64,000 nucleotides of DNA from an uncultured Verrucomicrobiae bacterium. GTDB taxonomy: Bacteria > Verrucomicrobiota > Verrucomicrobiia > Chthoniobacterales > Xiphinematobacteraceae. The DNA lies in contig CAVPNI010000002.1 in assembly GCA_963706715.1 (NCBI GenBank), forward strand, positions 256,001-320,000. Direction: 5' to 3'. This document shows, one piece after another, positions 1-64,000 of the stretch. A program made the position numbers and the translations under genes. The notes beneath the pieces are model-generated. The model made no database searches. It had not been told where the DNA came from and saw only the letters and a list, made by a program, of their open reading frames with translations. Position 1 is the first letter of the stretch, and each line of letters opens with the position of its first letter.

Positions 1-257
1 TAGTCTCACGAATTGTGGAGTGGGCAGGTCGATCGAGTGACTGCGGGCAGTTCGCCGCGATCAACGCTCGACATCAATCCTGTCTAAAACGGGCATGTGC
101 GGCGCTGGAGCAAACGGAGCAGGAGCTAAAAATTGGAGCCGAACTTGCAGCCATCGACCTCCGTGTGGCTTTGGATGCGGTCGGAGAAATCATTGGTGTG
201 GTAGACAATGAGGAAATCTTGAGTTCCATTTTCGGTAGTTTTTGCATAGGCAAATAG
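1..257 (+). CDS. mnmE: tRNA modification GTPase MnmE, C-terminal part (truncated by window start)
   Basis: C-terminal signature NARHQ...ELAAIDLR..LGEI.G...EEIL..IF..FCIGK; frame open to the window edge. Confidence 0.93.
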   Translation, partial: VSRIVEWAGRSSDCGQFAAINARHQSCLKRACAALEQTEQELKIGAELAAIDLRVALDAVGEIIGVVDNEEILSSIFGSFCIGK

Positions 258-259
258 CC

Positions 260-1303
260 GTGGACTTATATAGCTTTTTGCTCCGGCAAGTATTTTTCCG
301 ATTGGATGCCGAGGCAGCTCATGATCTTGCTCTCACCTGTCTGTCTCACCACCGGTTTTGGAGTTCCCTCGGGAGTCGAGTCATTTTCGGACCTCCCCAA
401 CAATCTCACCCTTTCTCTCTTTTTAACCTGCGATTCCGGAATCCCGTCGGCCTTGCCGCAGGCATGGATAAGAACGGTATTGCTTTGGAAGCTTGGGAAA
501 AATTGGGGTTTGGATTCGCGGAAATTGGAACCGTTACAGCCTTGCCGCAGCCTGGCAATCCCAAGCCTCGACTCTTCCGCTTTCCCGAATTAGGTGCGCT
601 CATTAATCGCATGGGCTTTAATAATAACGGCGCACGACATCTTGCACTCCGACTGGAGGCTCTTCGAAATTGCGGAAAATGGCCCGGCATTCCCATTGGA
701 ATCAGCATCGGTAAATCGAAAACTATTCCTTCCGAATCCGCTCACACTGATTATTTGGAAAGTTTCCAGCTCCTTTATCGACACAGCGATTACATTGTTC
801 TCAATGTCAGCTCACCCAATACCCTCGGACTCCGAAACCTTCAAAATGTTGAATCCTTGGCCAAAATTCTCGAAACACTTCGCGATTGGGAGGGTAGCGC
901 ATCCAAACCGCTGCTACTAAAAATCGCTCCTGATTTGGCTCCGGAAGAGATCATAGCTATCGCTAACCTTTGCGAAAAGGAGCAACTTGCAGGCATCGTT
1001 GCAACCAACACCACATTGGATCACTCTGCTCTTAGTTCGAGCCATCACGATGAAATAGGCGGTTTAAGTGGGAAACCCTTGCGGGAAAAATCCACCGCGG
1101 TGATCCGCCAGTTACGACAGGTCACTCAACTTCCCATCATCGGGTCCGGTGGCATCTTCAACAGCGCCGATGCAAACGAAAAATTCCAAGCGGGAGCTCA
1201 CCTTGTTCAAATTTACACCGGTTTCATTTACCGAGGCCCAGCCCTCATCCGCGAAATTTGCGCTGGTTTGCCCTACTCATATAGTAATAATTCCTTTACG
1301 TAA
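260..1303 (+). CDS. pyrD: quinone-dependent dihydroorotate dehydrogenase (class 2)
   Basis: NPVGLAAGMDK, GNPKPRLFR, INRMGFNN, NVSSPNT, GGLSGKPL motifs; GTG at 260 follows the mnmE stop. Confidence 0.95.
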   Translation: MDLYSFLLRQVFFRLDAEAAHDLALTCLSHHRFWSSLGSRVIFGPPQQSHPFSLFNLRFRNPVGLAAGMDKNGIALEAWEKLGFGFAEIGTVTALPQPGNPKPRLFRFPELGALINRMGFNNNGARHLALRLEALRNCGKWPGIPIGISIGKSKTIPSESAHTDYLESFQLLYRHSDYIVLNVSSPNTLGLRNLQNVESLAKILETLRDWEGSASKPLLLKIAPDLAPEEIIAIANLCEKEQLAGIVATNTTLDHSALSSSHHDEIGGLSGKPLREKSTAVIRQLRQVTQLPIIGSGGIFNSADANEKFQAGAHLVQIYTGFIYRGPALIREICAGLPYSYSNNSFT

Positions 1304-1343
1304 TAAAATCAGCGCTTTTTCTAAAATCTAATAACCTCCCTTT

Positions 1344-2234
1344 ATGACTGACTGGAAATCCTTCCCGCTCACACTGGGTCACTCGCCTGACCCCGATGAT
1401 GCTTTTATGTTTTATGCCATGGCTGAAGAGAAAATCGATCTTCGAGGTTATCGATTTGAGCACATCCTTCAGGATATTCAAACGTTGAATGAACGCGCCG
1501 TTCGGGGAGAGCTTCATATTTCAGCCGTCTCTATTCACGCATGCGCTTTTATCTTGGATAAGTATGCCCTTCTCCCCAGTGGCGCAAGTATGGGAGACGG
1601 CTATGGCCCCATGTTCATCGCCCCCGAAGGCATGAATTTGCCCAGCCCTTCCGATTGGAAAATGTGCCGGGAGTGGCTCTTAAGTAAGCGTATCGCCATT
1701 CCGGGCCGGATGACTACAGCATACTTGGCCGCACGGATCTTTCTGGGCGACTTCGATCATATCGTCATTGCCTTCGACGAAATTTTCTCGGCCGTGCAAA
1801 GTGGAAAAGCAGACGCCGGTCTCATTATTCATGAGGGCCAATTGACTTATCAAAATGAAGGCTTTACAAAGGTACTCGATCTTGGCGAATGGTGGAAGGC
1901 TCGTACCCAGCTCCCTCTCCCTTTAGGCGGCAACGTCATTCGCAAAGATATCCCCGCACCTGTCCGTAAAGAGATCTCCGAAATCCTAACGGAAAGTATC
2001 CGCTATGGATTGACATACCGGCAACCGGCTGTAAATCACAGCATGGCCCACGCTCGTGGAATGGATGCTGCTCTCGCCGATAAATTTATCGGAATGTATG
2101 TCAATGAATACACGCTCGACTATGGCGACAAGGGACATCAGGCCATATGCAAGCTATTTTCCGACGCCCATGAGAATGGCCTCATTCCCAAAGTCTTCGC
2201 CAGTTTCTTTTATAGCATGACACCTATAAAATGA
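1344..2234 (+). CDS. mqnD: 1,4-dihydroxy-6-naphthoate synthase MqnD (futalosine menaquinone pathway); last codons and stop come from a MITE
   Basis: GHSPDPDDAFMFYA, DIQTLN, GASMGDGYGP, LIIHEGQLTY, LPLPLGGN. Confidence 0.9.
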   Translation: MTDWKSFPLTLGHSPDPDDAFMFYAMAEEKIDLRGYRFEHILQDIQTLNERAVRGELHISAVSIHACAFILDKYALLPSGASMGDGYGPMFIAPEGMNLPSPSDWKMCREWLLSKRIAIPGRMTTAYLAARIFLGDFDHIVIAFDEIFSAVQSGKADAGLIIHEGQLTYQNEGFTKVLDLGEWWKARTQLPLPLGGNVIRKDIPAPVRKEISEILTESIRYGLTYRQPAVNHSMAHARGMDAALADKFIGMYVNEYTLDYGDKGHQAICKLFSDAHENGLIPKVFASFFYSMTPIK

Positions 2235-2347
2235 CACATGAGTTGTCCGAGATTTTTTCTTCAGAGTTTGTTTTAACAAGCTGGCCATATCTGTAGATAC
2301 GGACGGATTGTTGAAACAAACTCTGGGGGAACACCGAGCCGTGGGAA
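2213..2347. mobile_element. half copy of IS630-type MITE (family A), broken by the group II intron
   Basis: TA + TAGCATGACACCTATAAAATGAC TIR; near-identical to the copy starting at 42585 and to the reverse complement of the right part of 46961..47431. Confidence 0.88.
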
Positions 2348-4420
2348 ATCGAGTAGGAACCCTCATCACTGAGGGCTCCTCTCACAGAACCGTACTTGTG
2401 CTGTTCACATACGGCTCTTCGGAAACACGGGTTATGACCCCCATGGTTGGTATTACAACCTCGACTATTCAGAATGCCCATACGTATTGCATTGGCTTCT
2501 GAGCGGCCATGCGCGCAGGATGTTCCCTATACCGTTGTAGCAATGACTTGAGCCCGCGTGCATCCCAAAGGGAATTCTTCAGTACTCTGTCAACTGCTGT
2601 TGTGTGACTCAGCGCCCACCAGGACTTTCGTCCCGAGTAAATGCTGCGCCACGCGGTTTTGGGATTGATCCCGAGCCCAATCAGTTTACGAACGATGGTT
2701 CGTTTGCATTTGTATTGCTTGAGTTCCATTGCTCGCAGTCGCCTGCGAATGTGGGCGTCAAGTCCTTGCAGCGTCTTCTCGACTTGTTCTGTACAGATGC
2801 CAAAGAAGCCTGTCCATCCGATCACGTAGGCATTGATTTTGTTGATGCACGATTTTAAGGTGCCTCCCCAATTTCTCGGTGTCAGTTCTCGGATTTTGTT
2901 GTTTATGCGTTCTTTTGTTCGCTTTGACAACCTCACTTCTACGTTGCCCTCTAAGGGTTCACGTCGCAGGCTACAGCCCAGGAAGTGACGCTCTTGTGGC
3001 TGTGCCACGGCACTTTTGCTGAGGTTCACTTTGAGACGCAAGCGCCTTTCTATGAAGTTGCTCACGCTAGCCATGACACGCTGCCCAGCTCGTTCGCTTC
3101 TGACGTAGATGTTACCGTCATCGGCATAACGTACGAAGCGGTGGCCTCTTGCTTGCAGCTCCCAATCGAGTTCATCAAGCACGATGTTGCTGAGCAATGG
3201 GCTGAGGGGACCACCTTGCGGAACCCCCTCGTCGTTGCTCACCACTACGCCATCTGGCATTACAATTCGCGCTTTGAGCATTTGTCCAATCAGGTGCAGT
3301 AGTCTTTTGTCTTTTACTCGCTGCGCGAGTTTGGACATCAGTCTTTGATGGTTTACTCGGTTGAAGAAGTTCTCCAGGTCGATGTCTACCACCCATTCGC
3401 GTCCCTCTTGTATATACTCTTGTGCTTGTCGTATTGCTGTGTGGCAGCTTCGTTGGGGTCGAAATCCGTGACTGTTAGGGTGGAAGGTCGGCTCGTATTC
3501 TGGTTCCAGAACCTGTCGTACTGCTTCTTGGACCACCCGGTCTATCACGTTGGGTATGCCTAGACCCCTTTGTCCTCCTCCTGTTTTAGGTATCCACACG
3601 CGCCGAATTTCTCCAGGTCGGTAGTTTCCTTCTATCAGGGCTTGGCTCAATTTCGGTATTAGCTCGTTGAGGTGCTTGCGCACTTGTTCTATGCTTTGCC
3701 GATCTGGTCCAGGCGCTCCTTTGTTGCTCGCTACTGTTTCAAACGCCCCCTTTAATCTTCGTTCTACTTCTTCCATGGTCGCTGTCGTTGCTTTCTCTGG
3801 CTTGAGTTTTGGCATTGGCGGCGCGCACGCTCGAGCCGAGCTTCGGTGCTCCGCCCTTGCGCCGTCGCTGGGAGTTTGCACCCCCTCTTCGGCTGTTCCA
3901 AATTTCAGTTCAAGTTGCATTGACATTCGTTCGACCGCAACCGCCTTCGCTCCCCCAGTTTGCTTTCGCCGCTGGGTTGGGACTAGCTTTCGCTAGCCTT
4001 CTTGCTACTATGCAGTTGTCTGACTTCTGTTGGGCCTTTGGCCTTTCGTTCTTTCGTCCTACGGGTTTGCGCCAGGCTTTGGCCTGGCGCGGCCCAACAG
4101 ATCTCTCTGGGTAAGAATTAACAAACTTCGTACTCTTGTCGTCGCCACTACACATGCAGTCCCCAACAGATTTTGGATTTCGCCACCGCCGGCTGGCTCG
4201 TCCACTGCATGCGCCTTACGGCGCTTCACTTTCGTTCGACTATCGTACGCACCTATAGCTTCTACCGTACATCCCCTCACGGGCCTTCCAGCGTTTGCTT
4301 CCCTCTGGTTGGGCTGTGGTTCTCCACTGCAATGCACTTGCCTCTTCGGTGTTAGGTTCCCTCTGTCAGGGCCCTAGGTTTGGATTTTCACCTCCTGTTT
4401 GTTATTCATGCCAGACACAC
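2348..4420 (-). mobile_element. group II intron, class IIC-like
   Basis: Minus strand starts GTGTGTCTGGCATG (GUGYG) at 4420; domain V GAGCCGTATGTGAACAGCACAAGTACGGTTC; domain VI ends ...CCTACTCGAT at 2348; RT ORF inside. Confidence 0.93.
2469..3926 (-). CDS. ltrA: group II intron reverse transcriptase/maturase (no endonuclease domain evident)
   Basis: NKGAPGPD, RRVWIPK..GG.R.LGIP, GVPQGGPLSPLLSNI, RYADD, X domain; start may be downstream of 3926. Confidence 0.95.
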   Translation of the reverse strand: MSMQLELKFGTAEEGVQTPSDGARAEHRSSARACAPPMPKLKPEKATTATMEEVERRLKGAFETVASNKGAPGPDRQSIEQVRKHLNELIPKLSQALIEGNYRPGEIRRVWIPKTGGGQRGLGIPNVIDRVVQEAVRQVLEPEYEPTFHPNSHGFRPQRSCHTAIRQAQEYIQEGREWVVDIDLENFFNRVNHQRLMSKLAQRVKDKRLLHLIGQMLKARIVMPDGVVVSNDEGVPQGGPLSPLLSNIVLDELDWELQARGHRFVRYADDGNIYVRSERAGQRVMASVSNFIERRLRLKVNLSKSAVAQPQERHFLGCSLRREPLEGNVEVRLSKRTKERINNKIRELTPRNWGGTLKSCINKINAYVIGWTGFFGICTEQVEKTLQGLDAHIRRRLRAMELKQYKCKRTIVRKLIGLGINPKTAWRSIYSGRKSWWALSHTTAVDRVLKNSLWDARGLKSLLQRYREHPARMAAQKPMQYVWAF

Positions 4421-4872
4421 CGATGAAAGCGGCTTTGCCGAGGATATGCCCAGAAGATATGGCTATGCTGATAAAGGAAAACGCTCTTTTGGAAAACATG
4501 ATTGGCATAAGCAGGCTAGAACTAATGTCATTGGGGCTTTGGTAGGAGCTTGTTTACTCACGACCGGCCTCTTTACGAGTTCCATAAATGGCGACATTTT
4601 CCATAACTGGGTGCAAGAAGACCTTTTGCCAAAACTACCGAAAAATTCGGTGATCGTTATGGATAATGCTACCTTTCATAAGAGAAGTGATACACAAGCT
4701 CTGATAAAAGAGGCTGGTTGTACGCTGGAATATCTCCCTACTTACTCTCCGGATCTTAATCCTATTGAACATAAATGGGCTCAAGCTATAGCTCGCCGTA
4801 GAAGTCTCCAATGTTCCATAATTTCCCTTTTTTTAGATAATTATTTGTAATCATTTTATACGGGCCTTGCTA
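4421..4872 (+). pseudogene. IS630-family element, 3' half (DDE domain plus right TIR)
   Basis: DESGF...VMDNATFH...LPTYSPDLNPIE to stop at 4850; TIR TCATTTTATACGGGCCTTGCTA then TA; N-terminus missing. Confidence 0.9.
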
Positions 4873-4875
4873 TAA

Positions 4876-6274
4876 CCCTACAGTTGTCGTTTAGAATGAA
4901 AAAATTTAGCGACAGCTTGGTGAGCTCTGCGCCAAAGGGACCAAGCGATGATAAAAGCAGGTTGGAGAGATCGGAAGATTAAACGTGTAACAAGGCGTCG
5001 AATTTCCTGGATAGACCAGCAAACCAGAGACTTGTTGAGGGAGGAAGCTGCGTTCTGCTTTTTTTGTGTAAGGTGGAGTTATTCACCCGATAACGGATGA
5101 TTGCCAGTAGAGAAAAAGCAAGCATCACCAGGGAAACATGGCGATGCCAGCCATGCCAGGAACGGGTTTCGTTGTGATCAAGACCAAACTCATTTTTAGC
5201 TGTTTCAAAACTTTCCTCGATCCTCCATCGTGCTCCTGCCACATTGACTAATGTTTGGAGAGAAGTTGTCTTTGGACACCAGGTAGTGTAATAGGAACAT
5301 TTTCCATCCTCGATGTTGCGCCGGATGAGAAGGCCGCTAGTCCAAATTCCAGTGTAGTTTTTGTTATATTGGGAGGCATCCACATTGTTCCATTTGAAGT
5401 AAGCCCAATCATAGAGCCTGGCACCCTTGGTTCCTTCGCCAGCTGATAAGCGTTTCCAGCGGCAGGCAGGTAATTTACTGGCTAGCTCCTCAGCTGTTGT
5501 AACTCGAACACTTTCCTTTTTATTATCCCACAAGTAGTATTGCCGCCTCGATGTAGTACCTAATACATAGCCCTTACATGTTTTACGTAATGTTTCGGTC
5601 ACTTCAGAAATTCCATAGACGCTATCTGCTGCAACCCAGGAAAAGGGAATTTTAGCTTCTATGGTTTCCTCTATCATTTTCCGAGCTATGGTAGGCTTTG
5701 TCGAAAATTTTTGCTCAACTGGGATATGCGCCGCTGCTCTGCGTGTTTGGTCTTCTATCCATTCTTTGGGTAAATAGAGTTTCCTATCAATAAAGGCGTA
5801 CCCTTTACTGGAAACATAGGCTGCAAAAACTCCAATCTGACAATTAGTGATTTTTCCTACTGTGCCGGTGTATTGGGGAGCCACTCCACAAGTAGCTTTT
5901 CCTTTTTTGAGAAATCCGGTTTCGTCAATCACTAGTATTCCTTCTTCCTCCCCAAAATGTTCTATTACATATTCCCTCACTGTCTCTTTGAGTCGGTCGG
6001 CTTCCCATCTCCTTCGGCCTAATATCGCTTGTTGCCGCCAGGGGCCTTTATCCCCAGCTGCCTCTGCTCTCATCCATCCGGTTTTCCGTGGTTCGTTTCC
6101 TAGAAGCCCTTCCAAAAATAATTCCGCATTTCTTGCCACTCTCTTCTGCATAAATAGCGGCTTGATTTTTTCCTGGATCTCCTTCATTCCCTCTTTCCAT
6201 ATCTCTATTGTTTCCTCTGCTGTTGCTGTCACCCTTAAATCTACACCTCTTCTTTCTAAATGACAACTGTAGGG
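4876..6274 (-). mobile_element. IS701-family insertion sequence
   Basis: TIRs CCCTACAGTTGTC(G/A)TTTAGAA at both ends; transposase inside. Confidence 0.9.
4878..6232 (-). CDS. IS701 transposase; ORF 6232..4979 with a -1 frame C-terminal extension to 4878 via an A7 tract
   Basis: IDETGFLKKG, GVAPQYTGT.GK..NCQ, RWRIEESFETAK.EFGLDHNETRSW; the -1 frame encodes WSIQEIRRL...WSLWRRAHQ..A...H.KRQL*. Confidence 0.88.
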
Positions 6275-6365
6275 CTATGCCGCTCTTCCAAAGAGCTAGC
6301 GTTTCCTCTATTGTTGCTGACATTTTTATTCATTCCATTGTTTCTAAAAAAACGCAACTGTAGTG
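6275..6365 (-). pseudogene. 5' remnant of a second, divergent IS701
   Basis: Encodes MSATIEETLALWK (cf. MTATAEETIEIWK of the adjacent copy); end CAACTGTAGTG followed by CTAG. Confidence 0.8.
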
Positions 6366-6400
6366 CTAGGCAATAAATAAGACTACAATAAATTAATAAC

Positions 6401-7250
6401 GTAACTATTCAGCCATCAGGTGAAGGATAAAGAAGGAAAGCATAAAAAGATCAGATCTTTTTGAGTAAAATTGTTTCAGGCAAAGCTGGAATTTTGGTAT
6501 AAAAAGAAACTGGAATGGAAAAGCTCCCGGATTTAAAGCGACTCAGCGACGAAGAAAAAGATGCACTAATTATACGGCTATGGGCAGTGGTGCAAGAGCA
6601 GGGACGGCAAATAGAGAGACTAGTTGCACGGGTGAAGGAACTGGAAGGCAAGCTTTCATTAAACAGTCGCAATTCCAGCAAACCACCCTCAAGTGACGGG
6701 TTGAATAAACCCAAACCCAAATCTTTGCGTCCAGTGGGACAGCGTCCTTGCGGAGGGCAAAAAGGACATCCTGGTATTACCTTGAGACAAGTGGAAGAAC
6801 CCGATGAAGTCATTGTTCATGAGGTGCCCAGGGTTTGTGAAGTATGCCAAAGGAAATTGAATCCCAAACTACGTGAGATTTCTCGCCAAGTTTTTGATTT
6901 GCCTGAGCCACGTTTGAAAGTCACCGAACATCGGGTAGAAGAAGCAGTGTGTTCTTGTGGAAAAGAGTACATGGCGGAGTTTACAAGCGATGTCACAAAC
7001 ACAGTGCAATATGGTGCAGTAGCTCAAGCCATGATGGTGTATCTGAGCCATCAACACATGGTGCCGGCCAAGCGCACAGCCCAGCTGATGGGAGAGATGT
7101 TGGGGCAACCTGTTTGCTCAGCTACTGTGCAGCAAGCTTGTGCCAAAGCGGCGCAGCGCTTGACTACTACCGTTAAAGCTATCGCTCAGGCTGTGCAAAA
7201 TTCTGCTGTAGTACATGCTGACGAGACCGGTTTGCGTGTGAACAAAAAAT
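6401..7250 (+). pseudogene. IS66-family (single-ORF type) element, 5' part; transposase from 6515 truncated by ISL3
   Basis: GTAACTATTCAG end; NSRNSSKPPSSD, GGQKGHPG, zinc-finger CxxC, RQVFDLP, HADETG immediately before the ISL3 end. Confidence 0.88.
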
Positions 7251-8738
7251 GGCTCTATAAAAGAATTCGTGGGTAAAAAATAGAGTTAGCAGGGGGGCTG
7301 GTGCCGCCCCCAGACCCCCGCACCGCTCGCCGCGGCAGGCGTTCAGGGGGAACAGGGGGGGAGCAGTGCTGAAAGGTAGCAAGAGGATCGGATCGGTTCC
7401 TTGGGTATTAGGGCGGAGCGTAAAAAAGAGGCTGGCGGCACCCAAAAGGGTACCTATAAACCAGCCTCTGTGGTAAATATAACGCTTAAAAATGTAATGA
7501 GGCGGGTACATCCGATCAAGGGATTTGTCTATGATGCGGTGGGATGGGACGATAAAGAAAAGGGAGTTATCTTAGCAGAAGTACGTGCCAGAGAAGGCAG
7601 CCAGGGAAGATGCTCAGGATGCAAACGTAAAGGATCTGGATATGATAGACTTGCAGAGCGGCGCTGGCGCTTTGTGCCACTTTGGGGTTTCGTGGTCTGG
7701 CTAGTCTACACACCGCGGCGAATTGACTGCCGACACTGTGGGAGTCCCACAGTAGAAGAACTTCCTTGGGCTAGCGGAAAAATACAGCACAGCGAAGCCT
7801 TCCCTCTCTTTCTGGCACAATGGGCACGCATGCTCTCCTGGGCCGAGGTAGCCAGAGTCTTCCGAGTGGGCTGGGCCGATGTATACGCTTCGGTAAAATG
7901 GGTGGTGGATTATGGCATTCAACATCGGGATTTAAGCGGCGTAAAGGCGCTTGGAGTTGATGAAATCCATGTCGGAAAAAAAGATAAGTTTTGGACACTG
8001 GTCTACCAGATCGATGATCACTGCAAACGACTTTTGTGGGTCGGGCGCGATCGTACTGAAAAAACTTTTGAGCTATTCTTCGAGGTTTTTGGCAAAGAGT
8101 TTTGTTCGGCCATCGGCTTTATTTGCTCCGACATGTGGAAACCGTATCTGAAGGTAGCAGCCCATTATTTGCCACAAGCCCTACATATCCTTGACCGCTT
8201 CCACATCGTTAAAAAACTCAACGAAGCTATCGATGAAATCCGCAGAGAGGAAACCCGCGCCCGTGCCCAGGCAGGTCTGGATCCCTTGCTTAAAAAGATG
8301 CGCTGGGCTTTCCTAAAAAAAAGATGCAATTGGACTAAGAGCCAACGTGCTGGCATGCGGGCAATTCGAGGCTCTGCTTTACGCACCCTGCGCGCCTTTC
8401 TCTTAGTGGAAACTTTCCAACACTTTTGGACCTATCGCTCTCCTACCTGGGCTGCTAAATTCCTGGATGCTTGGTGCACTAAAATTACTCGAAGTCACCT
8501 GGAGCCTCTTAAAAAAGTTGCCCGTACTCTCACCTCTCACCGCTCTCTTCTTTTAAATTACTTTCAGGCTAAAGGCCAATATTCCAGCGGTGTCGTTGAA
8601 GGGCTTAACGCCAAGGTGAAATTAACTCTAAAACGGAGTTATGGGTTTCGTACCGCTGATGCTCGTGAAGTTGCTCTTTACCATACCCTTGCTAATTTGC
8701 CTGAACCAATTTTTACCCACAGTTTTTTTTAGGCAGCC
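7251..8738 (+). mobile_element. ISL3-family IS, copy 1 (1488 bp)
   Basis: Ends GGCTCTATAAAAGAATTCGTGGGTAAAAA / TTTTTACCCACAGTTTTTTTTAGGCAGCC; near-identical to 25852..27339; no TSD. Confidence 0.93.
7401..8732 (+). CDS. ISL3 transposase (true start may be near 7470-7497)
   Basis: CxxC fingers, LGVDE, CSDMWKPY, DRFHIV, SSGVVEGLN.K.K...KRSYGFR. Confidence 0.92.
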   Translation: MGIRAERKKEAGGTQKGTYKPASVVNITLKNVMRRVHPIKGFVYDAVGWDDKEKGVILAEVRAREGSQGRCSGCKRKGSGYDRLAERRWRFVPLWGFVVWLVYTPRRIDCRHCGSPTVEELPWASGKIQHSEAFPLFLAQWARMLSWAEVARVFRVGWADVYASVKWVVDYGIQHRDLSGVKALGVDEIHVGKKDKFWTLVYQIDDHCKRLLWVGRDRTEKTFELFFEVFGKEFCSAIGFICSDMWKPYLKVAAHYLPQALHILDRFHIVKKLNEAIDEIRREETRARAQAGLDPLLKKMRWAFLKKRCNWTKSQRAGMRAIRGSALRTLRAFLLVETFQHFWTYRSPTWAAKFLDAWCTKITRSHLEPLKKVARTLTSHRSLLLNYFQAKGQYSSGVVEGLNAKVKLTLKRSYGFRTADAREVALYHTLANLPEPIFTHSFF

Positions 8739-9429
8739 AATAATTATAATTCGTCCGAATCTGAAAAAAAATGGAATTAAACACCTTATGCGCGACATTG
8801 GTTACGATGTGGTGGAAGACTTTCTTGAGTCTCGCCCCACCGATCCTCAAAAGGCCAACACAAGCGGTTATAAAAATCCAACGCAAGAAGCAGTGGAGCT
8901 TCTCAGGACAGGAGGATCTCAAAGAATTATCGACCACATTCGCACAAGATTTGAATTTTACAAACAGAAAATACAAGAGCAGTCGTCCTTAGGAGTACAG
9001 AATCTCGCTCGAGCTTTTTTAAATGAAATGAATGCTAATAAGCCGACTTGAAAAAGCTACGTTGAGCAGGATAAAACTGGAGTAGCCCTATGGATGGAAA
9101 GGGCACTCGATACCATCCAATTTCGAAAAACGAGCAGATGGTTTCCGCAAAGCACGCGATCGTTTCGTGACGGCTGGTGGTCGTCTTTCCGTGGAGCGCC
9201 GTGGACATATACCAGCGGCAAAGAAAGATGGAATCGTGAATGGTTTACGGAGGGATTTCCTGCGGAGGGGCGTCCACCTCGTATCAGCGCAGCAAAATCT
9301 GCAGTGAGAGCTGGATTACAGCAAGCTCTTAATGAAATATCCGAAAAATTGGACTCTACAATTAATGAGCTATACACCAATTTAAAAGCTATGCAAAAGT
9401 ATGAGTTACGCACTAGGGGAACTTTGTAA
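8739..9429 (+). pseudogene. 5'-truncated orphan gene with an in-frame TGA at 9049-9051
   Basis: ORFs 8641..9051 and 9094..9429 share a frame and are separated by a single TGA; the 5' end abuts ISL3. Confidence 0.55.
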
Positions 9430-9445
9430 GTAAATTAGACCTAAT

Positions 9446-9471
9446 TTATGGGAGCCTAATAGCTCCCATAA
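9446..9471. terminator. hairpin TTATGGGAGC-ctaata-GCTCCCATAA
   Basis: 10-bp perfect inverted repeat just after the stop at 9429. Confidence 0.45.
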
Positions 9472-9625
9472 TTCCATAAGTTAAGGCTATATCGTTTAGT
9501 CTCCTATACATAACAAGTGGGTCAGGAAAGTGGACCCGCGTCCAAACAATAGCATAGTTCGTAGTTGGTGGTTCGTTGGCGCCCATTTGCCCACAACCAA
9601 TCCCCCACTACAAAGGGGAGTATTC

Positions 9626-9719
9626 TATACCCGTCGCCATTGAAGATACCGACGGCTTGATCTCTCGTATCAACGACTTCCATGCCATTCAGGCGGTTTC
9701 TTCATGTTGAATGGGTATA
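9626..9719. mobile_element. 94-bp ERIC-like MITE (family C), copy 1
   Basis: TATACCCGTC...ATGGGTATA imperfect palindrome; second copy at 63231..63324. Confidence 0.82.
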
Positions 9720-9748
9720 GATACCTCCGATTGCCAAACTTAAGTTGA

Positions 9749-10564
9749 TTAATCCAGGCTTTCATCCGCAGGATTTCTTTCTCTTGCATAGCGACAAACG
9801 CCAAATCTCCGTTTTGCGGCCATTCGAATAAATTCGAAGAAGCATTGTGCTTCCATGCCCCATTCCTGTTGACTGGCAGCCTCCAATGCCTGTGTCACAT
9901 TAAGACCGTTGAGGTAAAGAAGCTTAAAAGCCCGCTTAATTTCCATACGCGTTGTTGAAGGCAATCCGGCGCGTTTTAGACCTATCGCGTTCAATCCGGT
10001 AAGGGTATTGGTGTAATTTGCGACGGTATAAGGCGGAATATCTTTTGAAAACCGACCGCCTCCTCGCACCATGGCGTTTCGGCCAACTCGCATGTTCTGA
10101 TGGAATACATTGCCACCCCCTAATACAACGGCATCTTCTATTTCCACATACCCTCCAAGAAGAACATTATTGGCAATCACTGTTTGATTCCCCACAACGC
10201 TATTGTGTCCCAGATGGACACCATTCATTAAAAAATTATCGTCTCCCACCCGAGTAACGGTTCCCTCGCCTGTACCACGGTGGATGGTGACATATTCTCG
10301 GATCTTGTTGCGGTTTCCAATATGGACTCGACTGGGGGTGCCTGGCTTAAAAGCGACATCCTGCGGCTCGGCGCCTAAAATAGAGCCATAGCCCACGAGA
10401 TTCTCGTCTCCAAGGATGGTGTGTCCAGTTAAGACAGAGCAAGCTTGAATAATACAACGGGCACCGATTTCCACTTCCTCTTCAATAATCGCATATGGGC
10501 CGATTTCGATACCTTCTCCAAGAACGGCTTTTGAGCTGACAATTGCAGTGGGATGAATTTTCAA
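9749..10564 (-). CDS. lpxA: acyl-ACP--UDP-N-acetylglucosamine O-acyltransferase (LpxA family)
   Basis: IHPTAIV, hexapeptide repeats, PQD, IREYVTIHRGT, GLNAIGLKR. Confidence 0.9.
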   Translation of the reverse strand: MKIHPTAIVSSKAVLGEGIEIGPYAIIEEEVEIGARCIIQACSVLTGHTILGDENLVGYGSILGAEPQDVAFKPGTPSRVHIGNRNKIREYVTIHRGTGEGTVTRVGDDNFLMNGVHLGHNSVVGNQTVIANNVLLGGYVEIEDAVVLGGGNVFHQNMRVGRNAMVRGGGRFSKDIPPYTVANYTNTLTGLNAIGLKRAGLPSTTRMEIKRAFKLLYLNGLNVTQALEAASQQEWGMEAQCFFEFIRMAAKRRFGVCRYARERNPADESLD

Positions 10565-11262
10565 AGGATACCTGCCTCCTTAAAACTAAAATAGGGTTTA
10601 CGTCCTCCGTCGGGGGAACCAACAATCACATGATCCATAAGTTTGATTTGCAAAAGTTGCGCGACTTCTGCAAGTCGTATTGTTAACTTACGATCTGATT
10701 CGCTCGGAGACGGGTCTCCGGATGGGTGATTGTGTGCTATGATGAGCGCGTATGCAGAGTAAAGAAGGGCAGGACGGAATACTTCTCTGGGGTGGGCAAG
10801 ACTTTCGTTCAATGTGCCCTGAGAAACTTCCTCAATACGAAGCATACAGTAGCGCGTGTCTAACAAGACAACACGCAGCGATTCACACCGCAGTGATTGC
10901 ATCATCGGAAAAAGCAAACGAAAAGCGGCTTCGGGATCATCAAGTTTTATACGAGCCACGCTTCCTTTAACGAAACGCTTCGCTAATTCAAATGCTGTTG
11001 CAAGTTGAGTCGCTTTAGCCAAGCCAATCCCCTGTACGCATTTCATTAATTCGTCGACCGAACAACGAGAAAGGCCAATTAAAGATCCGTAGGCATTGAG
11101 AAGCTCCTTACCCAGGTAAATCGCACTTTTGCCGCGTGTTCCAGTCCGTAAGAGAATTGCCAATAATTCGGCATCAGACAAACTCACAGCACCTGCACTC
11201 GCAAACTTTTCACGCGGCCGTTCTTCTTTGGGTATTTCCGAAATGCGTGCTCCCCTATTCAT
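10561..11262 (-). CDS. radC: RadC/JAB-domain protein
   Basis: ERPREK, LSDAELLAILLRTG, HPREVF, HNHPSGDPSPS..D, DHVIVG. Confidence 0.95.
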   Translation of the reverse strand: MNRGARISEIPKEERPREKFASAGAVSLSDAELLAILLRTGTRGKSAIYLGKELLNAYGSLIGLSRCSVDELMKCVQGIGLAKATQLATAFELAKRFVKGSVARIKLDDPEAAFRLLFPMMQSLRCESLRVVLLDTRYCMLRIEEVSQGTLNESLAHPREVFRPALLYSAYALIIAHNHPSGDPSPSESDRKLTIRLAEVAQLLQIKLMDHVIVGSPDGGRKPYFSFKEAGIL

Positions 11263-11288
11263 AGTACATAATATACATTGAAAGTACC
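11261..11288 (-). other. dif-like XerCD site candidate
   Basis: GGTACTTTCAA TGTATA TTATGTACTAT; 20/28 identical to E. coli dif with 14 contiguous matches. Confidence 0.45.
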
Positions 11289-11308
11289 TGAGTGCTCACC
11301 TCACAATT

Positions 11309-11322
11309 GAGGTCATGCTATA
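11309..11322. repeat. solo TIR remnant of MITE family A
   Basis: GAGGTCATGCTATA matches the MITE end GGGGTCATGCTA+TA. Confidence 0.55.
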
Positions 11323-11365
11323 GCCAAACGAGCCGTTGCAGTGAAAGCAAAAATGAACCAATTTT

Positions 11366-12394
11366 TTACTTCATGGGACCCAACATCATTTCCAAATGAC
11401 CTGCCACAGCATCCAAAGCCAACGCATGCCGATTTTGAGGAATGCTCGCGAGATGTTCCCTTGCCTCCGCAATCCATCGCAAACCTGTTTGGGACGCCAT
11501 CTGAACCGTAGCTGAAGCGCTCGCCATACGAACGACTTCATCGACGTCCACCATTTCTCTCCCAAGAAGAGATTGGAGGGTTGGAAGATTTTTGCCATTT
11601 TCCTGATGGATTAAAAAAAGGACAGGGAGAGTAAATTTGCCTTTTCGGAGATCCGTACCCAGGGTCTTACCAACACGAGCTTCGTCACCAATCAGATCCA
11701 AGCAGTCATCGTAAATTTGATAAGCAATCCCCAATCGGTGTCCAAATTTGCGCAATGCCCCAATGATTTCGGGGTCCGCCCCACTAATGAAGGCGCCCAA
11801 TTCACAAGCAACTGCAAATAGCGCCGCCGTTTTCATCTCGATGATGCGGTAATAATCGGCAATACTCAGCTTCAAATCAAAACGCCGTCCGGTTTGAATA
11901 ATTTCCCCACTGCACACCTCTGCCGAAGCATCCGCAATCTTACGGCTGACCTCCCGGTCGGAGAAATTCGTCGAAAGTCGTAAAGCATGAGAAAATAGAC
12001 AATCCCCCAACAACACACTCAGTGCATTCCCCCACTTTGCATTAGCCGTAAGCTGGTCGCGACGGAGCTCCGCTCCATCGATAATATCATCGTGCACCAG
12101 TGTGGCAATATGGATGAGCTCAAGAATGACCGCCAGATCCACATGATTTGTTGTAATATTTCCGGTAACCCCGCCAGCCAGCAAGGCGAGAGTCGGACGC
12201 AAACGTTTTCCTCCCTTCATAGCCACATAGGAAATATATTCCTCCACAGCCGGATCAAAGACACGCGACTGCTGGCGGATTTTTTCCTCAACTGAATGCA
12301 GATGAGAATGGATGAGCTCCGTCGCTTGCTGGATGGGAGAGGCTAGGACTTGGCCAAACAGGTTAGGGCTCGAGGAAGCAACTGAATTTTTCAT
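11366..12394 (-). CDS. polyprenyl diphosphate synthase (IspB/HepT-like)
   Basis: GGKRLRP, LVHDDIID, KTAALF, QIYDD, GKTLGTDL..GK.TLP. Confidence 0.92.
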   Translation of the reverse strand: MKNSVASSSPNLFGQVLASPIQQATELIHSHLHSVEEKIRQQSRVFDPAVEEYISYVAMKGGKRLRPTLALLAGGVTGNITTNHVDLAVILELIHIATLVHDDIIDGAELRRDQLTANAKWGNALSVLLGDCLFSHALRLSTNFSDREVSRKIADASAEVCSGEIIQTGRRFDLKLSIADYYRIIEMKTAALFAVACELGAFISGADPEIIGALRKFGHRLGIAYQIYDDCLDLIGDEARVGKTLGTDLRKGKFTLPVLFLIHQENGKNLPTLQSLLGREMVDVDEVVRMASASATVQMASQTGLRWIAEAREHLASIPQNRHALALDAVAGHLEMMLGPMK

Positions 12395-13207
12395 TTAAAG
12401 CGAAGTCCGAAAGCGAGAAATCGCCATTCTGGTCAAGCAAAATGGGACTAAAAGCGCAGCCACGACAGCCAATGTGAGCAGTCGATTCGGAATCACCCGA
12501 GGCCGCTCCGCAGCCACCGCTCGAAGGCCTGTCAGGACTACCTCTCGAGGAGTGGAAACAAATGCCGCCATCGAATGAGAATGCGGCGTCCGCGGTTCTT
12601 CATGGGATCTCGCGGCTGCCTCAAAAAAACCTGTTGGCACCGGACCAGGGCATAAGGCTGTCACAATAATTCCTTGAGGACGAAGTTCCATCGCTAAGGC
12701 TTCTGAAAGGCTGGTCACGTAAGCCTTAGTGGCAGCATAAACAGCCATATTTGGCAAAGGGAAAAAACCTGCTACGGAACTGACATTCAAAACAGCCGCT
12801 CGCTTCGTGCGAAGCATGGAAGGTAGCAAAAGATAGGTCAAATGCGTCAACGCCTCAATATTGATGTCGAGTATGGCCCGCACACGAGACCACTGTGCCG
12901 TGGAAAATTCTCCGTGATCACCCAATCCTGCATTGTTTACCAAAAAATTTATGGAAAGGTGCTGATCTTGCAGCCACTGTACGAGGCGTTCTCGCTCGGC
13001 TTCCTGAGCAAGGTCCGCCGAATAGATGACGATGGAACAAGCGGGATGTTGAGCTAATAACTTGGTTTTTAAGGCTTCCAAGCGGTAAGTTCTCCGCGCG
13101 ATGAGAACGAGAGTTTTCGCTATGGGCGCCAATTGATATGCAAACTCCTCACCCAAGCCCGACGATGCTCCGGTGATCAAGGCCGTACAGCCTTCGAAAA
13201 ATTTCAT
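12395..13207 (-). CDS. short-chain dehydrogenase/reductase
   Basis: TGASSGLG, NNAG, YAATK, LCPGPV. Confidence 0.9.
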   Translation of the reverse strand: MKFFEGCTALITGASSGLGEEFAYQLAPIAKTLVLIARRTYRLEALKTKLLAQHPACSIVIYSADLAQEAERERLVQWLQDQHLSINFLVNNAGLGDHGEFSTAQWSRVRAILDINIEALTHLTYLLLPSMLRTKRAAVLNVSSVAGFFPLPNMAVYAATKAYVTSLSEALAMELRPQGIIVTALCPGPVPTGFFEAAARSHEEPRTPHSHSMAAFVSTPREVVLTGLRAVAAERPRVIPNRLLTLAVVAALLVPFCLTRMAISRFRTSL

Positions 13208-13372
13208 AGGGTCAAAATTTCACTGATAGTCAGCTCTCTATCCAGCCAAAAACTAGCTGCGGGAAGAAATTTGACAGGGACGTTACCAAACGGTAATCCT
13301 ACTTGGTCATGAAAAAAGCGTCGAACTCTTTAAAAACAATGTGGAGAATTTCTTCAACCGTGTAAGCCATCA

Positions 13373-13392
13373 GATGGGGGTTCCTACTCGAT
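13373..13392 (+). repeat. remnant of the group II intron 3' end (domain VI)
   Basis: GATGGGGGTTCCTACTCGAT vs intron terminus GATGAGGGTTCCTACTCGAT (19/20). Confidence 0.7.
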
Positions 13393-13516
13393 CAGAGCTG
13401 TGAATAACTTTGGACCGACCGAAAAAGTCGATCGCTGGATACTTCTCCTCCTCGAAAATTCCCTTCAATTTTTCTGTCATTAAATCCTGGAATATTCAGT
13501 TTTTCTCCAATTTCAA

Positions 13517-14554
13517 ATGAAAGCTGTTGGTCTGACCCGCAATTTGCCAGTGGAAAATCCCGAATGCTTGTTAGATCTGGACATTCCCAAGCCCGAACCG
13601 GGGCCACGTGACCTGCTCGTCCGAATAGAAGCCATTTCAGTTAATCCAATAGATACTAAAATACGTTTTGGCAGAGCTCCAAAGGAAGGTATGCCAACCA
13701 TTTTGGGGTATGATGCGGCGGGCGTAGTGGAAGCTGTAGGGCAAGAGGTAAAACGCTTCCGGGTTGGAGACGCGGTTTATTATGCCGGAACATTAAACCG
13801 GCCGGGGAGTAATGCGCAGTTTCAGGCAATAGACGAACGGATTGTGGGTCATAAGCCGAAGTCGCTGGTCTGGGCAGAAGCGGCATCGATTCCCTTAACG
13901 GTACTGACTGCATGGGAAGGCCTGTTTTTTCAGATGGGAATCGATTTGGAAGGAAAAAATGCGAGGCAGTCACTCCTCCTGATTGGGGCTGGCGGTGGCG
14001 TTGGCTCAGCGGTAATTCAACTCGCAAAGATTGCGGGTCTCCGAGTGATTGCCACAGCCTCATCACCTGAATCCGAAGAATGGTGCAGAAGTTTGGGAGC
14101 TGAATTTACAGTCAACTACCTTCACCCACTCCCAAAACAACTGGAAGAGATTGGATGCACCAATATCGATTTCATTTTTAATGCAGCTAATACAACCATC
14201 TACTGGGAGACTATGGCAAAGGTCATCGCCCCACTGGGTTCCATTTGTTGTCTTGTTGATGCAAAAGAGCCGGTGGATCTCAATCTTTTAAAATCCAAAT
14301 CCGTACGATTTGCGTGGGAATTTATGTTCATGCGCGCTTCTCTGGAATCGCCAAAAATAGATGAACAAGGTGCGATATTAGACCGTGTGGCCAAGTTTTT
14401 GGATGCAGGCAAAATCCGCACTGTGGTTCAAGAGACTTTATCGCCGATCTGCGCGCGGACACTCCGTGAAGCGCACACCCGCATCGAATCAGGAAAAACA
14501 AAAGGGAAGATTGTTTTAACGGGTTGGAATGATAGCGAAAGTCCTATAAATTAG
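13517..14554 (+). CDS. zinc-type alcohol dehydrogenase-like / quinone oxidoreductase
   Basis: [36 protein letters not shown]. Confidence 0.9.
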
Positions 14555-15684
14555 TTTCCCAATTCGAATTCGACACGAATCTTGTAAATACCCTCTTGAG
14601 CAAGGCCAGGCGGCAGAGGATCAATTTGTTTCACGCGAGCAGCAGCTTCCAAAACGGATCGATCCAAGATTTCATTTCCGCTGCCTCGCACAACTCGATA
14701 GTCGAATATACTTCCGTCTTTTGAAATCCGGATCTCAAGCATACAGGAAAACTTATGCTGTGGATCAAAGAGTGACGTGGGTTGGTCCCATTGACTATAA
14801 AAGCGATCGTGAATGAGTGCGTTGTACCGACCATATTGAGACGAATGCGCAGCATCACTGGTCTTTGCTGCCGTTTCCGAGTCGGCTTTGGCTTCGCCTT
14901 CTCCGCTGCCGTTCGCGTCGTTATGGGGTTTGGCCGCTGCTTCCCGCTCAGTTTTCTGTTGAACAGAGTGCTTTTTTTTGGATTTGGATGTGTGCGCGTT
15001 TGATTCTGTTGCGTGCTCTTCGGGTCTTGTGTGAGGGTGAGGTGTGGCCCTTAATTTCGCTTCATGGGGCATCTCGGAATCGGCTTTGGGAGCGGGTTTA
15101 GGCGTAGCCTTTGGAGTCGGCTTGGGCGTAGCCTTTGGGGTTGGTTTGGGCATAGCCTTTGGGGTCGGCTTAGGCGTAGCCTTTGGGGTCGGCTTAGGCG
15201 TAGCCTTTGGGGTCAGCTTGGGCGTAGCCTTTGGGGTTGGTTTGGGCGTAGCCTTTGGGGTCGGCTTGGGCGTAGCCTTTGGGGTTGGCTTGGGCGTAGC
15301 CTTGGGAGTCGGTTTGGGCATGGCCCTAGGTGTTGGCTTTGGGTTAGCAACCGGTGTCGCAGGAGGAAGCGGATCAATCACGGGGGGTGTCTCAGCTACT
15401 GGAGGAGGTGTTGGCACCGACGGCGAAGAAGGCGGAAGTTCCTTCTCATCGGTTTGGGATGCGGAATGATCTTTGGGAGGAGGAAGCGGTATCGCTTCGG
15501 CGTCCCCTTCTTCATTTTCAACGGGATTCTGCATCTGCTGAGCAAAAAAACCTGGATTTAGCCAGAGAATTTCTCCGGTTGGCCTGGGGATCTTGGTTCG
15601 GTTGAACCAAAATAATGCTCCAAGCAGCAACATGTGTACGAATCCCACCCAGAGAAGGATTCTCCGAAAACGCGGTTCTTGCAT
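14551..15684 (-). CDS. TonB/TolA-family energy transducer
   Basis: N-terminal TM helix with His, Pro/Lys-rich linker, TonB_C-like domain ([11 protein letters not shown]); follows exbB/exbD homologues. Confidence 0.85.
15079..15342 (-). repeat. 11 x 24-bp tandem repeat encoding (PKPTPKAT)n
   Basis: Counted from the translation and the nucleotide sequence. Confidence 0.9.
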
Positions 15685-15690
15685 AATGCC

Positions 15691-16119
15691 CTAGGAACCT
15701 GATGGCGTAACTTCTGGGTGAGCTAATACCCCCACTTTGGAAATACCAACACGGCCAAGAAGGTCCATCACGTTGATAAATTTTTGGAGAGGAAGCGCCT
15801 GGTCGGCTCGGATCACAACCGCTAGTTGAGAATCCTGCGTATGGAGCTCGGACAAGCGCGTCTCAAGTTCTTGTAGCGTCGTCGGCACCCCATTCAGCAT
15901 TAGGCTGGAGTCACGGCTAACGCTAACAGTCTGTACTTGATCGGGCTGAGCGCTGGTTTTGGCTGTGGAACTGGTTGGAACCGCAAGATCCAAGGTGTTT
16001 TCCATGAGGGGGGCAGTGATCATAAAAATGATCAAAAGGACAAACGCCAGATCCAGCAAGGGAGTAACGTTCAGTTCGGTAAGTGTTGAAAGTTGATGTT
16101 TGGAAGAAAATCGACGCAT
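15691..16119 (-). CDS. ExbD/TolR family protein
   Basis: ELNVTPLLDLAFVLLIIFMITAP, VIRAD. Confidence 0.92.
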   Translation of the reverse strand: MRRFSSKHQLSTLTELNVTPLLDLAFVLLIIFMITAPLMENTLDLAVPTSSTAKTSAQPDQVQTVSVSRDSSLMLNGVPTTLQELETRLSELHTQDSQLAVVIRADQALPLQKFINVMDLLGRVGISKVGVLAHPEVTPSGS

Positions 16120-16128
16120 AAAATTTAT

Positions 16129-16929
16129 TCAACGCCGGAGCTCACCACCGTGGTTCACATAGCGGTGATCTATTTCCGAAGCCAGTTCGGTAACAAAGTT
16201 TTCGCACTGCATTATCAGGGAACGGATGCTAACTACCAAAAAGTTGTAGCCAAACATAGCAGGGATGGCCACAAGCAAACCGGTAACAGTCGTTATCAGG
16301 GCACCCGCCACTCCGGGCGCCATAGCAGTGAGATTAGCATTACCGGCAGCAGCAATTCCGGCAAATGCATCCATCACGCCCCAAACTGTCCCTAATAGGC
16401 CGAGAAATGGCGCCCCGCTAACGGCAGTCGAAAGGACAATCATAAGAGATTCCAACTTTAGGACTGATTCTCCTACCGCCCGCTCCATTGCCGCAGTTAC
16501 CGCACGCATCTGAGCAGGAGAAATTTTTTTTGCGCTTTCCAATCGGGCCCGAAAAGTCTCGTCCACCTCAGTCGCTCCCAATAATTGAAAACAAAGTTCC
16601 GTACAGCCAGCCTCATAAACTTCAAACAGAGGAGAGTCACCAAATTTGACTTCGCTCTCGTAAATCCGGAGCGGAGCTCTCTCTTTATGAAAAAGAGCAA
16701 AAAAATGAGCATTTTGACGTTTGGCCACCTGAAGGTGCCTCAATTTGTAAAAGATCACGGACCAGCTAAAAATGGAACCCAAAAAAAGGGTAAAAAGTAT
16801 GATGCGTCCTGCGATGGTTGATTCGTTAAAAATGTACATTAGGCTGGCAGCTAAGGGAAAACTGAGCAAACCCGGAGAAAGGGAACAAACCATAACCATT
16901 TTATAAAATGTCCAGAAAGGCATATCCAA
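16129..16929 (-). CDS. ExbB/TolQ/MotA proton channel (start uncertain)
   Basis: APFLGLLGTVWGVM, APGVAGALITT..GL.VAIPA...YN. Confidence 0.92.
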   Translation of the reverse strand: MDMPFWTFYKMVMVCSLSPGLLSFPLAASLMYIFNESTIAGRIILFTLFLGSIFSWSVIFYKLRHLQVAKRQNAHFFALFHKERAPLRIYESEVKFGDSPLFEVYEAGCTELCFQLLGATEVDETFRARLESAKKISPAQMRAVTAAMERAVGESVLKLESLMIVLSTAVSGAPFLGLLGTVWGVMDAFAGIAAAGNANLTAMAPGVAGALITTVTGLLVAIPAMFGYNFLVVSIRSLIMQCENFVTELASEIDHRYVNHGGELRR

Positions 16930-16950
16930 TCCCGAACGGAAAGGAAATTT

Positions 16951-17931
16951 ATGAAAGGAATTTTATCTCCGGTTGCCTTCTGTCCAATTCCCACTTATTT
17001 CGACAGGATGTCTTTCACTCGTCTGTTTTCTCGACGCCGATCCGCAATGGTTTTTCTTTTTCTGTTAGGCGCCCTGATACCCATCATGCGCGCATCCGCC
17101 GCAGCACCGCGAGATAATCCATATGATGTCCTGGGCAGGGTATTTGCTCCATTTTGGCGGGTATTTCTCACGGGTGGACATGAAACTAGCTCCGCAAATC
17201 GCGCTATGATGATGACTTTGCGGATGACGGCGGTCACGGGACGACTGTCCAAGGAATTTGAGGGAGCTACGCTACATGCCTGGGTTCAATTTCCTGATAA
17301 ACTGAAGCTGGAGGCCCCAGCGCTCGGAGAAATGGTAACGGTTTGCCGTGATGGCAATGTGGTCTGGGCCACGCCCGGACAGAAAATCGAGTTTCTTTTG
17401 TCAAAATTCGGGAAAATCGGTCTCCCTGAGGATCTTCCCATCCCCGGAACTCCCCTACCTCTCCCCATCACAGAAAAACAAGCCGTGTTTCTCCCGGCGC
17501 TGCCCGCCCTTTTCACTATTAAAAATCCCGACTTTGCGGAGATCATCCCCTTAAACGGCGAGGACAATCGTCTGATTACCGGAGGCATTATGCCTGAGTT
17601 AGCAAAGGCCATCGATGCTGAAGATTTTCTTGCTCGACTCTGGGTCGCCAGTAGCTACATGCCCAGACGCGTTGAGATTACACGTCGCGATTTTACATGT
17701 ACTGTGGATATTACAGAACTCAAGTTTACATCCGGCTTACCGGCAGAGACCTGGATGGTTCCACCCGGAGTGACAGATGTCTACCGGACAAATGCCCACA
17801 AATTACAAGCCATCCTGTTTGTAGTGATGAATTCTCTTCAGGCGAAACGCGGCCTCCAGCCAAGCGACGCCGCGACTACCCCCGCTCCATTACAGCCGTC
17901 GGCTACGCCGGTTTCTTTTAGAAGCCAATAA
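16951..17931 (+). CDS. hypothetical exported protein (start probably near 17008-17047)
   Basis: Long ORF with a signal-peptide-like segment ending ASA-AAP. Confidence 0.65.
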   Translation: MKGILSPVAFCPIPTYFDRMSFTRLFSRRRSAMVFLFLLGALIPIMRASAAAPRDNPYDVLGRVFAPFWRVFLTGGHETSSANRAMMMTLRMTAVTGRLSKEFEGATLHAWVQFPDKLKLEAPALGEMVTVCRDGNVVWATPGQKIEFLLSKFGKIGLPEDLPIPGTPLPLPITEKQAVFLPALPALFTIKNPDFAEIIPLNGEDNRLITGGIMPELAKAIDAEDFLARLWVASSYMPRRVEITRRDFTCTVDITELKFTSGLPAETWMVPPGVTDVYRTNAHKLQAILFVVMNSLQAKRGLQPSDAATTPAPLQPSATPVSFRSQ

Positions 17932-18027
17932 TTGCGAATAAAGTCTTTTTGTGCTACAGGTTTCTAATGGAATTGGACGAAGTCCGCACCACACCGTGAT
18001 GCCGGACAAGATCTTATGAAAAAATAG

Positions 18028-18888
18028 TCAATTTTTATAGCTCCCTAGCAGCTCGACTTCGCCGATTTTAAGGTCCAGTTCCTTTTCCGCCACTCGTAAG
18101 AATCCTTCCGTAGCATCCGTTAAGGCCACTCGTAATTTTCCTATGGATAAGTTTTTATTTGATCGTCCTTGTTTGAGTAGTGCCTCTTGTATGGCTAAAG
18201 CACAATGATGTGCGGAGTCCACCAGGGTAATTTTTGGCCCCACCAACTGCGAAATGGCTTTTCGTAGTAAAGGGTAGTGAGTACAGCCGAGCACCAATGT
18301 ATCGATATCTTTCTCGAGGAGTGGTCCCAAATAGCGTTGCAGTGTCATATTTGTAATTTCATCCTTTAGCATTCCCTCTTCTATCAGGGGAACCAAAAGC
18401 GGACAGGCCCTGTCAAAAACTTGTGCTTCGGGGTAGATTGCCTGGATAGCCCGGTGATAGGCTTTGCTGGCAATGGTTGCTCTGGTGCCGATTACTCCGA
18501 TTCGCTGATTTTGCGACGCGGATACAGCCGCCGATGCTCCTGGCTGAATCACTCCCAACACTGGCACGAGAAGCCGTTCGCGAAGGTGATCCAAAGCCAA
18601 AGCAGAAGAGGTATTGCAAGCAATAACCACCATTTTCGCATTCTCAGACAGCAACAGTTGGCTGATTTCCATGCTGTAGCGTTCAATGGTCTTTTGGCTT
18701 TTCCCTCCATATGGAACACGAGCTGTGTCTCCCACATAAAAAATATCTTCGCTCGGCAATAAATGCCGCAAAGCAGCTACAACGGTTAATCCTCCAATGC
18801 CCGAGTCAAAAACCCCAATTGGTCTTCCCTCCGACCGCAGATTTTGTATTGTGATATTTGTTTCCTGCGAAACTTGGGTATTTTGCAT
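18028..18888 (-). CDS. murI: glutamate racemase
   Basis: IGVFDSGIGGLTV, DTARVPYG, IACNT, LGCTHYP. Confidence 0.96.
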   Translation of the reverse strand: MQNTQVSQETNITIQNLRSEGRPIGVFDSGIGGLTVVAALRHLLPSEDIFYVGDTARVPYGGKSQKTIERYSMEISQLLLSENAKMVVIACNTSSALALDHLRERLLVPVLGVIQPGASAAVSASQNQRIGVIGTRATIASKAYHRAIQAIYPEAQVFDRACPLLVPLIEEGMLKDEITNMTLQRYLGPLLEKDIDTLVLGCTHYPLLRKAISQLVGPKITLVDSAHHCALAIQEALLKQGRSNKNLSIGKLRVALTDATEGFLRVAEKELDLKIGEVELLGSYKN

Positions 18889-18972
18889 CAGAAACTTACG
18901 AAGTTTTAATTTATCCTACTCAATTGAGGGAAATAATTTCCTATCGTATCGCGTAACTTGATCATGAAATGA

Positions 18973-20148
18973 TTACAATGCCGGTGGCGAAGATGGAAAT
19001 ATTAAACCTAGTAAATCGGAGCTGAGATGAGGCGCCATTATTTTCATCAAGGAGCGTTCATCCTGAAGCGAAGGCAGCGGACCTGAGCTGGTGGATGCTG
19101 CTTTCGCCACAAACGATGGCTGTTTCGTCTCAAGCGCTCGTCGGTAATTGTCAACCCCCTGCACGATGCCTTTTGCTAGTTGTTCCCGATAATAGGGAGA
19201 TACCAATTTTTGAAGGTCTGCGGCATCGCTGAGAAATCCTCCTTCCACAAGCACTCCGGGCACACGGAGCTCTCGAATCACAGCATAGCGTGCCCGCTTG
19301 ATCCCTCGATCCGGCAGTCCTAACGTACGTACTACTGAGGCATGAATAGCTGTCGCCAGCGCGGTATTTTGGGGGTCTTGCTCTTGTCCCAAACAAGGTC
19401 TGAAATCCCGGCGCGTCACAAATGCCTCATCCATTGATGGGACTCCACGCGGCGCCAAACAGTAGGTTTCCACGCCTCTTGCCACGGTCGAGCGGCTTTG
19501 ATTAAAATGTATGCTCACAAAAATGCTGTTGGGTATCCGATTTGCGATCGCAGTTCGCTGACCCAAGGGGATAAATCTATCCGTAGTGCGCGTTAGATGC
19601 ACTTGATAGCCCCGCTGCTCCAACAATCGTGCGGCACGTTGGACGATATCCAAAGTGAAGTTTTTTTCCGGTCCATAGAGAGAGACCGCGCCAGTATCGT
19701 ACCCTCCATGTCCGGCGTCCAAAACCACTGTGTTCACAGGTTCTGGATTTTTGATCCGCTGAGGGCGGAGTACCGGCTCAATAGTTTTAACAACATCCAT
19801 CGAACTCAAAAAGAAATTTCCGTTTTCCGAGCGCACTGGGAAACACAGGATAATTTTCACCCCATTCATCGTGAGCTCCCTGGAATCGCGTTGCCCCAGG
19901 AGACTCCATTTAGGAGAAGTTAATGAAAATTCTCGCCCGTCTGGAGAAAACTTAAGAAGCAAGCCGTAAAATTTTGCCACGTCGTCCATGGGAACATAAC
20001 GACGTTCTTCGAAGCAGACAGATCGCCAGTCAGCCCAGGCGATTCCTTGACATGACAGAAAGACGAGGCTGAGCAATGGCCAGCGCCAGTTTGTATGAAG
20101 TATGCTAATCTTGGGGGAAAATGCTCCGTTGAGGACGCACCGGACCAT
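18973..20148 (-). CDS. N-acetylmuramoyl-L-alanine amidase (Amidase_3)
   Basis: LDAGHGG.D.GA, EK, FVSIHFN, VLVEGGFLS. Confidence 0.9.
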   Translation of the reverse strand: MVRCVLNGAFSPKISILHTNWRWPLLSLVFLSCQGIAWADWRSVCFEERRYVPMDDVAKFYGLLLKFSPDGREFSLTSPKWSLLGQRDSRELTMNGVKIILCFPVRSENGNFFLSSMDVVKTIEPVLRPQRIKNPEPVNTVVLDAGHGGYDTGAVSLYGPEKNFTLDIVQRAARLLEQRGYQVHLTRTTDRFIPLGQRTAIANRIPNSIFVSIHFNQSRSTVARGVETYCLAPRGVPSMDEAFVTRRDFRPCLGQEQDPQNTALATAIHASVVRTLGLPDRGIKRARYAVIRELRVPGVLVEGGFLSDAADLQKLVSPYYREQLAKGIVQGVDNYRRALETKQPSFVAKAASTSSGPLPSLQDERSLMKIMAPHLSSDLLGLIFPSSPPAL

Positions 20149-20284
20149 ACAACTATCTAAATGCGTTTTTCATTAAAAGCAATCTCCAGGATTGGAAGGG
20201 TTTTCACAAATTCGTGAAGCCTGGAGCCAAGCATTTTGACGGATGACCGCTGGGATGTTATGTGTTCCCGCCGCCTTTTATCTG

Positions 20285-22909
20285 ATGTCTGAAATTCCCA
20301 AAGCCTACGAGCCCGCTACTGTTGAAAAAAAATGGTATGCTGCATGGCTACAAGCCAATTGTTTTCAAGCTGATCCGAACTCCCAAAAGCCGCCGTTTTC
20401 CATTGTAATTCCGCCGCCAAACGTCACCGGAGTTCTCCATTTGGGCCATGTATTGAACAACACCATGCAAGATGCGTTGTGCCGGAGAGGACGGATGTTG
20501 GGAAATGAGGTCCTTTGGTTGCCAGGTACTGATCATGCCGGCATCGCCACGCAAACTATGGTGGAAAGGTACTTACGTAAAACGCAGGGGGTGGGACGCC
20601 GCGACATTGGTCGCGAGAAATTTCTGGAAGCCGTCTGGGATTGGAAAAAAAGGCATGGTGATTTGATCATTCAGCAATTAAAGCGCCTAGGCTGCTCTTG
20701 TGACTGGTCAAGGGAAAGGTTCACTATGGACCCGGATTACTCTCAGATAGTCTTGCAGACCTTCGTCGATCTGTATCGGAAAGGGCTGATCTACCGAGGC
20801 AGGCGCATGGTAAACTGGTGTCCGACTTCACTCACCGCTCTCTCGGATGAAGAAGTGGTGATGAAAGCCAGCAAAAGTTTTCTTTATACGGTTCGTTACG
20901 AAATCGTTGAGTATCCAGGTACTTTCTTGGAAATTGCGACGACTCGGCCGGAAACGTTGTTGGGCGACACCGCTGTCGCAGTCCACCCCGAAGATCCTCG
21001 TTACGGCGATTTTATAAGCCTTCATGCATGGCGCCCCTTTCCGCGCACCTCCATTCCTATTATTGCGGACAGTCACATTGACAAAGCTTTTGGCACAGGG
21101 GTGTTGAAGGTGACTCCCGCACATGATAAGGCCGATTTTGAAATCGGCCAACGGCACAAGTTGGACATTGTCGACATCCTCCATCCAGACGGCACCATCA
21201 ACTGTCCGGACGTCCCGAGGTTAAACGGCCTCGATCGCTTTCAAGCACGGGAAGAGGCAGTCAAAATGTTGGAGGAATTAGATCTCCTCGTAAAGACGGA
21301 ACCCTATGAAAATAATATTGGTTACAGCGAGCGAGCGGATGTTCCTATTGAAACCCGGCTTTCCGAACAATGGTTTCTTCGCTATCCGGCTGTTCAAGAA
21401 TCTTTCCAGGCCGTTCGCGATGGCTCCATTCGCCTGTTTCCGTCACGTTGGACAAAGGTCTATGAACATTGGATGGAAAACCTCCAGGATTGGTGCATCA
21501 GTCGTCAACTCTGGTGGGGACATCGCATTCCCGCATGGTACAGCAAAGACGGAAAGATCCATGTCGATTTATCCCCACCCTCCGATGCCGAGAATTGGGA
21601 GCAAGACCCTGATGTGCTGGATACATGGTTCAGTTCTTGGCTTTGGCCGTTTGCCACGATGGATAGCGCAACGCGAGCCAAATTCTATCCGACGAGCGTT
21701 CTGAGCACGGGATTTGACATCCTTTTCTTCTGGGTCGCACGGATGATTATGGCGGGTTACGAGTTTACTGGAGAAAAACCCTTTTCCAACGTTGTTATTC
21801 ACAACCTCATTCGAGATTCCAAAGGCCGAAAAATGTCAAAAACCCTTGGAAATTCTCCGGATCCTCTGCAACTCATCGATAAATATGGAGCGGATGGATT
21901 GCGTTTGGGCCTTCTGCGTATTGCCCCGACTGGACAGGATATCCGCTTTGACGAAAAGCAAATGGAGGAAGGCCGCAATTTCGCAAATAAATTATGGAAC
22001 GCTGCTCGCTTCCGGCAGATGCAGGGGCCTTGTTCTTCCTTCCCTATTTCTCTGGATAACTTGGAATTGCCAGACATCTGCGTCGCCATCACAGAAAAGT
22101 TCGATCGCCTTCACAAACGCATCACGGTTGCTTGGCAGGAATTCCGTTTTCACGAGATTGCCAATGTTCTCTATGATTTCTTTTGGACCGAATATTGCGA
22201 TCGGTTTGTGGAAGCTGCAAAGCCTCACCTTCAACAAAGAGAAGCCGTTTCTTCACACCGTGAGGCAGTTCTTCGGACCATGGATTGCGTACTTTCGAGT
22301 GTCCTTTGTCTCCTGCATCCGCTGATGCCTCATATTACGGAAGAACTCTGGAGTTTGTTAGGATTTGGCCAATCTGAAACCGATTTTCTTCTTCTGACAG
22401 CCCCTCCAGCCGAAAATTCTTTACCACACTTGAGTGCAAAAGAAAAAGAAGACGTACGCACCGCAGTTGACAGACTCTATGAGAGTATCCATGCCGTTCG
22501 CACTCTTCGCGCAGAGTTTAAGATCCCCTCTAACAAATCAGTGCCTTTGCAGATTCGCCCCACGACTGACTGGGATTCCGCTGATCAGATGGCTTTTATA
22601 GCCCTGACCAAGGCGGAAACGCTGGAATCCGTTTCTTTGCCACCGAAAGGGTCAGCAGGAATTGTTACCAGTTTGGGTGAATTTTTCATTCCGCTAGCGG
22701 GGCTCGTCGATGTGGATTCTGAACGCCGTCGTCTCGCGAGTGAAATTACCAAGGTCGAAATGGAGATCTCTAAGGTGAAATTCAAGCTAGACAGCGATTC
22801 ATTTATTTCCAACGCTCCCCAGACTGTAGTCGAGGAGCATCGCGCTCGCGAAACTGCCTGGAGAAAAAAGTTGGAAATTCTGCGCGGCTATCTCGCCTCT
22901 CTGGAATGA
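20285..22909 (+). CDS. valS: valyl-tRNA synthetase
   Basis: PPPNVTGVLHLGH, DHAGIATQ, DWCISRQLWWGH, KMSKT, C-terminal coiled coil. Confidence 0.97.
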   Translation: MSEIPKAYEPATVEKKWYAAWLQANCFQADPNSQKPPFSIVIPPPNVTGVLHLGHVLNNTMQDALCRRGRMLGNEVLWLPGTDHAGIATQTMVERYLRKTQGVGRRDIGREKFLEAVWDWKKRHGDLIIQQLKRLGCSCDWSRERFTMDPDYSQIVLQTFVDLYRKGLIYRGRRMVNWCPTSLTALSDEEVVMKASKSFLYTVRYEIVEYPGTFLEIATTRPETLLGDTAVAVHPEDPRYGDFISLHAWRPFPRTSIPIIADSHIDKAFGTGVLKVTPAHDKADFEIGQRHKLDIVDILHPDGTINCPDVPRLNGLDRFQAREEAVKMLEELDLLVKTEPYENNIGYSERADVPIETRLSEQWFLRYPAVQESFQAVRDGSIRLFPSRWTKVYEHWMENLQDWCISRQLWWGHRIPAWYSKDGKIHVDLSPPSDAENWEQDPDVLDTWFSSWLWPFATMDSATRAKFYPTSVLSTGFDILFFWVARMIMAGYEFTGEKPFSNVVIHNLIRDSKGRKMSKTLGNSPDPLQLIDKYGADGLRLGLLRIAPTGQDIRFDEKQMEEGRNFANKLWNAARFRQMQGPCSSFPISLDNLELPDICVAITEKFDRLHKRITVAWQEFRFHEIANVLYDFFWTEYCDRFVEAAKPHLQQREAVSSHREAVLRTMDCVLSSVLCLLHPLMPHITEELWSLLGFGQSETDFLLLTAPPAENSLPHLSAKEKEDVRTAVDRLYESIHAVRTLRAEFKIPSNKSVPLQIRPTTDWDSADQMAFIALTKAETLESVSLPPKGSAGIVTSLGEFFIPLAGLVDVDSERRRLASEITKVEMEISKVKFKLDSDSFISNAPQTVVEEHRARETAWRKKLEILRGYLASLE

Positions 22910-22928
22910 CTTCATTAAATTCCTCATT

Positions 22929-24008
22929 ATGAGCATTCCATTCAGGATACCGGACTCTGTCTATGTTTTCATTATGGCCGGAGGAAGTGGAGAACGATTT
23001 TGGCCCATGAGCCGCAACCAAATTCCAAAACATCTTCTCCATGTTTTCGGAGAGTGCACACTGCTGGAACAAACTATACGTCGAGTTGAGGGCCTAGTGG
23101 ATTTTGACCGGATTTTTGTTTTGACAAACGAGCTCCAACTAGACGCTCTTCGAAAAGAGCTTCCCTTTCTTACGGCAAACCAAATTGTTACCGAACCCGC
23201 AAAAAGGGACACTGCTCCCGCCGCCGCTCTCGCTACTGCTATCGCTCATAGCAAAAAATCCGATGCCATCGTTGTATTACTGCCTGCGGACGCAATTATT
23301 CGAGATGCGGAAACATTTCGTCGTCAGTTAATCGACTCGATTGCTACTGCCATCCGGCAATCCTGCCTCGTTACTATTGCCATCGCTCCTACCTACCCGG
23401 CAACGAGTTTTGGATATCTCGAGCTCGGTTCCCAACTCCCTTCCGGACCAAACGGATCAGTCGTTTGCCAGGTCCTTCACTTTATCGAAAAACCGGATCA
23501 GAACACCGCTCAAACTTATTTTGACCAAGGTCATTTCGGCTGGAATACAGGTATCTTTGCCTGGCAAGCAGAATGCTTTTTAGAAGAATGTTCCAAGCTT
23601 TCTCCCCCTCTTGCTCACTTCATTCGTGGATTTCCAAAAGACGATCCCGCCAAATATATCCTAAAACACTTTCCTGGTTTGCCAAAAAATTCCGTCGATT
23701 ACGCCATCATGGAAAACGCGTCTCAGGTTGTAGCCCTTCGCTCCCAATTTGATTGGGATGACGTTGGTTCATGGACTGCTTTACCTGCTCATTTAGGCCG
23801 AGATAGCGAGCAAAACTGCATCCGTGGCTCGGCTATCCTGGTCAATTCCAAAAATAACATTGTCGTTGCTAATCACCGTATGGTTGCCCTCTATGGTGTT
23901 CAGGATCTTGTCGTCGTAGAAACCCCCGACGCAATACTCATCTGCCACCAAGATGCCGTTCAGAATATCAAAAAAGTTTATAATCTGCTACCAGAAGAAC
24001 TCCAGTAG
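22929..24008 (+). CDS. manC: mannose-1-phosphate guanylyltransferase
   Basis: IMAGGSGERFWPMSR, EP..RDTAPA, FIEKP, SVDYAIME, WDDVGSW. Confidence 0.92.
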   Translation: MSIPFRIPDSVYVFIMAGGSGERFWPMSRNQIPKHLLHVFGECTLLEQTIRRVEGLVDFDRIFVLTNELQLDALRKELPFLTANQIVTEPAKRDTAPAAALATAIAHSKKSDAIVVLLPADAIIRDAETFRRQLIDSIATAIRQSCLVTIAIAPTYPATSFGYLELGSQLPSGPNGSVVCQVLHFIEKPDQNTAQTYFDQGHFGWNTGIFAWQAECFLEECSKLSPPLAHFIRGFPKDDPAKYILKHFPGLPKNSVDYAIMENASQVVALRSQFDWDDVGSWTALPAHLGRDSEQNCIRGSAILVNSKNNIVVANHRMVALYGVQDLVVVETPDAILICHQDAVQNIKKVYNLLPEELQ

Positions 24009-24281
24009 CAACGTTTTCTCTGCTCCCAAAAGGATGTTATACCATCTATTTAAGATAACCGGACTGATGTTCTTCGCTCCTACTTCTTAAAAACAGGCCA
24101 ATTATCCATAAGAGATGGTATTATTCGCCTTCTCCCGGAGCAGCAAGAGGCACTGTGGCAATTTCAAAGTATAGGACTTTCGCTATATCAACGAGATTTG
24201 GGAAAGAAACTTCCTAATCCTTTCCTTGCATTTTGAGGTGCGCCGACACAGCCTGACGCGTAAATTCCAGAAAAAAGTAAA

Positions 24282-24956
24282 GTGCCTCGTTTCTCGAAAA
24301 AATTTCTGATTTTTGGGAGCTATGTAACTAGTGTGATTTCTCGGGAAAAATTTCTGGCCTTTCTAATTTCGCAATCAATGCGTTTGCTATTTGCGACTGT
24401 TCGCTTACGAGTCGCTGATCATGCTGGATTCACAGTCTCACCTCCTCCTTACCCAGTAATCATTGCTTTTTGGCACAACCGCATTTGCGCTATCACTCTT
24501 ACTTTTCTTCGGAAATATCATCCGTCACGGCGCGGGGTTGTGGTGCTTACCAGTCCAAGCCGGGATGGAGAAATCCTGACTCAGGTTATGGCTGCTTTTC
24601 GCATGGGATCAGTTCGAGGCTCCACTTCTCGAAGGGGACGCGAAGCCCTACTCGAACTGACGGAAAAATTACGCCAAGGGTTTGACGTTGCTATCACTCC
24701 CGACGGTCCTCGTGGTCCCAAATACTGTCTCCATCCCGGCCTGATTCTTCTTGCTCGCTCTGCCGGTGCGCGGATTCTTCCGGTTCATGCTCGCTTCTCC
24801 CATGCCCTGACGCTAAAAAGCTGGGACGGGTTCCGAATCCCGCTTCCTTTTTCCCGAGTGGAGGTCACTATTGCTCCCTATGAGACTGTAGCCGAAGGAG
24901 AAGATGCTTTCAAACGGGCTTATCTCGAATCTCTCTTAAAAAATGAAGCTGATTGA
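24282..24956 (+). CDS. DUF374 / lysophospholipid acyltransferase family protein
   Basis: [30 protein letters not shown]...IPLPF. Confidence 0.85.
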
Positions 24957-25842
24957 TGGAAAAACGATCGCTGAAAAAGTACATGAGGAAACTCGTACAT
25001 CAGTACAAGAGCTTGCCAAACACGAAATCCGTCCCGGTTTGGCTGTGGTCTTAGTAGGCAACAATCCCGCTTCGCGAACGTACGTTCGTAAAAAAGCCGA
25101 ACAATGTGCCAAGCTCGGGCTTCATTCCATAAAGTTGGAGCTTCCGGAAACTATTTCGCAACAAGAATTAATCGCCCATATCGCCGCACTGAATGAGGAT
25201 CCCAAAATTCACGGCATTTTAGTCCAGTCCCCCCCTCCTCCTCATATCAATGAGACCGAAATCGTTTATACCATAGCCCCTGAAAAAGATGTCGATGGAT
25301 TTCATCCCACTAACGTCGCTAAACTCGCCCTAGAAGATCCTTCTGGTTTCGTTCCTTGTACACCACTTGGTTGCAGACGCCTTCTTCTGGAATACGGAAT
25401 TCCAATTAGTGGTGCACATGTTGTAATCCTTGGTCGCAGCATGATTGTCGGAAAACCTTTGGCCTTACTCCTTATGAGTAAGGGAGCTGGTGGAGACGCA
25501 ACAGTAACCGTTGCTCATTCGCGCACGCGTCACTTGGAAGCGATCACCCGCGAAGCGGACATTGTCATTAGTGCCATCGGTTTGCCCAATTTTTTACAAG
25601 CAAAACATGTCCGTGAAGGGGCCGTGGTGATAGATGTTGGCATCAATCGTGTGGAGGACTCGTCTCACAAAAGTGGATATCGGCTGACCGGTGACGTGAA
25701 TTTTGAAGAGGTGGCACCAAAATGTTCCTTGATTACCCCGGTCCCAGGTGGCGTGGGCCCCATGACGATAGCAATGCTGCTTTCCAATACCATCAAGGCT
25801 TGCTGTCAAATCTACGGGCTTCGACTCTCACGGTCCTCTTGA
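24943..25842 (+). CDS. folD: methylenetetrahydrofolate dehydrogenase/cyclohydrolase
   Basis: [40 protein letters not shown]. Confidence 0.97.
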
Positions 25843-25851
25843 TGAAAATTT

Positions 25852-27339
25852 GGCTCTATAAAAGAATTCGTGGGTAAAAAATAGAGTTAGCAGGGGGGCT
25901 GGTGCCGCCCCCAGACCCCCGCACCGCTCGCCGCGGCAGGCGTTCAGGGGGAACAGGGGGGGAGCAGTGCTGAAAGGTAGCAAGAGGATCGGATCGGTTC
26001 CTTGGGTATTAGGGCGGAGCGTAAAAAAGAGGCTGGCGGCACCCAAATGGGTACCTATAAACCAGCCTCTGTGGTAAATATAACGCTTAAAAATGTAATG
26101 AGGCGGGTACATCCGATCAAGGGATTTGTCTATGATGCGGTGGGATGGGACGATAAAGAAAAGGGAGTTATCTTAGCAGAAGTACGTGCCAGAGAAGGCA
26201 GCCAGGGAAGATGCTCAGGATGCAAACGTAAAGGATCTGGATATGATAGACTTGCAGAGCGGCGCTGGCGCTTTGTGCCACTTTGGGGTTTCGTGGTCTG
26301 GCTAGTCTACACACCGCGGCGAATTGACTGCCGACACTGTGGGAGTCCCACAGTAGAAGAACTTCCTTGGGCTAGCGGAAAAATACAGCACAGCGAAGCC
26401 TTCCGTCTCTTTCTGGCACAATGGGCACGCATGCTCTCCTGGGCCGAGGTAGCCAGAGTCTTCCGAGTGGGCTGGGCCGATGTATACGCTTCGGTAAAAT
26501 GGGTGGTGGATTATGGCATTCAACATCGGAATTTAAGCGGCGTAAAGGCGCTTGGAGTTGATGAAATCCATGTCGGAAAAAAAGATAAGTTTTGGACACT
26601 GGTCTACCAGATCGATGATCACTGCAAACGACTTTTGTGGGTCGGGCGCGATCGTACTGAAAAAACTTTTGAGCTATTCTTCGAGGTTTTTGGCAAAGAG
26701 TTTTGTTCGGCCATCGGCTTTATTTGCTCCGACATGTGGAAACCGTATCTGAAGGTAGCAGCCCATTATTTGCCACAAGCCCTACATATCCTTGACCGCT
26801 TCCACATCGTTAAAAAACTCAACGAAGCTATCGATGAAATCCGCAGAGAGGAAACCCGCGCCCGTGCCCAGGCAGGTCTGGATCCCTTGCTTAAAAAGAT
26901 GCGCTGGGCTTTCCTAAAAAAAAGATGCAATTGGACTAAGAGCCAACGTGCTGGCATGCGGGCAATTCGAGGCTCTGCTTTACGCACCCTGCGCGCCTTT
27001 CTCTTAGTGGAAACTTTCCAACACTTTTGGACCTATCGCTCTCCTACCTGGGCTGCTAAATTCCTGGATGCTTGGTGCACTAAAATTACTCGAAGTCACC
27101 TGGAGCCTCTTAAAAAAGTTGCCCGTACTCTCACCTCTCACCGCTCTCTTCTTTTAAATTACTTTCAGGCTAAAGGCCAATATTCCAGCGGTGTCGTTGA
27201 AGGGCTTAACGCCAAGGTGAAATTAACTCTAAAACGGAGTTATGGGTTTCGTACCGCTGATGCTCGTGAAGTTGCTCTTTACCATACCCTTGCTAATTTG
27301 CCTGAACCAATTTTTACCCACAGTTTTTTTTAGGCAGCC
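25852..27339 (+). mobile_element. ISL3-family IS, copy 2
   Basis: Same ends and length as copy 1; flanks GAAAATTT / GAAAAATTT (near-TSD). Confidence 0.93.
26002..27333 (+). CDS. ISL3 transposase
   Basis: Differs from copy 1 at three residues in the ORF track (K/M, P/R, D/N). Confidence 0.92.
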   Translation: MGIRAERKKEAGGTQMGTYKPASVVNITLKNVMRRVHPIKGFVYDAVGWDDKEKGVILAEVRAREGSQGRCSGCKRKGSGYDRLAERRWRFVPLWGFVVWLVYTPRRIDCRHCGSPTVEELPWASGKIQHSEAFRLFLAQWARMLSWAEVARVFRVGWADVYASVKWVVDYGIQHRNLSGVKALGVDEIHVGKKDKFWTLVYQIDDHCKRLLWVGRDRTEKTFELFFEVFGKEFCSAIGFICSDMWKPYLKVAAHYLPQALHILDRFHIVKKLNEAIDEIRREETRARAQAGLDPLLKKMRWAFLKKRCNWTKSQRAGMRAIRGSALRTLRAFLLVETFQHFWTYRSPTWAAKFLDAWCTKITRSHLEPLKKVARTLTSHRSLLLNYFQAKGQYSSGVVEGLNAKVKLTLKRSYGFRTADAREVALYHTLANLPEPIFTHSFF

Positions 27340-28068
27340 GAAAAATTTAATCCGAAGTTCCAGAGCTTAATCTAGAAAACCTCTTGACCTAAAGAATCTT
27401 ATTAAAAAATACGAATTCTGGTTTCTGTCTACAGGTAAGTTACTCGGACGAAAAAACCATTAACCAGAAAAAGTTGATAAAGTCAATCAAATATTGACTA
27501 AATTCGTGACTACAAAATTGAAGAAAATAAGTCTATTAAAAATTTATTAATTCCAGATAAAAAATAACTTGCACGTAATTTTTTCTTAAAAATGCTCTGG
27601 AACTTCGGTTTAATAGCTATTTCATTTGCGATGAAAATTATTTACTCTTATTCTACTGTCTGACCCAATTGCTTGGAGGGGCAACTACTCTCTGATTTAA
27701 GGCCGAGATATTGATCACTTCCCGTTTCCGGCGGCCGGGATTTTTATCAACGCTGGCACTGTCAGAAAACGTTGATGGTTTTTGCGGGCTGCGTTCTGCT
27801 TGGGGCATAGACACATCCCGACTGTCTGCTGCATGGTTAATCATAATTAATGCAATATAATGCAAATATTGCAAAAATCAATTTTTATTCCCATTGGGTC
27901 CAATATTCAGAAGCTTGCTTCGGCATGCCGATTCATCCCATGAACCGGACTGTTCATGGGCAGGCTCCACTGTTTGACTGAAGACATTGTTGGATCAAGG
28001 AAAGGCGCCCATTACCAATGCGCTATGCAATGATCGTATTTTGTCGAGTTTATACAATGACCGAATAG

Positions 28069-29235
28069 TTATAACAGCGAGGTTCTTAAAATACGTTTCA
28101 GCGTTTTAGCCGCGTCGAAATATTCCACTGCACATTCCCGTGCTTTCTTCGAAAAATAATCCCAATTCCGCATGATTCGCCGCACCGCTTCAGTAGCTTC
28201 TTCCAGATTTGCAACAAAAACCATGCCTGAATCCTGCGGAAGATAGAGGGAAGCTCCTGTGTCCTCTGTAATTACAGGGCGTCCCATGGCAAGAAAAGTT
28301 GCGCCTCGGTCACTAATCCAGCCGGTTTGCAAATAAGTATCGATTCCTTTGACAGCAGTAAACTCGGCAACGGCCCCCGAAAGATACTTGCGATATGTTT
28401 TCGGACACCTTGCCACCCGATGCGGATCCACCACCTTCCAGCCTAAGCGTTCGAGTCGTTCCTTTGCAGGATCGTTCTCTATCATATTCATAGCTAATTC
28501 CATCCACGCTTCCGGCACTTTTCGGGGAAGATCGAGGAACTTCTCGATTGTGGCCTGTTTGGAAAAGTCCCTCCATTGGCCATCTATCAACATGTCGTTT
28601 TTCCAATACCATTGTCCCACCGTGGTAAATTTAGGCTTCAAGGGACGTGGTACCGGCCAATTCAATTCAGTGTCCACCAAAGGAAAGAAAGTATGCCAGG
28701 AAACAGGTTGCTTGGGTAAACGGCAGCCGGAGCCATTAATGTTAAGCCCGATTGTCCAAAATTCTTGATGGGACGACTGGCCCAGCTCAAGGTCCTTCAT
28801 CCAATATGGGATCTCGCCCGGATCGAGATCGCAAAGCAACCGCCTAGCGAAACAGTTTAATAAGGGGGGATGGATGGAGTAGCATAGGTTCAGGAGAATA
28901 TTATTGGGAGTCTCAAGTAACTTTTGAAAGGCCTTGGAGTCCAACCCATAGCAAGACGTATTTTCTAACTCAGAGCGTCCCTCCGCTTTGTCTTTCTGAA
29001 ATAGGAGACAATAGTTGTTCTGTAGCCCGGCTTCTCGCATCCGTCGCTGAAAAATCCGGATTCGGCGTTGATCCCTCAATGGGTCTCCGCTGCTAAAGAG
29101 AACCTCCGTCCAAATAAATTTTATTTTTAGCTTCCTCAAGCCCAAAGCCCACTGCAGGGGCACGGAGAAATTACCCCCTCCTTCAGGATATTTTGCTGCA
29201 AAATTGCAGCCGAGAAAGACAAGTTGGGGAGACAT
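28069..29235 (-). CDS. putative glycosyltransferase (GT-B-like, uncharacterised)
   Basis: C-terminal GWISDR...FLAMGRPVITEDTG...AREC AVEYFD; paralogue of the adjacent gene. Confidence 0.65.
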   Translation of the reverse strand: MSPQLVFLGCNFAAKYPEGGGNFSVPLQWALGLRKLKIKFIWTEVLFSSGDPLRDQRRIRIFQRRMREAGLQNNYCLLFQKDKAEGRSELENTSCYGLDSKAFQKLLETPNNILLNLCYSIHPPLLNCFARRLLCDLDPGEIPYWMKDLELGQSSHQEFWTIGLNINGSGCRLPKQPVSWHTFFPLVDTELNWPVPRPLKPKFTTVGQWYWKNDMLIDGQWRDFSKQATIEKFLDLPRKVPEAWMELAMNMIENDPAKERLERLGWKVVDPHRVARCPKTYRKYLSGAVAEFTAVKGIDTYLQTGWISDRGATFLAMGRPVITEDTGASLYLPQDSGMVFVANLEEATEAVRRIMRNWDYFSKKARECAVEYFDAAKTLKRILRTSLL

Positions 29236-29298
29236 TCGGAAGCTAAATCATCGATAAATCCATTTCTTTGAAAAGAATTTTGTCATATCCTCCTCAGG

Positions 29299-30438
29299 AT
29301 GCGTATCGTTGTAGCAGGTTACATTGGGCAGTACGCTTTTGGCGGCGTTGCCTGGGACTATCTTCATTACCTTTTTGGATTTCGTGAGCTCGGGCACGAT
29401 GTCTGGTATCTTGAAGATACGGGTGCCTGGTCTTACAACCCGTTAGAAGAGGGATCCTCGGCAGATTGTTCTCATAACATTGCTTACGTTCGGCAGGTGA
29501 TGGAAACATTCGGACTCGGTGACCGCTGGATTTACAGAAATGCCGCCGATGGCGTCTATTATGGCGAAGCAAAACACGCGGAAAAGGTATTAGCCGAAGC
29601 CAATGTACTCGTGAACGTTTCAGGCTCCTGCTGGCTGCGTGACATTACGGCGCGTATCCCCATTAAGCTTTTCGTCGACACCGACCCCATGTTTAACCAT
29701 GCAACCTTCGCAAATCGCTCCTCCAAATATGCCCATCAGCTCTTAAATTACACTCGGCATTACACCTGCGGCCTCCATATCGGACAACCGGATTGCGAGG
29801 TTCCCACAGGGCCAATTTGTTGGCTGCCAACCATGCAACCAGTTTCCCTTTCGCATTGGCAAACAAACACTGCCGCAATCAGACCCTCCGGCGCCTGGAC
29901 CACCGTAATGAACTGGATCAGTTACGCAGACGTAGAGTTTCAAGGTAAGCTTTACGGCCAAAAAGATATCGAATTTCTCAAATGTCTCAACCTCCCAAAT
30001 CTTAGTTCCGAAAAATTTGTCATTGCCATGGGGCAAGGCCCGGGTCGAAATCGGCCAACCTCAAAACTCATCAGCAATGGCTGGACGATTGTGGAACCCA
30101 GCGAAACACTGCCGGATTTCGAGGCCTATCGCTCATTTTTGATGGAGTCCAAAGGGGAATGGAGCGTCGCAAAACACGGCTATGTTACCGCTAAAACAGG
30201 CTGGTTTAGTTACCGCACTTCTTTCTATTTAGCTTCGGGACGGCCAGCAGTGGTACAAGACACCGGTTGGACTCGACATTTGCCGGAGGGCGAGGGGCTG
30301 TTGAGTTTTCGCACCGTTGAAGAGGCCGCTGAAAAAATTCGCCGAGTGTGTGAAGATTATGACCGCCACAGCAAAGCCGCGAACCGTTTTGCAAGGGATT
30401 ACTTGGACGCTCGTAAAATTTGTTCTCAGTTGCTCTGA
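29299..30438 (+). CDS. putative glycosyltransferase (GT-B-like, uncharacterised)
   Basis: MRIVVAG...GG..W..LHY..G...LGHDV; GWFS.R...YLASGRPAVVQDTG. Confidence 0.7.
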   Translation: MRIVVAGYIGQYAFGGVAWDYLHYLFGFRELGHDVWYLEDTGAWSYNPLEEGSSADCSHNIAYVRQVMETFGLGDRWIYRNAADGVYYGEAKHAEKVLAEANVLVNVSGSCWLRDITARIPIKLFVDTDPMFNHATFANRSSKYAHQLLNYTRHYTCGLHIGQPDCEVPTGPICWLPTMQPVSLSHWQTNTAAIRPSGAWTTVMNWISYADVEFQGKLYGQKDIEFLKCLNLPNLSSEKFVIAMGQGPGRNRPTSKLISNGWTIVEPSETLPDFEAYRSFLMESKGEWSVAKHGYVTAKTGWFSYRTSFYLASGRPAVVQDTGWTRHLPEGEGLLSFRTVEEAAEKIRRVCEDYDRHSKAANRFARDYLDARKICSQLL

Positions 30439-30554
30439 CTGCGGGGACTTCGTCCCTTTCCTTTAGAAACCGTTGAATGAAAATGGGCGTTATTTGTACT
30501 ACACCTCCCAAAAACTTGTAGTTCCCAAAAAACATTATTCGCAATTACAGGCTC

Positions 30555-32342
30555 CTAAAAGAAACCGGCGTAGCCGGCTGCCCGATAAAGGGTCGCATAA
30601 GTTCCTCCTCGGGCGAGCAGCTCTTCACCAGTTCCTGCTTCTACAATCCTGCCAAATTGCAGAACCACGATGCGCTTCATGCGATGCACAGTTCCGAGCC
30701 GGTGAGTCACAATCAGCGTGGTGCGATTTTGCATCAATTGCTCGATAGTCTCCATAATGCTGGCTTCCGTCCGGGGATCCAGTGCGGAAGTCGGTTCATC
30801 AAGCAGCAGGATAGGCGCATTTTTTAAAAACGCACGAGCGATGCCGATGCGTTGCCGTTGTCCGACACTCAGGTGCCCTCCACGTTCACCGGCTAAAGAA
30901 TCGAAGCCATCTGGCAGACGTTCAATAAATTCCAACGCCTGAGCATGTCTCGCGGCCTCCACGATCTCCTCCGGTTTCGCTTCGGGGTGCCCATAGGCGA
31001 TATTTTCGCGAATCGTTGTAGAAAAAAGAATGGTGTCCTGCAAAACGATACCAATCTGCGATCGAAGGGAGTCCTTTCTCAGGTCACGAATGTCCCCTCC
31101 TCCAATTCGGACCATGCCTTCCGTTGGGTCATAAAACCGGGGCACTAGGCTCAAAAGCGTGCTTTTTCCCGCCCCCGTCCCTCCTACTATGGCCACACTT
31201 TCTCCGGAATTGATAGAGAGAGAGATATTCTCCAGAGCAGGGTGTTCTCCACTATAACGAAACCCAACATTCGCAAATTCGATTGGACCCACGCGTTGGA
31301 GGGCATGCGCATCCGGTTTTTCCGGTACTTCGTCTTGGCGATCCAGTACCTCGAGGCAACGCTGAGCCCCTGCCGCCGCTCCCTCCATCGCCCAGGCTGT
31401 ATAAGTCAATTGCTCCAAGGGCTGATAAAGGAGAAGCAAATAAGCGGAGAAAACAAGGAGATCTCCCAGACTCAAATGAAAATGGAGTACCTCGAGAGAG
31501 CCCACATAATAGAGAATTGCAGTTCCTAACGCCATGAGTGCTCCCATGACAACTGAACTGATCACTGTGGTAACATTGAAACGAAGATTGGCTTCCAGGC
31601 TCCGTGCGGCATGCTGTTGAAATTGATTTACTTCAAAGGACTGCCGATTAAAGGCCTGCACTAATCGAACCGAACTGATGCCCTCCTGCGCCACGGAGAG
31701 CAGGTTGCTCTCCTTTTCGTGGATATGCGTGCTCTGCATCCGGATTCGCGCGGCAAAAGCACGGATAACCCAGATGACAAATGGAAAGACAGCGAGGGAA
31801 GCGAGGGTGAGCTGCCAGTGGATCCGAAACATGATGGCGAGTGCCGACAACAGCATGACCAACGAACTAAAAACATTTACAAAACCTTTGCTATAAATAG
31901 CTTGTACTGATTGAGTATCGTATGCCACGCGATAAGTGCTATCGCCACTCCGTCGACTATCATGAAACTTCAGAGAAAGTTCCTGTAAGTACGCATAGAG
32001 CTCTGTTCGCAACTTCAGAAGGGCCTGCAGCCCAACCCTGATGAAGACATAATTAGCGCCTAAATTTAGAATCCCCCAAAGGGCGTGAATGATCACTACG
32101 GCTATACAGAGAGCCAATATCCGCCCCCCCTCACTGGCACCAGGCAGCCAATAACGAAGAAATTGAGCTGCTCCAACATGACCCGCAGTATTTGCAGGGG
32201 AAAGCACCCCATCCACTATAAACTTAAATGGCCATGGCTTTAACAAATTCATTCCAATGGCCCCCAAGCTCAAGATGATACCGAGAAACGTTGCCGACAC
32301 GTAAGGCCGAAAGTACTTTAATGTACGAAGATAAACGGACAT
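30555..32342 (-). CDS. ABC exporter, fused TMD + NBD (MsbA-like)
   Basis: Multi-TM N-domain; GGTGAGKST, LSVGQRQRI, LLLDEPTSALD, HRL. Confidence 0.93.
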   Translation of the reverse strand: MSVYLRTLKYFRPYVSATFLGIILSLGAIGMNLLKPWPFKFIVDGVLSPANTAGHVGAAQFLRYWLPGASEGGRILALCIAVVIIHALWGILNLGANYVFIRVGLQALLKLRTELYAYLQELSLKFHDSRRSGDSTYRVAYDTQSVQAIYSKGFVNVFSSLVMLLSALAIMFRIHWQLTLASLAVFPFVIWVIRAFAARIRMQSTHIHEKESNLLSVAQEGISSVRLVQAFNRQSFEVNQFQQHAARSLEANLRFNVTTVISSVVMGALMALGTAILYYVGSLEVLHFHLSLGDLLVFSAYLLLLYQPLEQLTYTAWAMEGAAAGAQRCLEVLDRQDEVPEKPDAHALQRVGPIEFANVGFRYSGEHPALENISLSINSGESVAIVGGTGAGKSTLLSLVPRFYDPTEGMVRIGGGDIRDLRKDSLRSQIGIVLQDTILFSTTIRENIAYGHPEAKPEEIVEAARHAQALEFIERLPDGFDSLAGERGGHLSVGQRQRIGIARAFLKNAPILLLDEPTSALDPRTEASIMETIEQLMQNRTTLIVTHRLGTVHRMKRIVVLQFGRIVEAGTGEELLARGGTYATLYRAAGYAGFF

Positions 32343-32446
32343 GCTGGTGTGTTATTTATGATGAGAGACACCTCTAACCTCTGCGGCGGATCTTGCTCAT
32401 GCACCGATTCACGGGCATAACAAACTTTAATCTATGTCATTAGGAT

Positions 32447-33190
32447 TTGCCAAGCACCGCGCATCTGAAGAATATTTCCGATTTTATAGAATATCCTGTG
32501 CAAGCCCCAATTGCTCCTAATAATCTTCCGCCCCATAGGATCAGACATCTCCGCAATAGGCTGATTGCCGGAATCTTGGTCTCCGTTCCTCTGGTAGTTA
32601 CCATCATTGTACTTAAAATTGCCTACAGTACGATCAATAACTTCTCCGCACCTATTTTTCGATATCTGAGCATCGATTTTCCCGGTCTGGGCTTTGTCAC
32701 CACCCTTTTGTTTCTTCTTTTATTGGGGTTTATGGCGACGAATGTCTTCGGTCGCCGCATTATCGAAAAATGCGAGTCCCTCATCCTCAAAATACCAGTA
32801 ATCGCCCATGTTTATGGTGGAGTCAAACAAGCCATCGAATCAGTACGGAACATCAAAACCAGCTCAAACTTCAAACGCGTAGCCTATGTTCCCTACCCTA
32901 GCCCCGGCTGCTATCTCATCGGGTTTGTCACCGGTACACTCCACGATGAGGCTCTGGGCTGTGAAATGACAGCCGTCTTTCTCCCAACAACGCCAAATCC
33001 CTTCACTGGCTATATGATCTTCGTCGAAAGTTCCCGTGTCATTGAGAGTGGTCTCACCTTAGAACAGGCTACCAAAGCCGTGGTCTCCGCCGGCCTGGTC
33101 TCTCCAACCAAGCCAGATCCCGCTCTCTCCCCATTTCCTCCGCCAGTTTTTGACTCATCCCCTAACGCCAAAATAAATAATCAACTTTGA
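32447..33190 (+). CDS. DUF502 family membrane protein (start uncertain)
   Basis: GIL..VPL.VT, IP....VY..VKQ, VFLPTTPNPFTGY. Confidence 0.85.
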   Translation: MPSTAHLKNISDFIEYPVQAPIAPNNLPPHRIRHLRNRLIAGILVSVPLVVTIIVLKIAYSTINNFSAPIFRYLSIDFPGLGFVTTLLFLLLLGFMATNVFGRRIIEKCESLILKIPVIAHVYGGVKQAIESVRNIKTSSNFKRVAYVPYPSPGCYLIGFVTGTLHDEALGCEMTAVFLPTTPNPFTGYMIFVESSRVIESGLTLEQATKAVVSAGLVSPTKPDPALSPFPPPVFDSSPNAKINNQL

Positions 33191-33326
33191 ACGTCCCCCC
33201 CTTTTTTTTGTCAATATAAGTACGGAGAGGGAGGGTGCGAAGGGAAAGGGAGGGGGATAGGCGCAAGGGGAAAAGGAACTTATGAGGGCGAGGGTTGTGA
33301 GGAAATAAAATGAAAAGTCACAAACT

Positions 33327-33512
33327 ATGAAAACCCGGTACCGTAGAATAAATCGGAAGCACTATTCGCTAGGAGAGTTGATTACCATCGTGAACTCCTG
33401 TACAAGAAACAAAGTCGAATCTCTCGCGACTCTTTCAGATCTTTTTAAAAGCGGCAGAGTGGTGGTCCTGTCAGGAAAAACCGTAAAACGGCTCCGCTTG
33501 GGGACTTGCTAG
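33327..33512 (+). CDS. small basic hypothetical protein (61 aa)
   Basis: ATG after a purine-rich leader; amphipathic SLGELITIV...LATLSDLFKSGRV. Confidence 0.55.
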   Translation: MKTRYRRINRKHYSLGELITIVNSCTRNKVESLATLSDLFKSGRVVVLSGKTVKRLRLGTC

Positions 33513-33617
33513 CTGCTGACAGACGAGCAGGGCAACTGAGCAAATTAGGAGTGCGATCGATTTTCGTGGTGGAGTGTCATGCCTTTTTCCTAAGGTACGG
33601 AGACACCTGTTACACGC

Positions 33618-34913
33618 GTGATTGCAAGATACTCTTTGCCGGAAATGCGCTCTCTTTGGACCGAGCAGCGCAAATTGGAAATTTGGTTGGAAATTGAGAT
33701 TTTGGCCTGTGAGGCGATGGCTGAAATGGGCCAGATTCCAATTCAAGATGCGCAGGCTATTCGGGAGCGAGCGGCATTTGAAATTGATGAGGTGCGCGAA
33801 ATCGAGTCCCGCACGCATCACGATGTCATCGCTTTTCTTGAAAATGTGGCGGCTCATGTCGGCCCTGCAGCTCGGTGGATTCATCAGGGTCTTACGTCTT
33901 CGGATTTATTGGACACCACCCTAGCATATCAAATGACGCAGTCTGCGGATCTTCTCTTGGGTGATATCCAAAATCTGCGAGCGACTGTGGCGGAAACAGC
34001 CAAAAAGCATCGCCTTACGCCTATGATAGGACGCAGCCATGGAATTCACGCCGAACCCATTACCTTTGGACTTAAAATGGCCCTGATGTTTGATGAATTC
34101 GGGCGGGCGGAGGAACGTCTCAAACAAGCAAAAGAAAGAATCCGAGTCGGCAAAATCAGCGGCGCTGTGGGGACGCACGCTCATTTGGATCCCGCGATCG
34201 AGAAGTTTGTCTGTCAGCGTCTAAGCCTACTGCCGGCCAAGCTTTCCACACAGATCATCCAGCGCGATCGCCATGCGGATTTCCTTTGCGCGCTCGCTGT
34301 GACTGCTTCCAGCGTCGACCGGTGGGCGACGGAGTTCCGGCACCTTCAACGGACAGAGGTCCTCGAAGTCGAAGAATTTTTTGATGAAGGTCAGAAAGGC
34401 AGCTCAGCCATGCCCCATAAGCGGAATCCGATTACCGCCGAGCGCCTGAGCGGGCTTGCTCGCGTCATCCGGGGAAATGCGGTGGCCGCCATGGAGAATG
34501 TCACCCTTTGGCACGAACGCGACATCAGCCACAGCAGCGCGGAGCGCATCATTTTACCAGATTCCTGTATCTTGTTAGATTACATGCTGGTTACTCTTCG
34601 AAAACTAGTTTCCGGCCTCTGCATTTATCCGGAAAATATGGAGCGCAATATGGCGCTGACACAGGGGTTGTATGCGAGTCAATCCGTTCTCCTTCTTCTT
34701 ACAAGGAAGGGCCTCGCAAGGAAAGAGGCCTATGAAGCGGTTCAGCGTGCTGCAATGCGTACCTGGAAGGAGGGCTTTCCTTTCCAAAAAAGCTTATTGC
34801 AAGAGCCCCTCATCCACAAAAATCTGAGCGAAGAAGAAATTGCCTCCGCATGTTCCACAGCCAGTCATTTCGCCCATGTCGATGAAAAATTCCAACTCCT
34901 TGGTATCGATTAA
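33618..34913 (+). CDS. purB: adenylosuccinate lyase
   Basis: HDVIAF, H.GLTSSD, GRSHGIHAEP, GSSAMPHKRNP. Confidence 0.97.
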   Translation: MIARYSLPEMRSLWTEQRKLEIWLEIEILACEAMAEMGQIPIQDAQAIRERAAFEIDEVREIESRTHHDVIAFLENVAAHVGPAARWIHQGLTSSDLLDTTLAYQMTQSADLLLGDIQNLRATVAETAKKHRLTPMIGRSHGIHAEPITFGLKMALMFDEFGRAEERLKQAKERIRVGKISGAVGTHAHLDPAIEKFVCQRLSLLPAKLSTQIIQRDRHADFLCALAVTASSVDRWATEFRHLQRTEVLEVEEFFDEGQKGSSAMPHKRNPITAERLSGLARVIRGNAVAAMENVTLWHERDISHSSAERIILPDSCILLDYMLVTLRKLVSGLCIYPENMERNMALTQGLYASQSVLLLLTRKGLARKEAYEAVQRAAMRTWKEGFPFQKSLLQEPLIHKNLSEEEIASACSTASHFAHVDEKFQLLGID

Positions 34914-34962
34914 ACCCGAAACAACCTTGCCGGTGGATTTCCCCATAGCATAGTAGTTTACT

Positions 34963-36138
34963 ATGAGTGTTTCCCATATGAGTCGTTTCTCCCTGATCAA
35001 TTGCCTCAGGATTTTCCTGCTATCGCTGTTTCCGGTGACTTCTATTCTTGCTCAACCCGCCACTCCAGCGCCGACAGCTCAACCGACTGCGTCTCAGCAG
35101 AACTCTGCTCCTCAGCAGGCAAACAAGGATGCAATAGTCGTCGTCCTGGGTTATCACCGGTTTGAAGACCGGCCTCGAGATATGCTTGCCATCAATCCGC
35201 AGACATTTCGGGAGCAAATGCAGACCCTAAAAAGCAGCGGCATTCCAGTAATTTCCTTAAAAGATTTCTTAGCTTGGCGAAAGGGTGAAAAGGCCATCCC
35301 ACCTCGAAGTGCTTTGATTACCATCGACGATGGTTACCTCTCAGGATATGCCGTCGCCTGGCCGATTTTGAAGGAATTTGGCTATCCATTTGTCATCTAC
35401 ATCTATACAAATTATGTGAATGTGGGTGGCAAATCCATGACATGGGACCAACTCCGGGAAATGCGCGATGCTGGTGCGGAGTTCGGTAACCATAGTGCTT
35501 CACACGATAACATGGTTCGTCCGAAAAATCTGAAAGGCGGTAACTATCAAGAATGGCTAAAAAACGAACTCTTTGGCTCCAAACAAATCCTCGAATCTCA
35601 GATGAATGTCCCCATTACCACCTTCGCATTTCCTTATGGGATTCATAATGCTCAGATTAGAGAAGATGCGCTGAAGCATGGATACCAAGCCATGTTCACC
35701 GTTAATCCGGTTCCCATTCGATTCTCCTCCCTAGCAGGCGCACTGGGGCGCTTCATCATCTCTTCCACCCAACCGGCAACCTTTAAAAATGCACTCCGCG
35801 CCCTTGAGGGATCGGGTTCGGCGATCCCTGAAATGCAGGGTTCAGGAGGTTCTTCGCCCGCTATCGTAACTGAACCGAAAAAGGACGAAACCATTCATAA
35901 TCCACTCCCTGAAATTAAAGCGGATCTGACTCCCTTCGGGAACGTCCAACCGGATTCGATTCGATTAGCTATCAGCAGCTTTGGTCCTGTATCCGCCAAC
36001 TACGACCCCAAGACTAAGCAACTCTCCTATAAAGTCACTCGCCCCCTTCGGGAAAAAAATGTCACCGTTTTCTTATCCGCAAAAAATGAAACCGGCCCTG
36101 TGGGTACGACGTGGACCTTCCATTATAATCCAAAGTGA
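34963..36138 (+). CDS. exported polysaccharide deacetylase (NodB/PgaB-like)
   Basis: Signal peptide; VLGYHR, ITIDDGY, GNHSASH, FAFPYG. Confidence 0.88.
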   Translation: MSVSHMSRFSLINCLRIFLLSLFPVTSILAQPATPAPTAQPTASQQNSAPQQANKDAIVVVLGYHRFEDRPRDMLAINPQTFREQMQTLKSSGIPVISLKDFLAWRKGEKAIPPRSALITIDDGYLSGYAVAWPILKEFGYPFVIYIYTNYVNVGGKSMTWDQLREMRDAGAEFGNHSASHDNMVRPKNLKGGNYQEWLKNELFGSKQILESQMNVPITTFAFPYGIHNAQIREDALKHGYQAMFTVNPVPIRFSSLAGALGRFIISSTQPATFKNALRALEGSGSAIPEMQGSGGSSPAIVTEPKKDETIHNPLPEIKADLTPFGNVQPDSIRLAISSFGPVSANYDPKTKQLSYKVTRPLREKNVTVFLSAKNETGPVGTTWTFHYNPK

Positions 36139-36161
36139 CGGCTCCTGCCAACTAACAACTG

Positions 36162-36191
36162 TTTTCCCCTCTTCCTGCGTAACATCAGTTA
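36162..36191 (+). repeat. repeat ending CGTAACATCAGTTA (family D MITE end)
   Basis: 25/26 identical to 39231..39256; end motif also at 47510..47523. Confidence 0.65.
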
Positions 36192-36192
36192 C

Positions 36193-36609
36193 TTAATCTG
36201 GAATAATCAAAGGAATTTTCTTTCCATTTCTTAACCGGTAGATTTTGAAATGAGCATCTGTTGTCCAGATCACGGGATTTTTAATCATTTCCGCCATGGA
36301 CACAAGACAGGCATCAGCAAGAGACGTAGGGGTATCAGTATATTTTTGCATGATGTCATGAACACTTTCTCGATATTCATTCAGCTTCCAATTAAGAACG
36401 ATAAAGTTCGGCTCAGATAAAAGGGCAAGCATCTTTTGCTTTCCTGTTTTGACTTGTGCGAGTCTAAAAAATGTTTCTGTCAACACTGCCTCACAAGTAT
36501 GAAAGCGCTCCTTAACTGTTTTCGAGGTTTCAACCGCCCAAGTATGAAATTGGTCGCGCCGGTCAAGAATTGCAACAAAAGGACCCGTATCGATAATCAG
36601 AGTATTCAT
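36193..36609 (-). CDS. PIN-domain (VapC-like) toxin
   Basis: IIDTGP, CEAVLTE, SLADACLV, IWTTD.HF..YR. Confidence 0.88.
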   Translation of the reverse strand: MNTLIIDTGPFVAILDRRDQFHTWAVETSKTVKERFHTCEAVLTETFFRLAQVKTGKQKMLALLSEPNFIVLNWKLNEYRESVHDIMQKYTDTPTSLADACLVSMAEMIKNPVIWTTDAHFKIYRLRNGKKIPLIIPD

Positions 36610-36859
36610 TTGCTGCGTTTGGCTGGTTGAACATCTTGCCCAAAGCCTTTCATATACTTTGGGTTTGTACTGAGATCACCAGGACCCTCAATCGTCCCAA
36701 TCAGATCCTTTATACGATCGTACGCGGAAAGTTGCTGAGATTTTCCCGTTAATTTTTCTTTGATTACCTTGCTGACAGTCGTTTTTGCAGTCGTGCAAGA
36801 TGGCTCAATTCCGCATATAAAGGGCCATCCAGATAAATACAGACATTCTTTCCTAGCAT
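36606..36859 (-). pseudogene. RHH/CopG-type antitoxin with a frameshift in an A5 run (36782-36786)
   Basis: ATG 36859 gives MLGKNVCIYLDGPLYAELSHLARLQK; adding one A continues TTVSKVIKEKL...SAYDRIKDLIG..EGPGDLSTNPKYMKGFG; stop overlaps the toxin ATG. Confidence 0.72.
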
Positions 36860-37016
36860 GGTTCTTTTGATTGCTATCGCCATCACAAAAAACAATACTA
36901 CGAAATATATTAGAAATCAATATATTGCTTATATATGTTTCTGACAAATATTCCAGATTGCCATCCGGGATGCATTGACTAATATTTCGCGTTTTCCTAT
37001 TTCATATCTCCCTTCC

Positions 37017-39104
37017 ATGAACAATCTGATTGGCTTCTTTTTGCCTTCGCTAAATTCTCAAATTGTTTTTTCACTTGCCTGCGGCGTCATCGGCTTGATT
37101 GTGGCGCTAGGGCTCATTCGAATGATCCTCTCCGCATCTGTAGGATCGCAAGCTTTACAAAAGATCGCTGCGGCAATCCAAGAGGGGGCTCTGGCTTATT
37201 TGCGGCGACAAATTGTCACCATCAGTTGTATCGCGATCCTTATTTTTTGTCTTTTCCTTTGGCTCAGGGGACTTCCCACCGCATTGGGTTTTTTAGTTGG
37301 TGCAATTTGTTCGTTAGCGGCTGGCTATGTCGGCATGCGGATTGCTGTCATTGCGAATGTCCGTACAGCCCAAGCGGCAACAAGCGACCCATTGAAAGCT
37401 TTGCGACTGGCCTTTAATGGGGGCGCAGTCACCGGCCTTTTAGTGGTCGCCTTGGCTCTTTTGGCTGTGGGCGTATATTATTTAATAGCCCGAAATTTCA
37501 TGGACATCCGTGAAACGGTTAATTCCTTAGTGGGCCTTGCACTTGGAGCTAGTTTGATCAGTGTCTTCGCGCGACTTGGAGGAGGAATTTATACGAAAGC
37601 CGCTGATGTCGGGGCCGATTTGGTGGGTAAAATCGAGCAACAGTTGGATGAAGATGATCCTCGAAATCCAGCAACGATTGCGGACAATGTAGGCGACAAT
37701 GTGGGGGATTGCGCGGGAATGGCTGCCGACGTATTTGAAACATACGCCGTAAGCCTTATTGGAGCGGTCCTTGTCGGTTTCCTTTTGACCCCATTTGGGT
37801 CCGGTGCCATAGCGCTTCCCTTTTTATTAGGAGGAATTTCAATTCTCGGGTCTATTCTCGGCATCGTTTTCGTGAATGTTTTTCGGTGTTCTCCGGGCAT
37901 CTCTCTCATGACTGCTGTCGGGATCAATGCCGCATTCTCGGCCATCGCGTTTTATCCCGTCATCACCAGCATCATTCCCCCTACCCTTGAAGTTGCTCTG
38001 CAGAATTACTCCTCGTTCAATATTTATATTGCAGCTTTGACGGGCTTGGCAATGACCGTGGCCGTAGTCCTGATTACCAATTATTACACTTCCACGGCCT
38101 ATCGTCCTGTCCAAGCTATTGCCCGAGCCTCTGAGACGGGTCACGCTACCAACGTGATAGCAGGCCTCGCTACCGGCAACCATGCCACTGCTTTGCCTGT
38201 CATTTTCATTATAGGTGCTATTTTACTGAGTTATAACATGGGTGGACTCTACGGTGTCGCCATAGCCGTAATGAGTATGCTTTCGCTTGCAGGAATTATT
38301 ATTTCCCTCGATGCCTTTGGGCCTATCACCGACAATGCCGGTGGTATTGCCGTCATGGGCGGGCTCTCTAAGGAAACCCGGGAGGTTACTGATAGTTTGG
38401 ACGCAGTTGGCAACACGATGAAGGCTGTCACCAAGGGCTACGCCATTGCCTCTGCCGGGCTTGCTGCTCTTGTCCTTTTTGGTTCTTATGTGCAAGAACT
38501 TCAAATTCACGTTGCATCCAGTAATGGCGAAGCTTCCTTTCTTTCGTTCTCGTTGGGAGATCCACGGGTATTGGTAGGTCTTTTGATCGGTGGTCTCCTT
38601 CCCTTTTCTTTTAGTGCTTTTAGCCTGGATGCCGTTGGAAAGGCGGCGGCTGCCGTTGTGCGCGAGGTCCGGCGTCAGATTGAGCTGAAGCCCGGAATTC
38701 TTAAAGGCGAAGATACTCCGGAATATGCGACTTGCGTGGATATCGTCACAAAGGCTGCGCTCCGAGAAATGATTGTCCCGGCACTTCTGCCAGTGGTGAC
38801 GGTCGTCGCTGTAGCCGCAATTCCTTGGCTGGGTATGATCGCTCTTGGTGGCGTTCTGGTCGGTACTATCGTTACCGGACTTTTTCTGGCGATTGCCATG
38901 ACCTCCGCAGGAGGGGCATGGGATAACGCTAAAAAGTTTATTGAAGGAGGCCATTTCGGAGGCAAGGGTTCCAATGCTCACGCCGCCGCAGTTACCGGCG
39001 ATACGGTAGGTGACCCTTATAAAGATACGGCGGGTCCCGCCATTAACCCCATGATTAAAGTGGTAAATATCGTCGCTATTCTCATTATTCCTATTGTCTT
39101 TTAA
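37017..39104 (+). CDS. hppA: membrane H+-translocating pyrophosphatase, K+-independent type
   Basis: GGGIYTKAADVGADLVGKIE, EDDPRNPA.IADNVGDNVGD; GNTMKA (Lys marks the K+-independent group). Confidence 0.95.
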   Translation: MNNLIGFFLPSLNSQIVFSLACGVIGLIVALGLIRMILSASVGSQALQKIAAAIQEGALAYLRRQIVTISCIAILIFCLFLWLRGLPTALGFLVGAICSLAAGYVGMRIAVIANVRTAQAATSDPLKALRLAFNGGAVTGLLVVALALLAVGVYYLIARNFMDIRETVNSLVGLALGASLISVFARLGGGIYTKAADVGADLVGKIEQQLDEDDPRNPATIADNVGDNVGDCAGMAADVFETYAVSLIGAVLVGFLLTPFGSGAIALPFLLGGISILGSILGIVFVNVFRCSPGISLMTAVGINAAFSAIAFYPVITSIIPPTLEVALQNYSSFNIYIAALTGLAMTVAVVLITNYYTSTAYRPVQAIARASETGHATNVIAGLATGNHATALPVIFIIGAILLSYNMGGLYGVAIAVMSMLSLAGIIISLDAFGPITDNAGGIAVMGGLSKETREVTDSLDAVGNTMKAVTKGYAIASAGLAALVLFGSYVQELQIHVASSNGEASFLSFSLGDPRVLVGLLIGGLLPFSFSAFSLDAVGKAAAAVVREVRRQIELKPGILKGEDTPEYATCVDIVTKAALREMIVPALLPVVTVVAVAAIPWLGMIALGGVLVGTIVTGLFLAIAMTSAGGAWDNAKKFIEGGHFGGKGSNAHAAAVTGDTVGDPYKDTAGPAINPMIKVVNIVAILIIPIVF

Positions 39105-39230
39105 GGGCGGCGGCGGAGCGCCGCTCTCCTTGAAAAGCAACAATTCCAAGGGTGCTTTTTTTTCGGTCCCTCGTCAATTGGATGTCTTATGTCGAGGAGC
39201 CCTTTTTTCATTCGCCTTTTATTTTAGCAC

Positions 39231-39274
39231 TTTTCTCCTCTTCCTGCGTAACATCATATAGGAGTCATGCTATA
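39231..39274 (+). repeat. family D repeat end abutting a solo family A TIR (TATAGGAGTCATGCTATA)
   Basis: Direct comparison with 36162..36187 and 47416..47433. Confidence 0.65.
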
Positions 39275-39288
39275 AAACGAACTTTTCT

Positions 39289-40290
39289 TTATGTTCGCCG
39301 AGTATGTTTACGCTGTCTTGAGACCGGAGGACTGCTTTTCTTAGTTTTCTTCGGAGCAGCAACTTTGGTAAGACGACTGGCTGCGACTTCTTCCGGGGTG
39401 AGCCCCAGCCCGTATACCAACAAGCTCTGGCCATCCTTCCAAATTTTTGAGCGAGCAGGTTCTCCGAGAATGACGGCGATGACATCTCTTCCTCGCCAAC
39501 TTCCGCTTGCAATGAGGCAATGACCCGCTTTGTCGGTATAACCGGTCTTCATCCCATTACAAAATGAATAGTCCCGCAAAAGATGGTTAGTATTTGGAAT
39601 GATCACGGTTTTTCCGCTATTAAATCGAAAGGAAATTGCGCGATAGCCGACAATTTCATGCACTATCGGATTAGCGTATGCTGCCCTCGCAACTATAGCC
39701 ATGTCTCGTGCGGTGGAATATTGAGTATCACAAGGCAGACCATTCGGATTCTCGAAATGGGAGGAGGCTCCTTTGAGATCGGCCATCCGGCGATTCATTT
39801 TTTCCGCAAAGGCGGCCACACTTCCTGCATTATCACGTGCAAGCGCAACTGCGACATCGTTCGCACTTTTCACTAACAGTGCAACGAGAAGTCCTTTCCG
39901 AGTATAGACTTCTCCTGCACGTAGGCCCAATTTGGTAGGCAGTACCACGGTGTCGGATTTGTCTATCATCACTGGTTTATCGAGGTTGCCGCTTTCGGCA
40001 ATAATCAAAGCCGTCAGGAGTTTTTGGGTACTGGCAACCTGGCGAGGTTCGGTTTCGTTGTGCTTTAAAATAATTTTCCCCGTATGAGCATCAAATAATA
40101 CCGTCGCCTTGGCGGTAATGACGGGTGGACTTGCTCCGGAAGCAGGAATGGGAAAGGAAACGGTTGTTTCTTGTGCGGCGGGAGATGCGGCTGGGGAAGG
40201 AGAGGGTTGCTGCGCGATGAGCAGGCCAGGAACGGCAATGAGAATCGCGCTAGTAAAATTTCTCAATCGAAAAAATGTGGTGGGGATCAT
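39289..40290 (-). CDS. D-alanyl-D-alanine carboxypeptidase (peptidase S11)
   Basis: ASTQK (SxxK), SAND (SxN), KTG; ATG at 40290 overlaps the upstream stop. Confidence 0.9.
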   Translation of the reverse strand: MIPTTFFRLRNFTSAILIAVPGLLIAQQPSPSPAASPAAQETTVSFPIPASGASPPVITAKATVLFDAHTGKIILKHNETEPRQVASTQKLLTALIIAESGNLDKPVMIDKSDTVVLPTKLGLRAGEVYTRKGLLVALLVKSANDVAVALARDNAGSVAAFAEKMNRRMADLKGASSHFENPNGLPCDTQYSTARDMAIVARAAYANPIVHEIVGYRAISFRFNSGKTVIIPNTNHLLRDYSFCNGMKTGYTDKAGHCLIASGSWRGRDVIAVILGEPARSKIWKDGQSLLVYGLGLTPEEVAASRLTKVAAPKKTKKSSPPVSRQRKHTRRT

Positions 40291-41075
40291 TTGGCAGAGT
40301 GAGAAACCTCCTTGGAAGAATAATGACTTTTGAAACTTTTCTCCATATTGGCATCTCGAGGAGCACCACATTGTAAAGCAATATAATAGTGTCGCTTGGC
40401 AAGCTCAACAGCGGCTGGGGTACGGTCCATATAGACAACAGCGAGATTATAGTGAGCGTCGCGATAAGTGGTGTCAAGTTCCACGGCGGCACGGAGTTCT
40501 GATTCAGCCGCATCCGACCATCCCAGGCGATTCATGACGACCCCGAGGTAATTATGAACCCGCGCATTCTGAGCTTCATATAATCTTGCTTGGGCAAGCG
40601 CAGCCAAGGCCTCATCCAGACGATTTTGATCCATGTACATGATGCCGAGCGTAAGCCAGGCGGTACCGGTTTCCAAACGCAGCGAAAGGGCGTGTTTCAA
40701 ATTTTTTTCAGCAGAGGCGTTTTCCCCCAATCGATACTCAGCAACACCTAAATTAACGAGTCCTACCAGATTATTGGGCGCAAGCTGGAGCACTTCTTGA
40801 TAGGCGCGAACCGCTTGCCGGAAATTTCCTTGGGTAAAAGCAGCGTTACCTTCCGCTGCAGCTCGTCGGGCTTCAGCGGGTATAAATTCAGATGGACCTT
40901 GCGCCGATGAGGGAGAAAGCAAATGGCCGGCGGCGGAATTGTCTGAGAAAGAAGATGAGGTGGAGGTTGCAGCGGCAGTGGACGGAGAAGATCCCGCTTG
41001 TTTGCCAAATCCGAAATTGATCGCTACTAATACCATTGTCACACCAAGTGAGCTAGTGTGTAAGAGGCTGTTCAT
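40287..41075 (-). CDS. tetratricopeptide repeat protein
   Basis: Repeated TPR helices (NLGV, AW.TLG, HNYLG, AHYNLA). Confidence 0.85.
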   Translation of the reverse strand: MNSLLHTSSLGVTMVLVAINFGFGKQAGSSPSTAAATSTSSSFSDNSAAGHLLSPSSAQGPSEFIPAEARRAAAEGNAAFTQGNFRQAVRAYQEVLQLAPNNLVGLVNLGVAEYRLGENASAEKNLKHALSLRLETGTAWLTLGIMYMDQNRLDEALAALAQARLYEAQNARVHNYLGVVMNRLGWSDAAESELRAAVELDTTYRDAHYNLAVVYMDRTPAAVELAKRHYYIALQCGAPRDANMEKSFKSHYSSKEVSHSAK

Positions 41076-41104
41076 GTGGCGCCGAGGGAAAGGTACCGCT
41101 TCCT

Positions 41105-41902
41105 TTACGAGCTAGCGCCCAGTTCTTCGGAACGTTCTTTTGCTGTTCGGACTGCTCGAATAAACGCAGCGCGGACACGTTCCTCTTCCAGAACTCCCAA
41201 GGCTGCAGCAGTCGTTCCAGCAGGGCTGGTTACCATTTCTCGGAGCAGGGCTGGATGCAGTCCGGTTTGTTCTGCCATAGCAGCCGCTCCCCGTACGGTC
41301 TGGATCGCCAAATTGAGAGCTACGGGACGAGGCAATCCAACAGCGACCCCCCCATCTGAAAGAGCTTCGATAACCAAATAAATATATGCCGGGCCGCTTC
41401 CACTCACTCCTACAACCGCATTAAAAAGCGATTCTTTGATTTCGATGACGCTTCCTATCGCTTCAAAGATTCGTCGGGCTTGATCGAGATCCGTAGGGGT
41501 TGCGGAGGGCCCCGGAGCCAGGGCCGTGGTACTGACTCCAGCCATCGCACCGGTGTTTGGCATCGCTCGCACGATACGAGCTCCCGAGAGTGCTTGGAGG
41601 CTCTCAGCGGACTTACCCGTCACAATAGAGACCACAGGTTTATCAGACAAAGCATTATCGCAGGATTGCAAGGCCGTCGCAACGTCCCAAGGTTTCACAG
41701 CAAGGATGATCAGTTCCGCTTCTTGGGCAACATCTGCGTTACTCTTGGCAGCACGAATGCCGGTTTCTTTGGCAAGAAGAGCCAATGGCTGCGAACTCCG
41801 GCTTGAAACGATGATGTCGTGAGGAAGACAAAGATTAGCACGCAAGATTCCTTCGATAATGGCTCGAGCCATGCGTCCCCCTCCAATAAATCCGTATCTC
41901 AT
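41105..41902 (-). CDS. proC: pyrroline-5-carboxylate reductase
   Basis: GFIGGGRMA, LAVKP, RAMPNT, SGSGPAY, VTSPAGTT. Confidence 0.96.
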   Translation of the reverse strand: MRYGFIGGGRMARAIIEGILRANLCLPHDIIVSSRSSQPLALLAKETGIRAAKSNADVAQEAELIILAVKPWDVATALQSCDNALSDKPVVSIVTGKSAESLQALSGARIVRAMPNTGAMAGVSTTALAPGPSATPTDLDQARRIFEAIGSVIEIKESLFNAVVGVSGSGPAYIYLVIEALSDGGVAVGLPRPVALNLAIQTVRGAAAMAEQTGLHPALLREMVTSPAGTTAAALGVLEEERVRAAFIRAVRTAKERSEELGASS

Positions 41903-42023
41903 ATCAAACTAACGAATCGCATTTCTTGCTAGGACGAGCAAGTCCCTTCCTGCTGACCTCTGTAACTCAAAGTCCCTCAAAAGAGGATTGCATTCAGTCG
42001 GCATCCTTGGCTACCACTCCCTG

Positions 42024-42548
42024 ATGAACCGTTATGGTTTTTTTCCAACTGTCCCGTTGATCGCTGCCACAGCTCTCGCGATAGGCATTTTATCCGGGTG
42101 CACCACAAAGCCGCCGGTTGATCCTCAGATTGTTGCCGCAGTGGCTGCTCACAATGTTGCCGCACGGACTGCTACTAAAATTCAAATGGAGCAGCCGTTA
42201 GACTATAGGGACATCCTGTATTTGGTAAAATCTAAGATGCCTACAGCCATCATAATAGCCTATTTGCAAAGTACCGAAAAATCCTACCAATTTACTCCAG
42301 GTCAATTGGATACCCTAAGAAACCTTGGGGCTTCTTCGCAGTTGATTAACTATCTTCACGAATCCAAAGGATTTTATATGATTAATAGCGCTTCGCGGCC
42401 CTCCACACAATTTAATCTGAAACGCATACGCACGAAAGGTCGGCCATCCTTGCCTCAAACGCAGATTTCCCTCGGAGAAGAAGTGGCGGACCCTGCATAC
42501 GAAGAATCGCTTTTTTCGCCTTTTTATCAGTACCCAAAACATTTCTAA
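42024..42548 (+). CDS. hypothetical lipoprotein
   Basis: Signal peptide with lipobox LSGC. Confidence 0.7.
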   Translation: MNRYGFFPTVPLIAATALAIGILSGCTTKPPVDPQIVAAVAAHNVAARTATKIQMEQPLDYRDILYLVKSKMPTAIIIAYLQSTEKSYQFTPGQLDTLRNLGASSQLINYLHESKGFYMINSASRPSTQFNLKRIRTKGRPSLPQTQISLGEEVADPAYEESLFSPFYQYPKHF

Positions 42549-42584
42549 ATCAGCTACATGCTTTAAAAGAAACCGACGAATTTA

Positions 42585-42726
42585 TAGCATGCCCCCTATA
42601 AAATGACACATGAGTTGTCTGGGATTTTTTCTTCAGAGTTTGTTTTAACAAGCTGGCCATATCTGTAGATACGGACGGATTGTTGAAACAAAGTCTGGGA
42701 GAAGACCGAGCCGTGGGAACCGCTGG
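42585..42726. mobile_element. half copy of MITE family A
   Basis: TA + TAGCATGCCCCCTATAAAATGAC; near-identical to 2213..2347; similarity stops at about 42726. Confidence 0.85.
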
Positions 42727-42774
42727 CAATGGTTTCTGGAGGAAAGAGACGAAGTCCAGTCGAATTTACGGGAT

Positions 42775-43113
42775 TTATCCTGGAGGCCATTTCATTGGGC
42801 GGCCCCCCAAAATGTGGATATGAAGATGAGGTACGGTTTCGCCGCCATTGAGTCCGCGGTTCATTATCAGGCGAAAGCCGGTTTGTGACAGACCTTCTTT
42901 TTCAGCGATACGGGTGGCGGTTAGTAACAGTTTTCCCAATAGTAAAGTATGTTTTTCTTGGGCCGCGGAAATGTTAGTAATAGGTTCTTTTGGAACCACC
43001 AGGATATGAACAGGGGCTTGAGGGTGAGCATCACGAAATGCCAGGACCTCGTCATCCTCCCATACGATTTCCGCAGGGATTTGCCGATGAATGATTTTTT
43101 CGAAAATAGTCAT
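42775..43113 (-). CDS. histidine triad nucleotide-binding protein (HinT-like)
   Basis: TIF.KII...IPA, PQAPVH, HLHIHILGGR...WPPG. Confidence 0.93.
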   Translation of the reverse strand: MTIFEKIIHRQIPAEIVWEDDEVLAFRDAHPQAPVHILVVPKEPITNISAAQEKHTLLLGKLLLTATRIAEKEGLSQTGFRLIMNRGLNGGETVPHLHIHILGGRPMKWPPG

Positions 43114-43134
43114 GGATCAGAAAAATTGGGCTAA

Positions 43135-43692
43135 TTAAGAAAGTTCGGTTTGTAGGTCAAAGGCGGTACATGCCTTAATTTCTTCGCGAATGAAACTGAC
43201 AATTTCCGTATTCAGGCCAGCGCAATCTCGCCTCCAAATTTTTGCTGAGCGCAACAATTTGACGCAACGCCGGAGATCAGAAAGCTCAATTCGACTTGCT
43301 CCGGCATGTAAGGCACGCCGCAATTCAGAACGTAAAAGATCAAAGAAAACCAATTCATAGCCGTGGCCGGCTCGTGATGCCAGCTCAGCAAGAGAGATTC
43401 GTGCTGGAGGAGGCAAGAGTTGGAATCGGCCAGCGACATCGGCATAACCAATCACCTGAAGTACAGACGCGACGGCTGTCGAAAGTTGCGGTTCCGTAAC
43501 GGCCGTTGAAGGAGCCTCGTGTTCAAAATAGATAGTGACTGCCTCGGCTACATGTTTGGAAAGCCACCACTTTCGATAGCCGGCTTGAGAAGCCGCCACA
43601 GATACCGATCGGATGAGCCAATTTCGCTCAAATGGGGTCAAACTCCCATCGGCCATCCGTACTAACGGCAGATTGTTTTTCAGTGCAATCAT
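43135..43692 (-). CDS. hypothetical protein with an ATP-cone-like N-terminus
   Basis: VRMADGSLTPFER..LIRSV..AA...VAEAV...VLQVIGYADVA; start overlaps the nrdR stop. Confidence 0.6.
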   Translation of the reverse strand: MIALKNNLPLVRMADGSLTPFERNWLIRSVSVAASQAGYRKWWLSKHVAEAVTIYFEHEAPSTAVTEPQLSTAVASVLQVIGYADVAGRFQLLPPPARISLAELASRAGHGYELVFFDLLRSELRRALHAGASRIELSDLRRCVKLLRSAKIWRRDCAGLNTEIVSFIREEIKACTAFDLQTELS

Positions 43693-44180
43693 GTTCCAAA
43701 CAGTTCTGGCTGTGTGGGAGTTTTCATGGTTTTTCTCTCTAGGGATTGAATTTCTTCAATAAAATCTCCGATTTCCTGGAATTGGCGGTACACCGATGCA
43801 TATCGAACGTACGCAACGGGGTCCAACGTATGGAGTTTTTCCATCACCTTCGCTCCAATAGCCTTAGTTGAAATTTCTTGTTTTTGACGGGCCTCCAGAT
43901 CCTGTATGACTTCCTCAACACACTTTTCGATGTGTTTAATGCCAATTGGCCGTTTTTCACATGCTTTTAAAAAGCTGGTTTGAAGCTTGTGTCGATCAAA
44001 GGGTTCGTGCCGTTCATCTCGTTTAACCACTCTCAGTTCCAGACGCTCGATTTCTTCGTAGGTAGTAAAACGAGTTTCACAACAGAGGCATTCGCGACGA
44101 CGCCGAATGCTTCCGCCTTCTTTCGACAGACGGCTGTCTATTACTTTGTCCTCTACAGAGCCGCACTTTGGGCAACGCAT
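43689..44180 (-). CDS. nrdR: transcriptional repressor NrdR
   Basis: MRCPKCG...KVIDSR...IRRRREC..C..RFTTYE; ATP cone; VAYVRYASVYR. Confidence 0.97.
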   Translation of the reverse strand: MRCPKCGSVEDKVIDSRLSKEGGSIRRRRECLCCETRFTTYEEIERLELRVVKRDERHEPFDRHKLQTSFLKACEKRPIGIKHIEKCVEEVIQDLEARQKQEISTKAIGAKVMEKLHTLDPVAYVRYASVYRQFQEIGDFIEEIQSLERKTMKTPTQPELFGT

Positions 44181-44211
44181 TGTATCACTGTGCGATTTTA
44201 CATGTTATTTG

Positions 44212-44227
44212 ACACAACATATTGTAT
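44212..44227. promoter_or_regulatory. NrdR box upstream of nrdR
   Basis: ACACAACATATTGTAT vs consensus acaCwAtATaTwGtgt; embedded in a TTTGACA...TGTCAAA palindrome. Confidence 0.65.
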
Positions 44228-44326
44228 TGTCAAAACAAATTCCCTTTCCAGTTCATTCCTGTTATCTTTTCTTTGATTCTTTTTATTGTCGTTGAAGTGC
44301 CGAGCGCGGCAGCATAGGCGGACAAA

Positions 44327-45382
44327 ATGGGTGATCTCCGAATTTTTAAATCGTTAAACGCGGCAGACCTCGCAGTTTGGATGGCAGAGCACAGCGAGAA
44401 GCAATTTCGTGTTAATCAAGTGCTTGATTGGATTTATGTTAAGCGTTGTTCCTCGTTTAAAGAAATGAGCAACATTCCGCCCAGTCTACGTAGCGTTTTG
44501 GCTAAGGAATTTCTGATCCCTGTTCTTGTTAACGTCCAGAGTATTGGATCTGCGGATACAACACAGAAGTTTCTATTTAAGTTAGGAGATGGGCAGCTTA
44601 TCGAAAGTGTGATCATTCCATCCTCGCCGGCATTGTATGGGGATCCTTCGGATCGGATAACCGCTTGTTTATCATCTCAAGTAGGTTGCGCCTATGGTTG
44701 CAAATTTTGCGCCAGTGGGTTGGACGGTTGGAAGCGGAATTTGGAAGCGGGCGAAATCGTCGACCAGTTGATGCTGTTGGAACGGATTAGCGGTCGGCGA
44801 GTCCATAACATTGTTTTTATGGGAATGGGTGAACCATTCGCCAATTTTTCCAATCTCATGAAGGCCATTGAAATTCTGAATGCTTCCTGGGGAATGGGAG
44901 TAGGTGCACGGCACATGACGGTCTCTACCAGCGGATTAGTTCCTCAGATTCGACAATTTGCTGAATCCTCACTTCAGGTGAGGTTGGCAATTAGCCTGCA
45001 TGCGGCTAGTGATTCCGTTCGGGACAAGATCATGCCTATCAATCGGCGCTATCCCTTGGCGGATCTTTTGAGCGCGCTTGATTATTTCCGTCTTCATAAG
45101 AAACAAAGGATTACCTTCGAGTATATCCTTATTAAGGGGATAAATGATGGCCTGGATCAGGCCGCCCTTCTTGTAAACCATGCGCGACGTGTCGGAGCTA
45201 AAGTGAACCTCATTCCATATAACACAGTTTCAGGCTTATCTTGGCAGCGGCCAGAGAGTTCCGCACAAAAATTATTTTTCCAATACCTAGAGAATCGCGG
45301 TATTTCGGTCACTCTTCGCAAGGAAAAGGGGCATGATATCGCGGCGGCATGCGGTCAGCTCCGTTTACAACAAGTTCAATGA
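44327..45382 (+). CDS. rlmN: 23S rRNA/tRNA m2A methyltransferase RlmN
   Basis: SSQVGCAYGCKFCASG, VFMGMGEP, AISLHA, VNLIPYN, DIAAACGQL. Confidence 0.96.
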   Translation: MGDLRIFKSLNAADLAVWMAEHSEKQFRVNQVLDWIYVKRCSSFKEMSNIPPSLRSVLAKEFLIPVLVNVQSIGSADTTQKFLFKLGDGQLIESVIIPSSPALYGDPSDRITACLSSQVGCAYGCKFCASGLDGWKRNLEAGEIVDQLMLLERISGRRVHNIVFMGMGEPFANFSNLMKAIEILNASWGMGVGARHMTVSTSGLVPQIRQFAESSLQVRLAISLHAASDSVRDKIMPINRRYPLADLLSALDYFRLHKKQRITFEYILIKGINDGLDQAALLVNHARRVGAKVNLIPYNTVSGLSWQRPESSAQKLFFQYLENRGISVTLRKEKGHDIAAACGQLRLQQVQ

Positions 45383-45464
45383 ACTCAGGCGTTTCGAAAA
45401 CGGCCCTTCTTTTCGCAAAGAAACATTTTGCGTCTCGTATCAAGCTAGATTATGGGGTTGTGTG

Positions 45465-46094
45465 ATGGCTGAAAACGATTTCGATTCTCGCGAAGTCTGG
45501 GACGAATATGATTGGGAGCGATTTTTGCAGGAGCAAGATCGTAGTACCGAGAAGTATTTCGACCTATTGGAACAATATATGGACCACCCTGAGCGAGACG
45601 AAATTATCGACAGAGAGATGGGATGGGAACATCACAACAATGATGACGGCGAGATAGAAATCTCGGTGGAATTTCAAACCGAGGAGGATTTCTCAGAATA
45701 TAATGAGGCCGATATAGTTTCTTATCCTCCCATCTATTTGGAGACCATGCGCCTCCATCATATGATCAATTCCTGGATGGAGAACCACCCCGACGTTAAA
45801 GAGCATCCGGAAGCAATTCGTCTGACCGCCTGTTCCGCTATCTGTGGTGCAAAGCTGGCAGATGCTCTTTTTGGAGAGGATCAAACCGAAATTGGGATGA
45901 CAATTGCTTATTTGAAGCGTGGCCTGAAGGCTGCCAATGATTCCCTAAGCGCCACCGCTCGTCTTTTTGAACTTAAGCTCTTAGCGTCCCGACAAAAAAG
46001 CGCACTAAGCCGGCGGCTATTTTGTGTGCGTGATCGCGTGGTTGAACTTATCGGAGATTACCGAGCCGAGTGGAGACGACGTTACGGAACTTGA
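45465..46094 (+). CDS. acidic hypothetical protein
   Basis: WDEYDWERFL...HPERDEII..EMGW; long ORF. Confidence 0.7.
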   Translation: MAENDFDSREVWDEYDWERFLQEQDRSTEKYFDLLEQYMDHPERDEIIDREMGWEHHNNDDGEIEISVEFQTEEDFSEYNEADIVSYPPIYLETMRLHHMINSWMENHPDVKEHPEAIRLTACSAICGAKLADALFGEDQTEIGMTIAYLKRGLKAANDSLSATARLFELKLLASRQKSALSRRLFCVRDRVVELIGDYRAEWRRRYGT

Positions 46095-46142
46095 TAAAGT
46101 TCCAAGTGGACATAAATTTGTGAAACGTGGTCCGAATTTAAA

Positions 46143-46934
46143 ATGAAACTCGACTCGCAGCAAGCGGCAGCTCAAGCACAATTCGATAAACGGAGTTCCC
46201 AGTATGGAAGTTCTCATATGATCTTATCCCACGTGGAAGATCTGGAATCACTTATACAACACGTTTCCTTGCCTCCCAAATCTCGGGCATTGGATGTTGC
46301 AACCGGCGGAGGCCACACGGCACTTTTTTTGGCAAAAATGGGATGTGAAGTGACAGCATCCGATATTACGGAATCGATGTTGGAAGTCGCGACTCGCCTT
46401 GCGGCAAAGGAAGGCTTTTCTATCCATACTCGACAGCACCCGGCTGAAGAAATGCCTTATCGTGCGGAGTCTTTTGACATTGTGTCCTGCCGAGTTGCAC
46501 CACATCATTTTACTAAGCCAGCGCTTTTCGTCCGAGAAGCGGCACGCGTCCTTGTTCCGGGTGGTTGCTTTCTTTTGATCGATACTACTGTACCCGATAA
46601 TTCTCCGGAAGCAGCACGATGGTTGGATCGGGTGGAAAAATTGCGCGATCCGTCTCATGTTCGTCTGATTCCGCCTTCCGAATGGTTGTCTTATTGTCGA
46701 GAAGCTGGCTTGGAGCCAACCTATTGGCAAGTTACCGATTTGAAACAGCCGGATTTGGAAGAATATTTTTGCATAGCCAACACGCCAACCGCCAATCGAC
46801 AAGAAGTCTTCCGCCTTGTGGAGAACGCGCCACAAATTGCCCGCAATAACTATCAACTTGCCCAGGAAGATGGAAAAATCACCTGGATCTGGCCGCGCCT
46901 GGGTTTGATTGCTCGTAAGGCTAGTCAACAATAA
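46143..46934 (+). CDS. class I SAM-dependent methyltransferase
   Basis: LDVATGGGH, FDIVSCR.APHHF, RVL.PGG, EKLRDPSHVR. Confidence 0.9.
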   Translation: MKLDSQQAAAQAQFDKRSSQYGSSHMILSHVEDLESLIQHVSLPPKSRALDVATGGGHTALFLAKMGCEVTASDITESMLEVATRLAAKEGFSIHTRQHPAEEMPYRAESFDIVSCRVAPHHFTKPALFVREAARVLVPGGCFLLIDTTVPDNSPEAARWLDRVEKLRDPSHVRLIPPSEWLSYCREAGLEPTYWQVTDLKQPDLEEYFCIANTPTANRQEVFRLVENAPQIARNNYQLAQEDGKITWIWPRLGLIARKASQQ

Positions 46935-46960
46935 TGATTTGCTGATGCGTCGCATCCTTA

Positions 46961-47431
46961 TAGCATGACCCCTATAAAATGACCATGCCTTGTCGTTCTT
47001 TTTGCCTCGCTTGGCTCCCGCCAAGTCTCGCCCCTGTGAGGGGGGCTGTCCGGCAAAGCCGGACAGGCTACCCCAGCCGTTCCCACGGCTCGGTGTTCCA
47101 CCAGACTTTGTTTCAACAATCCGTCCGTATCTAGAGCTTGTCCTGAAAACGGCAAAATTGCCCGGAAAAGTCTTTTTACTCTGTTGAATCCCTCTATTTT
47201 TATCCATTGATTCGGTTGTTTTTCAGTAATGCCAAAATTATAAATGCCTGATTTTGGGGAAAATGGCGTTTTTCTGTCTTTTTCTCAAAATTTTTTGCCT
47301 CTGGATCGGCTTCATTGCTGCTTCTACGGTTTCAGGACAAGCTCTATCTACAGATATGGCCAGCTTGTTAAAACAAACTCTGAAGAAAAAATCCCGGACA
47401 ACTCATGTGTCATTTTATAGGGGTCATGCTA
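46961..47431. mobile_element. complete MITE family A (about 254 bp without its insert), TA target duplication
   Basis: 23-bp perfect TIR TAGCATGACCCCTATAAAATGAC; TA at 46959-60 and 47432-33. Confidence 0.92.
47134..47344. mobile_element. nested 211-bp MITE (family B)
   Basis: TIR GAGCTTGTCCTGAAA / TTTCAGGACAAGCTC; TATCTA duplicated at 47128-33 and 47345-50; empty site present in the other two family A copies. Confidence 0.9.
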
Positions 47432-47434
47432 TAT

Positions 47435-47523
47435 TAAGTAATGTTACGCAAAAAAAAGTCATTTATTGGTGAGAATGGCCTTTTTTTGCTCCCAGAGCTT
47501 CTAAAAGAACGTAACGTCAGTTA
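47435..47523. repeat. degenerate MITE (family D)
   Basis: TAAGTAATGTTACG ... CGTAACGTCAGTTA imperfect TIR (11/14). Confidence 0.45.
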
Positions 47524-47564
47524 CTAAGAAATTCATCCCAAAAATAAATCTAGAGCTTTAACTT

Positions 47565-48308
47565 ATGAAGATATTTGAAGGTCAGGTCGCGCTTGTAACA
47601 GGAGCTGGGCGTGGAATTGGAGAAGCTATTGCCAAACAGTTGGCCTCCTTAGGAGCCCAGATTGCGGTGGTGAGCCGAACTGAAGCAAACTCCAGCAAAA
47701 CTGCCGATGCTATTTGTAAAGAAGGCGGCATTGCTCGTGCCTACGCAATCGATGTCGCTAACTTTCAGGCTGTGCAAAAGCTAGGGGAGGACATCCTGTC
47801 GGACTTTCAAAAGGTGGATATTCTGGTGAACAATGCTGGGGTTACGCGCGACACACTTCTTCTGCGGATGACTGTTGAGGAGTGGGACGAGGTTCTCGGA
47901 ACGAATCTTAAAGGCGCTTTTAATTTTATCAAAGCAGTGACTCGTTCCATGGCAAAGCAACGGTCCGGGCGTATTATCAATATCTCATCGGTTATTGGTC
48001 TTATCGGAAATGCGGGCCAAGCTAACTATGCAGCCTCGAAAGCAGGGCTCATCGGACTTACTAAAAGCGTTGCCAGAGAGCTTGCCGGCAGGAACATTAC
48101 GGTGAACGCTGTGGCTCCCGGCTTTATCGATACGGATATGACAGCCGTTTTATCAGGGGATTGGCGTGACAGGATTGTCGAACAGATTCCTTTGGGGCGC
48201 ATTGGGAAAGTGGAGGAAATTGCTGCGGCGGTCGCTTTTCTTGCCAGTCCTCAGGCTTCTTACATCACAGGGCAGGTGCTGACAGTGGATGGCGGTATGG
48301 TGATGTAG
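47565..48308 (+). CDS. fabG: 3-oxoacyl-ACP reductase
   Basis: TGAGRGIG, NNAGVTRD, GNAGQANYAASK, VAPGFIDTDMT. Confidence 0.95.
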   Translation: MKIFEGQVALVTGAGRGIGEAIAKQLASLGAQIAVVSRTEANSSKTADAICKEGGIARAYAIDVANFQAVQKLGEDILSDFQKVDILVNNAGVTRDTLLLRMTVEEWDEVLGTNLKGAFNFIKAVTRSMAKQRSGRIINISSVIGLIGNAGQANYAASKAGLIGLTKSVARELAGRNITVNAVAPGFIDTDMTAVLSGDWRDRIVEQIPLGRIGKVEEIAAAVAFLASPQASYITGQVLTVDGGMVM

Positions 48309-48409
48309 GCTCGGTGGTGTCGGTTTGAAGCAGAAGTCAGTCTAGCCGTGCTGGTTTCTTTTAGGAGCCCATAATTACGAATGGGCTTCATTTTCGACTT
48401 ATAAGCTTC

Positions 48410-48430
48410 TATAGCATGACCTCTATAAAA
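48410..48430. repeat. solo TIR remnant of MITE family A
   Basis: TATAGCATGACCTCTATAAAA. Confidence 0.7.
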
Positions 48431-48513
48431 GGAACGGACGCGGTCCGCATCAAATTACTGTCAAACAGTAATGAATGCGTATTATAATAATCGCCGACGC
48501 CCAAATTGCCCAT

Positions 48514-48996
48514 ATGCTGTTGACGTTTATCCGCCATGCAGAAGCTTCTCTCAGCGCAGCCGTCAATTTCAAGCGAGAGTTGACAGAACGAGGAAAACAA
48601 CAGGCGCATCAGCTTGCGGCATTCTTTAGCAGGCTAAAAAATCAGCCACAGCTCGTACTGACTAGCCCGGTTGTCCGTGCACGGCAAACTGCGGAAGCCA
48701 TTAGTCAAAGACTGGAATCCGCGAGGCTTTTGGAGCAATCCTGGTTAGCATCTGGCATGGCTCCGGAAATTTACATTAGTGAACTCCGTGCCTTCTCGCA
48801 ATTTGAAAATGTTCTTTTAGTCGGCCATGAGCCTGATCTGAGTTCTACCATTGCGTTCTTACTTGGAAACCAGAACCCAGAAAATTTGAAGATGCGTAAG
48901 GCCAGTATTTGTGCCTTGAAAATACAATCACTTGGTCCAGGTTGTGGTATATTGCAGTACTTTTTGCCTCCGGATCTACTGCTTCCTTTATCATAA
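48514..48996 (+). CDS. sixA: phosphohistidine phosphatase SixA family
   Basis: IRHAEA, R.LT.RG, TSP..RA.QTA, LVGHEP. Confidence 0.85.
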   Translation: MLLTFIRHAEASLSAAVNFKRELTERGKQQAHQLAAFFSRLKNQPQLVLTSPVVRARQTAEAISQRLESARLLEQSWLASGMAPEIYISELRAFSQFENVLLVGHEPDLSSTIAFLLGNQNPENLKMRKASICALKIQSLGPGCGILQYFLPPDLLLPLS

Positions 48997-49001
48997 ATTC
49001 T

Positions 49002-49679
49002 ATGGCTCCTGAAATTTTCCACAGTCACCAATTTGTTCAAGATGCGGTCTCGTTTATTATGCTCGGTGTCCACGAAGCGCTCGAGACCCGGAATGAATGC
49101 CGGATTGCTCTGAGCGGGGGCAGTACTCCAAAGCCAGTATTTGAGGCATTGGCTCAGCAGTCGTTGGATTGGGATCGTATTGTGATCACTTTCAGTGACG
49201 AAAGGTGTGTACCGCCGACAGACGAACAGAGTAACTTTCTGATGGCACAGCAGGCTTTGTTGAATCACGTTCCAATTCCGGCACGGAACATTCTCCGGAT
49301 GAAAGGCGAACTTGATCCGATTCAAGGCGCTCGGGAATATGAGGCCGTACTTCGGGAGCGCTCGCCCCATGAAATCTATCGACACGATCTTCTGCTTCTT
49401 GGCATGGGTGAGGACGGTCATACGGCCTCACTATTTCCGGCCACGCATGCGCTTAAGGTGACTGACCGCTGGGTCATTGAAAACTATGTGCCCAAGCTGA
49501 ATGCTTGGCGAATTACATTTACCTACCCGTTAATCAACGCTGCCAGGCAGGTGCTATTTTTGGTAAATAGCACAGGTAAAGATGAGGTGTTAAGGCAAGT
49601 TTTTCACAACAAATCTGATTATCCCTGTAGTCGTGTCTTGCCGACTGCCGGTCGAGTGAGATGGCTTCTGGGGAGCTGA
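49002..49679 (+). CDS. pgl: 6-phosphogluconolactonase
   Basis: ALSGGSTP, DERCVP, LLGMGEDGHTASLFP, RITFT.P.IN. Confidence 0.93.
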   Translation: MAPEIFHSHQFVQDAVSFIMLGVHEALETRNECRIALSGGSTPKPVFEALAQQSLDWDRIVITFSDERCVPPTDEQSNFLMAQQALLNHVPIPARNILRMKGELDPIQGAREYEAVLRERSPHEIYRHDLLLLGMGEDGHTASLFPATHALKVTDRWVIENYVPKLNAWRITFTYPLINAARQVLFLVNSTGKDEVLRQVFHNKSDYPCSRVLPTAGRVRWLLGS

Positions 49680-49694
49680 CGACCCAATCGACTC

Positions 49695-50903
49695 ATGAAA
49701 AGTCTTTTTTTGACTAATGAATATCCGCCGCACATTTATGGCGGAGCGGGTGTTCATGTGGAATATCTGAGCCGAGCTCTATCCAAATTTATGGAAGTAG
49801 AAGTCCGCTGCTTTGGTGATCAGCATGTCGACCTACAGCACCTGTCAGTACGAGGCTTTGGTCTCAAAAATGCGGAATTTAAGTGTCCCAAACAATTATG
49901 TTCTATATTTGGGGCTTTACAGCGGTGCTTGGACTTTAATACAGCCGGGATCGTTGCCGACGTAGTCCATTGTCATACCTGGTACTCCCACTTCGGTGGC
50001 CTACTGACCAAGTTCAATTATGGTCTTCCTCTGGTCATTACTGTTCATTCCCTGGAGCCGCTTCGTCCATGGAAACGGGAACAATTAGGTTGTGGCTATG
50101 ATTTTACTACCTGGTTGGAAAAGACTGCTTTAGAGGCAGCCGATGCTATTATTGCGGTTTCTGCGGAAACAAAAAAAGATATTCTGCGCTTATTTGACGT
50201 TTCGGATCGTCGAATCCATGTCATTCACAACGGTATTGACTTAAAAGAATACCGGCCAGTGCAAAAATCCAATCTTCTCGTAGCTCACGGGATCGATTCC
50301 AATCAGCCATATGTTTTATTTGTCGGAAGAATTGCCCGCCAGAAAGGAATTTTGCATTTGATACGTGCTATTCATTACTTTGCACCGGGATTTCAGGTAG
50401 TCCTTTGTGCCAGTGCGCCGGATACCCCTGAAATTGAAACAGAAGTCACCGAGGCAATTCAAGATGCGCAAGCACGGCGACCTGGAATTATCTGGATACA
50501 CGAAATGCTCGACGTTTCTACCAAGGTTCAACTCTATAGCCATGCCTCCGTGTTTGTTTGCCCCTCCATTTACGAGCCATTCGGAATTATTAATCTCGAA
50601 GCAATGGCCTGTGGAATACCCGTAGTGGCAAGTGCGGTGGGTGGTGTCAAGGAAGTGGTCGTGGATGGTGAAACAGGCTTTTTGTTGCCTTTCGAAAAAC
50701 AAGAGGAGAACACATTGAAACCTGTTGATTACGAACAATTTGAGCGAGACATTGCCGCCCGCATTAATGATCTTGTGGCGGATAAATGCCTCCGGGAAAG
50801 GATGGGAAAAGCGGGCCGCCGTCGAGCAGAACAACTTTTTGATTGGGACGCGATTGCTCGACAAACCCATGGACTCTACGAAAAGATCGTGCATGTTCGT
50901 TGA
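49695..50903 (+). CDS. glgA: GT4 glycogen synthase, Corynebacterium/GlgM type
   Basis: LTNEYPP..YGGAGVHV, HCHTWY, HSLEPLRPWKREQLG.GY, YEPFGIINLEAMAC. Confidence 0.88.
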   Translation: MKSLFLTNEYPPHIYGGAGVHVEYLSRALSKFMEVEVRCFGDQHVDLQHLSVRGFGLKNAEFKCPKQLCSIFGALQRCLDFNTAGIVADVVHCHTWYSHFGGLLTKFNYGLPLVITVHSLEPLRPWKREQLGCGYDFTTWLEKTALEAADAIIAVSAETKKDILRLFDVSDRRIHVIHNGIDLKEYRPVQKSNLLVAHGIDSNQPYVLFVGRIARQKGILHLIRAIHYFAPGFQVVLCASAPDTPEIETEVTEAIQDAQARRPGIIWIHEMLDVSTKVQLYSHASVFVCPSIYEPFGIINLEAMACGIPVVASAVGGVKEVVVDGETGFLLPFEKQEENTLKPVDYEQFERDIAARINDLVADKCLRERMGKAGRRRAEQLFDWDAIARQTHGLYEKIVHVR

Positions 50904-51984
50904 TCAAATTCGTGTTCATGCCAAAGCAGGGGATGGAGGCTCGGGTTGCTGTAGCTTTCGTCGCGAAAAATTTGTTCCGAGAGGGGGGCCTGATGGTGGG
51001 AACGGAGGTCGCGGGGGAGACATCATCTTACAGGCTGATGAGCATACAGATAACCTGGTCTCTTTATTTTACGAACCCATAATTCGAGCCAAACATGGTA
51101 ATAACGGCCAGGGAAAGGATAAGCACGGTCGTAATGCTCAGCCCAAAATCGTACGAGTACCGGTTGGTACTGTGATTTACCGGCTTCCAAACCCGGTACC
51201 ACCCAGCCCGTTTCATGAGGATGAAGACACAAAATCCGTCCCACCCAAAAGTAAGGTGAATCTTTCGGCCTTGGAAGTCGTGGGCGATCTCATTGAAGCC
51301 AACCAGCGTTTTATTCTTTGTACCGGAGGCGATGGAGGAAAGGGGAATACTCACTTTAAGTCTTCGACCAACCGGGCCCCGCGTCATTTCACACCCGGAT
51401 TTCCAGGAGAAGAGGCCTGGTTTGTCTTTGAATTGAGAACCATAGCGTTCGCAGGCTTAGTCGGATATCCCAATGCTGGTAAATCCACCCTGTTAGGCGC
51501 TATCTCGGCTGCGCACCCCAAAGTGGCCTCATACCCCTTTACGACCCTGCGGCCTTCGGTCGGAGTTGTGAAATTGCCAGGATATCAGCGAGTTACTGTC
51601 GCGGACATTCCAGGATTGATCCAAGGGGCTCATGCTAACAAGGGATTAGGTCATGAATTTCTGCGACACATAGTTCGCTGCAAAATGCTCCTGTTTGTTA
51701 TTGATATGGCGGGTAGTGAAGGGAGAAACCCTTTGGAAGATTTTCGTGCGCTCCGTAAGGAACTTAATCTTTACGACCCAACGCTCTCCGCGAAACCCTG
51801 GGCCGTTGTAGCCAATAAAATGGACCTTCCCGAGGCCGCTAGCCACTTAAAGGTATTTCAATCCGAAATCAAAAAAGCACCTATTATTCCGGCTGCGGTG
51901 AGTATAGGACAGGGTACCGAGCTGATTAAAGAACTCCTTGCCGAATCGGAACGGACTTCGTCCGACTCTGTTAGAAACCTGTAG
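50893..51984 (+). CDS. obgE: GTPase ObgE/CgtA
   Basis: MFVD, FRREKFVPRGGPDGG, GLVGYPNAGKST, DIPG, NKMD. Confidence 0.96.
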   Translation: MFVDQIRVHAKAGDGGSGCCSFRREKFVPRGGPDGGNGGRGGDIILQADEHTDNLVSLFYEPIIRAKHGNNGQGKDKHGRNAQPKIVRVPVGTVIYRLPNPVPPSPFHEDEDTKSVPPKSKVNLSALEVVGDLIEANQRFILCTGGDGGKGNTHFKSSTNRAPRHFTPGFPGEEAWFVFELRTIAFAGLVGYPNAGKSTLLGAISAAHPKVASYPFTTLRPSVGVVKLPGYQRVTVADIPGLIQGAHANKGLGHEFLRHIVRCKMLLFVIDMAGSEGRNPLEDFRALRKELNLYDPTLSAKPWAVVANKMDLPEAASHLKVFQSEIKKAPIIPAAVSIGQGTELIKELLAESERTSSDSVRNL

Positions 51985-52014
51985 CTGGAAAGTGCGAATT
52001 TCGCTATAAGTTTT

Positions 52015-54921
52015 GTGACTCATCATCGCCCTGTCATTCATATTAAGGGAGCTAGGCAACATAATCTGAAAAACCTCGACATCGAGATTCCACGAAACCG
52101 GTTTGTTGTGGTGACCGGAGTCAGCGGATCGGGAAAATCCTCATTGGCCTTTGATACTTTATATGCGGAGGGACAGCGGAAATATGTCGAAAGCCTTTCC
52201 GCTTATGCCCGGCAGTTTCTCGATCAAATGCAAAAGCCAGATGTGGATTTTATTGAAGGGCTCTCTCCTGCTATTGCCATCGAGCAGCGGACTGCTCTGG
52301 CAAGCCCGCGCTCCACTATTGCGACAACCACTGAAATATACGACTATCTCCGCCTTTTGTATGCCGCGGTAGGCTTGCCACACGATCCGGAAACAGGAGA
52401 GCCCGTCATTCGACAAACGACACAGCAAATTATTGACGAAATACTAGCCTGGAAAGAGGGGACACACATTATTCTCCTTGCTCCTCTGGTTCGACAAGAA
52501 ACCGGAGAATTGAAGGATGTGATAGAAAAAGCTCTGCGTGAAGGTTTTGTCCGCCTGCGCATCGATGGTGAAATTGTTGAACTTGAAAAACCCGATTCCA
52601 TCCGCTTAGCACATACAGGTCGGCACGATATTGATGCTGTAATCGATCGTATCTTGATTAAGAAAGATATCCGGCAACGTTTGGCAGATTCTGTCGAGAC
52701 CGCTTTGCGGCAGGGTAAAAATCAACTGACTGTGCTCTGGCAGTCAACTTCTTCGAAGGAATGGAAGGAGCGCCAATTTTCCACTCACTATTCCAATCCA
52801 CGCACAGGTTTTACGATCGCCAATCTCACATCGAAGCATTTTTCTTTTAATAGCCACCTGGGAGCCTGTCCGGCTTGTCAAGGCATTGGATCGGAGGCAT
52901 TCTTTGATCCCGATTTGATGGTCGATCCTACAAAAACCTTGGACGAAGGCGCAATCAAGGTCTGGCGTACGGGCAATCCGAAGATGAAGCAATACTATAC
53001 CACATTGCTTGAGAGTCTGGTGAGATATTTTTGTGTCGCGCGTGATCAGCCATTTCGGGATCTTCCGTCATCTTTTCGGCAAGCTTTATTTTATGGAATG
53101 GAAGGGAGAAAAGCTCCGAAATCCAAGGGATCGGAAACTCCCGTATTTGTGGGGATTGTGCCTCAGGTGAAGCGTATGTTTGCAGAAAGCGAAAGTGAGC
53201 TCACCAGAAAGCGTCTGCGCATGTTCATGTCTCGAAGGACCTGCCAAGTTTGCAAAGGTGCTCGACTGCGTCCGGAAATTCTGGCCGTAACAGTAGAATC
53301 TACCTCACATCAGCAATTAAATATTTACCAATTCTGTCAGATGACCATTGAGGAGTGCCGCAAATGGATAGATACCATTCAGCTCTCAGAGCCACAACGC
53401 CACATTGTGGCAGATGTTCTTCGCGAGATCTCGCATCGCATTGATTTTCTTCTTCAAGTTGGTCTTGGCTATCTGAACTTAAATCGGGAAAGCAGTACAC
53501 TTTCTGGTGGTGAGGCGCAGCGTATTCGGCTTGCAGCTCAAATAGGCTCCGGTCTCTCCGGTGTGCTTTACGTGCTAGACGAACCCAGCATCGGTCTGCA
53601 TCAACGAGACAATGCACGTCTTATCAAAACATTGCGAAGCCTGCGTGACCTTGGAAATTCGGTGATCGTGGTCGAGCATGATGAGGACACCATTCGGGCC
53701 AGCGATTATATCCTGGACCTTGGGCCAGGTGCGGGTCCTCATGGTGGGCGGCTGGTTGCCCAAGGAACTCTTGAAGACATCTTACAATCTGAAGCATCGC
53801 TGACGGCTCAGTACCTCAATGGCCGACTGAGGATACCAATTCCCAAGCTACGTGTTTCCCCACCCAAATCAAATCCAACTGGCTCAAAAAACGATGCTTG
53901 GATTACCGTCGTTGGAGCTCAGGAAAATAACTTAAAAAATATTACCGCGGCTTTCCCTATGGGATGCCTGACCTGTGTAACTGGTGTTTCCGGAAGCGGT
54001 AAATCCACCCTTGTAAACGACATCCTGTACGCTGCTTTGGCAAGGGATCTTGCCGGTGCAAAATCTAAACCAGGATTATACTCTAAGATTCTAGGCGTAA
54101 ATCAATTAGAAAAAGTTATTATAATTAATCAGGCACCACTGGGCCGAACCTCGCGTTCCAATCCCGCAACTTACAGTGGTATCTTCAGTGCTATTCGCGA
54201 TCTCTTCGCTGGACTGTCGGCAGCCCGCGTTCGCGGTTATGATCCGAGTAGATTTTCCTTCAACATTAAGGGCGGCCGTTGTGAGCATTGTCAAGGAGCT
54301 GGAGTGATCCAAATTGAAATGCACTTTTTAGCGGACATTTATACGGAGTGTGAGATTTGTCATGGCAAACGTTACAATCGAGAAACACTGGAAATTACTT
54401 ATAAAGGAAAAAATATCGCAGATGTGCTGGCTCTGAGTGTCGAAGAAGCTGCTCATTTCTTTCGAAATATTCCTGCTATTTCAAGCAAACTTGAGACCCT
54501 CCGGAACGTTGGCTTAAGTTATATCCGTCTCGGACAATCGGCTGCTACCTTGTCCGGGGGAGAGGCCCAGCGTGTTAAATTAGCTTCTGAACTGGCAAAG
54601 AAAAGTACCGGCAGAACTCTTTATATCTTAGACGAACCCACGACCGGCCTTCATTTTGCAGATATTCATAAGCTTCTTGAGGTCTTGATTAAGCTGCGGG
54701 ATACTGGCAATACCTTAATTGTTATTGAACATAATTTGGAAGTTATTAAATGTGCGGATTGGGTGATTGATCTGGGACCTGAAGGTGGAGAAAAAGGCGG
54801 ATTTATTGTTGTTGAAGGGACGCCTGAAGAAGTGGGGCGCCACCCGCAAGGTCACACCGGGCATTATCTGCAAAAAGTATTGCGCACAGAGATCCATGAT
54901 CATGAACTGCATCCGCAGTGA
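52015..54921 (+). CDS. uvrA: excinuclease ABC subunit A
   Basis: GARQHNLKN, two GVSGSGKS Walker A motifs, LSGGEAQR twice, zinc fingers. Confidence 0.97.
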   Translation: MTHHRPVIHIKGARQHNLKNLDIEIPRNRFVVVTGVSGSGKSSLAFDTLYAEGQRKYVESLSAYARQFLDQMQKPDVDFIEGLSPAIAIEQRTALASPRSTIATTTEIYDYLRLLYAAVGLPHDPETGEPVIRQTTQQIIDEILAWKEGTHIILLAPLVRQETGELKDVIEKALREGFVRLRIDGEIVELEKPDSIRLAHTGRHDIDAVIDRILIKKDIRQRLADSVETALRQGKNQLTVLWQSTSSKEWKERQFSTHYSNPRTGFTIANLTSKHFSFNSHLGACPACQGIGSEAFFDPDLMVDPTKTLDEGAIKVWRTGNPKMKQYYTTLLESLVRYFCVARDQPFRDLPSSFRQALFYGMEGRKAPKSKGSETPVFVGIVPQVKRMFAESESELTRKRLRMFMSRRTCQVCKGARLRPEILAVTVESTSHQQLNIYQFCQMTIEECRKWIDTIQLSEPQRHIVADVLREISHRIDFLLQVGLGYLNLNRESSTLSGGEAQRIRLAAQIGSGLSGVLYVLDEPSIGLHQRDNARLIKTLRSLRDLGNSVIVVEHDEDTIRASDYILDLGPGAGPHGGRLVAQGTLEDILQSEASLTAQYLNGRLRIPIPKLRVSPPKSNPTGSKNDAWITVVGAQENNLKNITAAFPMGCLTCVTGVSGSGKSTLVNDILYAALARDLAGAKSKPGLYSKILGVNQLEKVIIINQAPLGRTSRSNPATYSGIFSAIRDLFAGLSAARVRGYDPSRFSFNIKGGRCEHCQGAGVIQIEMHFLADIYTECEICHGKRYNRETLEITYKGKNIADVLALSVEEAAHFFRNIPAISSKLETLRNVGLSYIRLGQSAATLSGGEAQRVKLASELAKKSTGRTLYILDEPTTGLHFADIHKLLEVLIKLRDTGNTLIVIEHNLEVIKCADWVIDLGPEGGEKGGFIVVEGTPEEVGRHPQGHTGHYLQKVLRTEIHDHELHPQ

Positions 54922-57358
54922 TAGCTTGATAATAGCAAAACACTTTTGCAGCAAAGTCGCGGCAAAATGCCGCTGTGCGGCACTTGTAAGTGTATTCATT
55001 TTGACGGAGGGGAGCCTTTGTTACGCCAAAGATCAGATAGAGGAAGCATTGGCGCCTCGCTCCGAAGGCCTTCCTCAAGTGACTATCGCAAGGCTTTCTG
55101 ATATTCTTAACAACTCCCCTATCAATCAGTCTGATAAATTACGCGTTCTGCGAGAACTTGGCCGAACGTATTTCGAAGCGGGTCGATTGGCTGATGCTAT
55201 CGGGATTCTTCGTCCCCTTTCCGCCGACCCGGCGGCTGGCTTTTGGTTGGCACAGGCTTTTGCAGCTCAGGGAGAATATGCACAGGCGCTTTCTCTTTAC
55301 CAAAAGGCACGCGCTGATGAAAATTTGCAACCTTATGCTACTTTGGGAGAGGCACGGATGTTGCATGCATTGAAGAAAAACAGCGCGGCGCTTGCTTTGT
55401 TGGCCGAGATTCCTACGGAGAGTTTAGTAGCTGATGCCGTTGCACTGGAGAGGGCGAATATTCTTTTAGATCTCGACCGTCTGGCAGAAGCATCCGCTAT
55501 TTTAAAAGCAAACGCGGCCTCATCTTCCTGGGAACATTATCTTTTAGCGAGGATAGCGATGCTGGAAAGGCGTTGGGGAGATGCAGCGGCTCTTTTAACT
55601 CGTATCCAATCGGACGATAACGAGCTTATGAGAAATATTCTGCTCGCACGGGCTGAATGTTTTTACCAGACGGGAGATTTTGCGTCGGCAGAAAATTTAT
55701 TGGCGAAATTTATTCAAGAACATCCGGAACATCCTGCCTTGCCTGTTGTGTTTGCCAAACTCGATGAAGTCTATGGCCGGGAAAGCAGCCCTTCTGGTGG
55801 TGATCTTCGTCGATGGGCTGAGGACGCCAATCACCCCGTCCGCGCAGGCTACGCCCGGTTTTATCGTGCTCGGAACGAGTCTCGGACTGGTTTTTCAGAC
55901 AGTGCCGTAGCACTTTTTCGCGAATTCATTCGCGATTTGCCTCAACATCCTCTTGTTAATTCCGCACGTGCTGAACTAGCTGAGCACTCTCTGCATAATT
56001 GCAAACCTCAGAATGCCTTGGATATTCTTTCCGCGTTTCAGTCCAATTCGTCCGAAGCAAAAGAAATTGCTAACAAAGTTAATTTTTTGCGCGGTAGCGC
56101 GCTATTCGCTCTCAGCCGGTACGCGGAAGCAGCCGGTGCATTTTTGGAGGCAGGCAGTCAAGATTCTTCACCAATGGCTGAAAGTGCTCTTTATAACTCG
56201 GCACTGTCTTACTTACTTGCCAACTCGTTTGCCACCACTAATCCGGCACAACTCGAGCTCATGAGGCGTTACCCCAGCGGACATGCTCTCCAGCAGCTCC
56301 GCTTCGTTGAAGCTTTGCAAAAGGCAAAATGGAAACACTCTGATGCTGCTCAAGCATTGGCTGACGTTGCAAGATTTTCAGCGCGTGCACAATTGGCATT
56401 TGTCGAGTTCTGTTTTGCTAGTAAGGATCTGAAACGTGCCTCCAGTGAGTGGATGCGATTTGCTGACCATCCCGGAGCATTTAACGATCGTGCAGCCTAT
56501 TTGGCTATCTTTTTAGCCGGGAATGGTACGGAAGGGGCCGACGATCATGTGATCCGGCTCGCACGAGATTTTCTGGATGCTTATCCTAACTCTTCTTTTA
56601 AGCCTGAGGTACGGATGAAGCTGGGCGAAATTTTCTTTCGACGCGGAAATTTTTTGGCAGCTCGAATTCAGTTCGAAAGCCTCGCACGTGAATTTCCCGA
56701 TTCGCCGTTGAAGGAACCTGCTCTTTTTTTTGCAGGGCAAAGCGCGATTCGGACCATGGAACCATCCGCCATTGAAAACGCAATGCTCATTTTCGAAGAA
56801 GTAGCCAAGATGAAAGGACCGTTTGCTTGGCGAGCGCGCTTGGAACAAGCTCGAGTTCAGGAAACTACGGAGCATCCCGACCAGGCTCTGCTTATTCTAA
56901 AAAATATTCTCGCCTCTCAGATCGATTCCGAGGTTCGCCTTGAAGTCCTCACGATGCAGGGCAATATTCTCTTTGGTCAGGGAATTGCCTCTTCTGAAAA
57001 TTACGCTCGGGCAATCCAATCCTGGCAACAAATCATCTCTGATCCAAAAGTGACCTTGCCTTGGAAAAATCAAGCTCTTACTAAGATTGGCGCAGCGTAC
57101 CAAAAGTTGGGTGATACCGACAGAGCGCTTGCCAGCTATTATGAAGTTTTCAATGTATTTGATCCCGCCAATCCGGAATTTTTCTGGTTTTATAAAGCAG
57201 GCTTTGATGCGGGAAAACTTCTTGAATCCAAAAAGGAGTGGAATGGAGCCATTCATATCTATCAACAGTTAGCTTCTATTCCTGGTCCACGAGCACAGGA
57301 AGCCGAGCAACGCCTGGAACGTCTTAAGCAGGAAAATTTTATCCGGGGGGCCAAATAA
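54896..57358 (+). CDS. large exported TPR protein (start uncertain)
   Basis: Tandem TPR helices with FI..HP/YP.S motifs. Confidence 0.8.
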   Translation: MIMNCIRSDSLIIAKHFCSKVAAKCRCAALVSVFILTEGSLCYAKDQIEEALAPRSEGLPQVTIARLSDILNNSPINQSDKLRVLRELGRTYFEAGRLADAIGILRPLSADPAAGFWLAQAFAAQGEYAQALSLYQKARADENLQPYATLGEARMLHALKKNSAALALLAEIPTESLVADAVALERANILLDLDRLAEASAILKANAASSSWEHYLLARIAMLERRWGDAAALLTRIQSDDNELMRNILLARAECFYQTGDFASAENLLAKFIQEHPEHPALPVVFAKLDEVYGRESSPSGGDLRRWAEDANHPVRAGYARFYRARNESRTGFSDSAVALFREFIRDLPQHPLVNSARAELAEHSLHNCKPQNALDILSAFQSNSSEAKEIANKVNFLRGSALFALSRYAEAAGAFLEAGSQDSSPMAESALYNSALSYLLANSFATTNPAQLELMRRYPSGHALQQLRFVEALQKAKWKHSDAAQALADVARFSARAQLAFVEFCFASKDLKRASSEWMRFADHPGAFNDRAAYLAIFLAGNGTEGADDHVIRLARDFLDAYPNSSFKPEVRMKLGEIFFRRGNFLAARIQFESLAREFPDSPLKEPALFFAGQSAIRTMEPSAIENAMLIFEEVAKMKGPFAWRARLEQARVQETTEHPDQALLILKNILASQIDSEVRLEVLTMQGNILFGQGIASSENYARAIQSWQQIISDPKVTLPWKNQALTKIGAAYQKLGDTDRALASYYEVFNVFDPANPEFFWFYKAGFDAGKLLESKKEWNGAIHIYQQLASIPGPRAQEAEQRLERLKQENFIRGAK

Positions 57359-57392
57359 CGCCCACATCTTTGCTATAAATACCTTCCCTTTT

Positions 57393-58487
57393 ATGGAATC
57401 TTCAAAAACTAATCCTCACATAAAACTTTACATTCCGGGGCCGGTCGAAGTTTCGGAGAAAACACTGCACGCTTTGTCTCAACCAATGATTGGACACCGG
57501 AGCGATGAATTTAGAGAGCTGTACGCCGAAATGAATACCAAGTTGCAAGCCCTGTTTGAGACTCAGCAGCCTGTTTTCCTTTCCACATCCTCTGCCTGGG
57601 GTGTGATGGAGGCATCCATCCGCAATTTGGTGAATAAAAAAGTGCTCAACTGTATGTGTGGTGCATTTTCCGACAAGTGGCTTGACGTCAGTAAACGTTG
57701 CGGGAAAGAGGCTGAATCATTGCAAGTAGAATGGGGGCAGCCGATTACAGCTGAGAGTGTGGAAGCAAAACTCAGCGAGGGCGGATTTGATGCAATGACG
57801 CTTGTTCATAACGAGACATCGTGCGGCCTCAAAAATCCTTTGCGAGAAATTGCGGCAGTAGTCCGAAAGTTTCCGGAAGTCCTCTTCATTGTAGATACCG
57901 TCTCCTCATTTTCAACCGAGTCCATTCCTATGGATGAGCTCGGTATTGATGTCCTGCTCACTGGGAGCCAAAAAGCCTTGGCTCTGCCGCCCGGCCTAGC
58001 CATTTTTAGCGTCTCTCAACGCGCCTTCGAACGTGCTGCTTCCGTTCCCGCACGCGGATACTACTTCGACTTTTTAGAATTTAAAAATAATCAAGTGCAG
58101 AACATGACCCCGACTACTCCGTCGCTACCTCATATATATGCTTTGCATTCGAAACTTGAAGATATCTTTAATGAAGGGCTCGAGAACCGTTATGCACGCC
58201 ACCGCCGCTTAAATTCCCTGGTTCACGAATGGGTATGCCGCAACGGCTTTGGATTTTTTGCGCCTGAAGGTTATCGTTCGTTGTCCTTAACATGCGTTGC
58301 TAATCATCGAAAGATCAACGTTGCCGCCTGGGTGAAGCGTCTCCGGAAAAAACACCACATGGTCATCGACGATGGCTACGGCAAAATTAAAGAAAAGACA
58401 TTTCGTATTTCCAACATGGGTGACGAGACAGAAGAAAGCATCACACTAATGCTCAGTGCGTTAGACGATACGTTGGAAGCAACGTGA
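57393..58487 (+). CDS. class V aminotransferase (alanine-glyoxylate/serine-pyruvate type)
   Basis: LYIPGPV, MIGHRS, VHNETS, DTVSS, GSQKALALPPG. Confidence 0.9.
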   Translation: MESSKTNPHIKLYIPGPVEVSEKTLHALSQPMIGHRSDEFRELYAEMNTKLQALFETQQPVFLSTSSAWGVMEASIRNLVNKKVLNCMCGAFSDKWLDVSKRCGKEAESLQVEWGQPITAESVEAKLSEGGFDAMTLVHNETSCGLKNPLREIAAVVRKFPEVLFIVDTVSSFSTESIPMDELGIDVLLTGSQKALALPPGLAIFSVSQRAFERAASVPARGYYFDFLEFKNNQVQNMTPTTPSLPHIYALHSKLEDIFNEGLENRYARHRRLNSLVHEWVCRNGFGFFAPEGYRSLSLTCVANHRKINVAAWVKRLRKKHHMVIDDGYGKIKEKTFRISNMGDETEESITLMLSALDDTLEAT

Positions 58488-59420
58488 GCCAAAATCGCTG
58501 GCAGGCTGATCCAAGGAAAGCATCGCAGCACCAAAAACCCCTGCGCTGTCCCCTAAGAGCGGACGTAAAAGAGGCGTCTCGAATGTTTGGTTGAAAATCC
58601 GAGAGCGAATTTTTTCGCGCGTGGATTCGGAATACAGTTCGTCGATGTTTCCTACGCCTCCGCCAATAACAATGGCATGCGGATCTAGCGTATTAATAAT
58701 AATAGTAATCGCATCAGCAAAACGGTCCGTCAGATACGCAATTGTCGTATCCGCTGCGGAATCAGTCCCAGTATGAGCTCGCTCAACAATTTCTTTGAGA
58801 TGGCAATGTCTTCCCGTTTTGGTTTCATAAAATTTTTCCAAAGCGGGACCGCTGATGAAGGCTTCGATAGTACCTTTGGTACCGTATACGGAAGCGGGCC
58901 CAAGTGGGTCGAGGACGATTTGCCCCCATTCGCCTACGATTCCGTGACGCCCCTCCAGGACATTGCCACGTACTACGATGCCACCTCCGACACCTGTCCC
59001 CATAATAATGCCAAAAACAGTTTCGAACCCTTGCGCAGCGCCGCAAGTAGCTTCCGCAAGTGCACAGCAATTGGCATCGTTTGCCAAAGCAATTTTTATT
59101 CCCAGGACCGTCCCCAGGTCCTTGCCGAGAGAACGGCCATTCAAGCAAAGCGTGTTGCATCCCTTCATAACATGACTGATAGGGTCCGGAATCCCAGGTG
59201 TTCCAATGCCAATCTTGGCAGGAAGAGGAAGACCAGTATCATGGCAAAGGAGACCGCATATTTTTTTGATATTTTCCAAAACACGATCATAGCCCAGGTT
59301 GGCTTCGGTGGGAATTCGCAGGCGGCAGAGTGGAGCTTCCGGGGAGGAAGGAAAAATGACAATGCCTTCAATTTTCGTTCCGCCCAGATCAATTCCGAAA
59401 CAGGGTGCTTCTTGAGTCAT
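58461..59420 (-). CDS. ROK family sugar kinase (Mak/fructokinase-like)
   Basis: GIDLGGTKIE, NDANC.ALAEA, GTGVGGG, LGDSAGVFGAA. Confidence 0.9.
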   Translation of the reverse strand: MTQEAPCFGIDLGGTKIEGIVIFPSSPEAPLCRLRIPTEANLGYDRVLENIKKICGLLCHDTGLPLPAKIGIGTPGIPDPISHVMKGCNTLCLNGRSLGKDLGTVLGIKIALANDANCCALAEATCGAAQGFETVFGIIMGTGVGGGIVVRGNVLEGRHGIVGEWGQIVLDPLGPASVYGTKGTIEAFISGPALEKFYETKTGRHCHLKEIVERAHTGTDSAADTTIAYLTDRFADAITIIINTLDPHAIVIGGGVGNIDELYSESTREKIRSRIFNQTFETPLLRPLLGDSAGVFGAAMLSLDQPASDFGSRCFQRIV

Positions 59421-59465
59421 AAATAAAATTTATTAATTAAATATAAGAGTCCGGAACAAGATATC

Positions 59466-60980
59466 CTAATAAGATTTGGCAAAAACGACGCGTTGAGCGC
59501 TAGGTTCTCCCGTGAAAATACAGATTCCTGGTTCCGGTGACGGGGCTGCCGGAATACACCGAATCGTTACCTTGAGGTCTTCTTTGAGCTTTTGCTCGAC
59601 GGCCGCTGAACCATTCCAGTGAGCCAATGCGAATCCCCCATGGATTTCAGGTTTGTTTGTACTTTTTGGTGTGAAAAATTGATAAAATTCTTCCTGCGTG
59701 TCGATGGAACGCGTGTGAAGATCGCGAAATTGGGTAGCGCGGTTCAACAGGTTTTTCTGCATGTCCGTTAAAAGCGTAGGGATCTCTGAAACGGCTTGTT
59801 TCGTAGAAAGAACGCGTTTCTCCTTAGGAGCATGATCACGCTGGGAAAGCACAACGGAGTCGCCCTCAAGATCGCGAGGACCGAGTTCAAGGCGTATCGG
59901 GACACCTTTCTTAAGCCATTCCCAGTTTTTCACCCCACCGCCCAAATCGCGAGTATCTAATTCCACATGGAGGGATTGACCGTAAAAAGATTGTTCACGG
60001 AGTCTTGCGGCAAGAGACTCTGCTTTTGCCAGAACTGAGGCCCGCGTTTCCTCCTTGGGCGTAATGGGGATGATGACAACGTGTGCAGGCGCTATGCGAG
60101 GTGGTAGGATCAGCCCGTTATCGTCACTATGCATCATAACCAGCGTTCCGATCAGACGGGTACTGACGCCCCAGCTAGTAGTCCAAGCATATTCAAGTTG
60201 GCCTGTGCGCGATTGAAACTGGATGCCCGAGGCTCGTGAAAAATTTTGGCCTAGAAAGTGGGAAGTACCGGCTTGAATTGCTTTGCAATCTTGCACTATG
60301 GTCTCAATACAATAGGTACGCAAAGCCCCAGGGAAACGCTCAGCCGCAGTTTTTTCGCCGCTGATAATCGGCAAGGCAAGATAGTCGCGCGCAAAAGTCG
60401 TGTAAATTTGCAGCATCTTTTCAGTCTCTTCGACCGCTTCGGCCTCTGTTTCGTGCACAGTGTGGCCCTCCTGCCAAAGAAATTCAGTGGTTCGTAAAAA
60501 CAAACGAGGGCGCATTTCCCAACGGACGACGTTGGCCCATTGATTGAGAAGAATAGGAAGATCACGGTATGAGTTGACCCATTTGGAGACCGTGGCCCCA
60601 ATGACCGTTTCCGACGTTGGACGGACTACCAAAGGTTCAGCAAGTGGCGAAGTCGGCACGAGTTTGCCGTCACGTGTTTCAAGCCGATGGTGAGTGACTA
60701 CTGCACATTCCTTTGCAAAGCCTTCGACATGCTCCGCTTCCTTTTGAAGATGACTCAGGGGGATAAATAAAGGAAAATAGGCGTTGCGGTGACCAGTGTC
60801 TTTAAACATCCGGTCGAGGACAGCTTGCATGTTTTCCCAAAGTGCATACCCCCACGGTTTGATGACCATGCATCCCCTTACTTCGGAATTTTCGGCTAAA
60901 TCACCAGCTCGGACGACTTGCTGATACCATTCCGGAAAATCCTCCTCGCGAGTGGGACTGATGGCATGTTGCGATTTCAT
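59466..60980 (-). CDS. proS: prolyl-tRNA synthetase, archaeal/eukaryote type
   Basis: WYQQVV, VRPTSET, NQWANVVRWE, EFLWQEGHT, QAGTSH.LGQNF, C-terminal AKSY. Confidence 0.96.
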   Translation of the reverse strand: MKSQHAISPTREEDFPEWYQQVVRAGDLAENSEVRGCMVIKPWGYALWENMQAVLDRMFKDTGHRNAYFPLFIPLSHLQKEAEHVEGFAKECAVVTHHRLETRDGKLVPTSPLAEPLVVRPTSETVIGATVSKWVNSYRDLPILLNQWANVVRWEMRPRLFLRTTEFLWQEGHTVHETEAEAVEETEKMLQIYTTFARDYLALPIISGEKTAAERFPGALRTYCIETIVQDCKAIQAGTSHFLGQNFSRASGIQFQSRTGQLEYAWTTSWGVSTRLIGTLVMMHSDDNGLILPPRIAPAHVVIIPITPKEETRASVLAKAESLAARLREQSFYGQSLHVELDTRDLGGGVKNWEWLKKGVPIRLELGPRDLEGDSVVLSQRDHAPKEKRVLSTKQAVSEIPTLLTDMQKNLLNRATQFRDLHTRSIDTQEEFYQFFTPKSTNKPEIHGGFALAHWNGSAAVEQKLKEDLKVTIRCIPAAPSPEPGICIFTGEPSAQRVVFAKSY

Positions 60981-60993
60981 GAAAAGCTCAATC

Positions 60994-62109
60994 TTACCCC
61001 GGAAGATTTTTTAAAAACGACTCAAAAAATTCAGCTCCTTGCTCCAAGTCGGAAATTTTTAGAAATTCATCCGCTATATGGGCTTGTTCAATGGAGCCTG
61101 GACCAATTGCTACGGCTGGTGTACCTACCGCTGCAAAAGAGGTGGCATCACAAAACCAGGACGCCGCTGCCAGCCCTGCGCCCATTGTTAAAAGTTGTTG
61201 AATGATGGGGTGATCAGGCGATGTGTCCAGAGGAGGCGATTCGCGTTCTTCAAATTCCAAATCAGGAAAGTTTCGAAGGAGGTCCTCTTTAAAGTCGTCT
61301 ATATTTTGTCCCGGTACTGTCCGGATATCCAAGACGGCTTCACAGAGATCGGGCACGATATTGTGTCGCATCCCACCGTGAATCATCCCAACATTGACCG
61401 TCGGAGTCCCAAGATCCGAATGGACCAGCTTGCTGAGCTGGGGTGTTGCAACCAATTGGACCCAATGGAGGACATTTGTCATTTTCAGTATGGCATTTTG
61501 TCCTTTTTCAGGTGAGGACCCATGTGCGGCGAGGCCGCGGGTACGAAGTTTTAACCAGAGGTTCCCCTTTGTTTTGTGGACTACTTGCAGATGGGTAGGT
61601 TCTCCGATCACCACAAAATCAAAATGCTTCCCGCCAGCTAACTTTCGAGAGCCCGTTTGACGAGTTTCCTCATCTGCGAGTCCGGCAAACCAAACTTCCC
61701 AAGGGAATTGAGAAATTTGGTCTTTGCATTTGTGCAAAGCCCAGAGCATCGCTGCCATGGAACCTTTTGTATCAGTGGCACCACGTCCCCAAATGCGCCC
61801 ATCCCGTATTTCCGCTGAAAAAGGGGGAATAGTCATTCCCGCTACCGACACCGTATCCAAGTGCGGAGCAAAGAGTAATCGGGGTTTTTTGGTTTGGCTT
61901 GCAGAGGGGAAGCAAGCGAGAACGTTTGGACGTCCGGGCAGTGCTTCCTGAAAAGAGACATTTGCTCCCAGACATTGCAACAACTCCCCCACATAAGTAG
62001 CAATTGCGGATTCTCCTGTGGTGCTGCAACCAGCATCTCCTTCGGGATTCACACTTGGAATACGAATCAGCTCTTGGAGGAGAGCTCCGGCAGAGATGGG
62101 CCAAATCAT
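60994..62109 (-). CDS. M20 family metallopeptidase (ArgE/DapE-like)
   Basis: HLDTV, GRGATDTKG, DEE, GEPT, GPGSIEQAH..DE. Confidence 0.9.
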   Translation of the reverse strand: MIWPISAGALLQELIRIPSVNPEGDAGCSTTGESAIATYVGELLQCLGANVSFQEALPGRPNVLACFPSASQTKKPRLLFAPHLDTVSVAGMTIPPFSAEIRDGRIWGRGATDTKGSMAAMLWALHKCKDQISQFPWEVWFAGLADEETRQTGSRKLAGGKHFDFVVIGEPTHLQVVHKTKGNLWLKLRTRGLAAHGSSPEKGQNAILKMTNVLHWVQLVATPQLSKLVHSDLGTPTVNVGMIHGGMRHNIVPDLCEAVLDIRTVPGQNIDDFKEDLLRNFPDLEFEERESPPLDTSPDHPIIQQLLTMGAGLAAASWFCDATSFAAVGTPAVAIGPGSIEQAHIADEFLKISDLEQGAEFFESFLKNLPG

Positions 62110-62197
62110 TTTGCTGTGGTTCTATCGAAGAAAGGTAACTTGTAGTGCAACAAAAACATTATTTTGTAACTTCGGCTTCTAAAGGAAACTGACGAAG

Positions 62198-63139
62198 TCA
62201 GTGCTCCCGAAACCATTTCACAAACTTTTGAATACCAGCATCGATTTTAATTTGCGGATGGTAATTGAGAAGCGCGCGTGCCTTCGAGATATTCGCATAG
62301 GTCTGGGGCATCTCGCCCTTTTGTTCAGGTAAGGATTCAAAAATCGCTTTTTTCCCTACAGCATCTTCAATCAGGTTGATTAGTTCATTTAATGTCGTCG
62401 TTTCACTTTCCCCCAAATTAAAAATATCAAAATCCGATCCTTCGTATCGCAAAGCTGCGAGTACACCCTGAATGATATCGTCGATGTAAGTATAATCTCG
62501 TCGCGAGGAACCGTCTCCAAACTTTGAAATAGGACGCCCTTCGGCGATGGATTTTGTAAATTTATAAATCGCCAAATCGGGACGTTGTCCAGGACCATAA
62601 ACAGTAAAAAAACGAAGACAGACAACGCGGAGCCCATAGAGATTAGAAAAATTTCCGCAGAGATGTTCTCCCGCCAATTTAGTCGCTGCATAAGGACTCA
62701 ATGTCTGCGGAAGAGGCAGATCCTCAGAAAACGGAACACGTTTTGCAAGGCCGTAAACAGATGAACTGGAGGCAAACAAAAATCTACGCACCCTTGTGCG
62801 CCGTGCCGCTTCCAAGAGGCGAAACGTGCCATCAATATTTGTCTTTAAATAAAGTTCCGGATGCTGAATGGAGGGCCGAACTCCAGCTCGAGCGGCAAGG
62901 TGAGCCACACAATCAAATTGCGTCTGATTAAAAAGACCATCCACAGTGTTGGCATCGCAAATATCGCCCTCTACGATTCTAGCTCTGTTTCCAAACGCGG
63001 CTACATTTTTCCGTTTGAGTGTTGGAGAATAAAAATCATTAAAATCATCCAGGACAACGACCTCATGCCCCTCACCGAGTAAAGCGCGGACGAGGTGTGA
63101 CCCGATGAATCCTGCGCCCCCCGTCACTAATATTCTCAT
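62198..63139 (-). CDS. NAD-dependent epimerase (UDP-glucuronate 4-epimerase-like)
   Basis: TGGAGFIGSH, HLAARAGVRPS, YAATK, LRFFTVYGP.QRPD. Confidence 0.92.
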   Translation of the reverse strand: MRILVTGGAGFIGSHLVRALLGEGHEVVVLDDFNDFYSPTLKRKNVAAFGNRARIVEGDICDANTVDGLFNQTQFDCVAHLAARAGVRPSIQHPELYLKTNIDGTFRLLEAARRTRVRRFLFASSSSVYGLAKRVPFSEDLPLPQTLSPYAATKLAGEHLCGNFSNLYGLRVVCLRFFTVYGPGQRPDLAIYKFTKSIAEGRPISKFGDGSSRRDYTYIDDIIQGVLAALRYEGSDFDIFNLGESETTTLNELINLIEDAVGKKAIFESLPEQKGEMPQTYANISKARALLNYHPQIKIDAGIQKFVKWFREH

Positions 63140-63230
63140 TTTAAGAACCTACGGAGAGAGCAAAAGTTCCGGCAAGCATTTTTAAATTCGCCGTCCAGAG
63201 ATGCAATCCGCCAACTTCGTTGGTTTCTTT

Positions 63231-63324
63231 TATACCCATCGCCATTGAAGATACCGCCGACTTGATCTCTCGTATCAACGACTTTCATTCCATTCAGACG
63301 GTTTCTTCATGTTGAATGGGTATA
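63231..63324. mobile_element. 94-bp ERIC-like MITE (family C), copy 2
   Basis: TATACCCATC...ATGGGTATA; same length as 9626..9719 with a handful of substitutions. Confidence 0.82.
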
Positions 63325-63421
63325 GAAGCCGGTAACTGCAAATGCGGCCTATTTTGAACTGATACCGTTTCCAAAAGAAACGGGCGTAGTCCGTCAGGAA
63401 AATTCAGAACCTGCATAAGGC

Positions 63422-64000
63422 CTATCCATTTGAATTCTCTGAAGCGGAATATGAAGAACAAGACTGCCTGCGGTCATTCATATCTTCTTCCATAGCTCGA
63501 ACTTCGTTGCTGAGAGGACGCGGAAAAACAAACACATGTCGAATGTTTCCCTGATCCAGTGGAGACAGCGAGAGGCGATCACCTAGAAACCGCGATTCCA
63601 CACGTACAACGAGATTTTCGACCGGTATGAGCAGGCTCAACCAACTCCAGCCCTTCTTGCCAAGGAAGTACAGAGGAGCAGTAGTGGGAGTAAGTGCAAC
63701 TAACCAACCTCGCACGTGTGAGGGGAATGTCGTGGAAGAAGCTGATGCACAGGGGAGTGCCCAAGCAATCTCACAGGGTCCCGTACACAGACGTGCAATT
63801 TGTTGATACACCGCAGGAGGAATCCAAGAAGGAAGGACGCCTTCAAATGGTTTCCATGCGGGAGCGTTGAGTTTGCTTCCTAAAAGCCAAACAATGATTC
63901 GCATCCTCCCCAGAATACGGGGCATTAAAATGAGCAACGTCACAAAAAAGACCAAAACCACCCCAAATGCGATCACAGGCTTGAAATAAACTAAAAACAA
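63422..64000 (-). CDS. hypothetical membrane protein, 5'-truncated by window end
   Basis: Open frame to the edge with a hydrophobic helix. Confidence 0.55.
   Translation of the reverse strand: MFLVYFKPVIAFGVVLVFFVTLLILMPRILGRMRIIVWLLGSKLNAPAWKPFEGVLPSWIPPAVYQQIARLCTGPCEIAWALPCASASSTTFPSHVRGWLVALTPTTAPLYFLGKKGWSWLSLLIPVENLVVRVESRFLGDRLSLSPLDQGNIRHVFVFPRPLSNEVRAMEEDMNDRRQSCSSYSASENSNG

Follow-up and report, generated by a model that had tools for sequence, protein, structure and literature searches.

A class C group II intron located behind diverse hairpins in mobile elements and genes of an uncultured Verrucomicrobiae bacterium

Work on class C (IIC) group II introns, among them B.h.I1, reportedly includes a 2007 study by Robart et al., and the GsI-IIC intron of Geobacillus stearothermophilus is reportedly highly proliferated in its host. 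In the literature, introns of this class are recognized by a domain V with a distal stem 2 bp shorter than in IIA and IIB introns, by a CGC that replaces the AGC triad of that domain, by a conserved AGGAA within an 11-nt bulge of the epsilon-prime region, by 3-4 bp of EBS1-IBS1 pairing, and by insertion behind a stem-loop just 5′ of IBS1, classically a terminator, with "other inverted repeats" allowed as targets as well. The excerpts of Toor et al. 2006 (PMC1702495) describe, for B.h.I1 of Bacillus halodurans and class C introns of its type, many features that recur in the intron studied here, including an encoded RT/maturase that lacks an endonuclease domain, a small ribozyme whose domain V is shortened, 3-4 bp of EBS1-IBS1 pairing and no EBS2, a 5′-exon stem-loop at flexible spacing (3-11 nt reported), and several near-identical copies behind unrelated hairpins. 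Unlike B.h.I1-type introns as these excerpts portray them, our intron has a GC-type IBS1 (YYG) instead of a U-rich one, no T run behind its target hairpins, an AGC rather than a CGC triad, many targets in mobile elements, and one target inside a gene.

Two further systems come close from other directions. IIC-attC introns, e.g., S.ma.I2, resemble our intron in that, according to the available part of PMC4424553, they use non-terminator inverted repeats of another mobile system, the integron attC, whereas the targets described below, with no attC site or integron recognized among them, are heterogeneous hairpins (IS, MITE, gene-end, and gene) and not a single, defined recombination site. In Sinorhizobium meliloti, the intron RmInt1, which is found in ISRm2011-2, likewise lacks an endonuclease domain and has its natural target in an IS630-family transposase gene (excerpts of PMC4496777 and PMC4238363), and thus there is already a known case of a group II intron that resides in IS630-family elements. 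As described in those excerpts, RmInt1 belongs to class D, recognizes a long homing site via EBS1 and EBS2, lies in the sense strand so that splicing restores the transposase, and occupies many IS copies. The present intron differs from this description in being a IIC intron that is inserted antisense and uses 3 bp plus a hairpin; only 3 bp are common to its sites, and an intron is present at one of nine exact-match IS630 sites and at one of the 32 such sites in MITE A (8 and 31 empty, respectively), which is not the pattern of RmInt1-type homing.

The window analyzed here is a 64,000-nucleotide stretch of an uncultured Verrucomicrobiae genome (assembly GCA_963706715.1, contig CAVPNI010000002.1, positions 256,001 to 320,000), and all coordinates without a contig label refer to it. 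The criteria for a group II intron were that it begins with GUGYG, ends in AY, and has a domain V and a domain VI that contains a bulged A. A complete intron of 2073 nt (GUGUG...CGAU) lies on the minus strand at 2348-4420 and has the GUGUG 5′ end, both domains, and a 3′ end in ...GAU; its minus-strand junctions read ...CGGCAAAGCCGCTTTCATCG|GTGTGTCTGG at 4421|4420 (5′) and ...CCTACTCGAT|TTCCCACGG at 2348|2347 (3′). Domains V and VI map to 2348-2419 on the minus strand (Rfam RF00029, 46.1 bits against a gathering score of 40), with the bulged A of domain VI ahead of the 3′ end (pairing read by eye from the RF00029 alignment), and distal domain I (group-II-D1D4-3) maps to 4117-4286 on the same strand (RF02001, 63.7 bits against a gathering score of 32), covering the full model (1-170). 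The RT/maturase ORF (2469-3926, minus strand, from the ORF list) amounts to 485 aa when counted from the first ATG, although the true start is probably downstream of it. This ORF carries YADD, and a Pfam search matched only RVT_1 (5.8e-41) and GIIM (6e-14), with no DNA endonuclease domain detected.

On these sequence features, i.e., the Rfam domains, the RT/maturase without an endonuclease domain, and the short domain V, the window intron is a class C intron, as the original prediction had proposed. The RT was placed by the ranking of its PDB matches, without a phylogeny on a reference set. Its best solved-structure match is the GsI-IIC RT (PDB 6ar1; 392.7 bits, 2.1e-116), making that protein the closest solved relative in what is a protein-only comparison; ORF residues 58-468 align with the 428-aa GsI-IIC RT as far as chain residue 416, near its C-terminus. 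Next come 7uim, titled group II intron RT/maturase (286.9 bits, 2.5e-84), and 5hhj/5hhl, titled retron-type RT (~226 bits, ~5e-66), which we take to be RTs of IIC introns, while LtrA (140 bits, 7.6e-40) and the 6me0 maturase RT (101 bits, 7.8e-28) are more distant. Domain V comprises 31 nt (GAGCCGUAU-GUG-AACAG-CAC-AA-GUACGGUUC), with an AA bulge, a 3-bp distal stem that is shortened as in other class C introns, and a triad that reads AGC instead of the CGC of this class. The same AGC triad is found in the eight closest relatives (L016, L017, L018, L019, L020, L023, L025, and L050), and CGC in 19 more distant loci with class-C-like RTs; because the RT, the short domain V, the EBS1 pairing, and the upstream stem-loop are those of class C, we treat AGC as a sub-clade trait. 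Four domain V candidates with GGC in L020-L024 were discarded because they fall within the ORF; for L020, the genuine domain V was identified directly. The 5′ region of the window intron reads ...ACAGGAGGUGAAA..., in which AGGAG may stand for the AGGAA described for class C introns.

We also examined which intron bases pair with the exon. According to the Rfam structure, the EBS1 stem-loop (4183-4196, minus strand) consists of CCA (4196-4194) paired with UGG (4185-4183) around the 8-nt loop GCCGGCGG (4193-4186). RNAalifold on 8 sequences upheld this stem, with the closing pair retained in 5 of the 8 even though both sides had changed. Across 24 introns (19 distinct intron/exon combinations), 55 of 57 cells showed pairing of loop positions 3-5 with the exon bases at -1 to -3, and 69 of 76 cells did so for the four-bp version with loop positions 3-6; none of 2000 shuffles matched either value, and all five other registers of the loop paired at chance level. 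Exon ends differ among the relatives (GGGA, GCGG, AACC, CTTG, and others), each being matched by its own loop. The original prediction had taken EBS1 to be CGGU. Its placement was partly right, as CGGT does lie at plus-strand positions 4185-4188 in the correct loop region, but these bases straddle the 3′ end of the loop (its last three bases) and the first base of the stem, where U4185 pairs with A4194, and are three bases off. As EBS1, CGGU (register 6) paired in only 20 of 57 cells, i.e., at chance, and the 88% variant copy has CAGU in its place, yet ends its exon in CCCG. Because covariation puts the pairing three bases further 5′, we reject the CGGU register and assign EBS1 to C4191 G4190 G4189 (C4188), i.e., loop positions 3-6 (4188-4191, minus strand), pairing with the IBS1 (G)YYG. 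The broader expectation of a short IBS1 with an upstream stem-loop as the target was confirmed, and the YYG consensus fits both AUCG and GCCG.

The genome assembly (4 contigs, 3.04 Mb, 22.3% repeated DNA) contains nine full-length copies of the intron and nine partial matches. Over the 2073 nt, seven of the full-length copies share at least 99.95% identity, and the figures for the other two are 96.0% and 88.4%. YYG stands at the exon end of 11 of the 13 5′ junctions in the genome (binomial P = 3.9e-12 at 1/16), position -4 is G in only 3 of these 11, and no bases conserved upstream of -3 could be seen by eye across the 11 junctions of near-identical copies. Because exon position -4 and beyond are unconserved among copies of one intron, no EBS2/IBS2 pairing is indicated, and the window intron is, as read by eye from the exon side, one without an IBS2. 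The first base of the 3′ exon is variable, with A, T, C, and G all present. Three of 12 targets lie in IS630, MITE A, or MITE B; the other nine are the end of an IS3 element, a sequence present twice and located near an ISL3 transposase gene, an unclassified repeat, the intron itself, the 3′ ends of two genes, the interior of an aldehyde dehydrogenase gene, and two unique sites that carry no annotation. At three sites a same-strand ORF stops upstream of the insertion, namely a SprT-like gene 35 nt away at site A, an IS3 transposase 55 nt away at site E, and an AbiEii gene 76 nt away at site F. Site H was considered as a second IS630-family target and rejected, since tblastn of IS630 proteins against its flanks gave one weak hit (E = 0.005), and it is filed as the unclassified repeat; its 5′ exon is not repeated by the megablast criterion, and the related repeat does no more than border on a second, truncated IS630-like element (C2:32700-34500).

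Folding of the 40 nt upstream is better at the 12 junctions than at 3000 randomly chosen YYG sites (Mann-Whitney p = 1.8e-6), with 7 of the 12 falling within the lowest 5% of control folding energies, and the junction set thus shows the stem-loop just 5′ of IBS1 that is characteristic of class C. MITE A has the strongest hairpin of the set (-16.5 kcal/mol), and its exon end, GCCG, is a perfect 4-bp match to the corrected EBS1. The hairpin of the window copy, CGGC-AAA-GCCG (4430-4440, minus strand; 9 nt ahead of the insertion point), had been expected to be a good one but is among the weakest (-3.5 kcal/mol by DNA folding, 29.5th percentile of the 3000 controls); hairpins are also weak at sites H and D. 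The unpaired stretch between the stem and the insertion point measures 0-9 nt in 11 of 12 sites. A short unpaired tail was dismissed as a distinctive trait, as ≤6 nt was found in 10 of 12 sites versus 66-73% of controls. No T run follows the hairpin in any of the 12 5′ exons, which are therefore not terminator insertions of the classical type, while more distant class C relatives do sit behind classical terminators with T runs.

Both exons of the window copy derive from mobile elements. The 5′ exon is antisense IS630 DNA, as originally predicted: the plus-strand ORF 4380-4850 matches Pfam DDE_3 at 6.7e-30, and 4421-4874 (plus strand) is the 3′ 454 bp of an IS630-family element, comprising the C-terminal part of the DDE_3 transposase and the right inverted repeat, with ~99% identity to other copies over 1-454. 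Intact IS630 copies continue ...ATCG|ATATAGAC across the intron site, which in the intact ~890-bp element lies within the codons for YIDESG. An RmInt1 5′-exon primer in the excerpt of PMC4238363 contains ...TTCATCGATGAGA, which could encode F-I-D-E, and, going by these short sequences, the RmInt1 site may be no more than a few bases away from the homologous YIDE codons, which the present intron has entered on the opposite strand. The 3′ exon is the 3′ half of a MITE A copy (2211-2347, minus strand; ~97% identity to MITE A copies), and empty MITE A sites read ...CCCCAGCCG|TTCCCACGG. The proposed intact MITE A target at 47 kb was also found by sequence comparison, with the reference copy at 46959-47433 (plus strand) carrying CTGTCCGGCAAAGCCGGACAG (47046-47066) and then GCTACCCCAGCCG|TTCCCACGG, its empty site being 47079|47080; a second small element is nested in this copy at about 47137-47344. 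Upstream of both sites lies the predicted 11-mer CGGCAAAGCCG, at unequal distances from the insertion point (IS630, 9 nt; MITE A, 18 nt), and this 11-mer has 52 occurrences in the genome. The MITE A site holds two introns in tandem, and MITE B is also occupied by an intron copy. By eye, the MITEs resemble IS630 in their terminal repeats. The terminal repeat of the MITE A half at 2211-2347 provides the last codons of a menaquinone-biosynthesis gene (1344-2234).

We consider it very likely that the window intron is an ordinary, recently active class C intron with EBS1 CGG(C) that inserts after hairpins wherever they are present. Mechanistically, the intron RNA would pick its target by 3-bp, at most 4-bp, pairing of EBS1 with the 5′ exon end (G)YYG; a stem-loop in DNA or RNA just upstream would also be required, by analogy with experiments on other IIC introns, and reverse splicing would presumably proceed into single-stranded DNA. 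Such a loose requirement would lead to landings behind many unrelated hairpins (IS630, two related MITE families, IS3, an intron copy, gene 3′ ends, and a gene interior), and with ~22% of the genome repeated, a good share of insertions would fall in mobile elements, where they would be harmless and therefore persist, so that selection may contribute to the repeat excess of insertions. Several observations sit less easily with this explanation. The AGC triad is not the CGC typical of IIC introns, and the lack of T runs behind the target hairpins is unlike classical IIC terminator targets. An 11-mer common to two targets would be unusual if hairpin choice were wholly non-specific, and the weak hairpins at sites H and D and a related-intron fragment in a MITE-B-like exon of a same-genus genome also count against it.

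The original prediction favored an intron lineage specialized, via EBS1 = CGGU, on the hairpin CGGCAAAGCCG of IS630 and its MITEs, i.e., a parasite of one DNA-transposon family. The shared 11-mer, the exon match and hairpin strength of MITE A, the tandem introns at its site, the occupied MITE B together with the MITE-B-like exon of the same-genus genome, and the IS630-like terminal repeats all point in that direction, but the proposed guide pairs at chance, three-quarters of the 5′ junctions (9/12) lie outside IS630, MITE A, and MITE B, and the many genomic 11-mers, the unequal spacing, and the empty IS630 and MITE A sites are at odds with it and with the high occupancy it implied. Nor does the association extend to relatives, as 0 of 26 upstream ORFs at eight related introns from other phyla matched transposase families. 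A real preference for repeat-borne hairpins is possible because 6 or 7 of 12 5′ exons lie in repeated DNA, compared with 21.6% for YYG sites drawn at random (P = 0.028 or 0.006), although significance is lost when hairpin-rich control sites, 25-38% of them in repeats, serve as the reference. Because the intron apparently inserts after hairpins anywhere, its presence in IS630 and a MITE is no proof of a dedicated partnership; IS630/MITE-specific homing is not supported, and we regard such a specialization as highly improbable. A moderate structural preference is conceivable if rather doubtful, in which this IIC sub-lineage favors short GC-rich DNA hairpins, often with 3-nt loops, over U-tailed terminators, and MITEs and IS elements are often hit because they supply such hairpins in bulk. 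The nearest hairpin has a 3-nt loop at 4 of 12 junctions here (B, D, E, and G) and, among the closest relatives, at four of the six independent sites (L016/17, L018, L023, and L050), versus 16% of controls, and the idea agrees with the lack of T runs at the 12 targets and with the T-run terminators upstream of more distant class C relatives; however, the pattern was spotted after the fact, the 4 of 12 fall short of significance (P = 0.11), the relatives were compared with controls taken from another genome, and IIC introns behind "other inverted repeats" had already been described.

The mixed exons of the window copy extend to other copies. The window copy carries the 5′ half of the IS630 site, the 3′ half of which adjoins copy C2:18063, and the 3′ half of the MITE A site, whose 5′ half adjoins copy C3:220740; the IS3 site is likewise divided between two intron copies. 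An aldehyde dehydrogenase gene is cut exactly at the intron, with Pfam positions 1-194 adjoining C2:355234 and 197-461 adjoining C2:18063, and its halves are inverted and 335 kb apart. We infer that near-identical 2-kb intron copies serve as substrates for homologous recombination, which would explain why the window copy joins an IS630 5′ half to a MITE A 3′ half. Assembly errors across 2-kb identical repeats are an unlikely source of these mismatched exons. The identity of the seven closest copies does invite mis-joins, and the exchanged flanks chain across at least five copies and are known from the assembly alone, but the genome was assembled in so few contigs despite its repeats that the reads were probably longer than the repeats, and the inverted aldehyde dehydrogenase halves adjoin oppositely oriented intron copies on one contig, as inversion between inverted repeats predicts. 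The list of insertion sites is unaffected whether the exchanged flanks are real or an assembly artefact.

The main value of these results lies in annotation, in that the EBS1 assignment is corrected and no special explanation is called for by the presence of the intron in IS630 and a MITE; published work already covers both IIC introns located behind inverted repeats other than terminators and group II introns within elements of the IS630 family. For the AGC-triad clade with GC-type targets, the 3-bp guide appears to change freely while the hairpin requirement is kept. A more far-reaching scenario, which we offer tentatively and think improbable as a whole, is that a IIC sub-lineage (AGC triad, GsI-IIC-like RT) moved from U-tailed terminators to short GC-rich hairpins and a GC-type IBS1, entered a lasting association with IS630-mobilized MITEs, which would provide such hairpins in quantity in this genome, and drives large inversions through its copies. 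If true, an intron within an intact MITE could be carried passively by the IS630 transposase, and intron copies would account for large inversions such as the one separating the aldehyde dehydrogenase halves. Overall, our data suggest that a few copies of a 2-kb retroelement helped rearrange a genome in which repeats already make up 22%. The same genus also includes 0.9-Mb genomes.

The window spans positions 256001-320000 of contig C2 in the source genome (G000). A complete group II intron of 2073 nt occupies positions 4420-2348 of the window (minus strand), with ...CGGCAAAGCCGCTTTCATCG/GTGTGTCTGG at its 5' junction and ...CCTACTCGAT/TTCCCACGG at its 3' junction. The distal part of domain I (4117-4286; Rfam RF02001, 63.7 bits) and domains V and VI (2348-2419; RF00029, 46.1 bits) both scored above the gathering score, and domain IV contains an ORF (2469-3926; 485 aa counted from the first ATG) with RVT_1 and GIIM, in which no other domain was found. 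The 5' exon is the final 454 bp of an IS630-family element in antisense (DDE_3), and the 3' exon is the 3' half of MITE A, an element with ~30-45 copies. In an intact IS630 copy of ~890 bp (e.g., contig C3:62871-63761 of the source genome, G000), the insertion point corresponds to the codons for YIDESG, on the antisense strand of the transposase gene. The unoccupied site in the reference MITE A copy (window 46959-47433) was exactly as the original prediction described it, and the sequence facts in that prediction were all correct. This reference copy also carries a second small element nested at ~47137-47344, which splits the MITE A match into 46959-47136 and 47345-47433. The intron lies at the edge of a mobile-element cluster (4421-7276) in which the IS630 fragment is accompanied by a minus-strand DDE_5/DDE_Tnp_1 transposase (4979-6232) and part of an IS66-family transposase (6515-7276). 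A menaquinone-biosynthesis gene (1344-2234; Pfam VitK2_biosynth) is overlapped at its end by the terminal repeat of the MITE A half (2211-2240), from which it takes its last codons (...FYSMTPIK) and stop.

Among solved structures, the intron protein was closest to the GsI-IIC RT (2.1e-116, 392.7 bits), followed by 7uim (2.5e-84; chain titled group II intron RT/maturase) and 5hhj/5hhl (about 5e-66; both titled retron-type RT), which we take to be IIC-intron RTs as well. Far behind were the IIA protein LtrA (7.6e-40) and the 6me0 maturase RT (7.8e-28). Domain V of the window intron, 31 nt long with a distal stem of 3 bp, fits the IIC description in PMC1702495; its triad is AGC, not the CGC listed there as a IIC trait. 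AGC is common to the eight closest relatives examined (L016, L017, L018, L019, L020, L023, L025, and L050, all loci encoding related RTs), and CGC was found in 19 more distant loci with class-C-like RTs. We read AGC as a trait of a class C sub-clade, and not as grounds for exclusion from class C. The closest relatives (L016-L025 and L050; RT 54-79% identical) come from MAGs labelled Pseudomonadota, Betaproteobacteria, Acidobacteriota, Actinomycetota, and Ignavibacteriales, a broad phylum range that points to horizontal transfer. At least four intron copies, each behind a 5' exon ending in CCCTTG, are present in one acidobacterial MAG.

The source genome (3.04 Mb, 4 contigs) contained nine full-length copies by blastn (seven at ≥99.95% identity, one at 96.0%, and one at 88.4%) and nine partial matches. 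Eleven of the 13 5' junctions ended in YYG (TCTG, CCCG, ACCG, ATCG, GCTG, TTCG, GCCG, ACCG, CCCG, GTTG, and TCCG; binomial probability 3.9e-12 at 1/16), the other two being ACCA, at a degenerate fragment, and CGAT, where two copies join head to tail. Because position -4 is G in only 3 of the 11 YYG junctions and no bases further upstream are shared among them, the guide is effectively 3 bp and IBS2 is absent. For each of the 12 non-tandem junctions (sites A-L), the preceding 40 nt were folded with DNA parameters and compared with 3000 random YYG sites in the same genome. The 5' exons folded much better than these controls (Mann-Whitney p = 1.8e-6), with 7/12 sites in the lowest 5% by folding energy and the stem ending 0-9 nt from the insertion site in 11/12. 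The window IS630 site (D) was among the weakest (-3.5 kcal/mol, 29.5th percentile), with a 4-bp stem ending 9 nt short of the insertion site; spacing between stem-loop and IBS1 in IIC introns is described as flexible, 3-11 nt, in PMC1702495. The targets therefore follow the IIC rule of a stem-loop plus a short IBS1 at flexible spacing, and no T run follows the target hairpins in this genome.

The position of EBS1 differs from the original prediction, which had named CGGU. The same EBS1 hairpin was obtained from the Rfam structure and from an RNAalifold consensus of 8 sequences: an 8-nt loop GCCGGCGG (4193-4186) closed by CCA/UGG, with stem pairing kept through changes on both sides, so that CGGU (4188-4185) comprises the final three loop bases and the first stem base. 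For the register test, 54 loci encoding RT relatives were fetched and intron 5' ends were located by profile; of the 56 loci searched (these plus L002 and L003), 29 gave a 5'-end match, and the loop was read in the 23 where the alignment reached it, leaving out L002, L046, L048, L051, L056, and L064. With the window copy added, the set comprised 24 introns, representing 19 distinct exon/loop combinations. Pairing between exon positions -1 to -3 and loop positions 3-5 was seen in 55/57 cells, and between -1 to -4 and positions 3-6 in 69/76, in each case with 0/2000 shuffles as high. The other five registers all stood at the shuffle mean, including that of CGGU (20/57 and 29/76). Because only this one register pairs above shuffles, EBS1 is C4191-G4190-G4189, with C4188 a possible fourth base; CGGU had given the same last three exon bases because the loop has CGG twice in succession. 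Independent support for the corrected register comes from the 88%-identical copy, where the CGG of the earlier proposal is changed to CAG and the exon still ends in CCCG.

Empty sites revealed that each exon of the window copy is one half of a genuine target. The 3' half of the IS630 site (ATATAGAC...), absent from the window copy, follows copy C2:18063 (contig and position), and the 5' half of the MITE A site, likewise absent, precedes copy C3:220740. The IS3 site is also split, between copies C2:355234 and C3:131817, and an aldehyde dehydrogenase gene is interrupted exactly where the intron lies, with Pfam positions 197-461 adjoining C2:18063 and 1-194 adjoining C2:355234; these two parts are inverted relative to each other and separated by 335 kb on a single contig. 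Matching exons are kept in two copies, C3:603990 (MITE B) and C3:566500. Homologous recombination between dispersed, nearly identical copies would be expected to give this pattern, which includes at least one large inversion; assembly mis-joins would produce the same picture, and the insertion sites as listed hold under recombination and mis-join alike. Outside the window, intron pieces are nested at C3:213370-220740: the complete 96% copy leads head-to-tail into nt 1-567 of a 100% copy, and nt 568-2073 come next in the opposite orientation. A further copy is inserted in the antisense strand of this last piece at nt 567/568 and is itself broken after nt 428, where ~1.1 kb of other DNA intervenes and nt 425-428 are duplicated.

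The original prediction had this lineage homing into hairpins carried by IS630 elements and their MITEs. Besides the IS630 element of the window copy (D), the sites lie in MITE A (G, C3:220740), in MITE B, which is ~75% similar to part of MITE A (I, C3:603990), in an IS3-family element 55 nt past the transposase ORF on the same strand (E, C2:355234), in a two-copy sequence with an ISL3 transposase ORF ~590 nt upstream (B, C1:811560), in an unclassified repeat (H, C3:566500), and in the antisense strand of another intron copy (K, C3:216594). The remainder lie 35 nt past a SprT-like ORF (A, C1:668250) and 76 nt past an AbiEii ORF (F, C3:131817), both on the same strand, in the interior of the aldehyde dehydrogenase gene in antisense (C, C2:18063), and, as fragments, in unannotated unique DNA (J, C1:455035; L, C3:623543). 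IS630 or related MITEs thus account for 3/12 sites and repeated DNA for 6/12 (7/12 counting H), while repeats make up 22.3% of the genome (self-megablast, ≥80% identity, ≥80 bp), 21.6% of random YYG sites, and 25-38% of YYG sites with strong hairpins. The excess was nominally significant against 21.6% (P = 0.028 for six sites, 0.006 for seven) and not significant against the hairpin-rich controls (P 0.05 to 0.29, six sites); selection is least likely to remove insertions in mobile DNA. Exact-match empty sites numbered 8 for IS630, 31 for MITE A, 8 for MITE B, and 6 for the IS3 element, so occupancy is low, and the 11-mer shared by the two proposed targets occurs 52 times in the genome. Upstream of eight related introns from other phyla, no transposase-family match was found in 26 of the 67 ORFs of ≥70 aa, longer ones having been chosen; one of these introns lies ~280 nt downstream of an EF-G gene. 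Overall, enrichment in IS630/MITE DNA is weak, whereas the hairpin and the YCG-like end are general among the sites, so the refuting outcome named in the original prediction was seen in part. Two 0.9-Mb single-contig genomes fall in the same genus, as grouped by the genome catalogue, suggesting that the lineage tends towards genome reduction and that the present genome represents a repeat-rich stage.

Several observations still speak for some link between the intron and the MITEs. MITE A combines the only perfect 4-bp match among the sites (GCCG) with the strongest hairpin (-16.5 kcal/mol), and it holds two introns in tandem, the 96% variant running directly into nt 1-567 of a 100% copy, as would be expected had a further intron inserted behind the retained 5' exon. 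In a same-genus genome (G001), an 85%-identical fragment of the first 75 nt of the intron lies behind a MITE-B-like exon ending in GTTG. The 11-mer is common to the IS630 and MITE A targets, but at 9 versus 18 nt from the site. A 3-nt loop in the nearest hairpin was seen at 4/12 sites here and at 4/6 independent closest-relative sites, compared to 16% of controls, a post hoc pattern that we regard as a lead.

PMC1702495 describes IIC introns downstream of terminator motifs "or other inverted repeats", with a 3-4 bp EBS1-IBS1 pairing and without EBS2, and targeting of terminators and attC is summarised in PMC4424553. RmInt1, a group II intron, resides naturally in the IS630-family element ISRm2011-2 (PMC4496777), within the transposase coding region, so that transposase expression needs splicing, and other class D introns occur in transposase and integrase genes (both from PMC4238363). 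Since both IIC targeting of non-terminator inverted repeats and IS630-borne group II introns were already known, the window intron is an addition to a known type. Its targets differ from described IIC targets in their GC-type IBS1 and lack of a T run. The intron itself is set apart by the GC-type guide, the use of hairpins other than terminators, the AGC triad of the sub-clade, and a likely role in rearranging a repeat-rich genome. RmInt1 may sit, in the sense strand, only a few bases from the homologous position (the YIDESG codons) in its IS630-family host, because its 5'-exon primer, as printed in PMC4238363, includes a stretch that could encode FIDE.
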